From a virus (lineage: Duplodnaviria > Caudoviricetes), in the IMG/VR virus record IMGVR_UViG_3300020122_000144, positions 1-54,876 of that record: a stretch of 54,876 bases of DNA. One strand, given 5' to 3'. Under the pieces are notes generated by a model that worked only from the letters and a program-made list of their open reading frames with translations, did not search any database and was not told the origin of the DNA. The translations under genes were made by a program, and so were the position numbers. Shown here in pieces: positions 1 to 54,876 of the stretch (its first letter is position 1; every line of letters starts with the position of its first letter).

Positions 1-127
1 AGTTCCTCGGCGGCCTCCTTCGTCCAGTCGCGACGGTCCGTGGCGATGTCGAGCGTCCCGTACTGCTGACGCCCGAGGACGAGGCGTTGCGTGATGTGAA
101 GGATGACGGCGTGTTCGTCGGGGCCGA
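1..127. repeat. Terminal direct repeat, copy 1 (identical to 54750-54876); circular assembly overlap
   Basis: AGTTCCTCGG...TCGGGGCCGA matches the last 127 nt; an ORF runs through the join. Confidence 0.97.
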
Positions 128-167
128 GCTCGGAGAGGAGGGCTTGGATCTTGTCGGCGGGGGTCAT
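1..167 (-). CDS. 5' part of a 72-aa ORF spanning the circular join (continues 54749..54698); possible all-alpha NTP pyrophosphatase-like protein
   Basis: ATG at 167; MTPADKIQ...GRQQYGTLD...DWTKEAAEELADLVVY...KR*; its ends overlap both neighbouring genes by 4 nt. Confidence 0.7.
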   Translation of the reverse strand, partial: MTPADKIQALLSELGPDEHAVILHITQRLVLGRQQYGTLDIATDRRDWTKEAAEE

Positions 168-484
168 GGGTCACCCGCGACGAAGATGGCGCCGTCTTTG
201 TCCGTGTAGCTGCGCAGGCCGGCACGCTTCATCGTCTGCCCGATGAGTGCGATCCGCTCGGCCTCGTCGCGCATGGCCGCGGTGCGTTCCACGATCCACG
301 TCGACTGCCGCTCCAGGCTCTCGACGAAATATTTGAAGATGGCGCGACCCATGGGCGGCAGGTGCTCCTGCAACGCGCGCATGTCGTAGTGCGTGAGCCC
401 CATCGGGCCGCGCCTCGCCAACTCTTCCCACAGGAACGCGGTGCTCTCGTGCGGGCGCGCTCCGGCCTCGCGATACGGGCTCAC
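164..484 (-). CDS. Hypothetical protein
   Basis: GTG start overlaps the upstream stop; part of a coupled leftward chain. Confidence 0.65.
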   Translation of the reverse strand: MSPYREAGARPHESTAFLWEELARRGPMGLTHYDMRALQEHLPPMGRAIFKYFVESLERQSTWIVERTAAMRDEAERIALIGQTMKRAGLRSYTDKDGAIFVAGDP

Positions 485-609
485 CTCCGCCCCTCCCACC
501 ACGTCAGCGCGCGTTCGAGCACGACGTAGGCGACGAGCGTGGCCGTTGTGAGCATCACGACCGAGGACCACCAGGGGGCGCGGTCGAGCATGGTGAGGAA
601 GCGGATCAT
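481..609 (-). CDS. Small membrane protein
   Basis: MIRFLTML...; one hydrophobic segment; coupled start and stop. Confidence 0.55.
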   Translation of the reverse strand: MIRFLTMLDRAPWWSSVVMLTTATLVAYVVLERALTWWEGRR

Positions 610-803
610 GTGAAGCCTCGTGGGGGAGAAACGGCCCACGGCCCCGTCTCCGGATCGTCGGTCGCACGCTCGACGGCGCGATCCACGTCGACCGTCGCCC
701 TCGCGTGAAGCTCGACCCACGCGTCAGCGACGATGCCGGCGGGGACGCCGTAGCGAACGACGGCGCGGAGTACCCAACTGGGCCACGCGTAGAGGGATCT
801 CAT
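606..803 (-). CDS. Hypothetical protein
   Basis: ATGA overlaps on both sides. Confidence 0.6.
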   Translation of the reverse strand: MRSLYAWPSWVLRAVVRYGVPAGIVADAWVELHARATVDVDRAVERATDDPETGPWAVSPPRGFT

Positions 804-1597
804 TTGGGCGCCTTCTCGATCGTGCCGATGATGGCGCGCGCCCGGAGCAGCGCACGGTCAGCCCACCCGTTTTCGTTGCGGTCCCAGGCCGTATCGAGGA
901 GCCGACGGTCCCACTGCCGGATCTCCGCGACGTTGACGCCCGCGACCGCGACGGTCTCCGAGCGACCAAGCGCAGTGTTCCAGCGCGTCTCCGTGAACCG
1001 CACCACGTTGTCGGCGATGCTCGCGATGAACGAGCAGACGTCGGGGTCGGTGTCGAAGATGGCCCGAGCGACGACTCCCTCGTTTGGGAGAACCTTCACC
1101 GGCTCCCGGAACATCGGCGGCGCGGCGTACTCGGAGACCTCGCGGTATTCGATGAGGTCCTCTCCGTTGCGGACGGTGTGGCCGTACTCCTCGAACGTGA
1201 CCTGCAGGTACCGGCCGCCAAAGCCGCCGTGCGCAGCAACGATGTGATGACGGCCGCCTGAGCACTCCTCGATGCGCTCAAACCCAAGACGGTCCACGAG
1301 GAGCATACGGAAGCGCCTGCGGGGTGCCGCGGTGCCGTTGCGCTTCGTCAGCGTGGGCTTCACGGCCGCCACGTCCGGCATGTCCAGCAGCCGCAGCGCA
1401 TCGTCGCGCGAGATGAGCGGGTCCATCCCGTCCGGCGGGTTGAGCAGATCCTGCACGTGCGCGAGCTTCGCGGCGAGGGAGGCGCCCTGGTTTTTGCTCG
1501 CGCACTTCGCGCAGGGACAGCGGAGCGCATGAGCGAGGTCATAGCGCCCGGTGCATCGGTCGCAGCTACAGCCGGGGACGTGGAAGTCTGACCCCAT
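800..1597 (-). CDS. Hypothetical protein with two H-x3-C-x-C-x2-C motifs and a portal-like peptide
   Basis: HVPGCSCDRC and HALRCPCAKC; see findings. Confidence 0.75.
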   Translation of the reverse strand: MGSDFHVPGCSCDRCTGRYDLAHALRCPCAKCASKNQGASLAAKLAHVQDLLNPPDGMDPLISRDDALRLLDMPDVAAVKPTLTKRNGTAAPRRRFRMLLVDRLGFERIEECSGGRHHIVAAHGGFGGRYLQVTFEEYGHTVRNGEDLIEYREVSEYAAPPMFREPVKVLPNEGVVARAIFDTDPDVCSFIASIADNVVRFTETRWNTALGRSETVAVAGVNVAEIRQWDRRLLDTAWDRNENGWADRALLRARAIIGTIEKAPK

Positions 1598-1827
1598 CAC
1601 GCCGCCATCCTCTTCACGCCCGGCAGCATCTCCGCATCCCACCGCCGCATCAGCAGCGCCGGCTTACGGCCGTAGCCAGCAATGACCGCGTTGTCGGCGA
1701 CGCGCACGATGATGCACGGGGCCTTGTGGGCCTTCGCGATCCCCACGGCGTCAGGGCCGCGCGGAGCGACCAGCTCCGCGGCTGCGCCGATGAGGGTGAG
1801 GGAGGTGTCGAAGATTTCGTAGTTCAC
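1597..1827 (-). CDS. Hypothetical protein
   Basis: 76-aa ORF coupled to the next gene. Confidence 0.6.
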   Translation of the reverse strand: MNYEIFDTSLTLIGAAAELVAPRGPDAVGIAKAHKAPCIIVRVADNAVIAGYGRKPALLMRRWDAEMLPGVKRMAA

Positions 1828-2237
1828 AGCGCCACCGCCGCCCTGAACACGTGCTCGTCATGAGGATCGGCGCCGCACCGCGGGGCAAAAAAAGGTGCGG
1901 CGTGCTTGGTGCAGAGATCGCGCGGACCGTTAGGGGTAGGCACCGCGAGACGGGTCGCGGCGGGGATGCGCGGAACCATGCCCTGCCTGCTGAGAGGCAG
2001 GGTGTAGGCGCAAAAGACACAGCCGAAGACCCCTCGTCCGTTCAGCGGCGTTTTATTTTTTCGTGAGTGAGAACGCGACGCTACGGGCGCTGCGTGGATA
2101 CGTTCAGTGGTCGTCGTCATGGTCGGCTGATGTCTCCCCAAGATGCTCACAAGTGACAAATGCTCAGTGGTTACGCGTGCAAAAAGCCCGACCGGGTTGC
2201 GTGCATGCTGCACGCGACGCACGATCGGGCGATGCTG

Positions 2238-2588
2238 TTAGCTGGAGCGGAGGAGCGGCGCGGTGGCGAACTGACTCACGAACCAGAGAAGGTCTTCGCT
2301 CGGGTCGAACCACTCGCGACCAAGGGACCTCCTTGTCGAGCGCCGCGTGTCAGCGAACCACTCGTGAAGCTCGCGCTCCAAGCGCATGGTGCTGCGGATG
2401 ACGCCGAGGGTCCGCAGCGGTTCCTTCACCGACGAGGCGAGCGCATCGAGGCGACCGTAGAGGTTCGTCGTGAATCCGATCTTGACGGCGCCGTCAGAAG
2501 GTCGCTGGACGAAGTAGACGAAGCCGTCGTGGGCATACGCACGGTTCCCGAGATTCGCTCGCCCAAACCGGATTGGTTGCCACGTCAC
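2238..2588 (-). CDS. GIY-YIG-like (T5orf172/MUG113-type) domain protein
   Basis: GFVYFVQ...VKIGFT...R...LE..LH..F...REWF signature. Confidence 0.85.
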   Translation of the reverse strand: MTWQPIRFGRANLGNRAYAHDGFVYFVQRPSDGAVKIGFTTNLYGRLDALASSVKEPLRTLGVIRSTMRLERELHEWFADTRRSTRRSLGREWFDPSEDLLWFVSQFATAPLLRSS

Positions 2589-2591
2589 CGC

Positions 2592-2849
2592 TCAACCCCT
2601 CGCCACGCGAGAGACGTCTTCCTCGGTGACGGCCTGCCGTGGTCCGGTGGCGTCGGCGTCGACCCACTCGGCGGCAGGCATCGCGACTTCCGACCGCTCG
2701 ATGGCGAAAGCCTGCTCGAGCGACGGTGTCCGAGTGCCGGCAATCCAGCGACACACAAGCGTGTGATCGGCGCCGATCTCCTTCGCAAGACGGAGCTGCG
2801 TCCAGCCGATCTCGGTCAACCGCGCACTCAATCGTTGGCCAGGGCTCAT
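2592..2849 (-). CDS. cro: Cro-like XRE helix-turn-helix regulator
   Basis: WTQLRLAKEIGADHTLVCRWIAGTRTPS HTH; first gene of the leftward operon, divergent from the repressor. Confidence 0.8.
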   Translation of the reverse strand: MSPGQRLSARLTEIGWTQLRLAKEIGADHTLVCRWIAGTRTPSLEQAFAIERSEVAMPAAEWVDADATGPRQAVTEEDVSRVARG

Positions 2850-2853
2850 CTGT

Positions 2854-2893
2854 GGGCAATATTGCCCGCTGACAAGGAATTGTCAAATGGCAA
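2854..2893 (-). promoter_or_regulatory. Leftward early promoter with 32-bp palindromic operator (2862-2893)
   Basis: Minus strand TTGACA-17 nt-AATATT just above the cro ATG; TTGCC-N2-YTGACAA-N4-TTGTCAR-N2-GGCAA palindrome. Confidence 0.8.
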
Positions 2894-2942
2894 GAATGAC
2901 GCGGCGTGTGATTCTCGTGTTGTCCCGTGGCAATCTTTGGGT

Positions 2943-3461
2943 GTGAAGACGCTTGGTCAGCGGCTTAGGTCCGCCATGAGCGAGGCCGGCATCGAATCGG
3001 CAGAGCTTTGCCGTCGCGCTAAGGCACTCGGCGGCAGCGTCGATGCGCCGCGGATTACTCGACTATTGAAGGACGAGCGCACGGAGTTTCCGACAGTTCC
3101 GCTGCTTTTGCCAGTTGCCGAAGCGCTTGGCGTCAACGTGCGCTGGCTGTGGGATGGGGAGGGCGAGCGCTACACGAAGCCTCCGCCGGGTCGCGTCGCT
3201 CTTGAGGAAGCCTTCCGCACGATTGTCTGGCCAACGCCGACCGTCGTAGAGGCCGCCGACGTAGCAACGAGGCGAGCTCGTGCCGAAGCCGACCTTCCCG
3301 CTGGCCGTGAGCGCGTGGTCTCGGTGTGGATGGTTCGACTGCTTCAGCTCTACGCGGAGGCGCTGGCGATGCCTGCAGGGGTTGCCGGCCCATCTGCTCT
3401 TGATGAGCCGAACGGCAAACGTGCGCATGGCCGCCGTCGCTCCGTGCGCCTTCGCCCCTAA
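2943..3461 (+). CDS. CI-like repressor (N-terminal XRE HTH)
   Basis: TLGQRLRSAM...AELCRR...ITRLL...AEALGVNVRWLWDGEG; divergent from cro; no recognisable S24 peptidase domain. Confidence 0.8.
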   Translation: MKTLGQRLRSAMSEAGIESAELCRRAKALGGSVDAPRITRLLKDERTEFPTVPLLLPVAEALGVNVRWLWDGEGERYTKPPPGRVALEEAFRTIVWPTPTVVEAADVATRRARAEADLPAGRERVVSVWMVRLLQLYAEALAMPAGVAGPSALDEPNGKRAHGRRRSVRLRP

Positions 3462-3776
3462 CTGGGCGGCCCTCCGGGGTGTCGGGCTGAGTAGTTCGCA
3501 AGGTCGAGCGCGATCTCAAACAGTCGGTGCGTGCGCGCCGGGTGCCACTCGGGCATCGACAAGCACACGAGTATCAGCCAGCAGCCCCGACGTACGCCCT
3601 GCGTTCGATCCATTCTCGGCCCCTCCTGCCATCGTGGATCTGCGAGTTTTCCACGATGCGGCGATACGTCGACCCCCGCCGGGAGTACGTGGAACCAATG
3701 AGCGAGGCGGAAATTTATGATGAGTGCGCGCACGAGCTAAGTGCGCGACTTGTCGTTTTTCTGCACGAGCCATAGT

Positions 3777-3812
3777 TTGCCAATTGACAATTCGTTGTCA
3801 GACGGCAATAGT
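3777..3812 (+). promoter_or_regulatory. Rightward early promoter with second copy of the operator (3777-3808)
   Basis: TTGACA-17 nt-AATAGT; near-identical to the reverse complement of 2862-2893. Confidence 0.8.
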
Positions 3813-3860
3813 CCCTCTCACGAGACGCCGCGGTGGCGCTCTCCGGGAGGTCGATGCCCG

Positions 3861-5004
3861 ATGCTGGTTCTCAAGCGATTCTGGTCTGCGATTTGCGCGC
3901 GCTGCGCTGGTAACCCCGAGGGTGGTTGTCGTGACTGCGGGGTGCGGCGGTGAGCACGCACCTCTACGAGTTCGACGCGCCCGGCGCGGAACTCCACGGC
4001 GAACCGTTCACTATCACCGACACGTCGCGCACTCGCGCCGATGAGCGCGCGGCGTTCCACGTTCGCGACACGTTCTCGCTGTCGACGCGCAAGGACGCGC
4101 GGGCGGTCCACCGCGCGTCGTTCCCGTCGCGCCGGGCGTACCAGCGCTGGGACGAGTCGGGCGAGGCGGTGCCGGCGGAGGAGTCCGGGACGCGGCTGAC
4201 GTCGGCGTCTGCGACGGCGGTGTCGCGGTGAAGCGCTGCGACTACCCGGTACTCATCGGGTTCGCCTACGACACGTGCGATCGGCCGGCGGTCGTCGAGA
4301 CCGATGACCTCGCCGAGATCCATCACCTCTGCGCGGAGCACGAGGCCGAGGCTCGGACGATGAACGACTTCCGCACGGGGGAGCTGTCATGACCCTCCGC
4401 ATTCGCTACTCGGCCGCGGTGATGCTCGTCGTCAGCATCGACGCGGACGGCGCGATCTTGTTCTGGCGCTCGGAAGACGCGACTGGCGCGCACGTCGAGC
4501 TGTCGAACTTCGACAAGTGGCGCGCGCTGCCGGTGATGCATCAGGCGATCGCTGGGATGAAGCGAGGCGCGGCATGAGCGCCGGTCCCTCCATCATCCGC
4601 GCGATCCCCGCGTCGGTCCTGCACCACGCGGCGACGGCGCTGACGATCGCCCAGGCGCGTATCGACGTGCTCGAGGCGGAGGTGAAAGAGCGCGGGGAGA
4701 TCATCGCGGCTCTGCATGTCGCGCTCGACGACCGCGACGCGAAAATCTCGGAACTCCAAGCCATGGTCGGGCGCGCGTACGCGGATACGGAGCGACCTTG
4801 ACTCTCCACGACATCACCGACGCTCTGATCGACTCCGCCGCCCTCAACGCCATCGCCAAGCGCGCCGGCATCACACTGGCCCAAGCACGAGCTGTCGCGG
4901 GGATGATCGCCGACCTCGACATCAAGCAGCAGATCCGCATGTGCACCACGTGCCAGCACGATCGCATCCGGCAAGCGCAGAGAGAGGCGAGGTACAAGCG
5001 ATGA
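3861..5004 (+). other. Chain of small early hypothetical ORFs (3861-3953, 3950-4231, 4228-4392, 4389-4577, 4574-4801, 4798-5004)
   Basis: Consecutive 4-nt stop/start overlaps. Confidence 0.65.
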
Positions 5005-6173
5005 GCGCGCTCAAGACCACGATCAACTTCCTCCCGAGCTGGGCGAACGCGCCGCAGGCGAAGCGTCTCCCCGTCTTCCCCGAGACGAAGTCCACGTCGG
5101 AGCTATCCACGTTCCTCGCGTGTCAGGTCCGGCACTTCTACAGCTACGGCCTGCGTCGCAGGCCGCTGCACGAATCCGCAGCGCTCGGTTTCGGCACGCT
5201 CTGGCACCTCGGCATGGCGGCGTGGTGGAAGCCGGGACAGGACGCGGCGGAGCGCTTTACGTCAGCGGTCGAAGCGATGACGAGCGACGCGGTCGACCCG
5301 TTCATGCTCGTCACGCTGACGGAGCTGATGCGCGGCTACACGGCGCGGTGGTCCGATGCCGGCTACACCGCCGTCGCCATCGAGGTCGAGTATGCGATGC
5401 CGCTCGTCAACCCCGACACTGGCGAGGCGCACCCCACGATCGGCCTCATGGGCATCATCGACAAGGTCGTGGTCGACGCGACCGACAAGCCCCACGTGAT
5501 GGAGCACAAGTCGACGCAGTCGGAGATCGACAGCGGGGCCAGCTACTGGGACGGCGTGCGGACGCTCGACGCGCAGGTCTCCGGCTACCTCGATGGCGCG
5601 CGGTCGCTTGGATACGCGGTCGACGACGTGATCTGGGACGTCGTGCGCAAGCCGACGCTGAAGCCGTACAAGGCGACGCCCGAAGAAGAGCGGAAGTACA
5701 CGCAGGAGAAGTCGCGCGCGTGCAAGGGCTGCAAGAAGAACCCCGGCGTGACGCACGAGGAGATGGTCGACGACGTCGCGGTGTCGTGCGTTGACGGCCG
5801 CATCGTCACCGACGCAGGCGGCAAGCTCTACGCAACCATGCGCGAGAACGACGAGACGCCCACCGAATACGGCGAGCGCATCGGCGCCGACATCGCGGCG
5901 AACCCCGCCAAGTATTTCGCGCGCGGTCCGATCGTTCGGCTCGAGGCCGACGAACTCCGCCACCGCCGCGACACGTGGCACGAGATCCGGCAGATGGCGG
6001 ACGTCGCCGCTGCGGGATGGCGCGTGCACAACCGCTTTGCTTGTCGGGATTTCGGAGGCTGTGATTTTCGCGCGGTCTGCGAGGGCCGCGCTTCGATCGA
6101 CGACGACACGCTGTTCACCAAGAAGACCCCGCGCATGCAGCAGATCGCGCACGGGGAAGGAGAGACACGATGA
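5001..6173 (+). CDS. PD-(D/E)xK exonuclease (RecB/Cas4-like recombination nuclease)
   Basis: GTLWH, E-x-E, GIIDKV...EHKS and Q-x-x-Y motifs; Cys cluster C...CRDFGGCDFRAVC. Confidence 0.85.
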   Translation: MSALKTTINFLPSWANAPQAKRLPVFPETKSTSELSTFLACQVRHFYSYGLRRRPLHESAALGFGTLWHLGMAAWWKPGQDAAERFTSAVEAMTSDAVDPFMLVTLTELMRGYTARWSDAGYTAVAIEVEYAMPLVNPDTGEAHPTIGLMGIIDKVVVDATDKPHVMEHKSTQSEIDSGASYWDGVRTLDAQVSGYLDGARSLGYAVDDVIWDVVRKPTLKPYKATPEEERKYTQEKSRACKGCKKNPGVTHEEMVDDVAVSCVDGRIVTDAGGKLYATMRENDETPTEYGERIGADIAANPAKYFARGPIVRLEADELRHRRDTWHEIRQMADVAAAGWRVHNRFACRDFGGCDFRAVCEGRASIDDDTLFTKKTPRMQQIAHGEGETR

Positions 6174-7087
6174 CGATTCAGGGAGTGAAACCGACACGAC
6201 GCGAGGCGCCCGTGCGCATCGCCATCCATGGCCCCGGCGGATGTGGCAAGTCCACGTTCGCCGCCGCAGCCCCGAGCCCCATCTTCATCGCGGCGGAGGA
6301 CGGACTGATTAATATTGACGCGCATGCGTTCCCCGAGCCGAAGACGTGGGAGGAGATGCTCGCGCAGCTCGACACGCTGGCGACGGAGCCGCACACCTAC
6401 CGCTCGCTCGCTATCGACTCGCTCGACTGGATCGAGCCCCTTTGTTGGGCGCGCGTGTGCGAGAAGGGCGACGCCAAGGGGCGGAAGCAAGCCAACATCG
6501 AGGCGTTCGGCTACGGCAAGGGATACCTTGCCGCGCTCGACGAGTGGCGCATCTTCCTGTCGAAGCTCGAAGCGGTCCGGCGGCGCGGCCTCGCGGTCAT
6601 CCTGATTGCGCACTCGGTCCGCAAGTCGGTCAAGAACCCCGAGGGCGACGACTACGAGCAGTGGCAGATCAAGATCCACGAGAAGGCCGCGGGGCTCATC
6701 AAGGAATGGGTCGACGTGGTGGCGTTCGCCTCGCATGAGGTGTTGACGCTCGAGAACGACAACGGCCGCGTAAAGGGCATCGCGTCCGGCAAGCGCGTGC
6801 TCAAGACGGCGCCCGCCGCCGGCTACGACGGCAAGACGCGATTCGCGATGCCGGCAGCGATGCCGCTGGACTGGCCGACGTTCGAGGCGGCCGTGCGGGA
6901 AGGCGGCGCGGGCGCACTGGATCGTCTCAAGGGCGAGTTCGCCGCGAAGCTCGTCGAACTCGCGGACGCGGACGTGGAAGAGAAGGCGCGCGCGTTCGTC
7001 GCGAGCCGCGGAGAGACGGTCGCCTCGATGAGCGAGGCCATCGCAACGGTCGAAACCTACATCGCTACGAAGAAGAAGGCAGGCTGA
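6170..7087 (+). CDS. Sak4-like AAA_24 ATPase (single-strand annealing recombinase)
   Basis: Walker A GPGGCGKS, IDSLD, GYGKGY and ILIAH motifs; lies between the exonuclease and SSB. Confidence 0.88.
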   Translation: MTIQGVKPTRREAPVRIAIHGPGGCGKSTFAAAAPSPIFIAAEDGLINIDAHAFPEPKTWEEMLAQLDTLATEPHTYRSLAIDSLDWIEPLCWARVCEKGDAKGRKQANIEAFGYGKGYLAALDEWRIFLSKLEAVRRRGLAVILIAHSVRKSVKNPEGDDYEQWQIKIHEKAAGLIKEWVDVVAFASHEVLTLENDNGRVKGIASGKRVLKTAPAAGYDGKTRFAMPAAMPLDWPTFEAAVREGGAGALDRLKGEFAAKLVELADADVEEKARAFVASRGETVASMSEAIATVETYIATKKKAG

Positions 7088-7089
7088 TC

Positions 7090-7596
7090 ATGTTGAACGC
7101 AGGAACGTACAAGGCGCGCGCGACGAAGGCTCTCTTGGCTCAGGTGGGCGCGAACAAGACCCCGGCGATCCAGATCGTCTTCCAGATTCAGGAGGGCGAA
7201 AAGCAGGGCGAGACGATCCGCTGGGACGGCTGGCTCACCACGAACGCGGACCGCACGCTGGAGTCGCTCGACTACTGCGGTTGGACCGGCGACGACATCA
7301 GCGTGTTCGCCAAGGAGGACGCGCCGCTGTGCGGGCTCGACCTGAACGACGTCGAGATCGTCGTCATCATGGAGCCCTACGGTGGCACCGACGAGACAAA
7401 GAAGGGGAAGATGTATCCCAAGGTCGACTGGGTCAACCGCTTCGGTGGTCGGGGGCTCAACGTCGAGAACGCGATGCCCGAGGCGGAGGCCGTGGCGTTC
7501 GCCGCGAAGATGAAGGGGCTCACGCTCGTGCGTCGCGCGAAGAACCCCGTCGCCGCAGCTCCGGCGGTCGCGACCAACGGCGGCAAGGCCTTCTGA
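7090..7596 (+). CDS. Probable single-stranded DNA-binding protein
   Basis: AGTYKA N-terminus, flexible tail ending in F, position after Sak4. Confidence 0.7.
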   Translation: MLNAGTYKARATKALLAQVGANKTPAIQIVFQIQEGEKQGETIRWDGWLTTNADRTLESLDYCGWTGDDISVFAKEDAPLCGLDLNDVEIVVIMEPYGGTDETKKGKMYPKVDWVNRFGGRGLNVENAMPEAEAVAFAAKMKGLTLVRRAKNPVAAAPAVATNGGKAF

Positions 7597-7601
7597 TCTC
7601 C

Positions 7602-7722
7602 GCCGAGGGCATCGACCCCCTCGGCCGGCGCCCGGTGGACCGCCGTATCTGTCCACCACCTACGCGCAGCAGGATCGCCCCATCTTCCGAACACGGGCCG
7701 GCTTCGACTGCCGGATGCGCGA
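7602..7722 (+). ncRNA. Candidate structured RNA: two hairpins plus a 60-nt tRNA-like cloverleaf (7663-7722)
   Basis: Stems GCCGAGGG/CCCTCGGC and GGTGGAC/GTCCACC; T-arm-like CCGGC-TTCGACT-GCCGG; CGCGCA/TGCGCG acceptor-like stem. Confidence 0.4.
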
Positions 7723-7735
7723 CTGAGAAAACATC

Positions 7736-7912
7736 ATGAACACCGCCACCACAACGCCCGTCGCCTTCGCCAAGCGGGTTCGCATCGCCAACGATCCGCG
7801 CGTCGAAGGTCGCGTGATCGACATCGACCCGAGCGACGGCTGGGTGATGTGGGTCGGCGACGATCACTCGTGCCACATCTCGAAGCCCGACTATCTCGAG
7901 GTCGTCTCGTGA
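7736..7912 (+). CDS. Small hypothetical protein (58 aa)
   Basis: MNTATTTPVAFAKRVRI...; below the ORF-track size cut-off. Confidence 0.6.
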   Translation: MNTATTTPVAFAKRVRIANDPRVEGRVIDIDPSDGWVMWVGDDHSCHISKPDYLEVVS

Positions 7913-8096
7913 GGTGCCCCACCACCCGAGGCCGCTGGCGCTGCCCGCTGGACCTCGACCACGACGGCGAGTGTGACGCCCGCGACGGCGAGCCCGAGTC
8001 GATGGTGACGCCGCGCGCGGTCAGGCCCGCTGCCGTGGTCCGCGTGGCCGGCGGTCGCTGTCCGACGTGTGATCAGCCGATGCCGGAGAAGACGCC

Positions 8097-8465
8097 GTGA
8101 CCTCCGCCCGCATGCTCTCACCGGAAGAGGTAGCCACCGAGCTCGGCGTCTCCCGGGCGACGGCCTACCGTCTTCTTCCTCAGCTCCGCCCAATCAAGGT
8201 CGGGAGCGTGTGGCGCGTGCAGCGTATCGATCTCGAGAACTGGATCAGAAAGAACCGCGACCAATGCCTCGACTCTTCAAGCGCGACGGAATCTGGTTCG
8301 CTTGGCTCCCCAAGCCCGGCGGAGGCACCCGCCGTCAAACGACGAACTGCACCGACCGGAAAGCGGCCGAGCGTCGCGCGGGCGAACTCGAACGCGAAGC
8401 CCTCGATCCGGCCCACGCAGCCGCGAACAAAGCCACGACCGTCGACGCGTGCAGCGAGTTCGTGA
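8097..8465 (+). CDS. xis: Excisionase-like HTH_17/MerR-type DNA-binding protein
   Basis: MLSPEEVATELGVSRATAYRLL...IKVGSVWRV...LENWI; overlaps the int start. Confidence 0.8.
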   Translation: MTSARMLSPEEVATELGVSRATAYRLLPQLRPIKVGSVWRVQRIDLENWIRKNRDQCLDSSSATESGSLGSPSPAEAPAVKRRTAPTGKRPSVARANSNAKPSIRPTQPRTKPRPSTRAASS

Positions 8466-9556
8466 GCAGCCGCATGCGCCGCGGGCGCGCGGAGGGGACG
8501 CTGCACCACTACCGGACGAAGCTCGGTCACGTCGTGCGGCTCATGCCAGCGCGGCTCGCCGACATCGACGCGGCGGCGTGCGAGCGGTTCATCGAGACGC
8601 GGCTCGCCGAGGGCGCGGCGCAGACGACCGTGAAGAAGGAGATCCGCGCGCTGGGAGCGACGCTCCGTCACGCGCGCCGGTCCGGCCTCTACAGCCGCGA
8701 CGTGGAAGCGACGATCCCCGAACTCGAAGAGACGTACAAGCCCCGCGAGCGCTTCCTCGCGCCGCTGGAGCTCGTCGCCCTGGTCAACGCGCTGCCTCGC
8801 ACACGTGCGGCACATGTCGTCTTCATCGTCGCGACAGGCGCCCGGTGGTCGGAGTCGACACGGGCGCGACTGGACACGGACGTCGACGGCCCGATGGTCT
8901 TCCTCCGCGGCTCGAAGACGAAGAAGGCGCCGCGGACGGTGCCGGTCCCCCCGACGATGCGCGTCGCCCTCGCCTGGTCGCTGGCGCATGCCCCCGGCGA
9001 GCGCTTCGCCGCATGGAGCAACGTCCGCCGAGACCTCGCGAAAGCCTGCGCGACGATCGGCGTGAACCCCGTGACGCCGAACGACCTCCGCCGGACGTTC
9101 GGCACGTGGCTGCGGCAATCCGGCCTCGCGCCCGACCTCATCGGCAACGCCATGGGCCACGCGGACGGGCGGATGGCGGAGCGAATCTACGGGCGCATCG
9201 GCCCCGCGGACCTCGACAAGCTCATCACCGAACGCGGCCCGGCGCTCGCCGTTAGCGTGCAGTCTGCACCTATCCCCGCGACTGGGCTGCTAATGGGTGG
9301 TGACGTGGCCGAATCCAGCGCAATGCCGGCGTTTCCTGAGACTGGCCGCGGGCGCCCGTTGCTGCAAAAAGCCTCGAAAGCAGCAGCTAATCGTAGTGCC
9401 CAGACACGGAATCGAACCGCGGACACGGGGATTTTCAATCCGCGTGGAACGGCAGTAAACGTCGGCGAATCGTCGGATTCTGCGCACACGTGGGCTGCTA
9501 ATGGGCTGACGTTCCGCGCTCGCGCCCGCCGCTGGCTGATGCGGAGCGCGGCATGA
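8264..9556 (+). CDS. int: Tyrosine integrase with internal attP
   Basis: TGAR, K, NDLRR (Asn in place of His in HxxR), MGH and RIY catalytic set; N-terminal arm-binding-like region. Confidence 0.93.
   Translation: MPRLFKRDGIWFAWLPKPGGGTRRQTTNCTDRKAAERRAGELEREALDPAHAAANKATTVDACSEFVSSRMRRGRAEGTLHHYRTKLGHVVRLMPARLADIDAAACERFIETRLAEGAAQTTVKKEIRALGATLRHARRSGLYSRDVEATIPELEETYKPRERFLAPLELVALVNALPRTRAAHVVFIVATGARWSESTRARLDTDVDGPMVFLRGSKTKKAPRTVPVPPTMRVALAWSLAHAPGERFAAWSNVRRDLAKACATIGVNPVTPNDLRRTFGTWLRQSGLAPDLIGNAMGHADGRMAERIYGRIGPADLDKLITERGPALAVSVQSAPIPATGLLMGGDVAESSAMPAFPETGRGRPLLQKASKAAANRSAQTRNRTADTGIFNPRGTAVNVGESSDSAHTWAANGLTFRARARRWLMRSAA
9283..9505 (+). repeat. 15-bp direct repeats TGGGCTGCTAATGGG (9283-9297, 9491-9505); probable integrase arm sites
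   Basis: Exact repeat on either side of the att core. Confidence 0.75.
9394..9441 (-). other. attP: attP core: 3' half of tRNA-Phe(GAA)
   Basis: Reverse complement GGA-TTGAAAA-TCC...CGCGG-TTCGATT-CCGTG-TCTGGGC-A gives anticodon loop, T arm and acceptor 3' strand; no 5' half. Confidence 0.9.
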
Positions 9557-9735
9557 TCCCCGCCATCCTCATCTGGCGCGACGGCAGCGAGACGGAGCAG
9601 ATGGTCCCCGAGGGCAAGGACGTCCGCGTGGCGGGGACGTCGTTCACCCGCGTCGGGATGCAGCGGAGCAGGTTTCTCTACGTCGAGAAGGCGGAGCAGT
9701 TGCGTGCGGTGCCTGAGCCGGAGCGTGCGTCGTGA
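9553..9735 (+). CDS. Hypothetical protein
   Basis: Coupled to the int stop. Confidence 0.6.
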   Translation: MIPAILIWRDGSETEQMVPEGKDVRVAGTSFTRVGMQRSRFLYVEKAEQLRAVPEPERAS

Positions 9736-10607
9736 GCTGCCACGAGTGCACGTGCCTCCAGTGCTGCAACGCGCGGACGGTTCAACGGACCGCTGAGGCG
9801 ACCCCGGTCGAGCCCGTGCGCAACTGTTGGGCCTGCAACGACCCGTGCTCGTGGTCCGACGCCTCGCAGGTCTTCTGCACGACGTGCCGGCCCGACGAGC
9901 AACGCCGAGAGAGGGCAATTCCCAAGGAGGTGAGCGATGGCGAGCAAGAAAGCGGAAGCGCTGCAACTGGCGGACGGCGAGATCGCGGTGTGGAAGCGTC
10001 GCGCCCTGAAAGCGGAGTCGCGCGAGCACTCGGCCCGTGTGGTTCTGGAAGCGACGATACAGAGGCACGAGGCGATTCTGCGCAGCCTCGTCTGGCACAA
10101 GGACGACCGGAAGACCGTCGAGCAGGCTATCCGGTTGATGCGCGCGGCAGGCTCATAGTCGACGGCGAGTGCATCAGCACGGACCCGAGCAATCGAGCGT
10201 GCGCATGCTGTCTCGCTCGTTGGGCAAAGGCCGAGGCTGGTGATAAGGCGTGCAAAGCCGGGGTCTTCGGCCACTCCGGCGCGTTCGCTGGCGAGGGATG
10301 CGCGGGCTGCGATGCCGAGCACCGGCGCATGATGGACAAGCACGTCGGGCCGATTCTTCCGGGCTCACCCGAGCACGAGGCGAAGCTCATGGAGGCCGAG
10401 CTTCGGACGTTCACGCAGGGCTGGAACGAGGCGGTCGCGTCGTGCTGCACGTGGCTGCGGATGCGCGGCACGATCGACCCGGCCGATCCGAACCTGACGC
10501 GGCTCCGGTATCTCGACGCCGATGCGTTGCACATCGCGCGCGGGCCGCTCGACGAAGAGGCGGGGGACAGCGTGGGCAATGCCCAGGAATCACAGGAGAA
10601 AACATGA
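9732..10607 (+). CDS. Cys-rich hypothetical protein
   Basis: Several CxxC pairs; coupled at both ends. Confidence 0.6.
   Translation: MSCHECTCLQCCNARTVQRTAEATPVEPVRNCWACNDPCSWSDASQVFCTTCRPDEQRRERAIPKEVSDGEQESGSAATGGRRDRGVEASRPESGVARALGPCGSGSDDTEARGDSAQPRLAQGRPEDRRAGYPVDARGRLIVDGECISTDPSNRACACCLARWAKAEAGDKACKAGVFGHSGAFAGEGCAGCDAEHRRMMDKHVGPILPGSPEHEAKLMEAELRTFTQGWNEAVASCCTWLRMRGTIDPADPNLTRLRYLDADALHIARGPLDEEAGDSVGNAQESQEKT
9937..10158 (+). CDS. Nested alternative-frame helical protein (73 aa)
   Basis: Strong SD AAGGAGGTG just before the ATG. Confidence 0.65.
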   Translation: MASKKAEALQLADGEIAVWKRRALKAESREHSARVVLEATIQRHEAILRSLVWHKDDRKTVEQAIRLMRAAGS

Positions 10608-11221
10608 GCAAGCCGATTCGAGAGTGGGCGCTGGAGACCGTCCCGAGCGACGACATGCTCTGGAAGGGCGGGTGGGGCTCGCAGGTGATGTTCTTCCGCG
10701 ACGACCTCCGATACCTGATGGGTTCGGGACTCGACTACGAGGACGCCAAGGGGCTCGGGCGGGTCATCTCTACGCACACGAGCAAGTCGATCGCGCTCCC
10801 CGTCGTCGAGTACGACCGCAAAGACATCGGGCTGCGCGTCATCCTTCGCGACAACTTCCACGACTGGAAGCTCAGCGTCATCAGCGAGAGGCCGATCACG
10901 TCGTGCTTCGACGGCCTGTTCCACACCACGCCGCCGGTGGAGCCCGAGTACACGGGCGACTACCTGTCGCCCTGCTACTTCGAGGGCTTCCCGCGCGATC
11001 TGGTCTTCGGTTACCTGTCGAAGTCGGACGGTCGCCGCTGGTCTGCGATGCCTAGCGGCCGTCACGGCGTGTGGACGACGCTGTTCCTCATCCTGCGCGA
11101 GTTGGGCGCAGTGAAGCCGCACGTCTGGAATACCAAGGCTGCGCACCGAGCACAGATCGACGCGGACACCGCGAAGCGCATGGCGCGTGCGGCTGCGGAG
11201 AAAGGGTCCGTGGAGCGATGA
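10604..11221 (+). CDS. Hypothetical protein upstream of queC
   Basis: AGGAG SD; globular-looking 205-aa ORF. Confidence 0.75.
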   Translation: MSKPIREWALETVPSDDMLWKGGWGSQVMFFRDDLRYLMGSGLDYEDAKGLGRVISTHTSKSIALPVVEYDRKDIGLRVILRDNFHDWKLSVISERPITSCFDGLFHTTPPVEPEYTGDYLSPCYFEGFPRDLVFGYLSKSDGRRWSAMPSGRHGVWTTLFLILRELGAVKPHVWNTKAAHRAQIDADTAKRMARAAAEKGSVER

Positions 11222-11952
11222 GCGAATCCAGTCGTAACCCCATGTCGAACCGCGCTGTCGTCGTCCTCTCGGGCGGGCTCGACTCCGTCGCGGCGCTCTG
11301 CTGGGCGCGCGCTCGCTACACGGAGCTCCAGGCGATCACGTTCGAGTACGGGCAGCCAGCGAGAAACCAGGAGGTGCCCGCCGCGCAGCGCTCCGCCGCC
11401 AAGTTGGGCGTCGGCTGGCGCGTCGTTGGGCTGAGCGACGCGCTGCGGCCCGAGAAGCCGGGCGGCATCCTTGGCGGCGTTCAGGACCACGACACGTCTC
11501 GCTTTGGCGGGGTCGATCGCGCCTTCGTGCCCGGTCGCAATGGGCTCTTCGCGCTGGTCGCGCTCTCGCACTCGTGCTCGTGGTGGCCGAACGGAAACGT
11601 CGACATCGTCATGGGCGCCTGCGCCGAGGACCAGGCCGGGTTCCCTGACTGTCGGCCGGCGAACCTCGACAAGCTCGCGATGGGGCTGCGGGCCTGCTTC
11701 GGACGATCCGTCACGGTCCGGCTGCCGTGGGCGGAGTCGACGAAGAGTCAGATCCTCTACGCGGTGAAGCCCGACGCGGAAGCGCTCTGGATCGTCCAGC
11801 GCTCTTACTCCTGCTATCGCGAGGACGGCCCGTGCCTGCGTTGCGGGGCGTGCGTCAAGCGGAAGGCCGCCTTCGACGCCCACCCGGACATCCTCGACCT
11901 TTCTCAGCGGACGCACATGACCGGCGGCGACCCCGCGCGGGCGGTCCGTTGA
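11218..11952 (+). CDS. queC: 7-cyano-7-deazaguanine synthase (QueC family)
   Basis: PP-loop SGGLDS, YGQ, VPGRN, FPDCR and Zn site CY-x5-CxxCxxC. Confidence 0.92.
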   Translation: MSESSRNPMSNRAVVVLSGGLDSVAALCWARARYTELQAITFEYGQPARNQEVPAAQRSAAKLGVGWRVVGLSDALRPEKPGGILGGVQDHDTSRFGGVDRAFVPGRNGLFALVALSHSCSWWPNGNVDIVMGACAEDQAGFPDCRPANLDKLAMGLRACFGRSVTVRLPWAESTKSQILYAVKPDAEALWIVQRSYSCYREDGPCLRCGACVKRKAAFDAHPDILDLSQRTHMTGGDPARAVR

Positions 11953-12593
11953 TGATGTTCATCGGCTCCACGCGCGCGAAGCGCCTCGTTGACCGTTCGA
12001 TCGCGAACGGATGGGGACGCCTGTTCTGCTGCGAGAAGCCGGCACCGCGGCCCGGCGAACCGTGGGCACTCGACAACGGGGCGTTCCCTGCGTGGTTCCA
12101 CAAGAGGCCGTGGAGCGCTGCCGCGTTCCTGCGAAGCGTTGAACAATCAGCCGGGCTGCACCCGCCGACAATGGCCGTCCTCCCCGACAAGGTCGCCGAG
12201 GGCCACGCCTCGCTTGAGTGGTCGCTGCGGTGGCTCGCGCTCAACATCCTTCCGGCTTTCCCCTGGTACCTCGCGGTGCAGGACGGGATGGCGTTCGATG
12301 ACGTCGAGCGGGCGCTACCCGAGGTCGCCGGCCTGTTTCTCGGCGGCACCGACGCCTTCAAGGCCACGGCGCCCGCGTGGCGCGCGCTCGCGCACAAGCA
12401 CGGCAAGAAGTTCCACTACGCCCGCGTGAGCACGCAGAACCGGCTGCGTGCCGCCATCGACTGCGGCGCCGACTCCGCCGACTCCGCGCAGATGCTCTGG
12501 AGCACGAAGTACGACGGCAACCACTGGGATCGGTTCGAGCGCTGGTGGCGAGACAACATGGCGCAAGAACCGCTCTTCAAGAGGACAGCATGA
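11952..12593 (+). CDS. TGT-fold / DpdA-like transglycosylase candidate
   Basis: LDNGAF, PD, VQDG, FLGG, H and SADS motifs in TGT order; TGATG-coupled to queC. Confidence 0.65.
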   Translation: MMFIGSTRAKRLVDRSIANGWGRLFCCEKPAPRPGEPWALDNGAFPAWFHKRPWSAAAFLRSVEQSAGLHPPTMAVLPDKVAEGHASLEWSLRWLALNILPAFPWYLAVQDGMAFDDVERALPEVAGLFLGGTDAFKATAPAWRALAHKHGKKFHYARVSTQNRLRAAIDCGADSADSAQMLWSTKYDGNHWDRFERWWRDNMAQEPLFKRTA

Positions 12594-14910
12594 GCAACGA
12601 GAAGAAAGATTCAACGCCGATGCCGGGCGCCGCTCGCGAGACCCCGCCGCCGTTCGGTGCAGGGTTCACGTGCGAATACTGCGGCTGCGCCAAGGCCGAT
12701 CACGCGGTGCCTTGCCCGGTGCCGTGTCCGTCGTTGAGTTTGCGCGGGCAGTCGCCTCGCGCTGCGGATAGCTCGGGCTCCGCTCCGAAACGCGGTGACA
12801 TCTACGTTTCGGTCTCCGAGCACGACAAGGGGCGTCGCTACGAAGTCCGGCACGTGAACGCCATCATCTTCGTGCCGCTCGACAGCGGCGACGGAGCCGA
12901 TGCGCTCTCGGCAGAGACGTTCGCAGCGAACTTCAAGCGGGCCGAGGCGGGGCCGTTCACATCGCAAGAAGAAGGACCGAAACGATGAGCCCGTGTCCCT
13001 ACTGTCACCGGGTGCGCAGCGAATGCTCGTGCCGCCACTGCGCTGCGCTCACGAAAGGCAAACCCTGATGGCGCGGCAACCGACTAGCGACTGCGACCCG
13101 GGCATCTACGAGAACGGTCGAACGGTCTGCGTTCTCGCGGGCACATCCACCGCGATCGAGGCGGTCGTGGTGCGCGTGCGCGAGGAGATGAAGATCGCTC
13201 TCGACTGGCACTACGTCGGTGGGCGCGCGTGCGTGCTCACGACGGAGCCAGAGGGGCTCGACGCCGGCATCTACGAGGCGATCAAGATGGCGTTGCCCAT
13301 CATGCTTTCAGCCTCGCCTTCTGGACCCGCAGCCTCGGGGGACCGATGACGGCGGTAGCACATCCGGTTCTCGCCGGGCTCGCCGGCTGGCATCGCTGGA
13401 GCAATTGGGCTGCGCACTTCTACGTGAACGGCGCGCACCTTTGCTCCGCGCACCACGGGACGTTCATGGGTGGTCATCGGGAGCCGCGCCGACCGGACCC
13501 CGCCGAGGTCGCGCCGACCGGCATTCCCTACGGGAAGGTCTGTCAGCGCTGCCTCAAGCTGAAAAGCGCAACGCCGGCACCACGCGCAGCCGAGGAGAAG
13601 AAATGACGAAGCGACGCATCACGTCCAGCGAACTGCTCACGCTCGCCGACACCATCTGCAAGCTGAGCGGCGAGTCCGGTCACGTCTCGCAGTACGGCGC
13701 GATCACCGAGAAGCTGAATTCGGCGCTCGTCGATGTGCTGTCCGCCGCGCAATCCGCAGCCTTCCAAGAGGCTCGCGAGGCACACAATAAGGCGACGATG
13801 GCCGCCGAGGCGGCGCCGTCCGAGGGCGCCGACCGATGAGCCCCGAAGAGGCGGCGGACTCGTCGACGTGGATCTACTGCGAGCATGGTCTCGCGTCGCA
13901 GTGCGAGGAGCCTCACTGCGCGGGCGCAGACGCATACGAGCGCGAGCTTGGCGAACGGCTTCGTGCCGCTCGTTCCAGCGAGCACAAGTCCCCCGCCTCG
14001 GCGGGCAACGATTCAGGAAAGGGCAACGGATAGAAGAATGGCAAAGAAACTCTACACCGTGACGATCGAGGCCGAGGTGGTCGTAGTCGCCGAGTCCCCC
14101 GAGGAAGCGCAGGAAGAGGCCGAGCAGGCCGTCATCGACACCGAGCTCCACTTCCATGCGGTGCCGATGCACTCGCTCCCGGCCGGCTGGAGCCGCGAGT
14201 CGATACCGTTCGGCGTCGGGGTCGACGAGGACGAGGACAGGACCACTCAGGGGTGGATCGACGTCGGCGCCGCGCCCGAGTTCACGCGCCTCAATGCCGA
14301 GATGAAGGCCCGTGCCGAGAAGCGGGGATCGCTGACCGGGTCCGTTGCGCAGGAGCCGAAATGACCGCAAAAGATGAGCGCTTCGCGGCGATCAAGGCCG
14401 CGATGATGCCCCAGATCGACATGGCGTTGAACATGTGGCTCACGCAGCTCAGCGCCACGATGGACGCCGCGTCGGCTGCTGAGGTCGACCGGTGCATCAG
14501 CATCGTCGAGTCGTGCACCATGCTGAAGAAGCCGGAGTGGAACGCGGGGCTCCGCTTCGCGATCGACAGGCTTCGCGAGTGGAAGAAGGAAGCCGCTGCG
14601 GAGAACGGACGCAAGGAAGGGGGCACCGATGGCTGACGGCACCTATCGCGTCATGCAGTCCGAGGACGGCACCCGCACGCTCTACCTCTTCCCGCCCGAC
14701 GGCTCGTCCTATCGTTCGATCTCGAGCGGCAGCGACGAGCCCGAGGAGGAGAGCGACGAGTCCGGGCCCATTCGTACGGTGTGCGTCACCCTCAATTCGG
14801 GCACCGCGCCCCAGGTCCTGGAGTGGTCGCCGTCTGTCTTCGACACCCTGCTCGACGGGCTCGGGGCGGCGCAGCGGCAGAGCAAAGAACGAGGAGATTC
14901 CAATGGGTGA
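12590..14910 (+). other. Chain of small hypothetical ORFs (12590-12988, 13068-13349, 13346-13606, 13603-13839, 13836-14033, 14038-14364, 14361-14636, 14629-14910)
   Basis: Overlapping stops and starts, purine-rich SD motifs. Confidence 0.65.
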
Positions 14911-15367
14911 CGCAGCGGTCTACGAATTCTCATCGCGACAGACGCAGACGGTGTGCTGCACATGCGGGGTGCTGTTTTGCATGCCCGAGTCGCTCATCAA
15001 GAACCGTCGAGAGGACGGCACCACGTTCTATTGCCCAAACGGGCACACGATGACGTTCGGGAACGCGATCAAGCGGGAGGCCGACAAGCTCCGCGAAGAA
15101 CTGGCCGCTCAGGCGCGGTGGCTGGAGGCCTCACGCGCGGACGTCGTACGCCAACGCGAGCGCCGCGAAGCCGCGGAGCGACAGGCTGCGGCGGCGCGCG
15201 GGCAGGTCACGAAGCTCAAGAACCGCGTCGGCAACGGCGTGTGCCCCTGCTGCAATCGGACGTTCACGAACCTCCAGCGCCACATGCACACGAAGCACCC
15301 CGGCTTCGCGAACGAGGGGGCCGACGTTCCTGGGACCACCGACGCCCCGCCCAAGGAGAAGACGTAA
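14903..15367 (+). CDS. Zinc-finger/coiled-coil protein
   Basis: CCTCG...FYCPNGH, coiled coil, C2H2 motif CPCCNRTFTNLQRHMHTKH. Confidence 0.8.
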   Translation: MGDAAVYEFSSRQTQTVCCTCGVLFCMPESLIKNRREDGTTFYCPNGHTMTFGNAIKREADKLREELAAQARWLEASRADVVRQRERREAAERQAAAARGQVTKLKNRVGNGVCPCCNRTFTNLQRHMHTKHPGFANEGADVPGTTDAPPKEKT

Positions 15368-18298
15368 TGCCGATCACGAAGACGCCGTACGACGGCTACA
15401 CGCAGTGCGAAGACTGCTCGGGACGCATCCCGCCGGACTGCTCGTGCAACTGCATGGTGGGCCGACTGCGGAAGCGCGTCGATGGTCTGGAGATGGCAGT
15501 CCAGCGGCTCGAAAGCATCGTGCTTCGGGGCGAGGAGGGTGCGCCATGAAGTGCACCGAACCCGACTGTCACTTTTGCAGGCGAGACGCGAAGGCCGCTG
15601 AGCGCGACGCGGCTGTCGCGGAAGCTGAACGGCTGCGCGGGATACTGAGGCGCATCGGGGAATGGGACCAGCTCAATCCGCCGCGACCAGGAAGCGATTT
15701 CCCATGGCTTCGCGAGCTGGTGGACGATGCCCTGAAAGGCGGGTCCTCATGAACGCGTCGCCTCTTCCCCACGGCTACTCCAGTGACTTCGTGGCGTCGT
15801 ACCCGTACGTCGTGCGCGAGCGCAGCCACGGGCCGAACTACCAGCGGTCCTATCTCGCCGATCCGTGCCTCGTGCCGGACGGCGTGAAGTGGACCAACTC
15901 GCAGCGCAAGGCGTTGCACATCTACCTCCAGGCGGCTCGCGGCTTCGCGGAGAAGTACGACGCCGTCGTCGTGAAGATCGTGCCGCGGACTACTCCTCCC
16001 CAGCCAAAGGGCGAGCCGTGAAGAAGAAGAACCGCAAGCTCCCACCGTTCGAGGCGATGTACCCGACGCAGCACGCGCGCCACGCAGCCGATCGCGAGTT
16101 CGACAAGCTGCCGCTCTCGACGTCGCTGGGCGAGGCGATCCGCGTGTGGGACTGGCACTACCTCAACGCGGGCGGCAGCGTCGTCGGGGCGGGTCCGACG
16201 TGAGCGATCCTTGCACCTGCGACTGGCAAGCGCCGCACGGCGACCCGTGCCGAACCACGAGCTACGTGCGACCGGAGCCGTACGGTCGCGAGTACCGCGC
16301 AGGCGCCGCGGCGGCGTTCGGGCTCATGGGGATGGCGTTCGCGATCCGAAAGCGCGAAGCTCAGAAGGGGAACGCGGAGATCATGACCTTCTACAACGAG
16401 CACGGTTCCTTGCGTGACAGGAGCGATCCCCATGGCTGACCCCACGATGCGCGAACTGGCCTTCATCGGGCTGCTCGACGAGATGTCCTACGAGCGTGCG
16501 GTGGCCCAGCTTGGCTCTGGTACCGAAGCGCTGCGGACGGCGTTCAACTGCACGCTCAACGGGTGGGTGAGCCGAGGGCAGCTCACGGCCGAGGGGCGCG
16601 CCTTCATCACGAAGCCGATCAAGACGACGGCCTGGGATATCAAGGTGCTTCCGGCCTCGCCGGATGGGGGCCAGGAAAAGTGAGAGTCCAGATCGTCGAG
16701 TTCGAGCTTGCGGACGGACGCAAAATCGCCGCCGTGGTGCCGGCGTTCATGGATGCCGGCGAGGCGCTCGCTCGCATCGTCAACATCAAGGCGTTTCCAC
16801 CATTCGAGGACGAGACCATGCGTCAGCAGGTGTTCGACCAGAGCGCGGCGGATACGTGAGGCGCAGCCCCGAGGGTCGAGCGGTGACACTCATCGAGATC
16901 GAGCCGAGCTACCCAGGCGAGCCATGCCAGACGATCCGGGCCACGCTCGTCAAGACAGCGGGGAAGCTCGCGCACGTGCGGCACGATCCGGGCGGGATGT
17001 TCACTCGCGCGACACCGTGGACGATGCCGGTCGACCGCAAGACGGGCCGCCCGGTCGGTGACTGGGCGTGGCGCGTGATCGACGGGGACTTGCCGCTATG
17101 ACGGAGGCGGTCCACGATTGGGAAAAGCAGGGCCTTACGTCGCCGCAGCACTGCGGGAGTTGCGGCCTCAGTCGCGAGCTGGCCGGGGCGTGGTGGCAGT
17201 ACACGCGCGGCGGTCAGTTCTTCGGCGTTGTTTCGCCCGCGCCGCCGTGCGACCCCGCGTGGCCCCGTTCGTTCTGGATGGCGAGACCCGAAAGGAACAC
17301 CATGACCGAACCGAAGACCGACTCCCAGCGCGCCCATGAGTGGCTGAATCGCTGGTACGAAAACGAGGTCCCCGCAGCCTCGCCGAACCTGCACGGGCCG
17401 CTGGTGCAGCTCCTGGCAGAAGTGCGGGGGCATGAGCAAGACCTTCTGGCGAAAGCCCAATACCGAAGGGGCCACGCGAACGGCGCACGCGCCGCGGGCA
17501 TCGTTCGCACATGCGAGCTACACGCCCTCACGCGGGCACAGCACTGCGACGAGCTGGAGAAGGCGATGATCGCCGTCCCGCAAGAGTTCGTCGAGGGCGA
17601 GGGCGAGACGCCATCGGGCGCCGTGCAGCGCCTAGCGGACGCGTATCAGGTGCTCACGCAGGGGCGAACGATTCTTCAGGGGCCAGAGAAGGTCACTGTC
17701 GGCTGGGTCGTGCGGGCCGGTGGGCGATTGCACCACGGTGCCTACCTCACGCCGAGAGGGCACCACTACACGTGGGCCGGACGCAGCCGGGCGATGGTGT
17801 TCGCGAACCGAGGCGTGGCCCTGGACGCGATGCGCGACGTCAGCGCGGCTCGCGCGTCGAGCCTTGGCGGGTGGCGGTTCGTCCGCCTCGTCAGGACGCA
17901 GGTTTTTTGATGCCCGACGAGAAGCCGGTCCCCCGAGACGCGCGACGCGTCCCGAACGTCGAAGGCAGCGACCGTGAGCCGTGCAGTGCGTGCTACCGAT
18001 ACGCCCTCGTGATGATCGAGTCTCGAAACAGGGTGGCGCTCTGCGCTGAGTGCCTAGCCGCGATGGCTCGACTAGAATGACGTGCGGAGTACATCGGCAC
18101 TGCGCCGACGAGGCGCCTGGGCGTTGCCCATGGTGCGAGATCAGCAGACTGCGAGCGGCCAGCACTGCGATGGTCCGTCTACTGACAGAGATTCGTGAGC
18201 TGGAGGCGTCGAATACGGCAGACGATTTCATCTACTGCATGGGCGAGAAGGTACGGCGCATCGACGAAGTGCTCCGGACGTTTCGCGCCGCGGATTGA
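15367..18298 (+). other. Chain of small hypothetical ORFs (15367-15549, 15546-15752, 15749-16021, 16018-16203, 16200-16439, 16432-16683, 16680-16859, 16883-17101, 17098-17910, 17910-18080, 18077-18298)
   Basis: Coupled ORFs ending head-on with the lysis cassette. Confidence 0.6.
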
Positions 18299-18311
18299 TA
18301 CGGCGCAGCCC

Positions 18312-19052
18312 TCACGCCTCGAACGGCGGGTCATCGCCCTCGGCGTAATCGAGCCGGTGAATCGTCGGCTCGCTGCCTGGGTCGTCGAGCGCGGGGACGG
18401 TCACGGCGTCAGCCACGCCAAGCAGCGTCTTCCACTCGAGGAGGTCCGGATCGAGGTGGAACGCCTCGATGCGCTGGGCGTTCCGCATCAGCAGCTTGTT
18501 CGCGACGTTCCGCGGCACCAACCCCGCGTTGTGCGCGCCCTCGGGCGTCCACTCGTTCATGTGGATTTGCGCCGCGGCCTCGAGAAAGTCGCGGGCGTTC
18601 ACGGCCTGGAACAGCCTTGGGAAATGCGCGTTCGCCCCGCATGCCCACGCCAGCGAGTGCAGCGCGAGTTGCGCGCAGGCGTTGTAGCTCTCCCACTCCG
18701 GCAGCCGCGCGAGCAGGATGCGGTCGTTGCTGTCCAGCTTGGCGAACGCGAGCGCGTTCATGCCCTCGCGCGTCAGGCGCAGGTCCGTAAGTTTCGCGGC
18801 CACGGTCCAGCCGCCGTGCATGGCCGCAGCATTGTCCTTGAGCAGCTCCCACGCGCAAATCTTCTCGGTCGCGGTCGCTGGGACGCCGCCCGCATGCATG
18901 AACGGCAGCTGCACCATCTCCTCGCGCGTGAAGATGGCGTCACCCCACGCGACCGTCACGATTCCGCGGATGTCGGTGTAAGGGCATGGCACCCCAGGGC
19001 CCTCGAGCGGGCCGGTGAAGTCCAAGAACCCGGCGTGGACGGAGGCTCTCAC
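18312..19052 (-). CDS. Endolysin, T4-lysozyme-like (GH24)
   Basis: LEG...PYTDIRGIVTVAWG (E-x9-D-x5-T); last gene of the late operon. Confidence 0.75.
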   Translation of the reverse strand: MRASVHAGFLDFTGPLEGPGVPCPYTDIRGIVTVAWGDAIFTREEMVQLPFMHAGGVPATATEKICAWELLKDNAAAMHGGWTVAAKLTDLRLTREGMNALAFAKLDSNDRILLARLPEWESYNACAQLALHSLAWACGANAHFPRLFQAVNARDFLEAAAQIHMNEWTPEGAHNAGLVPRNVANKLLMRNAQRIEAFHLDPDLLEWKTLLGVADAVTVPALDDPGSEPTIHRLDYAEGDDPPFEA

Positions 19053-19267
19053 GGCTTGTCGACCTTGATGTCTTCCAACACGTCGACCTCGAGATCCGTA
19101 ATTCTGCGGTCGTAGTCCCTGAGGAACTGCTTCTGCTGGTCGACGGGGATGAGCTGCACCCCTGCGTCGAAGAGCTGGCGAGCGACGGCGATCGCATCGG
19201 TCACGTTGCCCTCGGCGACGTCGACCCCGAGGCGAATCAGGGCAAATCCGGTGTCCGCGATACTCAT
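19049..19267 (-). CDS. Small hypothetical protein in the lysis cassette
   Basis: Coupled ORF, 72 aa. Confidence 0.65.
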   Translation of the reverse strand: MSIADTGFALIRLGVDVAEGNVTDAIAVARQLFDAGVQLIPVDQQKQFLRDYDRRITDLEVDVLEDIKVDKP

Positions 19268-19551
19268 TTCGAGCCGTCCCTTCCCGCGTCGTTGTCGTTC
19301 GCAAAGTTGAGCGTGCGCCCGGCCTCGGGCACTCCCGCATCGACCGTCCAGGCGGCCTTCACGCGGTCGCGGCACTTGTCGATGCTCGCGCGGTCGGTGT
19401 ACTGGTCGACGCACGCGGATTGCTGGGCCTTGTAGCTGAGATTGGCGGCCTCCTGCGGGCTGACGGCGTCGACGAGCGCGCACCCGTGGATTGCGCCGAT
19501 GACGAACAGGGCCGCGAACAGGGCGAGGCCGTAGGCGATGAGCTTGCGCAT
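19264..19551 (-). CDS. Lipoprotein, spanin candidate
   Basis: MRK + hydrophobic stretch + IHGC lipobox-like site; two further Cys. Confidence 0.6.
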   Translation of the reverse strand: MRKLIAYGLALFAALFVIGAIHGCALVDAVSPQEAANLSYKAQQSACVDQYTDRASIDKCRDRVKAAWTVDAGVPEAGRTLNFANDNDAGRDGSK

Positions 19552-19757
19552 CACCAGTGCCTCCATGCGTGCGGGGCGCCACCGACCCAGCCGACCTCTG
19601 CCAGGAACCCGAAGAGCAGCAGCAGGCAGAGCAGCGCGTACGCCACGTTAGCCCACGGCTGCGCGACGCCGAACGCCGCGAGCAGCGCGCGCGCAACCAT
19701 GCAAACGACGCCAGCGATGACGCAGAAGATGATGAGGGCGATGAGGACTGAAATCAT
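19551..19757 (-). CDS. Holin candidate (2 TM helices)
   Basis: 68 aa, two hydrophobic segments, near the endolysin. Confidence 0.65.
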   Translation of the reverse strand: MISVLIALIIFCVIAGVVCMVARALLAAFGVAQPWANVAYALLCLLLLFGFLAEVGWVGGAPHAWRHW

Positions 19758-20377
19758 TTGGTCACCGTGATCGAGGTGGAGGTGGGCGCCGGCGGTTGCG
19801 CGGCGCGAGTCGTGACGTAGTTGGTCGCCGCGGTGATGAGGACGAGGGCCAGTGCCGCAAGCGCCATGAGGAGCCCGCGGACCGTGGGGCTCTTCTCTGC
19901 GAGCTTCTGCAGACCCTTGACGCCTTCGACGATGGCGCTCACCTGAGCCTTATTCGCGGTCTCGACGAGTTCCTTGACCTCCGCCTTCGTCGCGGTGCCG
20001 GCAGAGAGCGCCGCTACGTCGTCTTTGGTGGCGGCCTTCGATGCGAGGTCGTGGGTCTCGGCGATCTTGCGGTCGCGCTCAGCGTCCTTGATGATTTGCT
20101 CGGCCTGCCTAGCCTGAATCTCCAGGTTCAACTGCGACGGGTGCTCGTCGATGAGCGCATGCACGCGGTCCGTTGTGAGTGGCGCGGGCGGCGGATTCGT
20201 CGGCGACTCGAGACGCGCAAGCCGGCCCTCGATGCCTGCGACGCGAAGGTTCATACCCTTCCCGTCCTCAACGAGCGTGCTCACGCTGGTCGCCATCCCG
20301 TTGACAACCTTGGACAGTTCAACCGCCCACAGCGGGACGGCCGGAATCTCCACGGTCGGCTTCTCGTCGGTGCTCAT
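19754..20377 (-). CDS. Coiled-coil protein with C-terminal TM helix (lysis-associated?)
   Basis: LLMALAALALVLITAA near the C-terminus. Confidence 0.7.
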   Translation of the reverse strand: MSTDEKPTVEIPAVPLWAVELSKVVNGMATSVSTLVEDGKGMNLRVAGIEGRLARLESPTNPPPAPLTTDRVHALIDEHPSQLNLEIQARQAEQIIKDAERDRKIAETHDLASKAATKDDVAALSAGTATKAEVKELVETANKAQVSAIVEGVKGLQKLAEKSPTVRGLLMALAALALVLITAATNYVTTRAAQPPAPTSTSITVTK

Positions 20378-20613
20378 GTCGCCGCCGTGTTGGCGAGTTG
20401 CGCGCGCGCTGCGGTCAAGTCGGTGAGCACCTTGGCGTCGACGGCTCCCTGCGCGATGGCGAGGATCGCAGCGGACTGAGGCGCCGTCAGCGTTACCGAA
20501 ATGATGCCCCCGAGCTTCGTTGGTACGCCGTTGAGATCGAGCACGTCGTAGGCCACGTCGGCCTTGCTCGAACCGTTGTTGTAGAACGTGACCGTCTGGA
20601 TCTTGTTTGCCAT
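20374..20613 (-). CDS. Small protein downstream of the tail fibre
   Basis: MANKIQTV...; GAGGA SD. Confidence 0.65.
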   Translation of the reverse strand: MANKIQTVTFYNNGSSKADVAYDVLDLNGVPTKLGGIISVTLTAPQSAAILAIAQGAVDAKVLTDLTAARAQLANTAAT

Positions 20614-20621
20614 TGATGTCC

Positions 20622-22952
20622 TCAGGCCACGGTGAACGCGGCGGTAAGCTGTTTGACTGCGGACGTGGCGAACTGGAACACCGCGCCGGTGCCCGCGGCG
20701 AGTGTTGCTGCTGCGGCCACTGCGTTGACGTCCTGTACGGCGAGCGTCCCGCTGCCGGCGTTCCATATGTACTTCGTGTACCCGGTCGCGTCCGTGGCAG
20801 CGGGCAGCTTGATGATGTTCGATCCGGTGCCGGTCACCTTGATCGTGTAGTTCTTGTATTCTGCATTCGATAGCGTATCGGTCGCTCCTGCGCCGCTCTG
20901 CGCGTGCACCGTCATGCCGTGGGCGCCATACACACTGGCGGTCGCGAAGCCGGACCCGCCGGTGATGGGATACGTCGACTCCGTGAAGCCGGTTGCGCCA
21001 CGGACGGCGAACTTTGCCGCGCCAGCGTTGCCGAGCGCTACATCGTGCGATGTTGCGACGTAGCAAAAGATATGGTTGACGGGCTGTAGTCCGGAGCTGT
21101 TGAGGCCAAACCATAGGTTGTCAGAGGCGTCCGTCTCGGCGAGGCACAGCGGCGCCGTGCCGCCAGCGTTCTCCATCTTGATGCTGCCAACGGACGGCAG
21201 GCGGAGGTGGCCCGTCGTTGCAGGTGTGGCGCCGATACTGAGGAACGACGCTCCCGCGAGAACGTTGCTCGCCTGTTGCAGCGCCGTGCCGCTCGACGTG
21301 ACAACGCCGTTCGCGGTCGTGAGGCCGGTGCTGGCGTTGGTGCCGCCGTTCGCGAGAGGCAGCACGCCGGTGACGTCCGCCGTCGCGAGGTTGACGGCCG
21401 CCGCTGCCCCGTCTTCGACGCCTGCAGTGACATGCCGGAAGCCCGTCCCGGTCGGCACGCCGCCGCCGCTGCCTGCGCCCGTCGCTCTGACGAACGGCAC
21501 GCCAGCAAACGTCACGCCGGTAGCCGCAAACAGCAGGCGGCATGTGGTGCCCGTCAGCAGTACGGGGGCGCCGCCGACGCCGTTAGACACGGTCATCGAA
21601 TACGGAGTCGTGTTCTCGACGTACTTGTAATAGGCGCCGTTGGTTCCGGGCAGCGGGTACGTGACCGTATGGCCCGCCGTCCAGGCTCCCGTGGTAAAGG
21701 TGTTGAAGTCGAGCGCGTACTGGCCGACAGCCACCGTGTAGCTGGCGTCGGCTGCGAAGGTGAATCCCTGCTCGCCGTGAACGCTGTACGGGCTGGAGCT
21801 CGCCAGTTCACCAATGATCCGGCTGCCCACTTGCACCACGCCGCTAGCGCTGAGGGCTCCCGTCGTTGCAACCGCCTGCGCGCCGAAGTCTGGAGACACC
21901 TTCGTACCGGCGATGGCGGCTGCGGTGTTTACGTCGGCATTCACGAGCAGCGACGCGGCGGACACCCATGCGCCCGCGGAGACTTTCGCAAGCCCGGTGG
22001 ACGTGGGAGAGTTCATACTCGCGAGAGGCTGCGTCACCCATGCCGCGCCGTTCCACGAGACTGTCGCGCCAAGCGTCGTATCGAAATACGTCTCACCGAC
22101 GAAAGGCAGCGTGGGTCGCGCGGCCGTGATGCCGGAGCTCGGCAGTGACGCCCGCACGGGCTCCGTCCGCGTCTCTGCGAAGGTGCCGGTAAAGAGCGAC
22201 TGCGCGACGACGGCGATCGACCCGTCATGGATCACGGCGAGCACGGCGGACCCGGGACCACTCACCCACGTGCCGACCATCGGGTATCCGCCGTCGTGGG
22301 AGACGCGCTCGAAGAAGATCCTGCAGGTCTTGGCCGCAACAATTGTGATGACGGGAACGGTCGGGGCGAGAGTGTTGTCGAGCTCGCCATCGCTCTTGAT
22401 GAAGATGTCGGTGTCCACGACGACGTGAATCATCGCAACGACCGCGCCGGCCAAGGCGCCGACGCTTCCGAAGCCGGTAAGCAAGAACGGCGCACCGAGG
22501 TCGAAGACCAACGGAAACACCGCCGTGGGCGCTCCGACCACGTTCAGAATGCTGATCTGAGCGACGTTGCGGAGTCGGCCACCGTCTGCGATCGTCAGCG
22601 TGGCGCCGTAGACCGGATCGATCCCGAGGAAGTTCGTACGGCCAGAGCATTCGGTGTTCGCGGTACCCGGGACGATGCACGCAGCAATCGAGTCGTCGAC
22701 GTATACGGTGCACACGCCCGCAAGAGCCGTGATGAACGTCTCGACCTCGGGCCACGTGGCAACGGCGTTACCGGCCGACGCGACGCCGGGGCGGAAGATG
22801 ATGGTGGACACGGGCAGGATCGCCGCAGACAGTTGGGCCGCTGTGACCTTGCGAGAAATAGGAACGCCGCTCATGTCCACGGTCTCGAAGAGATCCGTGG
22901 AGTGCACGCCGGTTGTCGTCGCCGGCAGATCGGTAATGCGCTTGTCCGTCAT
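20622..22952 (-). CDS. Tail fibre / receptor-binding protein
   Basis: KRITDLP...KVT anchor-type N-terminus; G/A/T/V-rich mosaic modules. Confidence 0.8.
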   Translation of the reverse strand: MTDKRITDLPATTTGVHSTDLFETVDMSGVPISRKVTAAQLSAAILPVSTIIFRPGVASAGNAVATWPEVETFITALAGVCTVYVDDSIAACIVPGTANTECSGRTNFLGIDPVYGATLTIADGGRLRNVAQISILNVVGAPTAVFPLVFDLGAPFLLTGFGSVGALAGAVVAMIHVVVDTDIFIKSDGELDNTLAPTVPVITIVAAKTCRIFFERVSHDGGYPMVGTWVSGPGSAVLAVIHDGSIAVVAQSLFTGTFAETRTEPVRASLPSSGITAARPTLPFVGETYFDTTLGATVSWNGAAWVTQPLASMNSPTSTGLAKVSAGAWVSAASLLVNADVNTAAAIAGTKVSPDFGAQAVATTGALSASGVVQVGSRIIGELASSSPYSVHGEQGFTFAADASYTVAVGQYALDFNTFTTGAWTAGHTVTYPLPGTNGAYYKYVENTTPYSMTVSNGVGGAPVLLTGTTCRLLFAATGVTFAGVPFVRATGAGSGGGVPTGTGFRHVTAGVEDGAAAAVNLATADVTGVLPLANGGTNASTGLTTANGVVTSSGTALQQASNVLAGASFLSIGATPATTGHLRLPSVGSIKMENAGGTAPLCLAETDASDNLWFGLNSSGLQPVNHIFCYVATSHDVALGNAGAAKFAVRGATGFTESTYPITGGSGFATASVYGAHGMTVHAQSGAGATDTLSNAEYKNYTIKVTGTGSNIIKLPAATDATGYTKYIWNAGSGTLAVQDVNAVAAAATLAAGTGAVFQFATSAVKQLTAAFTVA

Positions 22953-23137
22953 TGGCTAACGAGTCTCCGTTCGCCGGCCTCGGTAATGCGGACCTCGAAC
23001 AGCTCCGTAATTCGGTAAGAGCCGGTGTTCCCGAATGGCGGCTCGAAGTCGCCAGCCACGACGAAACTGCGCGCAAGCTTCGTGGGGATGACCATCGCGC
23101 GCGGCGCGTGGAGCGGAACGATAATCGTGCGGCTCAT
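22949..23137 (-). CDS. Small fibre-associated virion protein
   Basis: C-terminal RITE...RITEAGE repeat, directly upstream of the fibre. Confidence 0.6.
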   Translation of the reverse strand: MSRTIIVPLHAPRAMVIPTKLARSFVVAGDFEPPFGNTGSYRITELFEVRITEAGERRLVSQ

Positions 23138-23559
23138 CGGGTGGCCGTCGCGGCGATGTTGAAGGTTCCTCGAGCGAGGATCGACGTCTCGCCGCTGGCC
23201 CAGTCGACGAGCAGATCGTAATAGGCCGTGATGGCAACACCCGCGTTGACCGCGAGTAGCTGTGCACGGGTAATCGTGATCGTGACGCCGTTGTTGTAGG
23301 CAGGCGCCGCCGGTCCTGGAGTGGTGGTGCCCGCGACCCACGCGAGACCTGCGCCGATGGTGAGCGACAGGAGTTGCGTCGTCGTGGCGTCCGACGTGGG
23401 CCGCACCATCATGCGCGCGGTGGCGTTGGTGAAGTCGACAGGAACGAGATCGTTCACGTCCTTCGACCCGCTTGCCGGCGGGCTGAAGTAGAGAAACGTC
23501 TCGCTAAAGTCGACACCTTGCAGCGCCTCCAGTCGCGTATTTGAGGCCGGTCCCGACAT
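23134..23559 (-). CDS. Beta-sandwich fibre adaptor-like protein
   Basis: QG.DF...VDFT..TARM.VR...YYDL...G.F pattern. Confidence 0.65.
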   Translation of the reverse strand: MSGPASNTRLEALQGVDFSETFLYFSPPASGSKDVNDLVPVDFTNATARMMVRPTSDATTTQLLSLTIGAGLAWVAGTTTPGPAAPAYNNGVTITITRAQLLAVNAGVAITAYYDLLVDWASGETSILARGTFNIAATATR

Positions 23560-24020
23560 CAGGCGTCGTCGTTCGAGGACTGGTAGAGACGCATGGTGCC
23601 GTTGCTGGCGCCGACGAAGCCGAGGAAGAGATCCGCGCCCTCCTGCAGCAAGAAGCGCTGCGGGGTCTTCGCGTAGATGACCCACGCGGTCATCGGCGCC
23701 GGCGTGTATACGCCGTTGAGGAGGGTTCCGACCGTCGCTATGTACGGGACGTTGCCGCCCGTCACGAGCGCAGCAGTGCTGCCGAAGATCACCCCAAGGT
23801 CGACGTCACTCTCGATGGTGACGAAGTTCTTGGTCAGGCTCTTCGGGTTGTCGTGCGTCGTGTAGTTGAACACCGCCTGCGAGACGCCCGTCGCGAGGGA
23901 GAAGTAACTGGCGGTGGCGGAGACGGAGACGGCGAGGACTTGGCCTTGCGGTCCCGATGCGGATGACGCGCGAGGGGCGGAGAGAAATGCCGACTTGCGA
24001 TTTGCGACAGGGAATGCCAT
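23559..24020 (-). CDS. Putative virion structural protein
   Basis: Beta-rich 153-aa ORF in the tail region. Confidence 0.7.
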   Translation of the reverse strand: MAFPVANRKSAFLSAPRASSASGPQGQVLAVSVSATASYFSLATGVSQAVFNYTTHDNPKSLTKNFVTIESDVDLGVIFGSTAALVTGGNVPYIATVGTLLNGVYTPAPMTAWVIYAKTPQRFLLQEGADLFLGFVGASNGTMRLYQSSNDDA

Positions 24021-24092
24021 TGAAACCGTGACCCCTTGTTTCCAGCCAGGCGTTACCTGGCATTTGAGGGGGCCCCGGTTTCAGTGGGGGCC
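24021..24092 (-). promoter_or_regulatory. SD-sequestering leader with a competing hairpin
   Basis: TGAAACCG/CGGTTTCA stem ending at the ATG; alternative GGCCCC/GGGGCC pairing. Confidence 0.55.
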
Positions 24093-24115
24093 GTAATTGC
24101 GAGCGTAGAGATTGA

Positions 24116-24799
24116 CTATGCGGCCAGCCTGAACGTGGGACAGATGAGGCCTAGGACACCCCACTCGCGCTTGCTGCAGTTGCACGACTTGCAGAGCGGA
24201 ACGATGTTGTCAGCTTCGTGGCGACCGCCACGCGAGAGCGCGATGACGTGGTCCATGGTGAGCGTCTCGTCAGAGCGTAGGCAGTGCCCGCATGCGTGAT
24301 TGAACCGGTCAAGGATCGCGAGCCACTCCGCGGCCGTCACGCGACCCGTCGTGATCTTCTGGACGCGACGATTTTCCGAGACGACGCGCTTGCGTTCCGG
24401 ATGCGCCCGGTTCCAGGCGAGCGACTTGGCCATGTTCGCTGCGGGATCAGCGTCGTATTTACGTTTCTTGGCTGCCGCAACTGCCGCCCTGTTGGCGAGC
24501 TGCCAAGCGCGCAGGTAGTCTCGCCGCTGGTCACGATTGGCCGACTGCCACGTTCGCATGTACTCGTCGCGACGGCCTTTGTTCTCGACCTGCCAGGCGC
24601 GCGCCCTCCCCTTGCTGTATTCGCGATTGGCGCGGTACCAATCGCGGCTGATGGCGTTGAGCTGGGCGCGGCTCTCCGGTGCGAGAAGAGCCCTTTTCGC
24701 GTTGACCCTATGCGACTTGCATGACCCGCAAAGAAGCCCGTACGAACGACACGAATTGTCGTTGGTCAGTTCGACCGAGCAGTCTTTGCAGGTGCGCAT
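24116..24799 (-). CDS. HNH endonuclease
   Basis: CGHC...TMDHVIALSRGGRHEADNIVPLCKSCN; N-terminal CxxC motifs. Confidence 0.9.
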   Translation of the reverse strand: MRTCKDCSVELTNDNSCRSYGLLCGSCKSHRVNAKRALLAPESRAQLNAISRDWYRANREYSKGRARAWQVENKGRRDEYMRTWQSANRDQRRDYLRAWQLANRAAVAAAKKRKYDADPAANMAKSLAWNRAHPERKRVVSENRRVQKITTGRVTAAEWLAILDRFNHACGHCLRSDETLTMDHVIALSRGGRHEADNIVPLCKSCNCSKREWGVLGLICPTFRLAA

Positions 24800-24812
24800 T
24801 TTGATTACCAGT

Positions 24813-25544
24813 TTACCAGTTGGTAACCAGGACATCAACCGTACTTGAATTCGCCGTATCGATCGTTCCCGCCGCGACGCGCGCGATGACGATGAGCGCC
24901 GCTGCGCCGGACTTGCCGATGGTGCGGCCCGCCGAGTTGGAGCCATAGGCGAGCGTCGACGTCAGCGTGCCGCCGGGCGTGTTCATCATGCACTGGACGC
25001 CGCTTCGGGTCGCTGACCACAGGAACAGGCCCTCCGTCGAGCCGAGCGTGTACGTGCCCGACGCGAGGGTGATGATGTTCTTGCAGACGCGAGGATAAAA
25101 CACCGGATCGTTGGTGCCGACAACGAAGCCGCCGGTGGTGGTCGCCATCGCCTTCCACGTCGAGCCAGCCCACAGTGTGCCCTCGGAAACCTCGACGGTG
25201 CAGCCGTTCTGCCCGGTCGTGCCGAAGGCCATCGAGGACAGGCGCGTGAGCGGCGCAACGCCGACCGCGACCGTGCCGACGACGTAGAGCCCGCAGTCGG
25301 CCGCGGTCGTCTGCGCCGCGAGGAGCACGATGTCACCGGCGATGTACGTGACGCCGTCCTGCGCGGTGCCGCCGGTCACGCCGACGAACGCGGTCAGAGA
25401 CTGGGTCGCGTAGCAGGCGCCGCGCGCCTTGAAAGCGGTCTGCCCGGGGGCCTGCCAAGCGGGGTAGCCGTCCGCGGCCGTGCGGAGGACGTCGCCAACG
25501 TTACCCGAGTTGATGGATCGCTCCGGCTGATTACCATTCGGCAT
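24813..25544 (-). CDS. Virion fibre/decoration-like protein
   Basis: DGV...GD.VLL..Q.....G.Y.V module typical of phage fibre proteins. Confidence 0.7.
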   Translation of the reverse strand: MPNGNQPERSINSGNVGDVLRTAADGYPAWQAPGQTAFKARGACYATQSLTAFVGVTGGTAQDGVTYIAGDIVLLAAQTTAADCGLYVVGTVAVGVAPLTRLSSMAFGTTGQNGCTVEVSEGTLWAGSTWKAMATTTGGFVVGTNDPVFYPRVCKNIITLASGTYTLGSTEGLFLWSATRSGVQCMMNTPGGTLTSTLAYGSNSAGRTIGKSGAAALIVIARVAAGTIDTANSSTVDVLVTNW

Positions 25545-25547
25545 GTG

Positions 25548-25644
25548 AGACTCCTGAAGCCGCGGTGAGCGGCGGAATAAATCGTTCGGACTCGCCGGCC
25601 TGGTTTCAGGAGCCGGAATCTCGAAGGCGATTTTTCAGGGGCCT
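25548..25644 (-). ncRNA. Structured cis-regulatory leader, copy A
   Basis: Homologous to 38479-38584; closing stem covers AGGAG. Confidence 0.75.
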
Positions 25645-25661
25645 ACGATCAGCAGACGTAA

Positions 25662-28412
25662 CTAGCGTGGATACTTCATAGCATTGAGAGAGGTCGTGTC
25701 AGCCATCTTGAGTGGCTTGTGCGGCGCTTTTCCGTGGGGCTCAGGAGACAGGAAAGAAGCCTGCATCAACTTCTGAGTCCCGGGGTCCATCTGTGGAATC
25801 CCAAGGAAGGTTTTGAGCGGCGCCTGCATGTGAGTCGGTACGGGCTTGGTGCGTGCGTCGAGCTCGGCGCGGAGTGCCTTGGACTGCTTGGCGTAGATCG
25901 CCGGATTCGCAGCCTGCAACGTCTCGACGTGCTGCGGGGTGATCGTCCCGTCCGCGACGAGCTGCAGCGCATGCTCGGGATGCGTCGCGATGTCGAACTT
26001 GCGATTGAACTGTGATTTCTGCTGGTCGTTCGGCTGCCATGCGTCCATGTCGACCCGCGGCGTCAGGCTGTCCGACCTCGGCGCCGGTGGCTGCGGGACC
26101 GCCTGCATCAGGTGTTGAATCGTGCGCATCGCGGCCGTCTGGAACGACTGCGCGGTGGCGGGCGCGTGGGGAGAGATGGGCGTAGCGGTGCCGGTGACGT
26201 GGGCCTGGAACGCGTCGGGGCTGCCGGCGGCATGGAGCACGGCTGCGCGACGCTTCTCGTAGGTGTCGTGATCGTGCGGCGGGAGGCCTGGCTTCTTGCG
26301 CTCGCCGGTGCCGCCGAGGGCGCGCTTGACGGCTTGTAGGCCATCGTCCATTTTCCCGAGGACGCGATTCTTCATCGCCTCGAGCTCGGCGAGGCGGGCG
26401 AGGGAGAGGCCTGGCTTGGTGACGGAGTCGAGCGCGAGGCCGATGATGCCGCCGACGCCGTGGCCTTTCTCGTCGGCGAGGAGGGCCTTGAGCTGGTTGA
26501 CGTGAGCCACTTCGGTGGACGTCTTGGCGATGGTCGTCGCCATCGAGGCAAGCGCCTTGCGCTCCGTCTTGATCGCAGCCTTGCCGGCGGCATCGAACGT
26601 GTAGTTTTTCTCGACCGCATCGAGGAAGGCTGAGCGACGGGCGATCTTGTCGCCGAACGCTTCGGTGTTGAGATCGCCGGACGGCTTGGTAAGGCCCTTC
26701 ATGAACCCGTCGATCGATGCGTCGTTGGCGCGGTAGATCGGCACGCCCGCTTTGGAGTCGTACGAGACGGTGTATTTGCCGTTGAAGTACTTCGACGTGC
26801 CGAGCATGTCGGTCGTGGCCTGATTCACTTCCTTCTGCGCGACAGCGCCGGCCCCGAAAACGCTCTCGTCTTCGAGAACGAGTCGAATCTTGTCGTAGAG
26901 GGCGTCGAACGCGTGCGCGGCGTCGGTGCGACCGAGCGGGTTCGTTCCGTACGCGGTCTCTTTGCCTACCGACCGCTTGAAGCTGTCGATCGCCATCATC
27001 ACCGACGCCGGCTCGTCCGCGCGCTCGGTCTTGGTAATGAGGTCTTTGACCTGCTTGCGGAGCCTCTTGATGCTCGGCTCGCCTCCACCCTTCGTTGCGT
27101 ACGAGTCGAGTTCGTCGATCGTCTTCGTCGCATCGTCCCAAACACCCGTCGCGGCCTTCTTCACCGGGGCGAGGTTCTCCGCGGGGACGAGCTTCGACAT
27201 CTGTTCGGCCTTGGCCTCGCCAAAGCTGGCATCGTCAACGATACGACTCGCCGCCAAAGACTCATCGAGGCTCTTGACGACCGATCGGGTCGCCTCGCCC
27301 ACCAGTTCATCGTGCTTCGCGAAGCCGTGCGGCCCGCGTTCGGCCCACGCCTTCTCGAGCGTCGCGCGGTGCGCCGGATCGTCGACCTGGCTGATGATGG
27401 TCTTCGCGGCCTGGTCGGTGATGGCGGATTCGCGAGGAAGCTTCGCCGCCCCCTCATCCGCCCCGATCTCCGAGGCCTCGATGAGCCCCTTCGGCGCCTT
27501 CTTCGTCAGCATTCCGCCGACGCCGTGAAGCGCGCCGCCGAGCACGCCGCCGATGAGCGCCCCGTGCATGAACGCGGAGCCCAGCGCCTCGCCAGTGAGA
27601 TCCGGATCGTCTTGGAGGTACTGCTTGCTGGCTTCCTGAGCGACGCCGACCACGCCGCCTTCAACCGCGCCGCGCGCGCCCCCGGCGATAATGCCCTGAG
27701 CGACGCGCCCCGCCGCGGTCTCGGCCTCGTGCCCGACGATGCCCTTGGCGATGCCGCCCGCGAGGTCGCCGACCTTGGCCAGCGCGCGCGTGGGCCCAAG
27801 GATGGCGGTCTCAGCGGCGCCGCGAAGGAGGCCCTTCTCGGCCGCGCGCACGCCGACGCGACCGGCTTCCGCCGCAGCGAGAGCGGGCGTCAGCGTGCCG
27901 GCGGAGAGGACATCAGCGGCGACAGGAGCGATGAAGCCTGCGACGTCGCCAGCCGTCGTGGCGGCGGGGTTGGCCTCGGCGCGGCCGCGGATGCCCTCAC
28001 GGACAGTGGGGCCGCCGATGCCTCCAATGACAGCGTTGGAAGCGCCGAGGGTCGCGGAGTCGAGCGCCGCGGTTCCGAACGCGAGCGCGGCTTGCGGCGT
28101 CGAGCCGTACTTCTGCTGCTGCTCGTGCTCGTGCCACTGCGCGCCGGTGACGGGCTTCGCGCCGTAGTTGGCGATCGCGTCGGGCAGTTCCTCGATGTCG
28201 ACGGTGCCGATCTTGCCGCCCGCCTCGATGGGGACGCGCGTGCCCTTGGCGTACTTGTATTTGCCGGAGAGGATCTGCGCGTGCGAGTCCGCCGCGTCGA
28301 CGACGACAGGCGCGTTGGTCTCCTTGTCGTAGAGCGTGACGCTGCCGGCCGGCACCGCGGAGGGTGTCGGAGCGGGTGCAGGAGCCGGGGGGCCGATGAC
28401 GGGGTCGGCCAC
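25662..28412 (-). CDS. Internal virion (DNA ejection) protein
   Basis: 916 aa, Ala/Gly-rich helical; third large gene after the nozzle. Confidence 0.7.
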   Translation of the reverse strand: MADPVIGPPAPAPAPTPSAVPAGSVTLYDKETNAPVVVDAADSHAQILSGKYKYAKGTRVPIEAGGKIGTVDIEELPDAIANYGAKPVTGAQWHEHEQQQKYGSTPQAALAFGTAALDSATLGASNAVIGGIGGPTVREGIRGRAEANPAATTAGDVAGFIAPVAADVLSAGTLTPALAAAEAGRVGVRAAEKGLLRGAAETAILGPTRALAKVGDLAGGIAKGIVGHEAETAAGRVAQGIIAGGARGAVEGGVVGVAQEASKQYLQDDPDLTGEALGSAFMHGALIGGVLGGALHGVGGMLTKKAPKGLIEASEIGADEGAAKLPRESAITDQAAKTIISQVDDPAHRATLEKAWAERGPHGFAKHDELVGEATRSVVKSLDESLAASRIVDDASFGEAKAEQMSKLVPAENLAPVKKAATGVWDDATKTIDELDSYATKGGGEPSIKRLRKQVKDLITKTERADEPASVMMAIDSFKRSVGKETAYGTNPLGRTDAAHAFDALYDKIRLVLEDESVFGAGAVAQKEVNQATTDMLGTSKYFNGKYTVSYDSKAGVPIYRANDASIDGFMKGLTKPSGDLNTEAFGDKIARRSAFLDAVEKNYTFDAAGKAAIKTERKALASMATTIAKTSTEVAHVNQLKALLADEKGHGVGGIIGLALDSVTKPGLSLARLAELEAMKNRVLGKMDDGLQAVKRALGGTGERKKPGLPPHDHDTYEKRRAAVLHAAGSPDAFQAHVTGTATPISPHAPATAQSFQTAAMRTIQHLMQAVPQPPAPRSDSLTPRVDMDAWQPNDQQKSQFNRKFDIATHPEHALQLVADGTITPQHVETLQAANPAIYAKQSKALRAELDARTKPVPTHMQAPLKTFLGIPQMDPGTQKLMQASFLSPEPHGKAPHKPLKMADTTSLNAMKYPR

Positions 28413-30224
28413 TTAGGGCGCCATTCCCGGCGGGGGGCCCTTGTTGGGCTCGGGGGCGGTCGCTCCCTGCTCGCGAGCCAGCGCGTTGTAGACGCTGCGT
28501 ACGCCTGCGATCTTCTGCTGCTTCTGCTGCGGGGTGTCGCTCAGGTGGAGTTCAAAGCGCTTCTCGATCTTCTCGATCATGACCTTGTTCGGCTTGCCGT
28601 CCGCGTCCTTCGCAACCTTGCCGACCGCTTGCAGCATCTGCGTGTTGATCGCCTCCAGCTGCTGCTGAGCATCATTTGATGCCGGCGCGACGCGCTGAGG
28701 AAGGTTCGCGAACGCGGCGTCGCTTAGGCCAGACCCGAGGATGACGGGGTGTTTCTGTAGGTTGTCCATCTGCGTGTTGAACTCGTCCGACGCGGTCTGC
28801 GTCTGCTGACGTTCTTGCGCGATCTTGCCGCGCTGCTCCGGAGTCATGTTGCCCCCGGCGCCCTTCACGCCGCCCGCGAACGCGCCCGCGCCGGGCTGCG
28901 GATCGTTACCCGTGTGGAGCTTGTACGACCAGCGGATCGCCTCGTCGGGCGAAACCGTGATCCCCAGCTTGTCCTGCTCCGCGATACGCTGCCGCGCCGC
29001 GGCGTAGACCGCCTTCATGTCGACGCCCCCGCCCCCGTGAGCCTGAGCCATCGGGTTCAGCTTGATCCCGGTCTCGGCCTTCTTCTGGTCGAGCAACGCG
29101 ATCCGCTCGTCGAGCTGCGACTGGATCTCTTTGCCCTTGGCGATCTGCGCCTTGCTCGTCGCGGCCTGCGTCAGCGCCTGCGCGTTCTGCTTGGCCGATT
29201 CGAGCGCGTAGCCGGTCGCCACACGCTCGGCCTCTTCCTGCGACGCCGTCGCGTGCAGCGCCTGGCCATACATCGACTGCATGTCCTGGAGACGCTCGCG
29301 GCCAATCTCGTGGTTCGCCTTCTGCGCAGCGACGTCAGCGACGGCGCGCGCTTCGATGCGGTCCACGACCTGATTCGTCGGCAGGTGCAGCGCGGCCTGC
29401 TGCACGGCGCCCAGCGCTTCAGCGATGGTCCAGGTGATTTGCTGCCCGGTGGACGCGTTGTGCCACATCCGATTCGGGTCGATCTTGTCGTTGGAGAGCT
29501 GCGCCTGGAACGCCTCCATGTGCTTCCGGTACGCCTTCGACTCGTCAGCCGCAGCCTGCGCGCGGAGCTTCGTGTCGACGCCTGCGTCTTCGGTCGCCTT
29601 CGCGATGTCCTGGAGACCCTGGCCGCGCTGGCGCTCGATCTCCGCGTTCGCCTCGGCGGAGTTGCCCACGGCGGTCTTCTGGCCCTCGATGGCGTCGGCC
29701 TCGTGGTCGATCGCGCCGGTGAGCTCGTCTTCGCGCTTCTGCGTCGTAAGCTTCTGCTCGTGCGCCGCGACGGTTCCGCCGCCACCTGCGCCGCCCCAGT
29801 TGATGCCGGGCGCGGGGGATGCCTCAGGACTGCTGCCCGCACGGCCCTTGAGGGAGGCGGTGTCGCCGAACACGGGCGGCGCCGAGGCTGCGGGGTTCGG
29901 ATTGACGTCTGGCGCCGGACCGTACGACTTAATCCGCGCCTGCTTCTGCTCCCACGTCTCGTTCGGCGACGACGGGCCCGCAGCCGACAGAGCCACTTCC
30001 TTGGGCGTGGCGCCGTACTTCGCAGCTTCCGCAGGAGTCACTGGGCCGGCGTTGACGTCGTCGGTGGGCGGAGTTGGTGCAGGGACGGCAACGGGCGGGG
30101 CCACGGGAGCGCCCACCGGCGGAGGCGCGGGGGCCTCCATCGCCGCGCGTGCGGCGGCCAGCGAGCCGTACTGCTGGACGATCTGCGCCTGTTGCCCGGC
30201 GTCGAGCGCGTCGAAGATGCCCAT
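28413..30224 (-). CDS. Internal virion (DNA ejection) protein
   Basis: 603 aa, A/Q-rich coiled coil. Confidence 0.7.
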   Translation of the reverse strand: MGIFDALDAGQQAQIVQQYGSLAAARAAMEAPAPPPVGAPVAPPVAVPAPTPPTDDVNAGPVTPAEAAKYGATPKEVALSAAGPSSPNETWEQKQARIKSYGPAPDVNPNPAASAPPVFGDTASLKGRAGSSPEASPAPGINWGGAGGGGTVAAHEQKLTTQKREDELTGAIDHEADAIEGQKTAVGNSAEANAEIERQRGQGLQDIAKATEDAGVDTKLRAQAAADESKAYRKHMEAFQAQLSNDKIDPNRMWHNASTGQQITWTIAEALGAVQQAALHLPTNQVVDRIEARAVADVAAQKANHEIGRERLQDMQSMYGQALHATASQEEAERVATGYALESAKQNAQALTQAATSKAQIAKGKEIQSQLDERIALLDQKKAETGIKLNPMAQAHGGGGVDMKAVYAAARQRIAEQDKLGITVSPDEAIRWSYKLHTGNDPQPGAGAFAGGVKGAGGNMTPEQRGKIAQERQQTQTASDEFNTQMDNLQKHPVILGSGLSDAAFANLPQRVAPASNDAQQQLEAINTQMLQAVGKVAKDADGKPNKVMIEKIEKRFELHLSDTPQQKQQKIAGVRSVYNALAREQGATAPEPNKGPPPGMAP

Positions 30225-32374
30225 CAGCGACCTCCCCGGTAGAGCGACGCGAGAGAGGGGTCTGCGGGCGGCGGGGTTGGCGGAGTGCCGAACTGGTCGC
30301 GCACCTGGCTGTCGAAGCTGCCCTGCGGAGCGGCCACGTGCGCGACAGGCGCGCCGCGCTGCTGCGCTGGTGCCGCTGCAGGATGACGGCCACGAAGCGC
30401 CTCCACCGGATTGAACCGCGAGAGGCTGTCGTCGAACGGCTCACGGTGCTCCATCTTGGCCATCGAGGCCTGCGCCGCGTCGAAACTTTGCCCCTGCTGC
30501 TGGCGAAGGAGCGTCGCCATGCCGGCGCGGTGCCCCTCGTCCCACGCATCAGCCTTGATGCCGCGTACGGCCTGCGCTTCGGGGCGCGGGGATGCGCGCA
30601 GTTCTGGCGCCGACATCGCGGCGACCTTGCCGACGTTCTCAATCGTCGCGTCGTGCCCCTGGTCCCATGCGCCCTCGGCCGTCACGTCTTTCTTCGCCGC
30701 CATGTCGCTGGTGATGTGCTCGCCGCTTCCCTCCACAACCTTCAACCGCTCATGCAGCCGCGCCATCCCGGCGAGCGCCGCGGAGAGCGTCGGCCCGGAC
30801 TCGATCTGTTTGCCGCGCGGACCCTCTGAAACCATCTGGTGGCCGACCTCGGGAACCGCCTCGAGATCCTGCGCCGAGATGCCGAGGTAGCGGCCGCCGG
30901 TGGGCTCAGAGCGCGGCTCGGCGGCGGGGTCTCGATAGTGGTAGCTGAGAGGGTGGATGCCATCGAGGAAGGCGTCTGCGCGGTTGCCACCCATCGCGCC
31001 GCGCGTCTGCTCGGCGGTCAGGACGTGGCCATCACGCGGCGGCACGATCAGTTCCGGGCCGCGCTCGCCGACGAGATAGGAATGTCCAGCCTGGATGGGG
31101 CCGCCATCGGCTTTCGGTACGGCGTTGGGGTCGAAGCCTCCGCCGGTGCCGGCCTGAGGCGCGTCATTGTTGCTCGTGTCGACGCCGCCGGGCGTGCTGC
31201 CGGGAGCGCCGTAGCCGCTGTCTTGGGACGCGCCCGCGGTGGTTCCGGTTGGGGTGCTGGGAGCCGCGCCGGCTCCGCCGCCGAGGACGCTGCCGAGTAC
31301 GATGCCGCCAGCACCGGCGACCGCGCCGGCCGCCGTGGTGGCGTACTTGTCGAAGCGGCTCGAATCGTACTGGTTCTGATTCTGCGCAAGTGCCGCGGCG
31401 GCGGTCGTCTGCCCCGCCGCGATCCCCACCTGATTACCCTGCGCCTGTAGCTGCGCCTTCTGCACGTCGGTTTCCGCGCCGGTCATGCCGAGCTGATAGC
31501 GATCGTTCTCGGCGCGCTGCTGCGCGTTGAGGTTCGCCTGCGCAACCGAGATGCCTGCGTCCGCGCCCATGAGCGACTGGTCGCCGCCGCGGATCGAGTT
31601 GAACGCCTGGCCCGCCGCCATCGTGTTGTTGAGCTGCTCCTGCGCGCCGTTGATCTGCGCCGTGTTGGAGATGTTGCCGATCGCCGCAGCGGAGTTGTTT
31701 GCCTGGTTCTGCGATGCGAGCGCGAGGCCGCCCGGGCCGCGAGCCGATGACGCGATCGACGACTGATCTGCCAATGCGCGGCCGATGTCCTGCGTCGCGC
31801 GCATACCGGAAATCGACGGCATGCTCCCGTTCGCGCGCGCCTGGAGAAGCTGCGCCATCGACATCGAGTCGCCGCGCGCTTGTGCGTTGGCATTACGGTC
31901 TTCGTTGACCGAGCCGAGAGCGAGCGTCTCACCCTGCCGCCCCTGAGCGTCGGCTCCAAGCTTCGCGTAGCGCGATGCGGCCTCCGACGCGCCGCCGGCC
32001 CAGCCGCCGTACTCGAAATGCGACTGTGCCTGGTCGTAGGCGGCCTTCCTCGCTGCGGCGTCGGCGGCGGCCGCCTTCTCGTTGCGCGCGACCTCGGCTT
32101 CCTTCGCGACCTCAGCGGGAGACAGTGGCCCTGGATTCAGCGTCTCGACGATGCCAGTACCGTTCGCGCCCTCCTGATCGCGGATCGCCTGCTGCTGCTG
32201 CGCATACTGGTCCGGCGGAAGCGTGACTCCACCAGCGTCGCCGTTGGTGGACGGATCGCCGTGTGCCGCGGCGGCGTTCTGCGCCTCCTGCTGCGCGGCC
32301 ATGTTCTTTTGTTCCTGCGTCGAGTGGTCGTCGACAGGAATCTTATTTCCGTCCTGATCATAGTAGTAGGCCAT
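30224..32374 (-). CDS. Internal virion protein with tape-measure-like GG motif and peptidase S74-like region
   Basis: A/Q/G-rich; ADGGP...YLVGERGPEL; P.SY.Y...GISAQDLE.VPE. Confidence 0.75.
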   Translation of the reverse strand: MAYYYDQDGNKIPVDDHSTQEQKNMAAQQEAQNAAAAHGDPSTNGDAGGVTLPPDQYAQQQQAIRDQEGANGTGIVETLNPGPLSPAEVAKEAEVARNEKAAAADAAARKAAYDQAQSHFEYGGWAGGASEAASRYAKLGADAQGRQGETLALGSVNEDRNANAQARGDSMSMAQLLQARANGSMPSISGMRATQDIGRALADQSSIASSARGPGGLALASQNQANNSAAAIGNISNTAQINGAQEQLNNTMAAGQAFNSIRGGDQSLMGADAGISVAQANLNAQQRAENDRYQLGMTGAETDVQKAQLQAQGNQVGIAAGQTTAAAALAQNQNQYDSSRFDKYATTAAGAVAGAGGIVLGSVLGGGAGAAPSTPTGTTAGASQDSGYGAPGSTPGGVDTSNNDAPQAGTGGGFDPNAVPKADGGPIQAGHSYLVGERGPELIVPPRDGHVLTAEQTRGAMGGNRADAFLDGIHPLSYHYRDPAAEPRSEPTGGRYLGISAQDLEAVPEVGHQMVSEGPRGKQIESGPTLSAALAGMARLHERLKVVEGSGEHITSDMAAKKDVTAEGAWDQGHDATIENVGKVAAMSAPELRASPRPEAQAVRGIKADAWDEGHRAGMATLLRQQQGQSFDAAQASMAKMEHREPFDDSLSRFNPVEALRGRHPAAAPAQQRGAPVAHVAAPQGSFDSQVRDQFGTPPTPPPADPSLASLYRGGR

Positions 32375-32378
32375 CTGC

Positions 32379-35300
32379 TTAGCGCCTCAGTGCGGGGTCG
32401 AGTCGAACGGTGCCCTTGATCGGTCCCTGCTTCTCGGCGAGGTCGAGCTGAATACCGAATAGCCCAATGCCCTGCCCACCATCAGACAGATCCGCGGGCG
32501 TCGTGGCGGTGATTCGGAACTTCATGCTCTCGCCACGCGGCTTGATGGCAATTTCGAGCTGTCGTTGCCCGGATGTCTGAGCGAACGTCCACACCGCATT
32601 ATCCAATGCCACATAATCGCCGTAATCGTAAGCGACTTCGACCTTTAGACCCGCGGCGGTGTAGCGCTGGAACAGCAAAGAGACACGGTAGACGCGTTGC
32701 TCATTCTGGAATCCGTTGAACCACCCCGTTTCGATGAGCGGCGTCACGAAGGTATGGTCTGCGTCAAGGTGGGATGTGCGGGTTTCGACGTGGACCACGC
32801 CCGTTGCGTCCATCCACGCGTAGCGGTGCCCGTTTGCCGTGTAGACCATGCGCGCCGACTGCGAAGGGGCGTCGGCCACGCCCGCGAGGCTGCGGCGGCG
32901 GTCGACGCAGATCCAATTCGCTGACGACATGTCGAAAACCAGCGTGCGGCCCGTGCCTGCGGCGAGCCCCAACACAAGGTCTGACGACAGGTCGACGAGA
33001 ACCGTCCCGGAGCTCGACGGGTCCAGGGTCATCGCCGAGACATACGGAAATGCCGAGAGCTGATCTTGGACCGGCTGCCCGATGCGCTGCGTCGTCTGCG
33101 CGCGCGTGAAAAGCTCGATGCCGCGGTCTGAGAGGTAGAACGCGCCGAGCGACGTGACACACGTGATGGACGAGACGGCACCGACATCGACCGCGAGTTT
33201 TCGGGGCAAGCCGAGGCCGCCCGACGCGCCGTTGTCTGAAGGGGCCTCGCCGGCGATCGCGTAGATGTCGCGGCGCTTGGCCGCGAACAGTGTCCCGTCC
33301 ATGACCCACATCGCGTTGATGTCGCCATCGCCGGCTACCGGCTCCTGGAAGACGGGCGAGAACCACACGCCTTCGCCCGACACGTTCTGCCCCGAAGCCC
33401 AGACGTCGGACCCGGATGCGCCGACGAGCATGCCGTTGTAGGCGACGATGCACGACAGCCCCGGAGGCGCGCGGCGGTCTTGCGACGTGGCGTTGACGCC
33501 CGGCTGCTCGTACAGCTTCGCGTTCGCCGCTGCCGTTGCATCGGGCACCGCATCCGCGAAGGTCACCGTCGCCGACGTCGTATCGTTGACGCTAGTTCCG
33601 ATGCGGTAGTAGGGCGCCACGCCACCGTCGAGCGTGCGATACACCGCGACGCGCACCGAGGCCGCCTGATTGCTTGTCGTGTTGATGCGGCTCGAGATTG
33701 TGAGCGGCGCCGTCGAGACGGTGACCGTCTTATTCGTAACGGCTGTGGTGCTCGCGCTTGGCGTGCTGATGCCGGACACGTGCCAGTTGCCGTCCGAGTC
33801 GACCTCTTCGTAGATGCAGACGTACCGCCATCCCGTGACACAGGTGATGCCCGTGCCGCCGGTGCTTGTCGTGGGCAGTGTCGGCCGCATGAGAAAGCAG
33901 GCCTCCGCGACGCGCGTGCCGTCCCAGCAAGACAAGACTCCGCCCGACAGGTAAACGGAGCCGCCGAACGTCGCGGAGTGCCAGCGCGTTGCAGAAGCGA
34001 AGTCGAACTCCGCCAGCGCTGACGCATTCGCGGCGCCTGACCGCGTGATCTCGAGTCCAAAGTACAGTTTAGACGCGACGGCGGTGATTTTGCCCTTGCT
34101 GTAGGCCGACGTCACGGCAAGTCCTGGCGCCACGTTGGCGATCGGGCGCAGCGACGTCACGTCGTCGGTAAGGTCGACGAGGATGCAGACCTTCTGGTCG
34201 TTTCCGCCCGCGCCGCCGTAGGTGGGCACGTAGTAGCGCCCCGCGTACTGCAAGGGTCGTCCGCACGGCACCGCGTTCTGTATCGAAACGCCCGCACCGT
34301 CCCCCGCGGCCGCGCCCGCGGTGGTCTTGAAGCTGCGTGCGATGACGATGTTGCCGCTCGTCGTGTCGTTGATGACGAGACGCCCCTTGCCCGCCGCGCT
34401 GCTCGGTGCGATGCCGAGCGTGACGGGAGTGGTTCCGCACGTCGCCATGAGAACCTTCGTCGCGGTTGTCGCCAGGGTGGTGCCGTTGACGCCGATCAGA
34501 TTGACCGCCGTGGTTTCGTTCCATGCGACCCACAGCGTGTCAGCGATGCTGCCGGCGACGTCGACGGTGCCAGGCAGAACGCTGCTCGTGTTGATCGTGG
34601 TCGTGGCTGCGATGCCCGCGCTCGTGAACGTGAGCAGTGTGGCTTTACTCGTCCCGGCCGAAGTGTTGCGGTACACCAAAGCCACACGGTTGCTGAGGCT
34701 CGTAACGGCGACCGCGTTGCCGGCCTGGAAGTCGGAGGCGAGCGTGCCGATCGATACCCAACCCGCGTTGATGGTCGCGGCGCTCGCGGTGTCGAGATAC
34801 CAGGCCTTGATGGTGCTCCCGGTGAGGTCGGCGACCACGGCGGTGATGATGGTGCCGTAGGAGCCGAGCAACACGGGCCCGATCGTCACCGCCGTCGCGA
34901 GCTGCTCAGGCGCGCGGACAACGGCCCACGAGGTGGCGTTGACGAGCGCGTAAAACGCGTAAGTCGCATTCACCGAGCCGACGACGCGGTAGCCGACCGC
35001 GATGTAGCCGTTGCAGTATTCCTGATCTTCGATGGTCGACGCCGTGCCGAGGCTCGGCAGTTCGATCGTCGCAAGCGAGCACTCCGGCACGCGCCCGCGC
35101 ACAATCCAGCACGCGGACGCAGCGTCGTAGACCTCGATGAAGCCGTCGCAAATGCGCGCCGTCGTCATGTCGGACGTCAGGAGCTTGTATCCAGCGGTCG
35201 GCGTGGTTGCATCAAGGTGAGCGTTGCCGAGCGCCTGGAACCCGAAGCGCGTGCTTGCTTCGCCCTGGTGAAACGGGCGGATGTTCTCGCCGCGCAGGTT

Positions 35301-35387
35301 CTTGGTCCCGAAGTCAACGAGTTCGTCTCGCGACGCCTCGGTGATCGGAAGCAGGGCCGGCGAGCGGACGATATGCGGATTGCCCAT
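32379..35387 (-). CDS. Tail nozzle / tubular protein B-like (P22 gp10 / T7 gp12 position)
   Basis: About 1000 aa, beta-rich, C-terminal IETGW...; follows the adaptor. Confidence 0.7.
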   Translation of the reverse strand: MGNPHIVRSPALLPITEASRDELVDFGTKNLRGENIRPFHQGEASTRFGFQALGNAHLDATTPTAGYKLLTSDMTTARICDGFIEVYDAASACWIVRGRVPECSLATIELPSLGTASTIEDQEYCNGYIAVGYRVVGSVNATYAFYALVNATSWAVVRAPEQLATAVTIGPVLLGSYGTIITAVVADLTGSTIKAWYLDTASAATINAGWVSIGTLASDFQAGNAVAVTSLSNRVALVYRNTSAGTSKATLLTFTSAGIAATTTINTSSVLPGTVDVAGSIADTLWVAWNETTAVNLIGVNGTTLATTATKVLMATCGTTPVTLGIAPSSAAGKGRLVINDTTSGNIVIARSFKTTAGAAAGDGAGVSIQNAVPCGRPLQYAGRYYVPTYGGAGGNDQKVCILVDLTDDVTSLRPIANVAPGLAVTSAYSKGKITAVASKLYFGLEITRSGAANASALAEFDFASATRWHSATFGGSVYLSGGVLSCWDGTRVAEACFLMRPTLPTTSTGGTGITCVTGWRYVCIYEEVDSDGNWHVSGISTPSASTTAVTNKTVTVSTAPLTISSRINTTSNQAASVRVAVYRTLDGGVAPYYRIGTSVNDTTSATVTFADAVPDATAAANAKLYEQPGVNATSQDRRAPPGLSCIVAYNGMLVGASGSDVWASGQNVSGEGVWFSPVFQEPVAGDGDINAMWVMDGTLFAAKRRDIYAIAGEAPSDNGASGGLGLPRKLAVDVGAVSSITCVTSLGAFYLSDRGIELFTRAQTTQRIGQPVQDQLSAFPYVSAMTLDPSSSGTVLVDLSSDLVLGLAAGTGRTLVFDMSSANWICVDRRRSLAGVADAPSQSARMVYTANGHRYAWMDATGVVHVETRTSHLDADHTFVTPLIETGWFNGFQNEQRVYRVSLLFQRYTAAGLKVEVAYDYGDYVALDNAVWTFAQTSGQRQLEIAIKPRGESMKFRITATTPADLSDGGQGIGLFGIQLDLAEKQGPIKGTVRLDPALRR

Positions 35388-35776
35388 CAGCCAGCCGCCT
35401 CGAGACGCAGTGTGACGGTGCCCGCGACGTAGCTGCGAAGGACGAGCGTGTCCGTGGTCGTGAGCGTGACGTCTTCGCGCAGAATCGGCGCAACGTTCGT
35501 CGCGCACTGCCACCCGACGACCCACCACCGCGCGCGGCCGCCGAAATTGTGGTGGAACTGCACGATGTCGCCCGTGACAAGGACCGGAATGTCCTCGAAG
35601 TCGAGCCGCGCGGGGGCGAACCGCCGACGCAGTGCGGCCTCATCGGAGAGCATGCGGCCCAGCAGGCGCGCGAGCTTCGCGGGGTCCTGGACGTCGGCCT
35701 CGGTAACGACTTCGGCGGGCGCGGCGCGGCCGTCAAGCTGCGTGACTTTGCCGTCCGCGGCGATGCGCGCGGCCAT
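35387..35776 (-). CDS. Small tail protein
   Basis: Between adaptor and nozzle; HNFG...W.VV motif. Confidence 0.65.
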   Translation of the reverse strand: MAARIAADGKVTQLDGRAAPAEVVTEADVQDPAKLARLLGRMLSDEAALRRRFAPARLDFEDIPVLVTGDIVQFHHNFGGRARWWVVGWQCATNVAPILREDVTLTTTDTLVLRSYVAGTVTLRLEAAG

Positions 35777-35777
35777 G

Positions 35778-36473
35778 TCAGTACTCCCAGCCGTCGCCGG
35801 TGTTCTCGACGACGTGCACGCGCTCTGCGCCCTGCATGTCGCGGCGCGGGGCCAGCCCACGGATACGCGCGCGCTGCTGTTCGAGCCGGCGCTCGAGAAT
35901 GGGGATCGTTTCCGCTTCGCCGGCCTTGATCAGGCACTTGATCGCCGCGTCGAGCACGATGAACTCTTCCCAGCCATTTATCGAGTCGATGCTGTCGTCG
36001 GGGTCGGCGAGCACCGGCGCGGTGGGCACGTAGTTGACCGTCACGGCGTACGCGCCCTGCGGAATGGGGATGAACGAGATGTCCGTCCCTTGGATCTGGT
36101 AGAAGATGGGCGACGACAGACCCCATCCGCCCAGCAAAGGCATGCTACGGAACGCGTTGCGCTGCTCTTCCTGGTACGGGTGCGCGCAGATGACCGGCGA
36201 GCCACCCGCGATGGTGACATCGACGGAGATGAGCGACAGAAAGTCGCCCGAAAGCGGGTAGATCTGCGTGCCGTTCGTCGTCGTGATGCGATGGGACGCA
36301 CGCGAATAGGTGCCGTTCCACGTCGTGCCGCGGACCTCGTCGACCCACTCCGCAATCGAGCCGTTAATGAGGTCGGTCAGCTCGAACGGCTTGATGAACG
36401 GCGAACCGCCCTCCAGATTGGACCTCTGGAGGACGCGTTCGCTTAGGGTCGTGAGCGTGACGGGGTAGGCCAC
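35778..36473 (-). CDS. Head-tail adaptor protein
   Basis: Y.L..DF, I...PIP..AY.VTV.YVP and WEEFIV..AA motifs; position after the capsid genes. Confidence 0.75.
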   Translation of the reverse strand: MAYPVTLTTLSERVLQRSNLEGGSPFIKPFELTDLINGSIAEWVDEVRGTTWNGTYSRASHRITTTNGTQIYPLSGDFLSLISVDVTIAGGSPVICAHPYQEEQRNAFRSMPLLGGWGLSSPIFYQIQGTDISFIPIPQGAYAVTVNYVPTAPVLADPDDSIDSINGWEEFIVLDAAIKCLIKAGEAETIPILERRLEQQRARIRGLAPRRDMQGAERVHVVENTGDGWEY

Positions 36474-36479
36474 GAGGGA

Positions 36480-36755
36480 TTACTCCTCCGCGGCTTCGTC
36501 CATGGGAGACTCCGCCGCCTCTTCCTCGTCGGTCTCGCCGCTGTCCTCGAGCTCGTCGAGCTTGCCGGCGAGGGTGGAGAGCGAGCAGAACGCCCGCACG
36601 ATGCGTTTCGCATCCTTGGCCTGGAGTGCGTCGGCGAGTGCGTGAGCTGCGTCCTCGGCGGCGGCCCTGACCTCGCCCATGGACTGCTCTGCGCTGTCTT
36701 CTTCGCCGCCGGGCTTCTCGCCCATCATGACGGCTACGGTGGGTTCGGCCTTCAC
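36480..36755 (-). CDS. Acidic hypothetical protein
   Basis: 91-aa coupled ORF. Confidence 0.6.
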   Translation of the reverse strand: MKAEPTVAVMMGEKPGGEEDSAEQSMGEVRAAAEDAAHALADALQAKDAKRIVRAFCSLSTLAGKLDELEDSGETDEEEAAESPMDEAAEE

Positions 36756-37165
36756 GGGAGCGTCCCGCCGTTGCGAAGGACCAGGTGAACGTTCACCAGA
36801 TCACCCGCGACCATGTCCGCCGCGGAGTGCGTGCCGGCCACGTTGGTCCACGTGCAGATGGTCGCCGACCACGTCTTCTTGGTAGCGTCCTGCGTCCAGA
36901 GGCTCGCGTCGACCAAGCCGTTGCCCGTGGGCGTGGCGAGGCTTCGCGAGACCGTGCAGCAGACGACCGCGAGGAACGGATCGTTGGTGGCGATTCCGAT
37001 CACGCCCGTACCGGTGTCGGTGAGCGTGAGGTAGGAGCCGATCGCCTTGGTGGTCAGATCGCCTTCGACGAACTGAGGCGCCCCGCTCGCGAGCGTGATC
37101 GAGAAGTTGTATTCGACGTGCTTGACGCCCTGCGTCCGAGTCTCGTGATAGATGCGATCCGACAT
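36752..37165 (-). CDS. Putative capsid decoration protein
   Basis: Beta-rich 137 aa directly after the capsid gene. Confidence 0.55.
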   Translation of the reverse strand: MSDRIYHETRTQGVKHVEYNFSITLASGAPQFVEGDLTTKAIGSYLTLTDTGTGVIGIATNDPFLAVVCCTVSRSLATPTGNGLVDASLWTQDATKKTWSATICTWTNVAGTHSAADMVAGDLVNVHLVLRNGGTLP

Positions 37166-37251
37166 GTTGATCTCCGCGAATTCTTTGGGCGTGGTGATTG
37201 GCAATCAGCGGAGCCCCCGTGCAGGCGAGGACTCCGCCGATCGCGCGCGGG

Positions 37252-38475
37252 TCAGAACTCGACGACGCCGTTCTTGGCGGGGTTGGAGCAGTAGGTCGCG
37301 CAGCGGTAGAGTGTCCGAAATTCATACGAGTCCGCGCCCGCGGTGCGCAGCCACGACATCTTGTCGAGGAAGTCGACCTTGGGGATCTGACCCATCGACG
37401 GCATGAGCCACGTCGACATGTCGAGCATGTACGCCGTGCCCTGCGAAAGGAACGGGTCGGTCATGATCTTGATCGTGCCGAACGGCGCGACGTACTCGAT
37501 TGCCGAGAAACCGATCTGCGGGTTCTTGAACGCGGTCTCGGTCGTGATGCGGACGTTCGTCGTGAGGTCCTTCGAGATGTCGGCGAAGTCGAGATCGTTG
37601 ACGAAGAAGTGCGTCGGCTTGCTCTTCAGCCGGTGCAGCATCATGCCGAGCTGGATCATCGACTCCTTCTTCGGAGCGCCCTTACCCTGGTAGGGCACGC
37701 CCGCGAGGCGCACCGGATCGGCCGAGCGCGTGACGCCGTTGAACGACGTCCCGAGGACGGCGGAGCGGAGCGAGCCGGGGACGATCCACGCCGGGATGCC
37801 CTGGAACGCGAGGCCGAAGTCTCCGTCCATGAAGAGGTAATCGGTGTTGACGGGCGACGTGATGCCCGTGTCCCAGTTGCCCGACGCCGTGAGGACGCCG
37901 GTGAAGAGGTCGACCGCGGTGAGCGTGACCGAGCCGACCTTGACGGTGCCGGTCGTGCCGTCCGTGGCGCTCAACTTGATGACCTGGCCGACGCGGAAGT
38001 TGATCGCGTCCGACACGTTGGCCAACGTCTGCACGAGGCCGGTGACAGTCGTGGAGCCGTCGAGCTTGCCGATGGAGCCGCCGCCGTTGTGCCAGAGGGC
38101 TGCGCCGATCTGCTGGCCGATCGCGTCGTACGCGCCTTCGGTCTCGGAGATGACGGCCTTGACGAACGCGCCGCGATCGTTGCCGGTCTTGTCGAGGACT
38201 TCGCCGGAGACGAGCGCGCGGGCGTAGCCGCTGCGCCACGGGCAGGACCACTGCTTGTAGACCGACGCGCCGGACGACGTGAACGCCGTGGTGTCCGTCT
38301 GCGAGACAGCCGACGTGATGGAGGAGCGGATCGCGCCGAGGTACGCGGAGCCGGAGCCGCCGGTGTCCTTGGGCATCACGGCGAGCGCGGGCGACTGGAT
38401 CACCAGCGTCTCGACCTTCTTCGTCGTGTAGTACTGCTTTAGAATCGGCGTCGCCGCCGAGATATCGAATGCCAT
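37252..38475 (-). CDS. Major capsid protein
   Basis: 407 aa, LKQYY N-terminus, C-terminal CSNPAKNG, strong codon bias, position. Confidence 0.85.
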   Translation of the reverse strand: MAFDISAATPILKQYYTTKKVETLVIQSPALAVMPKDTGGSGSAYLGAIRSSITSAVSQTDTTAFTSSGASVYKQWSCPWRSGYARALVSGEVLDKTGNDRGAFVKAVISETEGAYDAIGQQIGAALWHNGGGSIGKLDGSTTVTGLVQTLANVSDAINFRVGQVIKLSATDGTTGTVKVGSVTLTAVDLFTGVLTASGNWDTGITSPVNTDYLFMDGDFGLAFQGIPAWIVPGSLRSAVLGTSFNGVTRSADPVRLAGVPYQGKGAPKKESMIQLGMMLHRLKSKPTHFFVNDLDFADISKDLTTNVRITTETAFKNPQIGFSAIEYVAPFGTIKIMTDPFLSQGTAYMLDMSTWLMPSMGQIPKVDFLDKMSWLRTAGADSYEFRTLYRCATYCSNPAKNGVVEF

Positions 38476-38478
38476 GCG

Positions 38479-38584
38479 AGGCTCCTGAGCCGCTCCGCGT
38501 TGGCGGGCTGCGGCGGTTGAAATCGATTCGGGCTCGCCGACCTGGAGTCAGGGGTCGGGTGCCGCGGGCGATTTTCAGGAGCCT
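38479..38584 (-). ncRNA. Structured cis-regulatory leader, copy B (capsid 5' UTR)
   Basis: Perfect 10-bp closing stem AGGCTCCTGA/TCAGGAGCCT covers the SD; homologous to 25548-25644. Confidence 0.75.
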
Positions 38585-38627
38585 GCGCAACGAGACGTCG
38601 TCGTCAGTGGACGTCTCGAATGTTGGA

Positions 38628-38656
38628 ATGGTGATTGGTAATCAGCGATGCGTCAA
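38628..38656 (-). promoter_or_regulatory. Candidate capsid promoter
   Basis: TTGACG-17 nt-CACCAT with GATTACCAA in the spacer; 9-bp hairpin at 38591-38618 just downstream. Confidence 0.6.
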
Positions 38657-38702
38657 CAGGCGCGATGTGCTAGTGGGTTGATTGGACATTGGAGGTCCAA
38701 AC

Positions 38703-38891
38703 ATGGCGGATGAACACATCACATCTGAGCAGCGCGCGGCGGTCGTCGAGGCTATTCACCGACTCGGTGTAAGCGAGGCCGCAAAGCGGCTCGGACTGTC
38801 CAACGAGTCCGTCTTGCGACTGGCCATTGGCGCAGGATCGCAGTCGGGGACAGAGGCGCTAGCTGCCTCTCGAATCGAAAGGTTGGCCTGA
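38703..38891 (+). CDS. Small HTH DNA-binding protein
   Basis: GVSEAAKRLGLSNESVLRL; GGAGG SD. Confidence 0.65.
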   Translation: MADEHITSEQRAAVVEAIHRLGVSEAAKRLGLSNESVLRLAIGAGSQSGTEALAASRIERLA

Positions 38892-39400
38892 TGGGTGTCC
38901 GTGTCGACATGACAGGGCGCACATGCGGGCGGTGGACCGTCACCGGCCCCGGGCCATCTCGCGCAGGGGACGCGTACTGGATGTGCCGGTGCGCCTGCGG
39001 CGTCGAGCGTGCTGTGGTGGGGAAAGATCTGCGGCGCGGCGGATCGGTGTCGTGCGGCTGCTATCAGGCCGAGGCGGTAAGCGCGGCCCTGACCACTCAT
39101 GGCCAGAGCCAGCATTCGCCGGAATATCAGGCGTGGAGAAGTATGCTCGGTCGCTGCTTGCAAAAACGGCGAGGCAGTTATCCGAATTACGGGGGCCGTG
39201 GCATCACCGTTTGCGATGAGTGGAAACTCTCTTTCGAGGCGTTCATCTCGCACATCGGGCCGCGCCCGTCTCCTGGACACAGCGTCGACCGCATCAACAA
39301 CGACGGCAACTATGAGCCGAGCAATGTGCGCTGGGCGACCCGTTCGCAGCAGCAACAAAACCGGCGACCCATCCTCCGCGCCGTGAAGGCGCCCACATGA
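38891..39400 (+). CDS. HNH homing-endonuclease-like protein
   Basis: CxCxCG, SCGC, YGGRGI.VC, DRINNDGNYEPSNVRWAT. Confidence 0.9.
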   Translation: MGVRVDMTGRTCGRWTVTGPGPSRAGDAYWMCRCACGVERAVVGKDLRRGGSVSCGCYQAEAVSAALTTHGQSQHSPEYQAWRSMLGRCLQKRRGSYPNYGGRGITVCDEWKLSFEAFISHIGPRPSPGHSVDRINNDGNYEPSNVRWATRSQQQQNRRPILRAVKAPT

Positions 39401-39579
39401 CCGACGGCCTCCGCCCGCCCATCCCCTACACGATCCGCTTGGTCGACGCGGCGCACTTCAACGTCGACCGCTGCGTCTCTTGCGGTCGCAAGCTGACGCG
39501 GCGCGTGGACGCGTATGGCCGGGCGTTCTACTGGGAGACCGACCACGAACCGTGGTGCGGCGTGCGGATGCTGCGCTAG
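39397..39579 (+). CDS. Small Zn-binding hypothetical protein
   Basis: CVSCG...H..WC; coupled start. Confidence 0.5.
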   Translation: MTDGLRPPIPYTIRLVDAAHFNVDRCVSCGRKLTRRVDAYGRAFYWETDHEPWCGVRMLR

Positions 39580-39580
39580 C

Positions 39581-40348
39581 TCAGCGCGCGACCATCACGA
39601 GCTCAAACTCAGGGCTCGCCGAGGCGCCCTGAGCCAACGCCCACTGGTGAATCGTGAACGTGCCGCCCGGGGGCACGATGACCGGCGGGCTATTCGCCAC
39701 GCGCTTGGAGTTCTGCGACACCTGCGCCGCCGTGAGGCCCGGGTGACCGAAGTGGTCGCCGCGGCCGAAGTTGATGATGAACTCGTCGCCGACGATGTTC
39801 AGCGCGCCGAGCTGGCCGCGACCGACGACGCGAGCCGAGCCCGAGGCCGCCGCGATGACCGAGACGGTCGCCGAGGACTGGAACTTGATGACCGGAGCCA
39901 CCGAGACCGAGGCGTTGCCGTTCGGGTTGACCGGTACGATCGCGGTCGCGAAGTTGTCGGTCGTGATGGCGCGGTACGTCGGATCGAGCACGCACGCGTA
40001 GTAGTGGACCGTCGACGACGTGGCCGCCGCGCTGGCGATCTGCTTCAGTGAGAGGATGTAGAGCGACTTGCCGCCCATCGGCTCGTTGTTGTAGACGTAG
40101 GTGCTCGGGCCGGTCGCGTTGAACGCCGTCTGCGCGGTCACGCCGGTGAGCCCGGTTCCCACGGTCGGCGACGTTGCGACGAGGAGCGAGCCCTCTTCGG
40201 CGTAGCCGTAGAGATTCCCGTCAGCCTCGGAGATGTTGAGCTCGCCGTAGCGCTTGAGGCGAACGGTCTTCGCGATGTCGCGGTCGTCGGGAAACCCGCT
40301 CGCGAGGACACGAGAAACGAAGCCCTGAATCTGTGCTTTGGCGCCCAT
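39581..40348 (-). CDS. Putative virion structural protein, paralog 2
   Basis: Full-length similarity to 40385-41161. Confidence 0.75.
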   Translation of the reverse strand: MGAKAQIQGFVSRVLASGFPDDRDIAKTVRLKRYGELNISEADGNLYGYAEEGSLLVATSPTVGTGLTGVTAQTAFNATGPSTYVYNNEPMGGKSLYILSLKQIASAAATSSTVHYYACVLDPTYRAITTDNFATAIVPVNPNGNASVSVAPVIKFQSSATVSVIAAASGSARVVGRGQLGALNIVGDEFIINFGRGDHFGHPGLTAAQVSQNSKRVANSPPVIVPPGGTFTIHQWALAQGASASPEFELVMVAR

Positions 40349-40384
40349 GATTTTTTCCTTATCTCAACGTTCAGAGCGTTCAGC

Positions 40385-41161
40385 TCAGCGAGCCCACATG
40401 ACGATTTCAGCTTCCGGCTGAATCGCCGCCGTCGTCAGCGCCGGAAACCAGAAGTGACCCGTGAGGCTGCTCTGGGGCGGGATGATGCAGGGCGGGTGAT
40501 TGGTCACCAGGTGACGGCAGGTGGTTTCCACCGCGGTGAGCCCGGGATGCCCCGCGACGTCGCCGCGACCGAAGACCATGGTGTACGCGTCGCCGATGAG
40601 CGGAATGGTCCCCGCGAGCCAGCCCTGCGCGATGCGGCGCGGGCTGACGATCGCCGAGCAAATGCTCGGGGTCGCGCTGTTCTGCATCTTGCACGTGATG
40701 GCGACGGACGTTGCCGAGGCGTTGCCGTTCGGATTGACGACGGACATCTGCTGTCCGCTGTCCGTCGCGAACGAGCGCGCCGCCGTGTCCATGAAGTAGG
40801 CGAACTTCGCGCCCGTCGCCGCAGTCACCGCGGTCGTGACGATCAGCTTGACGTGCGAGAGGTAGAGCGACTTGCCGCCCGCCGGCTCGGGGTTGAAGAT
40901 GTAGAGCTGCGGCGCTGTGTCGACGAACGACTGGCAGCCGTTGCCGGTGATCGACCATGTGAAGCCTGTGCCCACGGTCGGGTTCGTGGCGACGAGGAGC
41001 GAGCCCTCCTCGCAGTAGCCGTACTGGCTGCGGTCGAACTCGGAGACGTTCACCTCGCCGTACTTCTTGAGCCGCAGCGTCTTCGCGACGTCGCGGTCGT
41101 CGACGTAGGGCGCCGGCAGGAGGCGAGAAATGAAGCCCTGGATCTGTGCTTTTGCGCCCAT
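40385..41161 (-). CDS. Putative virion structural protein, paralog 1
   Basis: Shares MGAKAQIQGF, EEGSLLVAT and VNPNGNAS with its neighbour. Confidence 0.75.
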   Translation of the reverse strand: MGAKAQIQGFISRLLPAPYVDDRDVAKTLRLKKYGEVNVSEFDRSQYGYCEEGSLLVATNPTVGTGFTWSITGNGCQSFVDTAPQLYIFNPEPAGGKSLYLSHVKLIVTTAVTAATGAKFAYFMDTAARSFATDSGQQMSVVNPNGNASATSVAITCKMQNSATPSICSAIVSPRRIAQGWLAGTIPLIGDAYTMVFGRGDVAGHPGLTAVETTCRHLVTNHPPCIIPPQSSLTGHFWFPALTTAAIQPEAEIVMWAR

Positions 41162-41176
41162 GTCGATCTCCTGAGG

Positions 41177-41479
41177 TCAGCTCTCGCCGCCGTCGTCTTC
41201 GCCGCCGTCGTCTTCGTCTTCGACGTCGAGAGACAGCTCCATGTTGTCCAGCGCCTCGCCGAGGCCCTTGCGGATGCGCACCAGGTTGCGGTTCATCGCC
41301 GTCAGCGCGTCGAGAACGGCCTCGTTGTCGACCGCACGACCATCGAGGTCGGTGACCGACACGCACGTGACCACGACATCGGCTGACGTTCCGTCTTCCT
41401 GAACGACGCCGCGCAGCATAACTAGTTTGCCTAGCTTGCCGGTGCCGTCCGCAAAGAGTGCAGCCTTCGCTTCAGCCAT
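41177..41479 (-). CDS. Hypothetical protein with acidic tail
   Basis: AGGGG SD, 100 aa. Confidence 0.7.
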   Translation of the reverse strand: MAEAKAALFADGTGKLGKLVMLRGVVQEDGTSADVVVTCVSVTDLDGRAVDNEAVLDALTAMNRNLVRIRKGLGEALDNMELSLDVEDEDDGGEDDGGES

Positions 41480-41490
41480 TGAACACCCCT

Positions 41491-41519
41491 ACGGTGCCTT
41501 GGTAATCGGCAGTCGTCAA
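41491..41519 (-). promoter_or_regulatory. Candidate internal late promoter
   Basis: TTGACG-17 nt-CACCGT with GATTACCAA in the spacer, as at 38628-38656. Confidence 0.6.
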
Positions 41520-41572
41520 TTGCCGCGCTCGGTCGCTATGTCGAATGGGAAGTGGGTTATCGAGAATGGCAA

Positions 41573-41800
41573 TTAGTTGGCCGCGATTCTCACGCTGTCG
41601 ATGTGTGCGCCGAGACTTGGGGCGGTCCCGTCAGATAGGCGCTTCGTCACGTGCTCCGCCTGAATCCAGCCGTCCTTGTCGGCAAGTCGAGTGAGGCGCC
41701 ACGGGCCGGGTGCGCAGCCGCAGTTCCAGCCGTGACCGAAGCCGATGCACTGGACCTCGATGAGATCGCCGACGCGGACCTTGGTGCGAGGCCGGCTCAC
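41573..41800 (-). CDS. Hypothetical protein
   Basis: GTGA-coupled to the scaffold gene. Confidence 0.55.
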   Translation of the reverse strand: MSRPRTKVRVGDLIEVQCIGFGHGWNCGCAPGPWRLTRLADKDGWIQAEHVTKRLSDGTAPSLGAHIDSVRIAAN

Positions 41801-42786
41801 GTCGGCTCCGGCAGCGACGCTGCGATGTGCGCGAGCTGCTGCTCTTCGGTGAGCGAATCCCACGCCGCGGGGGCAACGGCGCGCGTCTGCGCTTGCTTGT
41901 TGGTGAGCGTGGCGCCCGAGGGCTTGGCCTTGGCGGGGGCTGCGGGTGCGGCGGGAGCGGCGGCCTTCTCTTTCCTTGTCAGCTTGATGTACATCTCGGC
42001 CGCTTCGGCGATCTGCTCCGTCGTGAGGTGACCCGTCTTGTGGCCCCTATTCTCCATCCGCCGCAGCGCGAGGTGCGCCTTGTCTAGCTGTCCGTCCGTG
42101 GTGAGCTGAGAGAGTTCGGGGTACGACGTCGCATCGTCGGCGACCTTCGCAAAGTTGGCTTCGGCCTGCGCCACGAGCCTTGCCGTCTGCGCCGCCTTCT
42201 GCTCGTTCGCGAGTCGCTGTTCCAGCGCTGCCGCACGCGCATCGGAGGCGTCGAGCCTCTCCTGCAACCGCTGCGTCACCGCCTCGGGCGTGTTCTCCCG
42301 CAGCGCGCGCGCCGCAAGGTCGGCGTCGGTCATGCCGGCGTTGACCTTCAGCGCCTTGTACGGGTCGGCTTTGAACGCGGCCTCGCGCTCCAAGTGCGCG
42401 GCGTTCTCGCGCCGCAGCGCCTCCGCCTCGCGCGCCGAACGCTGCACGGCCTCGCGCTGCTCGGCTAGCGCCGCCTGCTGCGCGGCATACCGCCGCGAGC
42501 CCTCGCGTGCGACCTTCGCGGCCTTCGCGGCTCGCTCGAGCGCCTCGTCGGGGACAGGGGCGACGGGCTCGACGATCGGCTCCTCGGTAGCGGCTTCCTC
42601 CGTCGCCTCCGCAGGCTTCAGCGCCTCCGTGGCCGCCGCCGCATCCTCGTCGATGGTCGTGGCGGTCGGCTCCGGCAAGAGCGCCGACAGTTCCTCGATG
42701 GTGGGCTCCCCTTGCTCGGAGGCCGACTGCGTGATGATGGGCGCGCCCGAGAGGGCGATGGGGGCGGCGGTGGCTTGCTGTGTCAT
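41797..42786 (-). CDS. Capsid scaffolding protein
   Basis: Acidic N-terminus, long coiled coil, follows the portal. Confidence 0.75.
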   Translation of the reverse strand: MTQQATAAPIALSGAPIITQSASEQGEPTIEELSALLPEPTATTIDEDAAAATEALKPAEATEEAATEEPIVEPVAPVPDEALERAAKAAKVAREGSRRYAAQQAALAEQREAVQRSAREAEALRRENAAHLEREAAFKADPYKALKVNAGMTDADLAARALRENTPEAVTQRLQERLDASDARAAALEQRLANEQKAAQTARLVAQAEANFAKVADDATSYPELSQLTTDGQLDKAHLALRRMENRGHKTGHLTTEQIAEAAEMYIKLTRKEKAAAPAAPAAPAKAKPSGATLTNKQAQTRAVAPAAWDSLTEEQQLAHIAASLPEPT

Positions 42787-42791
42787 GATTT

Positions 42792-44684
42792 TCAGGCAGC
42801 TCCTAGAAGATTCTGCGCGGCGCTATGCGCCTGCATACGTGTCACGTCGTTCTGGATGTGCTGGCCCATGCCGGGCTGCTGCGGTGCGGCCGGCGCGGGC
42901 GGAGGCGTCATCGCTTTGATCTGCGCGGTCGCCGAATCCATCCACTGAATCATCTGGTCAAGACGGTCCGCCGGAACCGCGTTGTCGCGCGCCTTCAGAT
43001 AGGACATCTGCATCCACTTCAGAGCGTCCGGGAGATCCATCTGCCCGATCGGGAGTCTGAGCAGCCCCTTCTCGATGATGTTCGTCACGTCGGTCATCGT
43101 GTTGTCGTACGAAGCGTCGGCGTACGACCGCGATGCCTCGTCGTCGGGCATCGCCAGCATGCGGCGCCCCTCGCGCGGATCGATCATCTGCGCGTTCATC
43201 ATGGTCTGCACCTGATCGAGTCGCGCCGCCGGCTCGTCAGCGAGGAAGTTCGTCGGGTACATCGCGAGGACGTATTCCTCCTCGCGCATGTTGACGTCGC
43301 CCCACTTGATCGCGTCCATCATCTTGCCCGGCGCCTTCACCGAGAACTCCGGGTAGTCCTCGGCAATCTCGGCGGCGAGATGGATGATCTGCTGCGCAAT
43401 GCGCATGTACCAATCCTGGTACTCGGCATAGCAAGGCTTGAAGCGGGTGCTGGTCGCCTCCGCGTAGACCAGCAGCGAGCGCCCGGAATTTAGTCCCGGC
43501 GGCTTTTCTCCGGCCGCGTTCATCTGCGGCACGCCGACGAGCTCGAAGGCGCGGCCCCAGAGGCGGTCTAGGTGCGCATAGACGTCGTTGGCGACGGCGT
43601 TGGGTGCGTGGAACGAGGGAGGCGTGCCGCGATACCGAATGATCGACGCCTGCACGTCGTCAATCGCGTTGGTGTTGACGTTGCTGCTCTCCTCGCATAG
43701 CCAATGCCCGACCGCGTACATCTGCGCGCGCTGGATCGAAACCATCATTCGCGACAGCTCGACCTGAATCGGCCCGAGCTCGTCGGCCAACGACTCGCCG
43801 TGGATGCCCTGGATAGGCCGCTCGCGATACAGAATCTCGCAAGGGAAGCGGTGATACGTCCACTCCTCGTCTTCGACGCACTCGTCAACGCCGACCACGG
43901 CGATGACGTGGCGCCCGGCCGTCTCGGAGTCGGGAGGCAAGCTCCACGCCTCGACGACCACGCACCACTCCACGATATTCACTTGGTCGAACGACTCACC
44001 GACGTCATCGAACTCGCCGCCCGTGGCGTGCTCGAGAATTTTCGCGGCCAGCACGGGGTTCTTCTTCATGACCGACGCGGCATACGCGCGCTTGTCCATG
44101 AACTTGACGTGGTAGCCGTTCTGCGGGTGACCGTCCGCGGCCTCCTGATCGTCCCACAGCCACTCCCACGGCAGCGTCCGCTCGATGCCCACGCGCGGCT
44201 TCTTCGGTTCCGTCTTGTCCTTGAAGAACTTCACCACGCCGAACGTGAAGAGCGCCGAGTCGCGGGCGCACTGGTAGGCCTGAATGTGGAGCGACTGGTC
44301 GTAGCATGTGCCGTCGACGAACTTCTCGAGGCGCTTGGCCCTGCGCTGGATGGCGTCGTCGCCGCCGCTCGTGACGAATGAGACCTTGGGCCGGTCCTTC
44401 GTGACCATCGCCACGTAGGTGTTGACGACGCTCTTGACGACGTTGAGTGCGAGGCGTCGGCCGCGGGAAATCTGCCGCTGCCTGTAGAGGCGCGGGCTGA
44501 GGCCCATCATCGGTAGCGAGCCGTACATGCGCGCGGCGCGCAGCATGCCCTCGCGCGTCGTCGCCTGGTCGCGCCAGAGGCGCCCGGCTACGTCGGTCAC
44601 GATGGTCGCGCGCCGGTCCTTATTCTCTTCCGCTTGCCAGCAGACGTCCGCGTTGCCGTTATCGGCGTGGTTGTAGGTGCTCAT
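42792..44684 (-). CDS. Portal protein
   Basis: 630 aa after the terminase; G.P..GLNSG motif; Q/P-rich tail. Confidence 0.85.
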   Translation of the reverse strand: MSTYNHADNGNADVCWQAEENKDRRATIVTDVAGRLWRDQATTREGMLRAARMYGSLPMMGLSPRLYRQRQISRGRRLALNVVKSVVNTYVAMVTKDRPKVSFVTSGGDDAIQRRAKRLEKFVDGTCYDQSLHIQAYQCARDSALFTFGVVKFFKDKTEPKKPRVGIERTLPWEWLWDDQEAADGHPQNGYHVKFMDKRAYAASVMKKNPVLAAKILEHATGGEFDDVGESFDQVNIVEWCVVVEAWSLPPDSETAGRHVIAVVGVDECVEDEEWTYHRFPCEILYRERPIQGIHGESLADELGPIQVELSRMMVSIQRAQMYAVGHWLCEESSNVNTNAIDDVQASIIRYRGTPPSFHAPNAVANDVYAHLDRLWGRAFELVGVPQMNAAGEKPPGLNSGRSLLVYAEATSTRFKPCYAEYQDWYMRIAQQIIHLAAEIAEDYPEFSVKAPGKMMDAIKWGDVNMREEEYVLAMYPTNFLADEPAARLDQVQTMMNAQMIDPREGRRMLAMPDDEASRSYADASYDNTMTDVTNIIEKGLLRLPIGQMDLPDALKWMQMSYLKARDNAVPADRLDQMIQWMDSATAQIKAMTPPPAPAAPQQPGMGQHIQNDVTRMQAHSAAQNLLGAA

Positions 44685-44718
44685 TCATGGGAACCTCGGG
44701 CGCAGGGTCGGGGGCAGC

Positions 44719-44937
44719 TCACTCCAGCATCTCCTCGGGAATCCCCTCGGTGCAGGCAAACAGCAGATCGTCGTACTTCTGTTTCTGCGTGCGCGGGACC
44801 TCGGGCTTCGCGTCGGGGTCCTTCGCAACAGCCACCGGCGGAATCGTGATCTCGATGTCGCCAAGCTTGGCTCGGCCCGTGACGCCGGCCTCCTGCATGG
44901 TGGCGATGAACTCGCGGAGTTCGGAGGCGGTAATCAT
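44719..44937 (-). CDS. Small protein between terminase and portal
   Basis: 72-aa coupled ORF. Confidence 0.65.
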   Translation of the reverse strand: MITASELREFIATMQEAGVTGRAKLGDIEITIPPVAVAKDPDAKPEVPRTQKQKYDDLLFACTEGIPEEMLE

Positions 44938-46349
44938 GAATAGTCGTCCTCACTAAAGAACTTCGACCCGAACTCGCTCGCCCCGTTCACCGCGCGCCGC
45001 TGCTCTTCCTCATGCCGCGCCCAGATCGCCGCGGTCTCCGCCTGGATCACCAAGTGCGGGTCCGTCACGACTTCAGCCACGGGCGTCTGCAGGAACGACC
45101 ACGCCGCGCGCCACGAATACAGAAGCGCGTCGGTGAGGTGGTTCGCGAACGACGGCGACTCCTTCTGATGCGTCTCGTCGGCCCAGGGCAGCTCGCCGAG
45201 CTCCTTCAGCAGCGCCGCGTTCGCGCGCTCCAAGACCACGAGTTCCCCGCGCTCGATCGCGCCGTTCATGAGCCCGATGTATCCACGCTTGTTGACCTTG
45301 TCCGCCGGCTCGATAGGGATGCCGTGACGCCGCTGGAATTCGATACCGAACGCCGCGCCCATGCCGCCGAGGTCGCCGATGATGCGGGAGAGCGGATAGC
45401 GAGACTGGTATTCCTTCACGCGGTCGGCGCTGTCGGTGACGGTCTTGCCGGCCTCCTTGAACGACTCCACGACATACGTGACCGGATCATTCTTCCGCCA
45501 ACCCAACACGACATACGCGCACGCGTCACGGATGCCGAAGTCGACGCCGAGCAGATACGACCACTCGCCGTTCGGCGGCACCGCAGCCACGCGCGTCACG
45601 ATGCGGTAGACGAGGCCCGAGGAGTCGCGGACCCACACGCCGTCAAGAAGCTGACGCCGGGTCAGTTCGTCGAGCTTCGAGAGCGTCTCGCGGTACGACT
45701 TCGCGTCGACGGAGGGATTGTCGTCGAGCGTCGCGGGGACGAACGGCCGGTCCTCCGACAGCGTTTCGACGAAGCGTCGGTACACCCAGTCGTGACCGAT
45801 GCCGCCGGGGTTTGATGCCGACCGCATGCGCAGCGGACACTGCTGCGTGGTCTTGCGGAGACGGCTGAAGAGGTACAGGTACCAAGCTTCGGGGAACTGC
45901 GTGGTCTCGTCGAAGCCGACGAACTGCCACGCGCCGCCCTGGTAGGCGTCCTTGTCGCGCGCGTTGTCGAAGTAGCCAAAGCTGAGCGTGGCCCCGGAAG
46001 GAAAGTGCCACGTTCGCGTCTCCGCCTTCCACACCGCGCGCGTCGGCCGCAGCCACTCATCGGCGCGCGCCATGATGGCGTCGGAGCGCATCAAGTCCTT
46101 GAACGTGCGACGCAGAATCAGCGCCGCGTAGCTCGGAATGTGGACGTACTGCAGCGCCGCCATGAGCAACGCGTCCGACTTGCCGCCGCCCGTCGCCCCG
46201 CCGTAAAGCGCTTCGGGGCCATCGAGCGACAGGAACGCCATCTGCTTCGGATGGGGGCGGTGCGGACACCACTCCGTCCAACGCTTGCGGCGTTCCTGTT
46301 CTTTCTCGACAGCCGATAGCGTCATCGGCGGTAGCGGGGCGGCGGTCAC
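44934..46349 (-). CDS. terL: Terminase large subunit (start 46349 or 46325)
   Basis: Walker A GGATGGGKS, Walker B VGFDE, ASNPGG, RNase H-type GVDFG...D...NHLTDA. Confidence 0.95.
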   Translation of the reverse strand: MTAAPLPPMTLSAVEKEQERRKRWTEWCPHRPHPKQMAFLSLDGPEALYGGATGGGKSDALLMAALQYVHIPSYAALILRRTFKDLMRSDAIMARADEWLRPTRAVWKAETRTWHFPSGATLSFGYFDNARDKDAYQGGAWQFVGFDETTQFPEAWYLYLFSRLRKTTQQCPLRMRSASNPGGIGHDWVYRRFVETLSEDRPFVPATLDDNPSVDAKSYRETLSKLDELTRRQLLDGVWVRDSSGLVYRIVTRVAAVPPNGEWSYLLGVDFGIRDACAYVVLGWRKNDPVTYVVESFKEAGKTVTDSADRVKEYQSRYPLSRIIGDLGGMGAAFGIEFQRRHGIPIEPADKVNKRGYIGLMNGAIERGELVVLERANAALLKELGELPWADETHQKESPSFANHLTDALLYSWRAAWSFLQTPVAEVVTDPHLVIQAETAAIWARHEEEQRRAVNGASEFGSKFFSEDDYS

Positions 46350-46353
46350 GGGG

Positions 46354-48040
46354 TCAGGCGGTGGGCTTGGTGTCGGGGATCGTTGCGAGTGCGGGCGTCG
46401 GGTCGGTGGGCGCCGGCTGCGTCTCGGGTGCCGCGGGGACGACGACCACGGGGGCCGGCGGTGCGGGAGCGGGCTCAGGAGCCGGTGCCGGTGCCGCAAG
46501 GCTCTTCAGCTTGTCGCTGACGCCCGCGAAGCCCGTGAGCTTCGCTGCCGCTGCGAGGCGAGCGCTGATGCCGTTGAGCGCGTCGATCGCCGCCGGCGAG
46601 GTCGTACCGTTGGCGGCGATCTCCACGGCCGCCATGGCCGCTACCGCTGCCGTAAGCTCGGCGCTGAGCAGCGTGGCCTCGGCGTCGAGCGCCGCGGCGA
46701 GGGCGTCGGCGTTGGCCGAGATGGAGGCGATCGCGTCGTCGAGCTTCGTCATAATCTGTTCCTGTCTGGATTCGATGCGTTGGAGAGTGTGGTGGATGGA
46801 GGCGAGCACGTCAGCCTTGGGCCGCCGAAGCCGCGTCGATGGCCGCAGCGTCCGCATCCGCGCGGCGCTTCTCTTCGGCCTTGCGCGCGTTGGCGGCGGC
46901 GACGATGGCGGCCTCCTTGGCGGCCAGGTCCGCGCGCGCCTTGGTGTTCAAGGCCTGCGTGGCGAGGTCTTCGAGCGTCGGCCCGAAGCGCTCGACGCCG
47001 TCGCGCGGCACGTACTGGCAGAGGTCGCCCTTCGAGATGCGGACGAGCTGCGTCGCCGTGTCGAACTCGACGGTCACGCCGTGGTCGATGTGGAAGAACT
47101 TGGTGGACGAGACCGCGAGGCCTTTGTCGCCGCCCGCGAGCCGGGGGATTTCCGCTTTGATGTGGACGGACTGGTACTGGATCTTCATGGATTGTTCCTC
47201 GGGGTCGGGAGAGACGGTGGGCGCATTGGTGCGCGGGTACTTGCGAGCCATCAGCCGACCTTCGCGACGGTGACGACGCCCGGCTTCTGGTCCGCGAGTC
47301 GTGGCCGCTCGACCGCGTCCGCGAAGAGCCCGCTGGTGTCGCCCGCCACGAGCGCCGCCATCTGCTCGTCGGTCGCCGGCACGAACGTGACCGCGTCGTG
47401 GCTGTCAGTGATGCGTACGACGTTCGCCGCCTTCGCCCGCTGCCGAGCCTCGATGCGGGCCACCCGCAGGTTGTTGCGCCGCGTCTTCCGGCACTGGCCG
47501 TGCGTCGGCGTGACGACACGCACGCGCGCCGCCATCTCGATCGCCGTGGCGCGTCGACCGGCGAGGCGCTCCATGGCCTCGGCGACGGTGGGCGGGTTGC
47601 CGTCCACGGTGAGGGTCTCGTCGTCCATCACGACCCCACCACCATGTCGAGCAGCCGAAGCAAGTCATCATCGCTGATGAGCCCGCCCTCGGGATGGCGC
47701 ACGCCGTCCTCGCCCATCGGCGCGTTCAGTTCCAGCAGTTGAACGAAGCGCGCGCCCATGCACGCCGATAGCAATGGACGGGGCGTCTCGACTTCGATGA
47801 AGTCGGAGCGGTCGGCGGAGTAGATCCTCACGGCGCCGCGATCTCCGCCTGCGGAAGCCACGCGGTCCACTTGCCGGGCGTGTGGAACTGCACGAGCACC
47901 GCGGGGCCCTTGGGCTCGCCGCCGATGCCGAAGCCCGCCGCCGCGCTCTCGTAGCTCAGGATCGTGCACGAGCCGTCGCCGGCCCACGTCGCGATCTCTC
48001 CGCCCTGCGTCTTACCGATCCACTTCGCTTGCTGTGCCAT
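46354..48040 (-). other. Five hypothetical ORFs between terS and terL (46354-46809, 46811-47251, 47251-47631, 47628-47831, 47828-48040)
   Basis: Abutting or overlapping ORFs. Confidence 0.6.
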
Positions 48041-48445
48041 TCACGTCTCCGATCGTTTCAGGTTCAGAGTCCACCCACGCGGCGCGACGATGCCCGCAGG
48101 CAGCGCGCGCGAGTACTCGGCTACGTCGCGAGCCCACGCGCCCATCAGCGCCTTGGCGGTGCCCTGCCGTCGCCCTGCCGAGCGGACGTAGACGTAGTGC
48201 ACGCAGTCGTCCTCAGTCGCAGCCCAGCCGAGGATGGAGTCGGGCTCGCCGGGGACGTGGGCCACGAGCAGCATCGACCCAGGCCTCGCGAGCAGCGCGC
48301 GGACGTGGGCCGTCGCGGTGCGCATGCGCTCGCCGCGGTGGCCGTGCTTGGTCCAGGAGTCGACGACGAACGCGAGGTCATCGGGCTTGCCGAGACGCAC
48401 GGGCGTCGTGCGCATGCCGCGACTGAGGGTAGCGGCGGCGGTCAC
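48041..48445 (-). CDS. GNAT-family acetyltransferase
   Basis: YVYVRSAGRRQGTAKALM acetyl-CoA-binding motif A. Confidence 0.75.
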   Translation of the reverse strand: MTAAATLSRGMRTTPVRLGKPDDLAFVVDSWTKHGHRGERMRTATAHVRALLARPGSMLLVAHVPGEPDSILGWAATEDDCVHYVYVRSAGRRQGTAKALMGAWARDVAEYSRALPAGIVAPRGWTLNLKRSET

Positions 48446-48915
48446 TTCTCGCCCGCCTTCCCCGCCGCGAGGATCACGCGGATGGCTTCGAGCTGCTCGT
48501 CGCTGAGGCCGGAGAGGTCCGACTCGACCTTGACGGTGGACGCCGCCGGAGCTGCCGCGCCCGACTTCGTGAGCCAGGTGTCCACGGCGCGGATGGCGAC
48601 GGCGAGGTGACCCGCGGTGTTGCCCTTCGCGTCGGCGGAGTGCTCGGCCTCGTCGGCGATGCGCTCGAGCATCGCGAAGCCCTTGGCCCGGATGCGGTCG
48701 TGGTCGGCCGCGAGCTCGGCGGCGATCTTCTTCTGCGCCAGTGTGCTCAGCTCCGCGACGCGGTGTTCGCTGAGATCCCACTTCTCGCGAAACGCCCGCA
48801 ACGTGACGCCGTGCTTGAACGACCCATCGCGGATCGTCGCGGCGATGGCTTCGGTCCGCTCTTCGGTCTGCGCGTGCGGACCGTAAGGCTTCTTCGGCTG
48901 CTTCAGGGCCGGCAT
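48442..48915 (-). CDS. terS: Terminase small subunit (putative)
   Basis: First late gene; HTH-like N-terminus, helical core, DLSGLSDEQL tail. Confidence 0.6.
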   Translation of the reverse strand: MPALKQPKKPYGPHAQTEERTEAIAATIRDGSFKHGVTLRAFREKWDLSEHRVAELSTLAQKKIAAELAADHDRIRAKGFAMLERIADEAEHSADAKGNTAGHLAVAIRAVDTWLTKSGAAAPAASTVKVESDLSGLSDEQLEAIRVILAAGKAGEK

Positions 48916-48918
48916 CAG

Positions 48919-48988
48919 TGGCTCAACATGTGCCAGAAGTGGCACAGTCTGTCAATGGCTCAATGCGGCACACGTCCGTGGCACACGT
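48919..48988 (-). promoter_or_regulatory. Candidate late promoter/operator or pac region
   Basis: Minus-strand TTGACA (48950-48955); palindrome TGTGCCA-N4-TGGCACA (48929-48946); GGCACACGT twice. Confidence 0.55.
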
Positions 48989-49022
48989 TGCCTGCGTCAG
49001 CGCGCCTGCGTACCGTGGCGTC

Positions 49023-49463
49023 GTGCGCTGGCTGTTCCTCGTCGCCCTGCTGCCCTCCTGCGCGTTCGGCTCGTCGCCGGTCGTCCTGGACTGGCGCGGA
49101 GCTCCGGAGCGCCTAGGGATGGCTCAGGCGGCCGCGGCGGAGTGGTCTGGGGTCTGCGGCGGCGACATCGTGGTGACCCAGGGCGTCGGCGCGCCGGTCA
49201 ACGAGGTCCCCGCGGCGTTCTTCGCCGATGGGGCGGTAGCGGACGGCATCACCCACACCGCCCACGACCGTCAGCACGAGGTCACGTCGATGACCGTCCG
49301 CGTCTTCTGGGACGAATCCGACGTCATCCGCCACGAGATGGGCCACGCGCTCGGCTACGTCCACGTGCCTCGGGGCATCATGGCGACCAGCGCCGTGGCC
49401 CGCGGCGGGGTGGGACATGTGGTGGCGGGTGACTGCGAGGGGCCGCGGGCGTGGGCGCGGTGA
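49023..49463 (+). CDS. Lipoprotein zinc metallopeptidase (metzincin/matrixin-like)
   Basis: Signal RWLFLVALLPSC; HEMGHALGYVH plus Met-turn GIM. Confidence 0.8.
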   Translation: MRWLFLVALLPSCAFGSSPVVLDWRGAPERLGMAQAAAAEWSGVCGGDIVVTQGVGAPVNEVPAAFFADGAVADGITHTAHDRQHEVTSMTVRVFWDESDVIRHEMGHALGYVHVPRGIMATSAVARGGVGHVVAGDCEGPRAWAR

Positions 49464-49477
49464 CGTTATGGGACAAG

Positions 49478-49800
49478 CACAATGTGGGCCAGCCGCCGCG
49501 AACCATTTTGCTGCACAACATCAGTTTTGGCACGCAATCCCCCAGGCCTGATTCCCGGCACTTGGCGTCGCGCTGCACAACCTGACACACCTTCACGATG
49601 CCTTTTACTTAACGGGTGGATCGCGTGCGGGCGCATCGCGCGTGAGTAGGCGCGCTCACGCGCTCGCCACCATCTCCCCTGCTCTTCCTATTCTTACGTA
49701 TTAAGGAATGTTGTGTAGGTTGTGTAGGTTGTGTCTGACCTAGAAAAACCGAGGTCGCGTCCTGCACGACTTGCACACTGCACGCTTTTCAGGTCGTGCA
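49478..49800. repeat. Non-coding region with iteron-like repeats; candidate replication origin
   Basis: GTTGTGTAG twice plus GTTGTGTCT (49710-49736), opposed to GCACAAC at 49513 and 49575; AT-rich patches; directly after the primase-helicase. Confidence 0.55.
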
Positions 49801-52029
49801 CCCTGGGATCTGGCCACGCGGGTAGTGAACGCGGACGCGGACGCCGCTGCGCGTCTCCTGCCTCGACCACCACCCGAGCCGCCGCATGGCCTTGCCGGCC
49901 CTGGTAGCCTCGCCACGGTCCGCGCGGCCCAAGTCCACCCCAAGGGAGCCGACGAGCACCTCCGCGATTGTGACGCCCGTGGTGCGCCTGGACGGGTCGG
50001 CGAGGTAATCCGCCATTCGTACCACCCACGTATTCTCAACCATGTGGTCTTCGGCAGCGTCCTCGCGGGCAGCGTCCTCGCCAGCCGTCAGCCACCACAC
50101 TTCACCGGCCTTCAGCGCGGCGACCGCCTCCGCCCATAACTGGTCGCGCCACTGGGCCAGGAGCGCCACGTCGACGAGGCTATTGACGTGCACGGGCCAA
50201 AAGCGCCGGCTGCCCGTCTCGTCGTCGATGAAGGCCTTGTTCGTCGTGCCGACGATGACCGAGCTCCGGGGTTGAATCAGCACGCCGCGCCCGAACGGCG
50301 GCCGTACGGAGTCCCTGGCACTGGTCAGGAACGCCTTGACGTCGCTGGAGCTGGTCTTGATCGTGACGCGCTCGATCTCCGCCCACTCGTGCAGCCACGC
50401 CGCATGGATCTGCAAGATGCCGTCCTTGTTGCGGATGTCGACATAGGTGTCCGAGAACCACTCGCCGCCGAGGACGGAGAAGAACGTGGACTTGCGGTAG
50501 CCTTGCTCGCCGACCAGCACGAGCGTCGTGTCGACCTTGCACCCGGGCGCCAAAGCGCGCGCTGCGGCGGAGATGAACCAACAACGCAGCATCCGTTGCG
50601 TGAGCGCATCGTCCGCCGAACCGCCGAGGACTTCGGCAGTCACGCGGGCGATCCTCGCCTCGCCATCCCACGTCAGCCCACCGAGGTAATCTTGGAGTGG
50701 GTGGAAGCTGCGCTCCGATGCGATGAGCAGGATCGCCTGAATGACCGCCTCGTTCGCTGGGGAGAACCCCCACCGACGCTCGATGTCCTCGCGAATGCGC
50801 GCGACGTCAGCGTCTTCGAGAGGACGATCTCCACCACGGTCACGGATGAACGGAGCGATCCGCATCCGGTTGTAGGACAGCCGGCCCTTGAACCCCTCCT
50901 CGTGCCGCAGAATCAGGCACACGTTGCCGAACGTGCTCTTGATGCCGCCCTGCTGCCCCCTAGTGAGCTCCGACATCCACGCGTCGTCGGTTGCCGCGGG
51001 GACCTCGACGGCGGCTTCTGGGGGCCGGCCAGGAGGCACGGTGCGGGGACTCGACGGCGGCGGCACACGAGTCTTGCCCGAACTGCGCACGTGGCGTTCC
51101 GCCTTGCGCAACACCTCGTCTACCTCGCCCCGGGGGAGGCCGCAGGACGTGCCGGCGATGCGGAGTTCGTCGAGCGCGCGATCAAACGCGATACCAGCGC
51201 CCGCGCAGTACTCCAGCACCGTGCATGTCTTTGAGAAAAGAACGCCGTTTCTTTCGCCCTTTCCGCGTCCGGAAATGTCCGCAGCCGCGTTCTCGATGAC
51301 CTTCGCCACGTAGTGATCGTTGAGGTTCACGACGGGGCGCGCGGCCCGCGTCTTCGTGACGGGCTCAGGGACGGGAGCGGCGTCCGCGATGGCGTCGTAC
51401 CAGCGCTGAGGCAGCTCGGCGATCGGAGCCATGACCGCCCACGAGTAGCGCTCGCCAGAGGCGTGGAGCGATGGGCAGACGACGATCTGACCGCCGGCCA
51501 CCTTCACGTCGACGCCCGGGGTGGGCTTCTCGCCCTCGAGCCGGACGCCCGTGCGGTTCTTCATCCGCTTCGGATCTTGGCCCATGCCGAGCGAGTACAC
51601 GCGGTGGTTGTTGCCGCCGCCGGAGCGAGCGGTCAACGTCACGGGCAGCGGGCCCAGGGCGGCCTCGAGCGCCGCCATGCGCGCGGCGTCGTCGGCATCG
51701 ACGGCGAGGACGTAATCGCCGTTCGGCTGCTCCCCCATGGCAATGCCGAGGTTCGCCGGGTCGGGCGCACCACGCGCGTCGAGCGCGTCGCGGAATGCCT
51801 CAACGGTCTCGTACTTCTGCTTCTGCCACGCGGTTGCCGAGGGGTGCTTCCCCGGTTTCTCGCGACGGCACGTGGTGCCCGGTTTTCCACAGGTACACGA
51901 GCCGTCGTCGCGGATGCCGTGCACGATGACCACACGGAGGCCGTGCTCAATGTAGAGCGCAGCGGCGTCGCGGGTCGCGGTGGTGACGGTGGGAAGCCAG
52001 CTGCTCTCTGTATCGGCCGCCTGCATCAC
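49789..52029 (-). CDS. Bifunctional primase-polymerase fused to a VirE/VapE-type helicase
   Basis: CTCG..C..PGKHP, D-x-D and PS.H.SG..Y; GEQGYRKST, GTTN and DETGSRRF. Confidence 0.92.
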   Translation of the reverse strand: MMQAADTESSWLPTVTTATRDAAALYIEHGLRVVIVHGIRDDGSCTCGKPGTTCRREKPGKHPSATAWQKQKYETVEAFRDALDARGAPDPANLGIAMGEQPNGDYVLAVDADDAARMAALEAALGPLPVTLTARSGGGNNHRVYSLGMGQDPKRMKNRTGVRLEGEKPTPGVDVKVAGGQIVVCPSLHASGERYSWAVMAPIAELPQRWYDAIADAAPVPEPVTKTRAARPVVNLNDHYVAKVIENAAADISGRGKGERNGVLFSKTCTVLEYCAGAGIAFDRALDELRIAGTSCGLPRGEVDEVLRKAERHVRSSGKTRVPPPSSPRTVPPGRPPEAAVEVPAATDDAWMSELTRGQQGGIKSTFGNVCLILRHEEGFKGRLSYNRMRIAPFIRDRGGDRPLEDADVARIREDIERRWGFSPANEAVIQAILLIASERSFHPLQDYLGGLTWDGEARIARVTAEVLGGSADDALTQRMLRCWFISAAARALAPGCKVDTTLVLVGEQGYRKSTFFSVLGGEWFSDTYVDIRNKDGILQIHAAWLHEWAEIERVTIKTSSSDVKAFLTSARDSVRPPFGRGVLIQPRSSVIVGTTNKAFIDDETGSRRFWPVHVNSLVDVALLAQWRDQLWAEAVAALKAGEVWWLTAGEDAAREDAAEDHMVENTWVVRMADYLADPSRRTTGVTIAEVLVGSLGVDLGRADRGEATRAGKAMRRLGWWSRQETRSGVRVRVHYPRGQIPGCTT

Positions 52030-52421
52030 GTGAATTTCCTAACGCGAACCAGCGCCGCCCGCGCCTCATCGACCGAGTGCACCGTGTCGACGATGGCCCC
52101 GAAGCGCCGCCAGATGTGATGGCAGTGCTGTTGTTCGTCGGTGGCCTCGAAGCCTGGACACTTCACCTCCATGCAGAGCCAAATGCCAAAGGTCTGCGGC
52201 GGCTCGTGATCGTCACCCCGCACGCGCATACGGAGGATGCCCACGAGGTCGGGGGAGCCGATGCCTAAGCCGTACGGCACGTGGTAGACGCTGCCGTCAT
52301 CGGTCGCGTACTGCGCCTTGCCCACCGAGTTGCGGAGCAAAAGGAAGTCCGACTCCGCGCCCAGCGCCGCCTCGATGTCGGCTTGGATCTTCTTCTCGAG
52401 CACGGGTCGTTGCTTGCTCAC
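52026..52421 (-). CDS. VRR-NUC-like PD-(D/E)xK nuclease
   Basis: E..IQ, GSPDL...EVK.PG...T.EQ. Confidence 0.8.
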   Translation of the reverse strand: MSKQRPVLEKKIQADIEAALGAESDFLLLRNSVGKAQYATDDGSVYHVPYGLGIGSPDLVGILRMRVRGDDHEPPQTFGIWLCMEVKCPGFEATDEQQHCHHIWRRFGAIVDTVHSVDEARAALVRVRKFT

Positions 52422-53728
52422 GCTGCCACCTTCCTCTTCCGGGACTTCTCGAACAAATAGACGGCGACCTTCATCACCCTTGCCTCGTCGGCGCTTGCGT
52501 ACTTGGGGCTGCGACGGAGCCTTTGGGCCAGCGCGAACACCGCGCGCCGATCCCGCTCCGCTTGCGGCACATCGTTGAGCCGCTCGAGCTTCTCGGCGCG
52601 CTTCAGTACCCGCGGAATACGATCCTGCACGGTCGCGGCCGCCCCACACCGCGGGCAGCGCGCACGCGCGCGGAACACGGCTAAGCACTCACGGCACCGG
52701 CGCAGCGCGGTCATGGTCTCGGTCCGGAGGCACGCCGCGCCTTCTAGTTGCCACGTGCGGTCTTCGTCAGGGAGTCCGAGCACGAGCGTCGAGCCGCGGA
52801 GGTCGATGACGGTGGCTCGGGTCTTCCCCGCCATGGTCCGCAGCACGCGCCCCACCATCTGCAGCAGCGTCCCGACGTGCTCGGGAGAGCGGGCGAGGAT
52901 GCATACGTCCGCGCGGTCGCACGACCAGCCCTCCGTGAGTACGAAGCAGTTGGTGATGACGTCGAGCGCGCCGGCCTCGAACGCTTGGAGGGTCGCGTCT
53001 CTCGTCTTCGCCGCTGTCTTCCCGTCGACGCACGCAGCGCGGATGCCGGCGGCGTTGAACTCCTCAGCGAGCACCCGTGCGTGGGCGACGGACGCGCAGA
53101 AGACGACCGCGGCGCGTCCCGGCGTGTGCTGCTGGTAGGCGGCGACCGGGTGCATCGATAGCGCCGCGGTCGGCTCGTTCGTGTACGCGAGCACCTCGGA
53201 CGGCACGAGCAATCCCGCGTCCGTGAGCTGGCGCACGGTGGCGCCCACGACCATTGCCTCGAACATGTCGCCGAGGGGCTTCTGGTCGGCGCGGATCGGC
53301 GTGGCCGTGGCACCGATGTGGATGGCGTGGAGATAGTGAGCGTGGACCGTCCGAAACGACGCCGCCGGGCAGTGGTGCGCCTCGTCCCAGACCACGAGCG
53401 TGGCGTCGGGGCGCGTGCCGCGGGAGATGAGCGTCTGGAGCGACGCGACGACGACGCGGGCCGTGGAGGACGTGTTGACGTCCACGTCTGCGAGGCCGCT
53501 CGCGCGGAGCCGCTCGACGGTCTGGCGCACGAGCTCGCGGCGGTGAACGACGACGAGGACGCGGTGAGCGGGGGAGATGTCGAGGTGCCCGCGGGTGATG
53601 GCGACGATGACGATCGTCTTGCCGAATCCCGTGGGCGCGCAGAGGAGGACCCTGCGTTTGCCGACAGCGACCAGCGCGCGGAGGTCGGCGATGGCTTGGG
53701 CCTGGAAGGGGCGAAGGGTGTAGTTCAC
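52418..53728 (-). CDS. SF2 DEAH helicase with C-terminal Zn ribbon
   Basis: PTGFGKT, DEAHH, TATP, QMVGRVLR, CxxC...CxxC. Confidence 0.93.
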   Translation of the reverse strand: MNYTLRPFQAQAIADLRALVAVGKRRVLLCAPTGFGKTIVIVAITRGHLDISPAHRVLVVVHRRELVRQTVERLRASGLADVDVNTSSTARVVVASLQTLISRGTRPDATLVVWDEAHHCPAASFRTVHAHYLHAIHIGATATPIRADQKPLGDMFEAMVVGATVRQLTDAGLLVPSEVLAYTNEPTAALSMHPVAAYQQHTPGRAAVVFCASVAHARVLAEEFNAAGIRAACVDGKTAAKTRDATLQAFEAGALDVITNCFVLTEGWSCDRADVCILARSPEHVGTLLQMVGRVLRTMAGKTRATVIDLRGSTLVLGLPDEDRTWQLEGAACLRTETMTALRRCRECLAVFRARARCPRCGAAATVQDRIPRVLKRAEKLERLNDVPQAERDRRAVFALAQRLRRSPKYASADEARVMKVAVYLFEKSRKRKVAA

Positions 53729-54204
53729 GGCGTCCACCGCCACTGGTCGAAGCCGTGGAGTCCATAGCCGAACACCGAAAGCATCAGGTCTTTGGGATAC
53801 GTGGCCGTTGTCCCCTCGAACGTCAGCCGCGGACTCAGGCCGAGCACGACGGCTTTACCCAGGACGTGCTCCGCGAACCAAACGCAGCCGATCGACGCGG
53901 GCGTGAGCATCAAGATCAGCCCGTGACGCTTCGCCGACTCGGCTGCGCACTTCTCCGCCCACGGGTCGATGTCGCCGAACGGCGGATTGAGCCAGAGGAC
54001 GCCATCTGGCCGGTCCTCCGCCCACGGCTGCGCGAGAGAGTTGACCCCCTCGTCGAAGTAGTAACCCCATCCTGCTTTCGCGTTGCCGGTCGTGCATGCG
54101 AGGTCGCACGCGAACGCGCCGAAGCGAACCACGCATGCGTCGATGAACGCTTGCGGCGTGCCGTAATCCTGCTTCGACTTGCCTGGCTTCTGTGCGGGCT
54201 CCAT
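53725..54204 (-). CDS. Phage DNA N6-adenine methyltransferase (Dam-like)
   Basis: TP...D.AC, W.NPPF motif, RL.F. Confidence 0.85.
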   Translation of the reverse strand: MEPAQKPGKSKQDYGTPQAFIDACVVRFGAFACDLACTTGNAKAGWGYYFDEGVNSLAQPWAEDRPDGVLWLNPPFGDIDPWAEKCAAESAKRHGLILMLTPASIGCVWFAEHVLGKAVVLGLSPRLTFEGTTATYPKDLMLSVFGYGLHGFDQWRWTP

Positions 54205-54405
54205 CTACTCCGCCCCCGTCAGCGGCAGCGTCGGCTCAGAGTCCTCGGCGACGACCTCACGAGCCCCGACGCAGATGGGCAAGCGGTCGCCGTCGAGCAG
54301 GATGTAGAGCGGGTCACCGGCGCGCACGACGCGACCACGGGCGCCGCGGAAGGAGGACCAGTGCGCGTAGACGTGGACGCGGTCGTTGACGTAGAGGGGA
54401 GTCAC
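54205..54405 (-). CDS. Small hypothetical protein
   Basis: 66-aa coupled ORF. Confidence 0.6.
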   Translation of the reverse strand: MTPLYVNDRVHVYAHWSSFRGARGRVVRAGDPLYILLDGDRLPICVGAREVVAEDSEPTLPLTGAE

Positions 54406-54701
54406 GGCTTTGCCTTCGTGTCTTTGATGGCGACCGCGTACAGCGCGATCATTTTTGCGAGCAGGATTCTTCCGCCGCGCGACATGCCCTCAAAATCGCG
54501 CATGGCGTCGTCGACAAACTCCAGGGGCCACACATCGAGAGGAAAGCGGTCCTTCATTCCGTGACATGTTCGACAGGCCGTAACGACGTCGACCCCTCCG
54601 GCCTCCTGCGGAACTGGCATGTGGTCCATCTCCACGTCGTTCTTGGCGACGAGCGCGCGGCAGTAGAAGCAATGGGCGTGCTCTTTGCGCGGCTTGCTCA
54701 C
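54402..54701 (-). CDS. Small HNH endonuclease
   Basis: CFYC...DH.PVP...GG...ACRTCH..K. Confidence 0.8.
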   Translation of the reverse strand: MSKPRKEHAHCFYCRALVAKNDVEMDHMPVPQEAGGVDVVTACRTCHGMKDRFPLDVWPLEFVDDAMRDFEGMSRGGRILLAKMIALYAVAIKDTKAKP

Positions 54702-54749
54702 CGCTTCACCGCCAGCGCCTTGATGGCGAGGTACACGACGAGGTCGGCC

Positions 54750-54876
54750 AGTTCCTCGGCGGCCTCCTTCGTCCAGTCGCGACGGTCCGTGGCGATGTCG
54801 AGCGTCCCGTACTGCTGACGCCCGAGGACGAGGCGTTGCGTGATGTGAAGGATGACGGCGTGTTCGTCGGGGCCGA
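54750..54876. repeat. Terminal direct repeat, copy 2
   Basis: Identical to 1-127. Confidence 0.97.

Follow-up and report, generated by a model that had tools for sequence, protein, structure and literature searches.

Why would a phage hide the Shine-Dalgarno (SD) sequence of its major capsid gene within a stable RNA helix, and why does the same arrangement recur before a second gene of the same genome? Both questions arise from a complete virus record of 54,876 bp with direct terminal repeats and 66.7% G+C (hereafter the window, that is, the whole stretch of DNA analysed), in which two non-coding segments share sequence and predicted fold: leader A, which precedes the capsid gene, and leader B, which precedes a gene encoding a 243-aa protein. 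To our knowledge, little has been documented in tailed phages on how the most abundant virion protein is controlled after transcription, and we know of almost nothing on gene regulation in myxobacterial phages.

The phage and its likely host

The window encodes the functions collected, together with the coordinates of both leaders and their surroundings, in Table 1. The presence of an integrase suggests that the phage is temperate. No cultured relative appeared among 50,697 GenBank phage records, either by blastn or by tblastn with the capsid protein, and the host of this phage group is likely myxobacterial, given that a related phage-like region lies in the chromosome of Labilithrix luteola. 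In that chromosome record (G005) the region occupies about 21-38 kb, and parts of it recur, with identical scores, at the far end of the record (12,187-12,191 kb), which may mean that the assembly overlaps at its ends or that a phage genome has been joined to the chromosome record.

Table 1. Features of the window, with positions, strand and remarks
Feature	Positions	Strand	Remarks
Large terminase, PrimPol/VapE-type primase, helicase, Dam methylase, SU10-type adaptor			Encoded in the window
Tyrosine integrase	8069-9556	+	Early region
QueC homologue	11071-11952	+	7-deazaguanine pathway; early region
Stretch without counterpart in the closest complete relative (G001)	23990..25780	-	G001 has 234 bp
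HNH endonuclease ORF in the insertion around leader B	24116-24946		
243-aa gene	24813..25544	-	Behind leader B
AUG after leader B	25542-25544	-	
Leader B	25545..25646	-	Same fold as leader A; precedes the 243-aa gene
Leader B, P1 3' strand	25548-25557	-	Includes the SD
Leader B, P3	25559-25573	-	
Leader B, junction	25574-25578	-	AUUCC
Leader B, P2 and middle arm	25579-25633	-	
Leader B, P1 5' strand	25635-25644	-	
Major capsid protein gene	37252..38475	-	407 aa; PF17236 SU10_MCP, E 5.5e-07; phrog_14242 major head protein
AUG after leader A	38473-38475	-	Capsid gene
Leader A	38476..38586	-	Structured 5' leader of the major capsid gene
Leader A, P1 3' strand	38479-38488	-	AGGAG SD at 38482-38486
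Leader A, P3 hairpin	38489-38514	-	
Leader A, junction	38515-38519	-	CAACC
Leader A, P2 and long middle arm	38520-38574	-	Second CUGA copy at 38548-38551
Leader A, P1 5' strand	38575-38584	-	
P0 hairpin	38591..38618	-	Just upstream of leader A; 9-bp stem, 10-nt loop CACUGACGAC
Promoter-like block	38630..38700	-	TTGACG-N17-CACCAT; upstream of P0
HNH endonuclease gene	38891-39400	+	phrog_374, E 8e-60

Two leaders with one fold

The original prediction, made from the letters of the window, held that two non-coding minus-strand segments of about 105 nt share sequence, and both lie where they had been placed, being about 80% identical (82 of 103 aligned positions, or 80%, in the pairwise comparison; 81% mean column identity in the alignment). 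Their likeness begins at the 5' strand of the closing helix P1 and ends at the start codon. Folded alone, each leader adopts a three-way junction, with -53.7 kcal/mol for A (z = -4.72) and -42.4 kcal/mol for B (z = -4.64), and none of the 200 shuffles of either sequence did as well. The arms are those that had been described. P1 contains the AGGAG SD and pairs AGGCUCCUGA with UCAGGAGCCU in A and AGGCCCCUGA with UCAGGAGUCU in B (the latter with one C.A mismatch and one G.U pair), ending 3 nt upstream of the AUG in both; P2 is AAAUCG/CGAUUU; the upper arm reads CCGA..UCGG in A and CCGG..CCGG in B, with CCUG-ANNC-CAGG above a 2-nt bulge; and the third arm, P3 (GCCGC/GCGGC), encloses a 16-nt interior in A and a 5-nt loop in B.

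That the window holds these two copies only was confirmed with a covariance model (R1) made from five copies and run with filters off, which returned leaders A and B (93 and 87 bits) and, as the next best hit, a score of 17.6 bits; a 19-nt core pattern is found twice in the window, against 0.23 occurrences expected by chance. The element had not been recognised as a known family, and this holds for Rfam 15 (4227 models, gathering thresholds), with no match in the whole window. Permissive Rfam searches gave only mir-2518 around A, outside the leader (18.7 bits against a threshold of 61), nothing around B and, in four relatives, only psaA, inside the capsid gene (19.3 bits against 50). Since the reverse complement folds equally well or better in five of the six full copies, including those of the relatives presented below, folding energy alone does not name the strand, which was assigned from the SD, the start codon and the gene direction.

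Predicted occlusion of the Shine-Dalgarno sequence

The central expectation, namely that the leader buries the SD of the capsid gene, is upheld by the folding models, in which a conserved structured element carries the SD inside its closing helix: in the ensemble, the probability that the SD guanines are unpaired is about 0 in all six full copies. RNA thermometers such as ROSE and fourU, which also keep the SD paired in a 5' leader, use weak and imperfect helices that melt at 30-42 °C. Unlike them, this leader is predicted to stay closed up to 65 °C, with a mean unpaired probability of the SD guanines of at most 0.023 between 20 and 65 °C in the six full copies, so that the thermometer proposed at the outset is contradicted by the model. 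Another proposal was that a second CCUGA could serve as an alternative anti-SD. It stands as a feature of the family, through L253, a relative with a reduced leader, where the minimum-energy fold uses the second CUGA copy and is 8.1 kcal/mol better, but not as a state populated at equilibrium in the six full copies, where the alternative lies 10.7 to 21.7 kcal/mol above the main fold. A riboswitch, for which a conserved ligand pocket and two folds of similar energy would be expected, was rejected on the same energies of the six full copies, four of which have no nucleotides in two of their three junctions.

When the energy needed to open the SD was ranked among 51 genes, a ranking made noisy by crude gene starts, leader A came second (21.2 kcal/mol) and leader B 29th (11.9 kcal/mol); many start regions look buried in this 67% G+C genome.

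Relatives carrying the leader

Full copies precede the capsid gene in four further records: the IMG/VR records L006 and L005, with capsid proteins 87% and 79% identical to that of the window, the IMG/VR record L057, and L207. The complete 49.8-kb genome of L006 is G001, and L207 is the chromosome of L. luteola DSM 27648, where the leader (66.3 bits) stands directly before a GTG-start capsid homologue in the phage-like region. All full copies score between 66 and 110 bits under the model.

Reduced versions are found in two further phages. In L249, whose capsid protein is 42% identical, the hairpin GCGCUC-CCUGAAACCU-GAGCG is followed by a G+C hairpin and then by a GGAG for which two upstream strands are alternative pairing partners, and the fold is not better than shuffles (z = -1.2). 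L253, found through a pattern in the capsid N-terminus, has two copies of CUGAAAG, the second of which forms 11 bp with the SD, enclosing a G+C hairpin, in the minimum-energy fold (z = -3.95). The hairpin loop is CCUGAAA(C/G)C in both. Full and reduced versions have three things in common: a strand that pairs with the SD, a hairpin with a CUGAA loop and, ahead of the SD, another hairpin that is rich in G+C and free in sequence.

In total there are nine copies from about seven lineages (the window and four IMG/VR records with full copies, two IMG/VR records with reduced ones and one bacterial chromosome), and the distribution of the leader is narrow. Three of the 63 stretches matching the first DNA pattern have it. 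Capsid relatives at 25-34% identity show short, unrelated intergenic regions with no model match, and a metagenome scan yielded capsid relatives at 28-34% identity only. Another scan, anchored on the SD and the capsid start, gave at least 118 stretches; 80 of its loci, together with 10 loci of distant capsid relatives, held one leader, in an already known contig. Among 401 Myxococcota genomes, three have a capsid relative, and the loci outside Labilithrix, like a second locus in L. luteola, are 27-31% identical and have no leader. In four environmental DNA runs, short contigs reveal further relatives, although they are too short for counts; two contigs extend into the leader with many differences (X1 record 8 and X2 record 14), and some loose contig ends look like parts of it. 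One contig of run X4, with a loose end at window position 38089, matches a short piece within the capsid gene, and upstream on the minus strand this short sequence resembles the end of the P3 hairpin followed by UUUCAGGAG.

Conservation and covariation of the fold

Folded independently, all six full copies give the identical architecture, with -42 to -57 kcal/mol and z-scores of -3.5 to -4.9 in the five that were scored. P3 is a hairpin in every copy, free in sequence and length; its basal pairs are, by position, GC; CG/UA; CG/UG/GC; GC/CG; and CG/UA, so that both sides change at four of the five positions. The remaining arms were assessed in a model-based alignment that excludes P3. There, 83.9% of the cells pair, against 26-45% when partners are slid by one to three columns; both sides change in two of 25 pairs, which 250 of 500 shuffles achieve as well, and the covariation score is equalled by 18 of 500 shuffles. 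A structure-anchored alignment has a consensus energy of -18.75 kcal/mol against -2.15 +/- 1.56 (minimum -7.55) for 100 column shuffles, and a structure conservation index of 0.39 against a shuffle maximum of 0.20. Both sides change in seven of its 26 pairs, five of them in P3, where pairing is partly given by construction, as the ends were anchored on each sequence's own fold. Outside P3, these alignments thus point to little covariation. The changes in P1 all preserve pairing or loosen it a little, from G-C to G.U twice and from U-A to U.G once, with mismatches at both ends, and the A of GGAG faces U in two of the six full copies and C or a bulge in four. Over aligned bases, identity is 77-88% in the leader, 80-87% in the capsid coding sequence and 66-81% in the next 114 nt upstream; the leader thus equals the coding sequence in conservation and exceeds the stretch upstream of it.

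In the middle arm, the second copy keeps CUGA(A) alone and not the CUCC part, and the matching UUCAG flank is missing in L057 and L249. Since pairing alone fails to explain why this CUGAA loop is kept, the more natural reason would be a factor or a tertiary contact.

Could the two leaders simply be a recent duplication that happens to fold in a G+C-rich genome, with no function? Sequence of high G+C content does fold readily, and the genome of the window has only two copies. Nonetheless, the leader is kept before capsid genes that differ by 13-20% in nucleotides, a reduced form persists in the two more distant phages (one of them at only 42% capsid protein identity), the z-scores range from -3.5 to -4.9, and at 80% identity between A and B the duplication is not recent. 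The chance that the element does nothing is accordingly considered very slim.

Genomic setting of the capsid leader

The third-position G+C content of the capsid gene (GC3 0.94) is the second highest among the 71 ORFs listed. Just upstream of leader A, hairpin P0 is found in all five capsid-type full copies, with stems that differ and loops that start with (C)ACUG. A similar hairpin, with a 10-nt loop starting CACUGA and a free G+C stem, lies at 24071-24092 (minus strand), where it precedes a 153-aa gene (23559-24020) and occupies the same place in G001; a further CACUGA-loop hairpin lies at about 2915-2946 of L086. Genome-wide, neither hairpins with C(A/C)CUG loops (24 against 21.9 +/- 4.7) nor those with CUGAA loops (9 against 7.2 +/- 2.2) are enriched, and CMCTGAA occurs 12 times against 7.0 +/- 2.7, a count reached by six of 100 shuffles.

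Further upstream, the promoter-like block of about 70 nt recurs at 41490-41560 (minus strand), before a 100-aa gene. The duplicated block has the form TTGACG-N6-GATTACCAA-NN-CACC(A/G)T, and each of its copies lies at a module boundary in the late region; CCGTAGG, which comes after the copy at 41490, is like the first leader bases in other phages. A strict scan detected neither sigma-70 promoters nor intrinsic terminators near A or B. The block at 38630-38700 is a probable promoter, possibly a late one, and in that case the transcript would start before P0 and the whole of leader A would be in the mRNA.

The gene directly before the leader is scaffold-like in the L. luteola region and in L057. 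The homologue in the window (41797-42786, 42% identity) is separated from leader A by about 3.2 kb, comprising three ORFs and a reversed HNH cassette, and the comparison suggests that these 3.2 kb were inserted here while P0 and the leader stayed with the capsid gene. The cassette (38704-39579, plus strand) consists of a small ORF, the HNH gene and a 60-aa ORF, and runs against the minus-strand late block directly upstream of the leader. At the same place, L006 has a reversed ORF whose product resembles that of the small ORF of the window, and a start in L005 is reversed there too. The start region of the scaffold-like gene (42787-42806, minus strand; AGGAGCUGCCUGAAAAUCAUG) includes the 10-mer CCUGAAAAUC of the leader 5' strand, which may be chance.

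This setting bears on the possibility that the fold is only an element of stability or insulation, which protects the 5' end or separates cistrons while the ribosome overcomes an SD pairing that is a mere by-product. The great stability of the fold would suit such a role, as would an additional hairpin (P0) at what appears to be the 5' end of the capsid transcript and a P3 that is kept solely as a hairpin, and stabilising hairpins are a known device (PMC5371410). However, protection does not need the SD to be included, and yet all eight capsid-type and reduced versions, as well as B, keep the SD paired, through three different pairing strands across the versions. Moreover, from what is known of the effects of hairpin stability, 8-10 G+C-rich pairs over an SD should block initiation. 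A role in stability alone is thus regarded as improbable.

Leader B and the portability of the element

The 243-aa protein belongs to a widespread phage family with a conserved C-terminal domain of about 200 aa and a variable N-terminus, with 134 relatives (E <= 0.001) on phage-sized contigs; PHROG and Atlas leads hint at virion or fibre proteins, and it is probably a fibre-like virion protein. Its leader lies in an insertion of about 1.7-1.8 kb (23990..25780), which comprises the diverged end of a 916-aa gene, leader B, the 243-aa gene and the HNH endonuclease ORF. Leader B is 90% identical to the capsid leader of G001 and only 80% identical to leader A. As B lies in an insertion and is closer to the G001 leader than to A, the leader appears to behave as a portable expression module. 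The boundaries of the A/B likeness, at the P1 5' strand and the start codon, imply that the copied unit is exactly the RNA element.

The original prediction also saw in the two copies a means of co-regulating the capsid and the virion protein. As a general design this does not hold: B sits within an insertion specific to the window, G001 and the L. luteola chromosome have one copy each, and the leader is absent from all 33 viral loci in which a relative of the 243-aa protein is encoded.

The mobility of B could also be read at the level of DNA, the element being a recombination linker, a target of a homing endonuclease or a promoter or operator, and its RNA fold being incidental. A and B both edge insertions with HNH endonuclease genes, B is nearer to the leader of another phage than to A, the promoter-like block is also duplicated at a module boundary, and the antisense strand folds equally well. 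Against this, pairing is kept as the sequences of the arms change, and the stems of P3 and P0 differ per lineage while loops are conserved, which is the reverse of the pattern of a protein-binding DNA site. In addition, the internal spacing of the 5' block varies by 1-2 nt, the two HNH proteins of the window are unrelated, and the element always includes the SD and ends exactly at the start codon. Little probability is therefore left to a DNA-level feature.

A putative translational lock and its opening

The preferred reading, to which about an even chance is given, is that the element is a cis-acting structured mRNA leader acting as a translational lock, which would need active opening by a trans-acting factor. 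From the models we infer that RNA, and not DNA, would be the active form, that translation would be blocked in vivo and that an opener would act on it. In the late minus-strand transcript, GGC(Y)CCUGA would pair with UCAGGAG(Y)C, enclosing the SD within P1; the second arm would be a long imperfect hairpin, AU-rich in P2 and G+C-rich above it, with CUGAA at its tip; and the third would be the G+C-rich P3, free in sequence and length, just before the SD. At equilibrium the SD would be inaccessible, and no ribosome would start on the capsid gene until the lock were opened. Opening would remove or displace the 5' strand, giving a free SD and leaving P3 as a protective 5' hairpin, and the phage would use its second leader copy to express the acquired 243-aa gene inside an operon.

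A tightly locked capsid gene is paradoxical unless an opener exists; what, then, could open it? A host nuclease can be put forward tentatively; it could be RNase III, acting on the rod in which P1 and P2 stack coaxially, or RNase E, acting in the A/U-rich junction that precedes P3. RNase III needs a nearly uninterrupted duplex of roughly 20 bp or more, about two helical turns in length. In leader A, P1 and P2 stack without junction bases on the 5' strand into 16 pairs; most other copies have a mismatch or bulge in P1/P2, and beyond these helices the rod extends, across internal loops, into the middle arm. An RNA-binding protein of phage or host, or an sRNA, might instead read the CUGAA loop, an option considered only slightly less likely than a nuclease. 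Among 43 window ORFs scanned against Pfam, none was assigned to an RNA-binding family, and many have no family at all. That there is no opener whatsoever is rather doubtful. Upstream ribosomes, finally, are improbable as the opener: they would be plausible for B, L249 and L253 and, through their mini-frames, for L057 and L207, but A and L006 offer no such frame.

Ribosomes have a more direct role if the whole arrangement is one of long-range translational coupling, in which a ribosome ending an upstream frame unzips the P1 5' strand, so that the SD, about 90 nt further on, becomes free and the capsid is translated in the wake of the preceding gene. In the well-known cases of MS2 coat/replicase and E. 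coli rpmI-rplT, the start region of a gene is paired with a distant strand upstream, a pairing that upstream ribosomes can open. The leader resembles them in the pairing of a distant upstream strand with a start region, and several copies have a suitable frame: upstream of B, the ORF of the 916-aa gene ends at 25662, its stop codon 15 nt before the element; the scaffold-like gene of L249 stops at the UGA within the first CUGAAAC copy; in L057 and L207, 5-codon ATG frames (MSVGP and MPAGS), which may be chance, end exactly at the UGA of the 5' CCUGA; and in L253 an upstream stop lies 17 nt before the first CUGAAAG. Unlike in those systems, however, an upstream frame reaches the 5' strand in only some copies. 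The frame ending at that UGA has no ATG, GTG or TTG in A and L006 (25 and 40 open codons) and is likewise startless in B (8 codons), and the upstream neighbour gene is on the opposite strand in A, L006 and L005. An upstream frame ending at the 5' UGA was thus rejected as a general feature, being missing in A, L006 and B, and coupling as the explanation of the leader is held to be quite improbable.

Relation to known regulatory leaders

That a leader can hide an SD is a well-known principle. The conserved loop also recalls the boxB elements of the lambda and P22 nut sites, which are short G+C stems of free sequence with a conserved A-rich loop, repeated in the phage transcript. As in boxB, a loop is conserved over a free stem sequence, but the leader loops have 8-12 nt whereas boxB has pentaloops, and neither a boxA-like partner nor an N-like protein nor a terminator context came to light here.

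Parallels also exist for the proposed opening. Relief of an occluded ribosome-binding site through RNase III cleavage is established for E. coli adhE and phage lambda cIII, as is the persistence of stabilising hairpins on cleavage products (PMC5371410). The leader has in common with adhE and cIII a ribosome-binding site buried in a 5' leader helix and, as proposed here, an expression that would need the helix to be cut or remodelled, with a processed RNA that could keep a stabilising hairpin. It differs from them in that there is no sequence or family relation, in its three-way junction, conserved loop motif and two CUGA copies, and in that P1 and P2 together form only 16 continuous pairs in leader A. 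A second parallel is that of phage Mu, where Com, a small phage protein, binds a late-gene mRNA and activates the translation of mom (PMC6483171). Dependence of late-gene translation on an RNA-binding protein, only proposed here, would be shared with Mu; the RNA is unrelated to the one described in that source, and the target in the present case is the capsid gene.

Among the papers listed for phage capsid-gene leaders, Mu-gpT-DE and Labilithrix prophages, none describes such a leader in its title or abstract. The element stands apart from the precedents named above in its architecture, which combines a three-way junction with a duplicated CUGA and with a loop that is kept while its stems vary, and in having the capsid gene as the target, and it has no match in Rfam.

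Outlook

A bolder and rather unlikely view is that of a new class of factor-gated switch for capsid translation, in which the CUGAA loop would dock a late protein or nuclease, the SD would be handed between two CUGA locks (as between the main family and L253), and the whole would serve as a portable cassette for the late, high-level expression of acquired virion genes. The value of the finding is limited by the narrow distribution of the leader. If the lock is real, however, it would be a compact and transferable RNA part of about 105 nt by which translation is made to depend on a late event, it would offer a handle for finding the factor that opens it, and it would be a case of a regulatory RNA that moves as a module together with the genes that a phage acquires.
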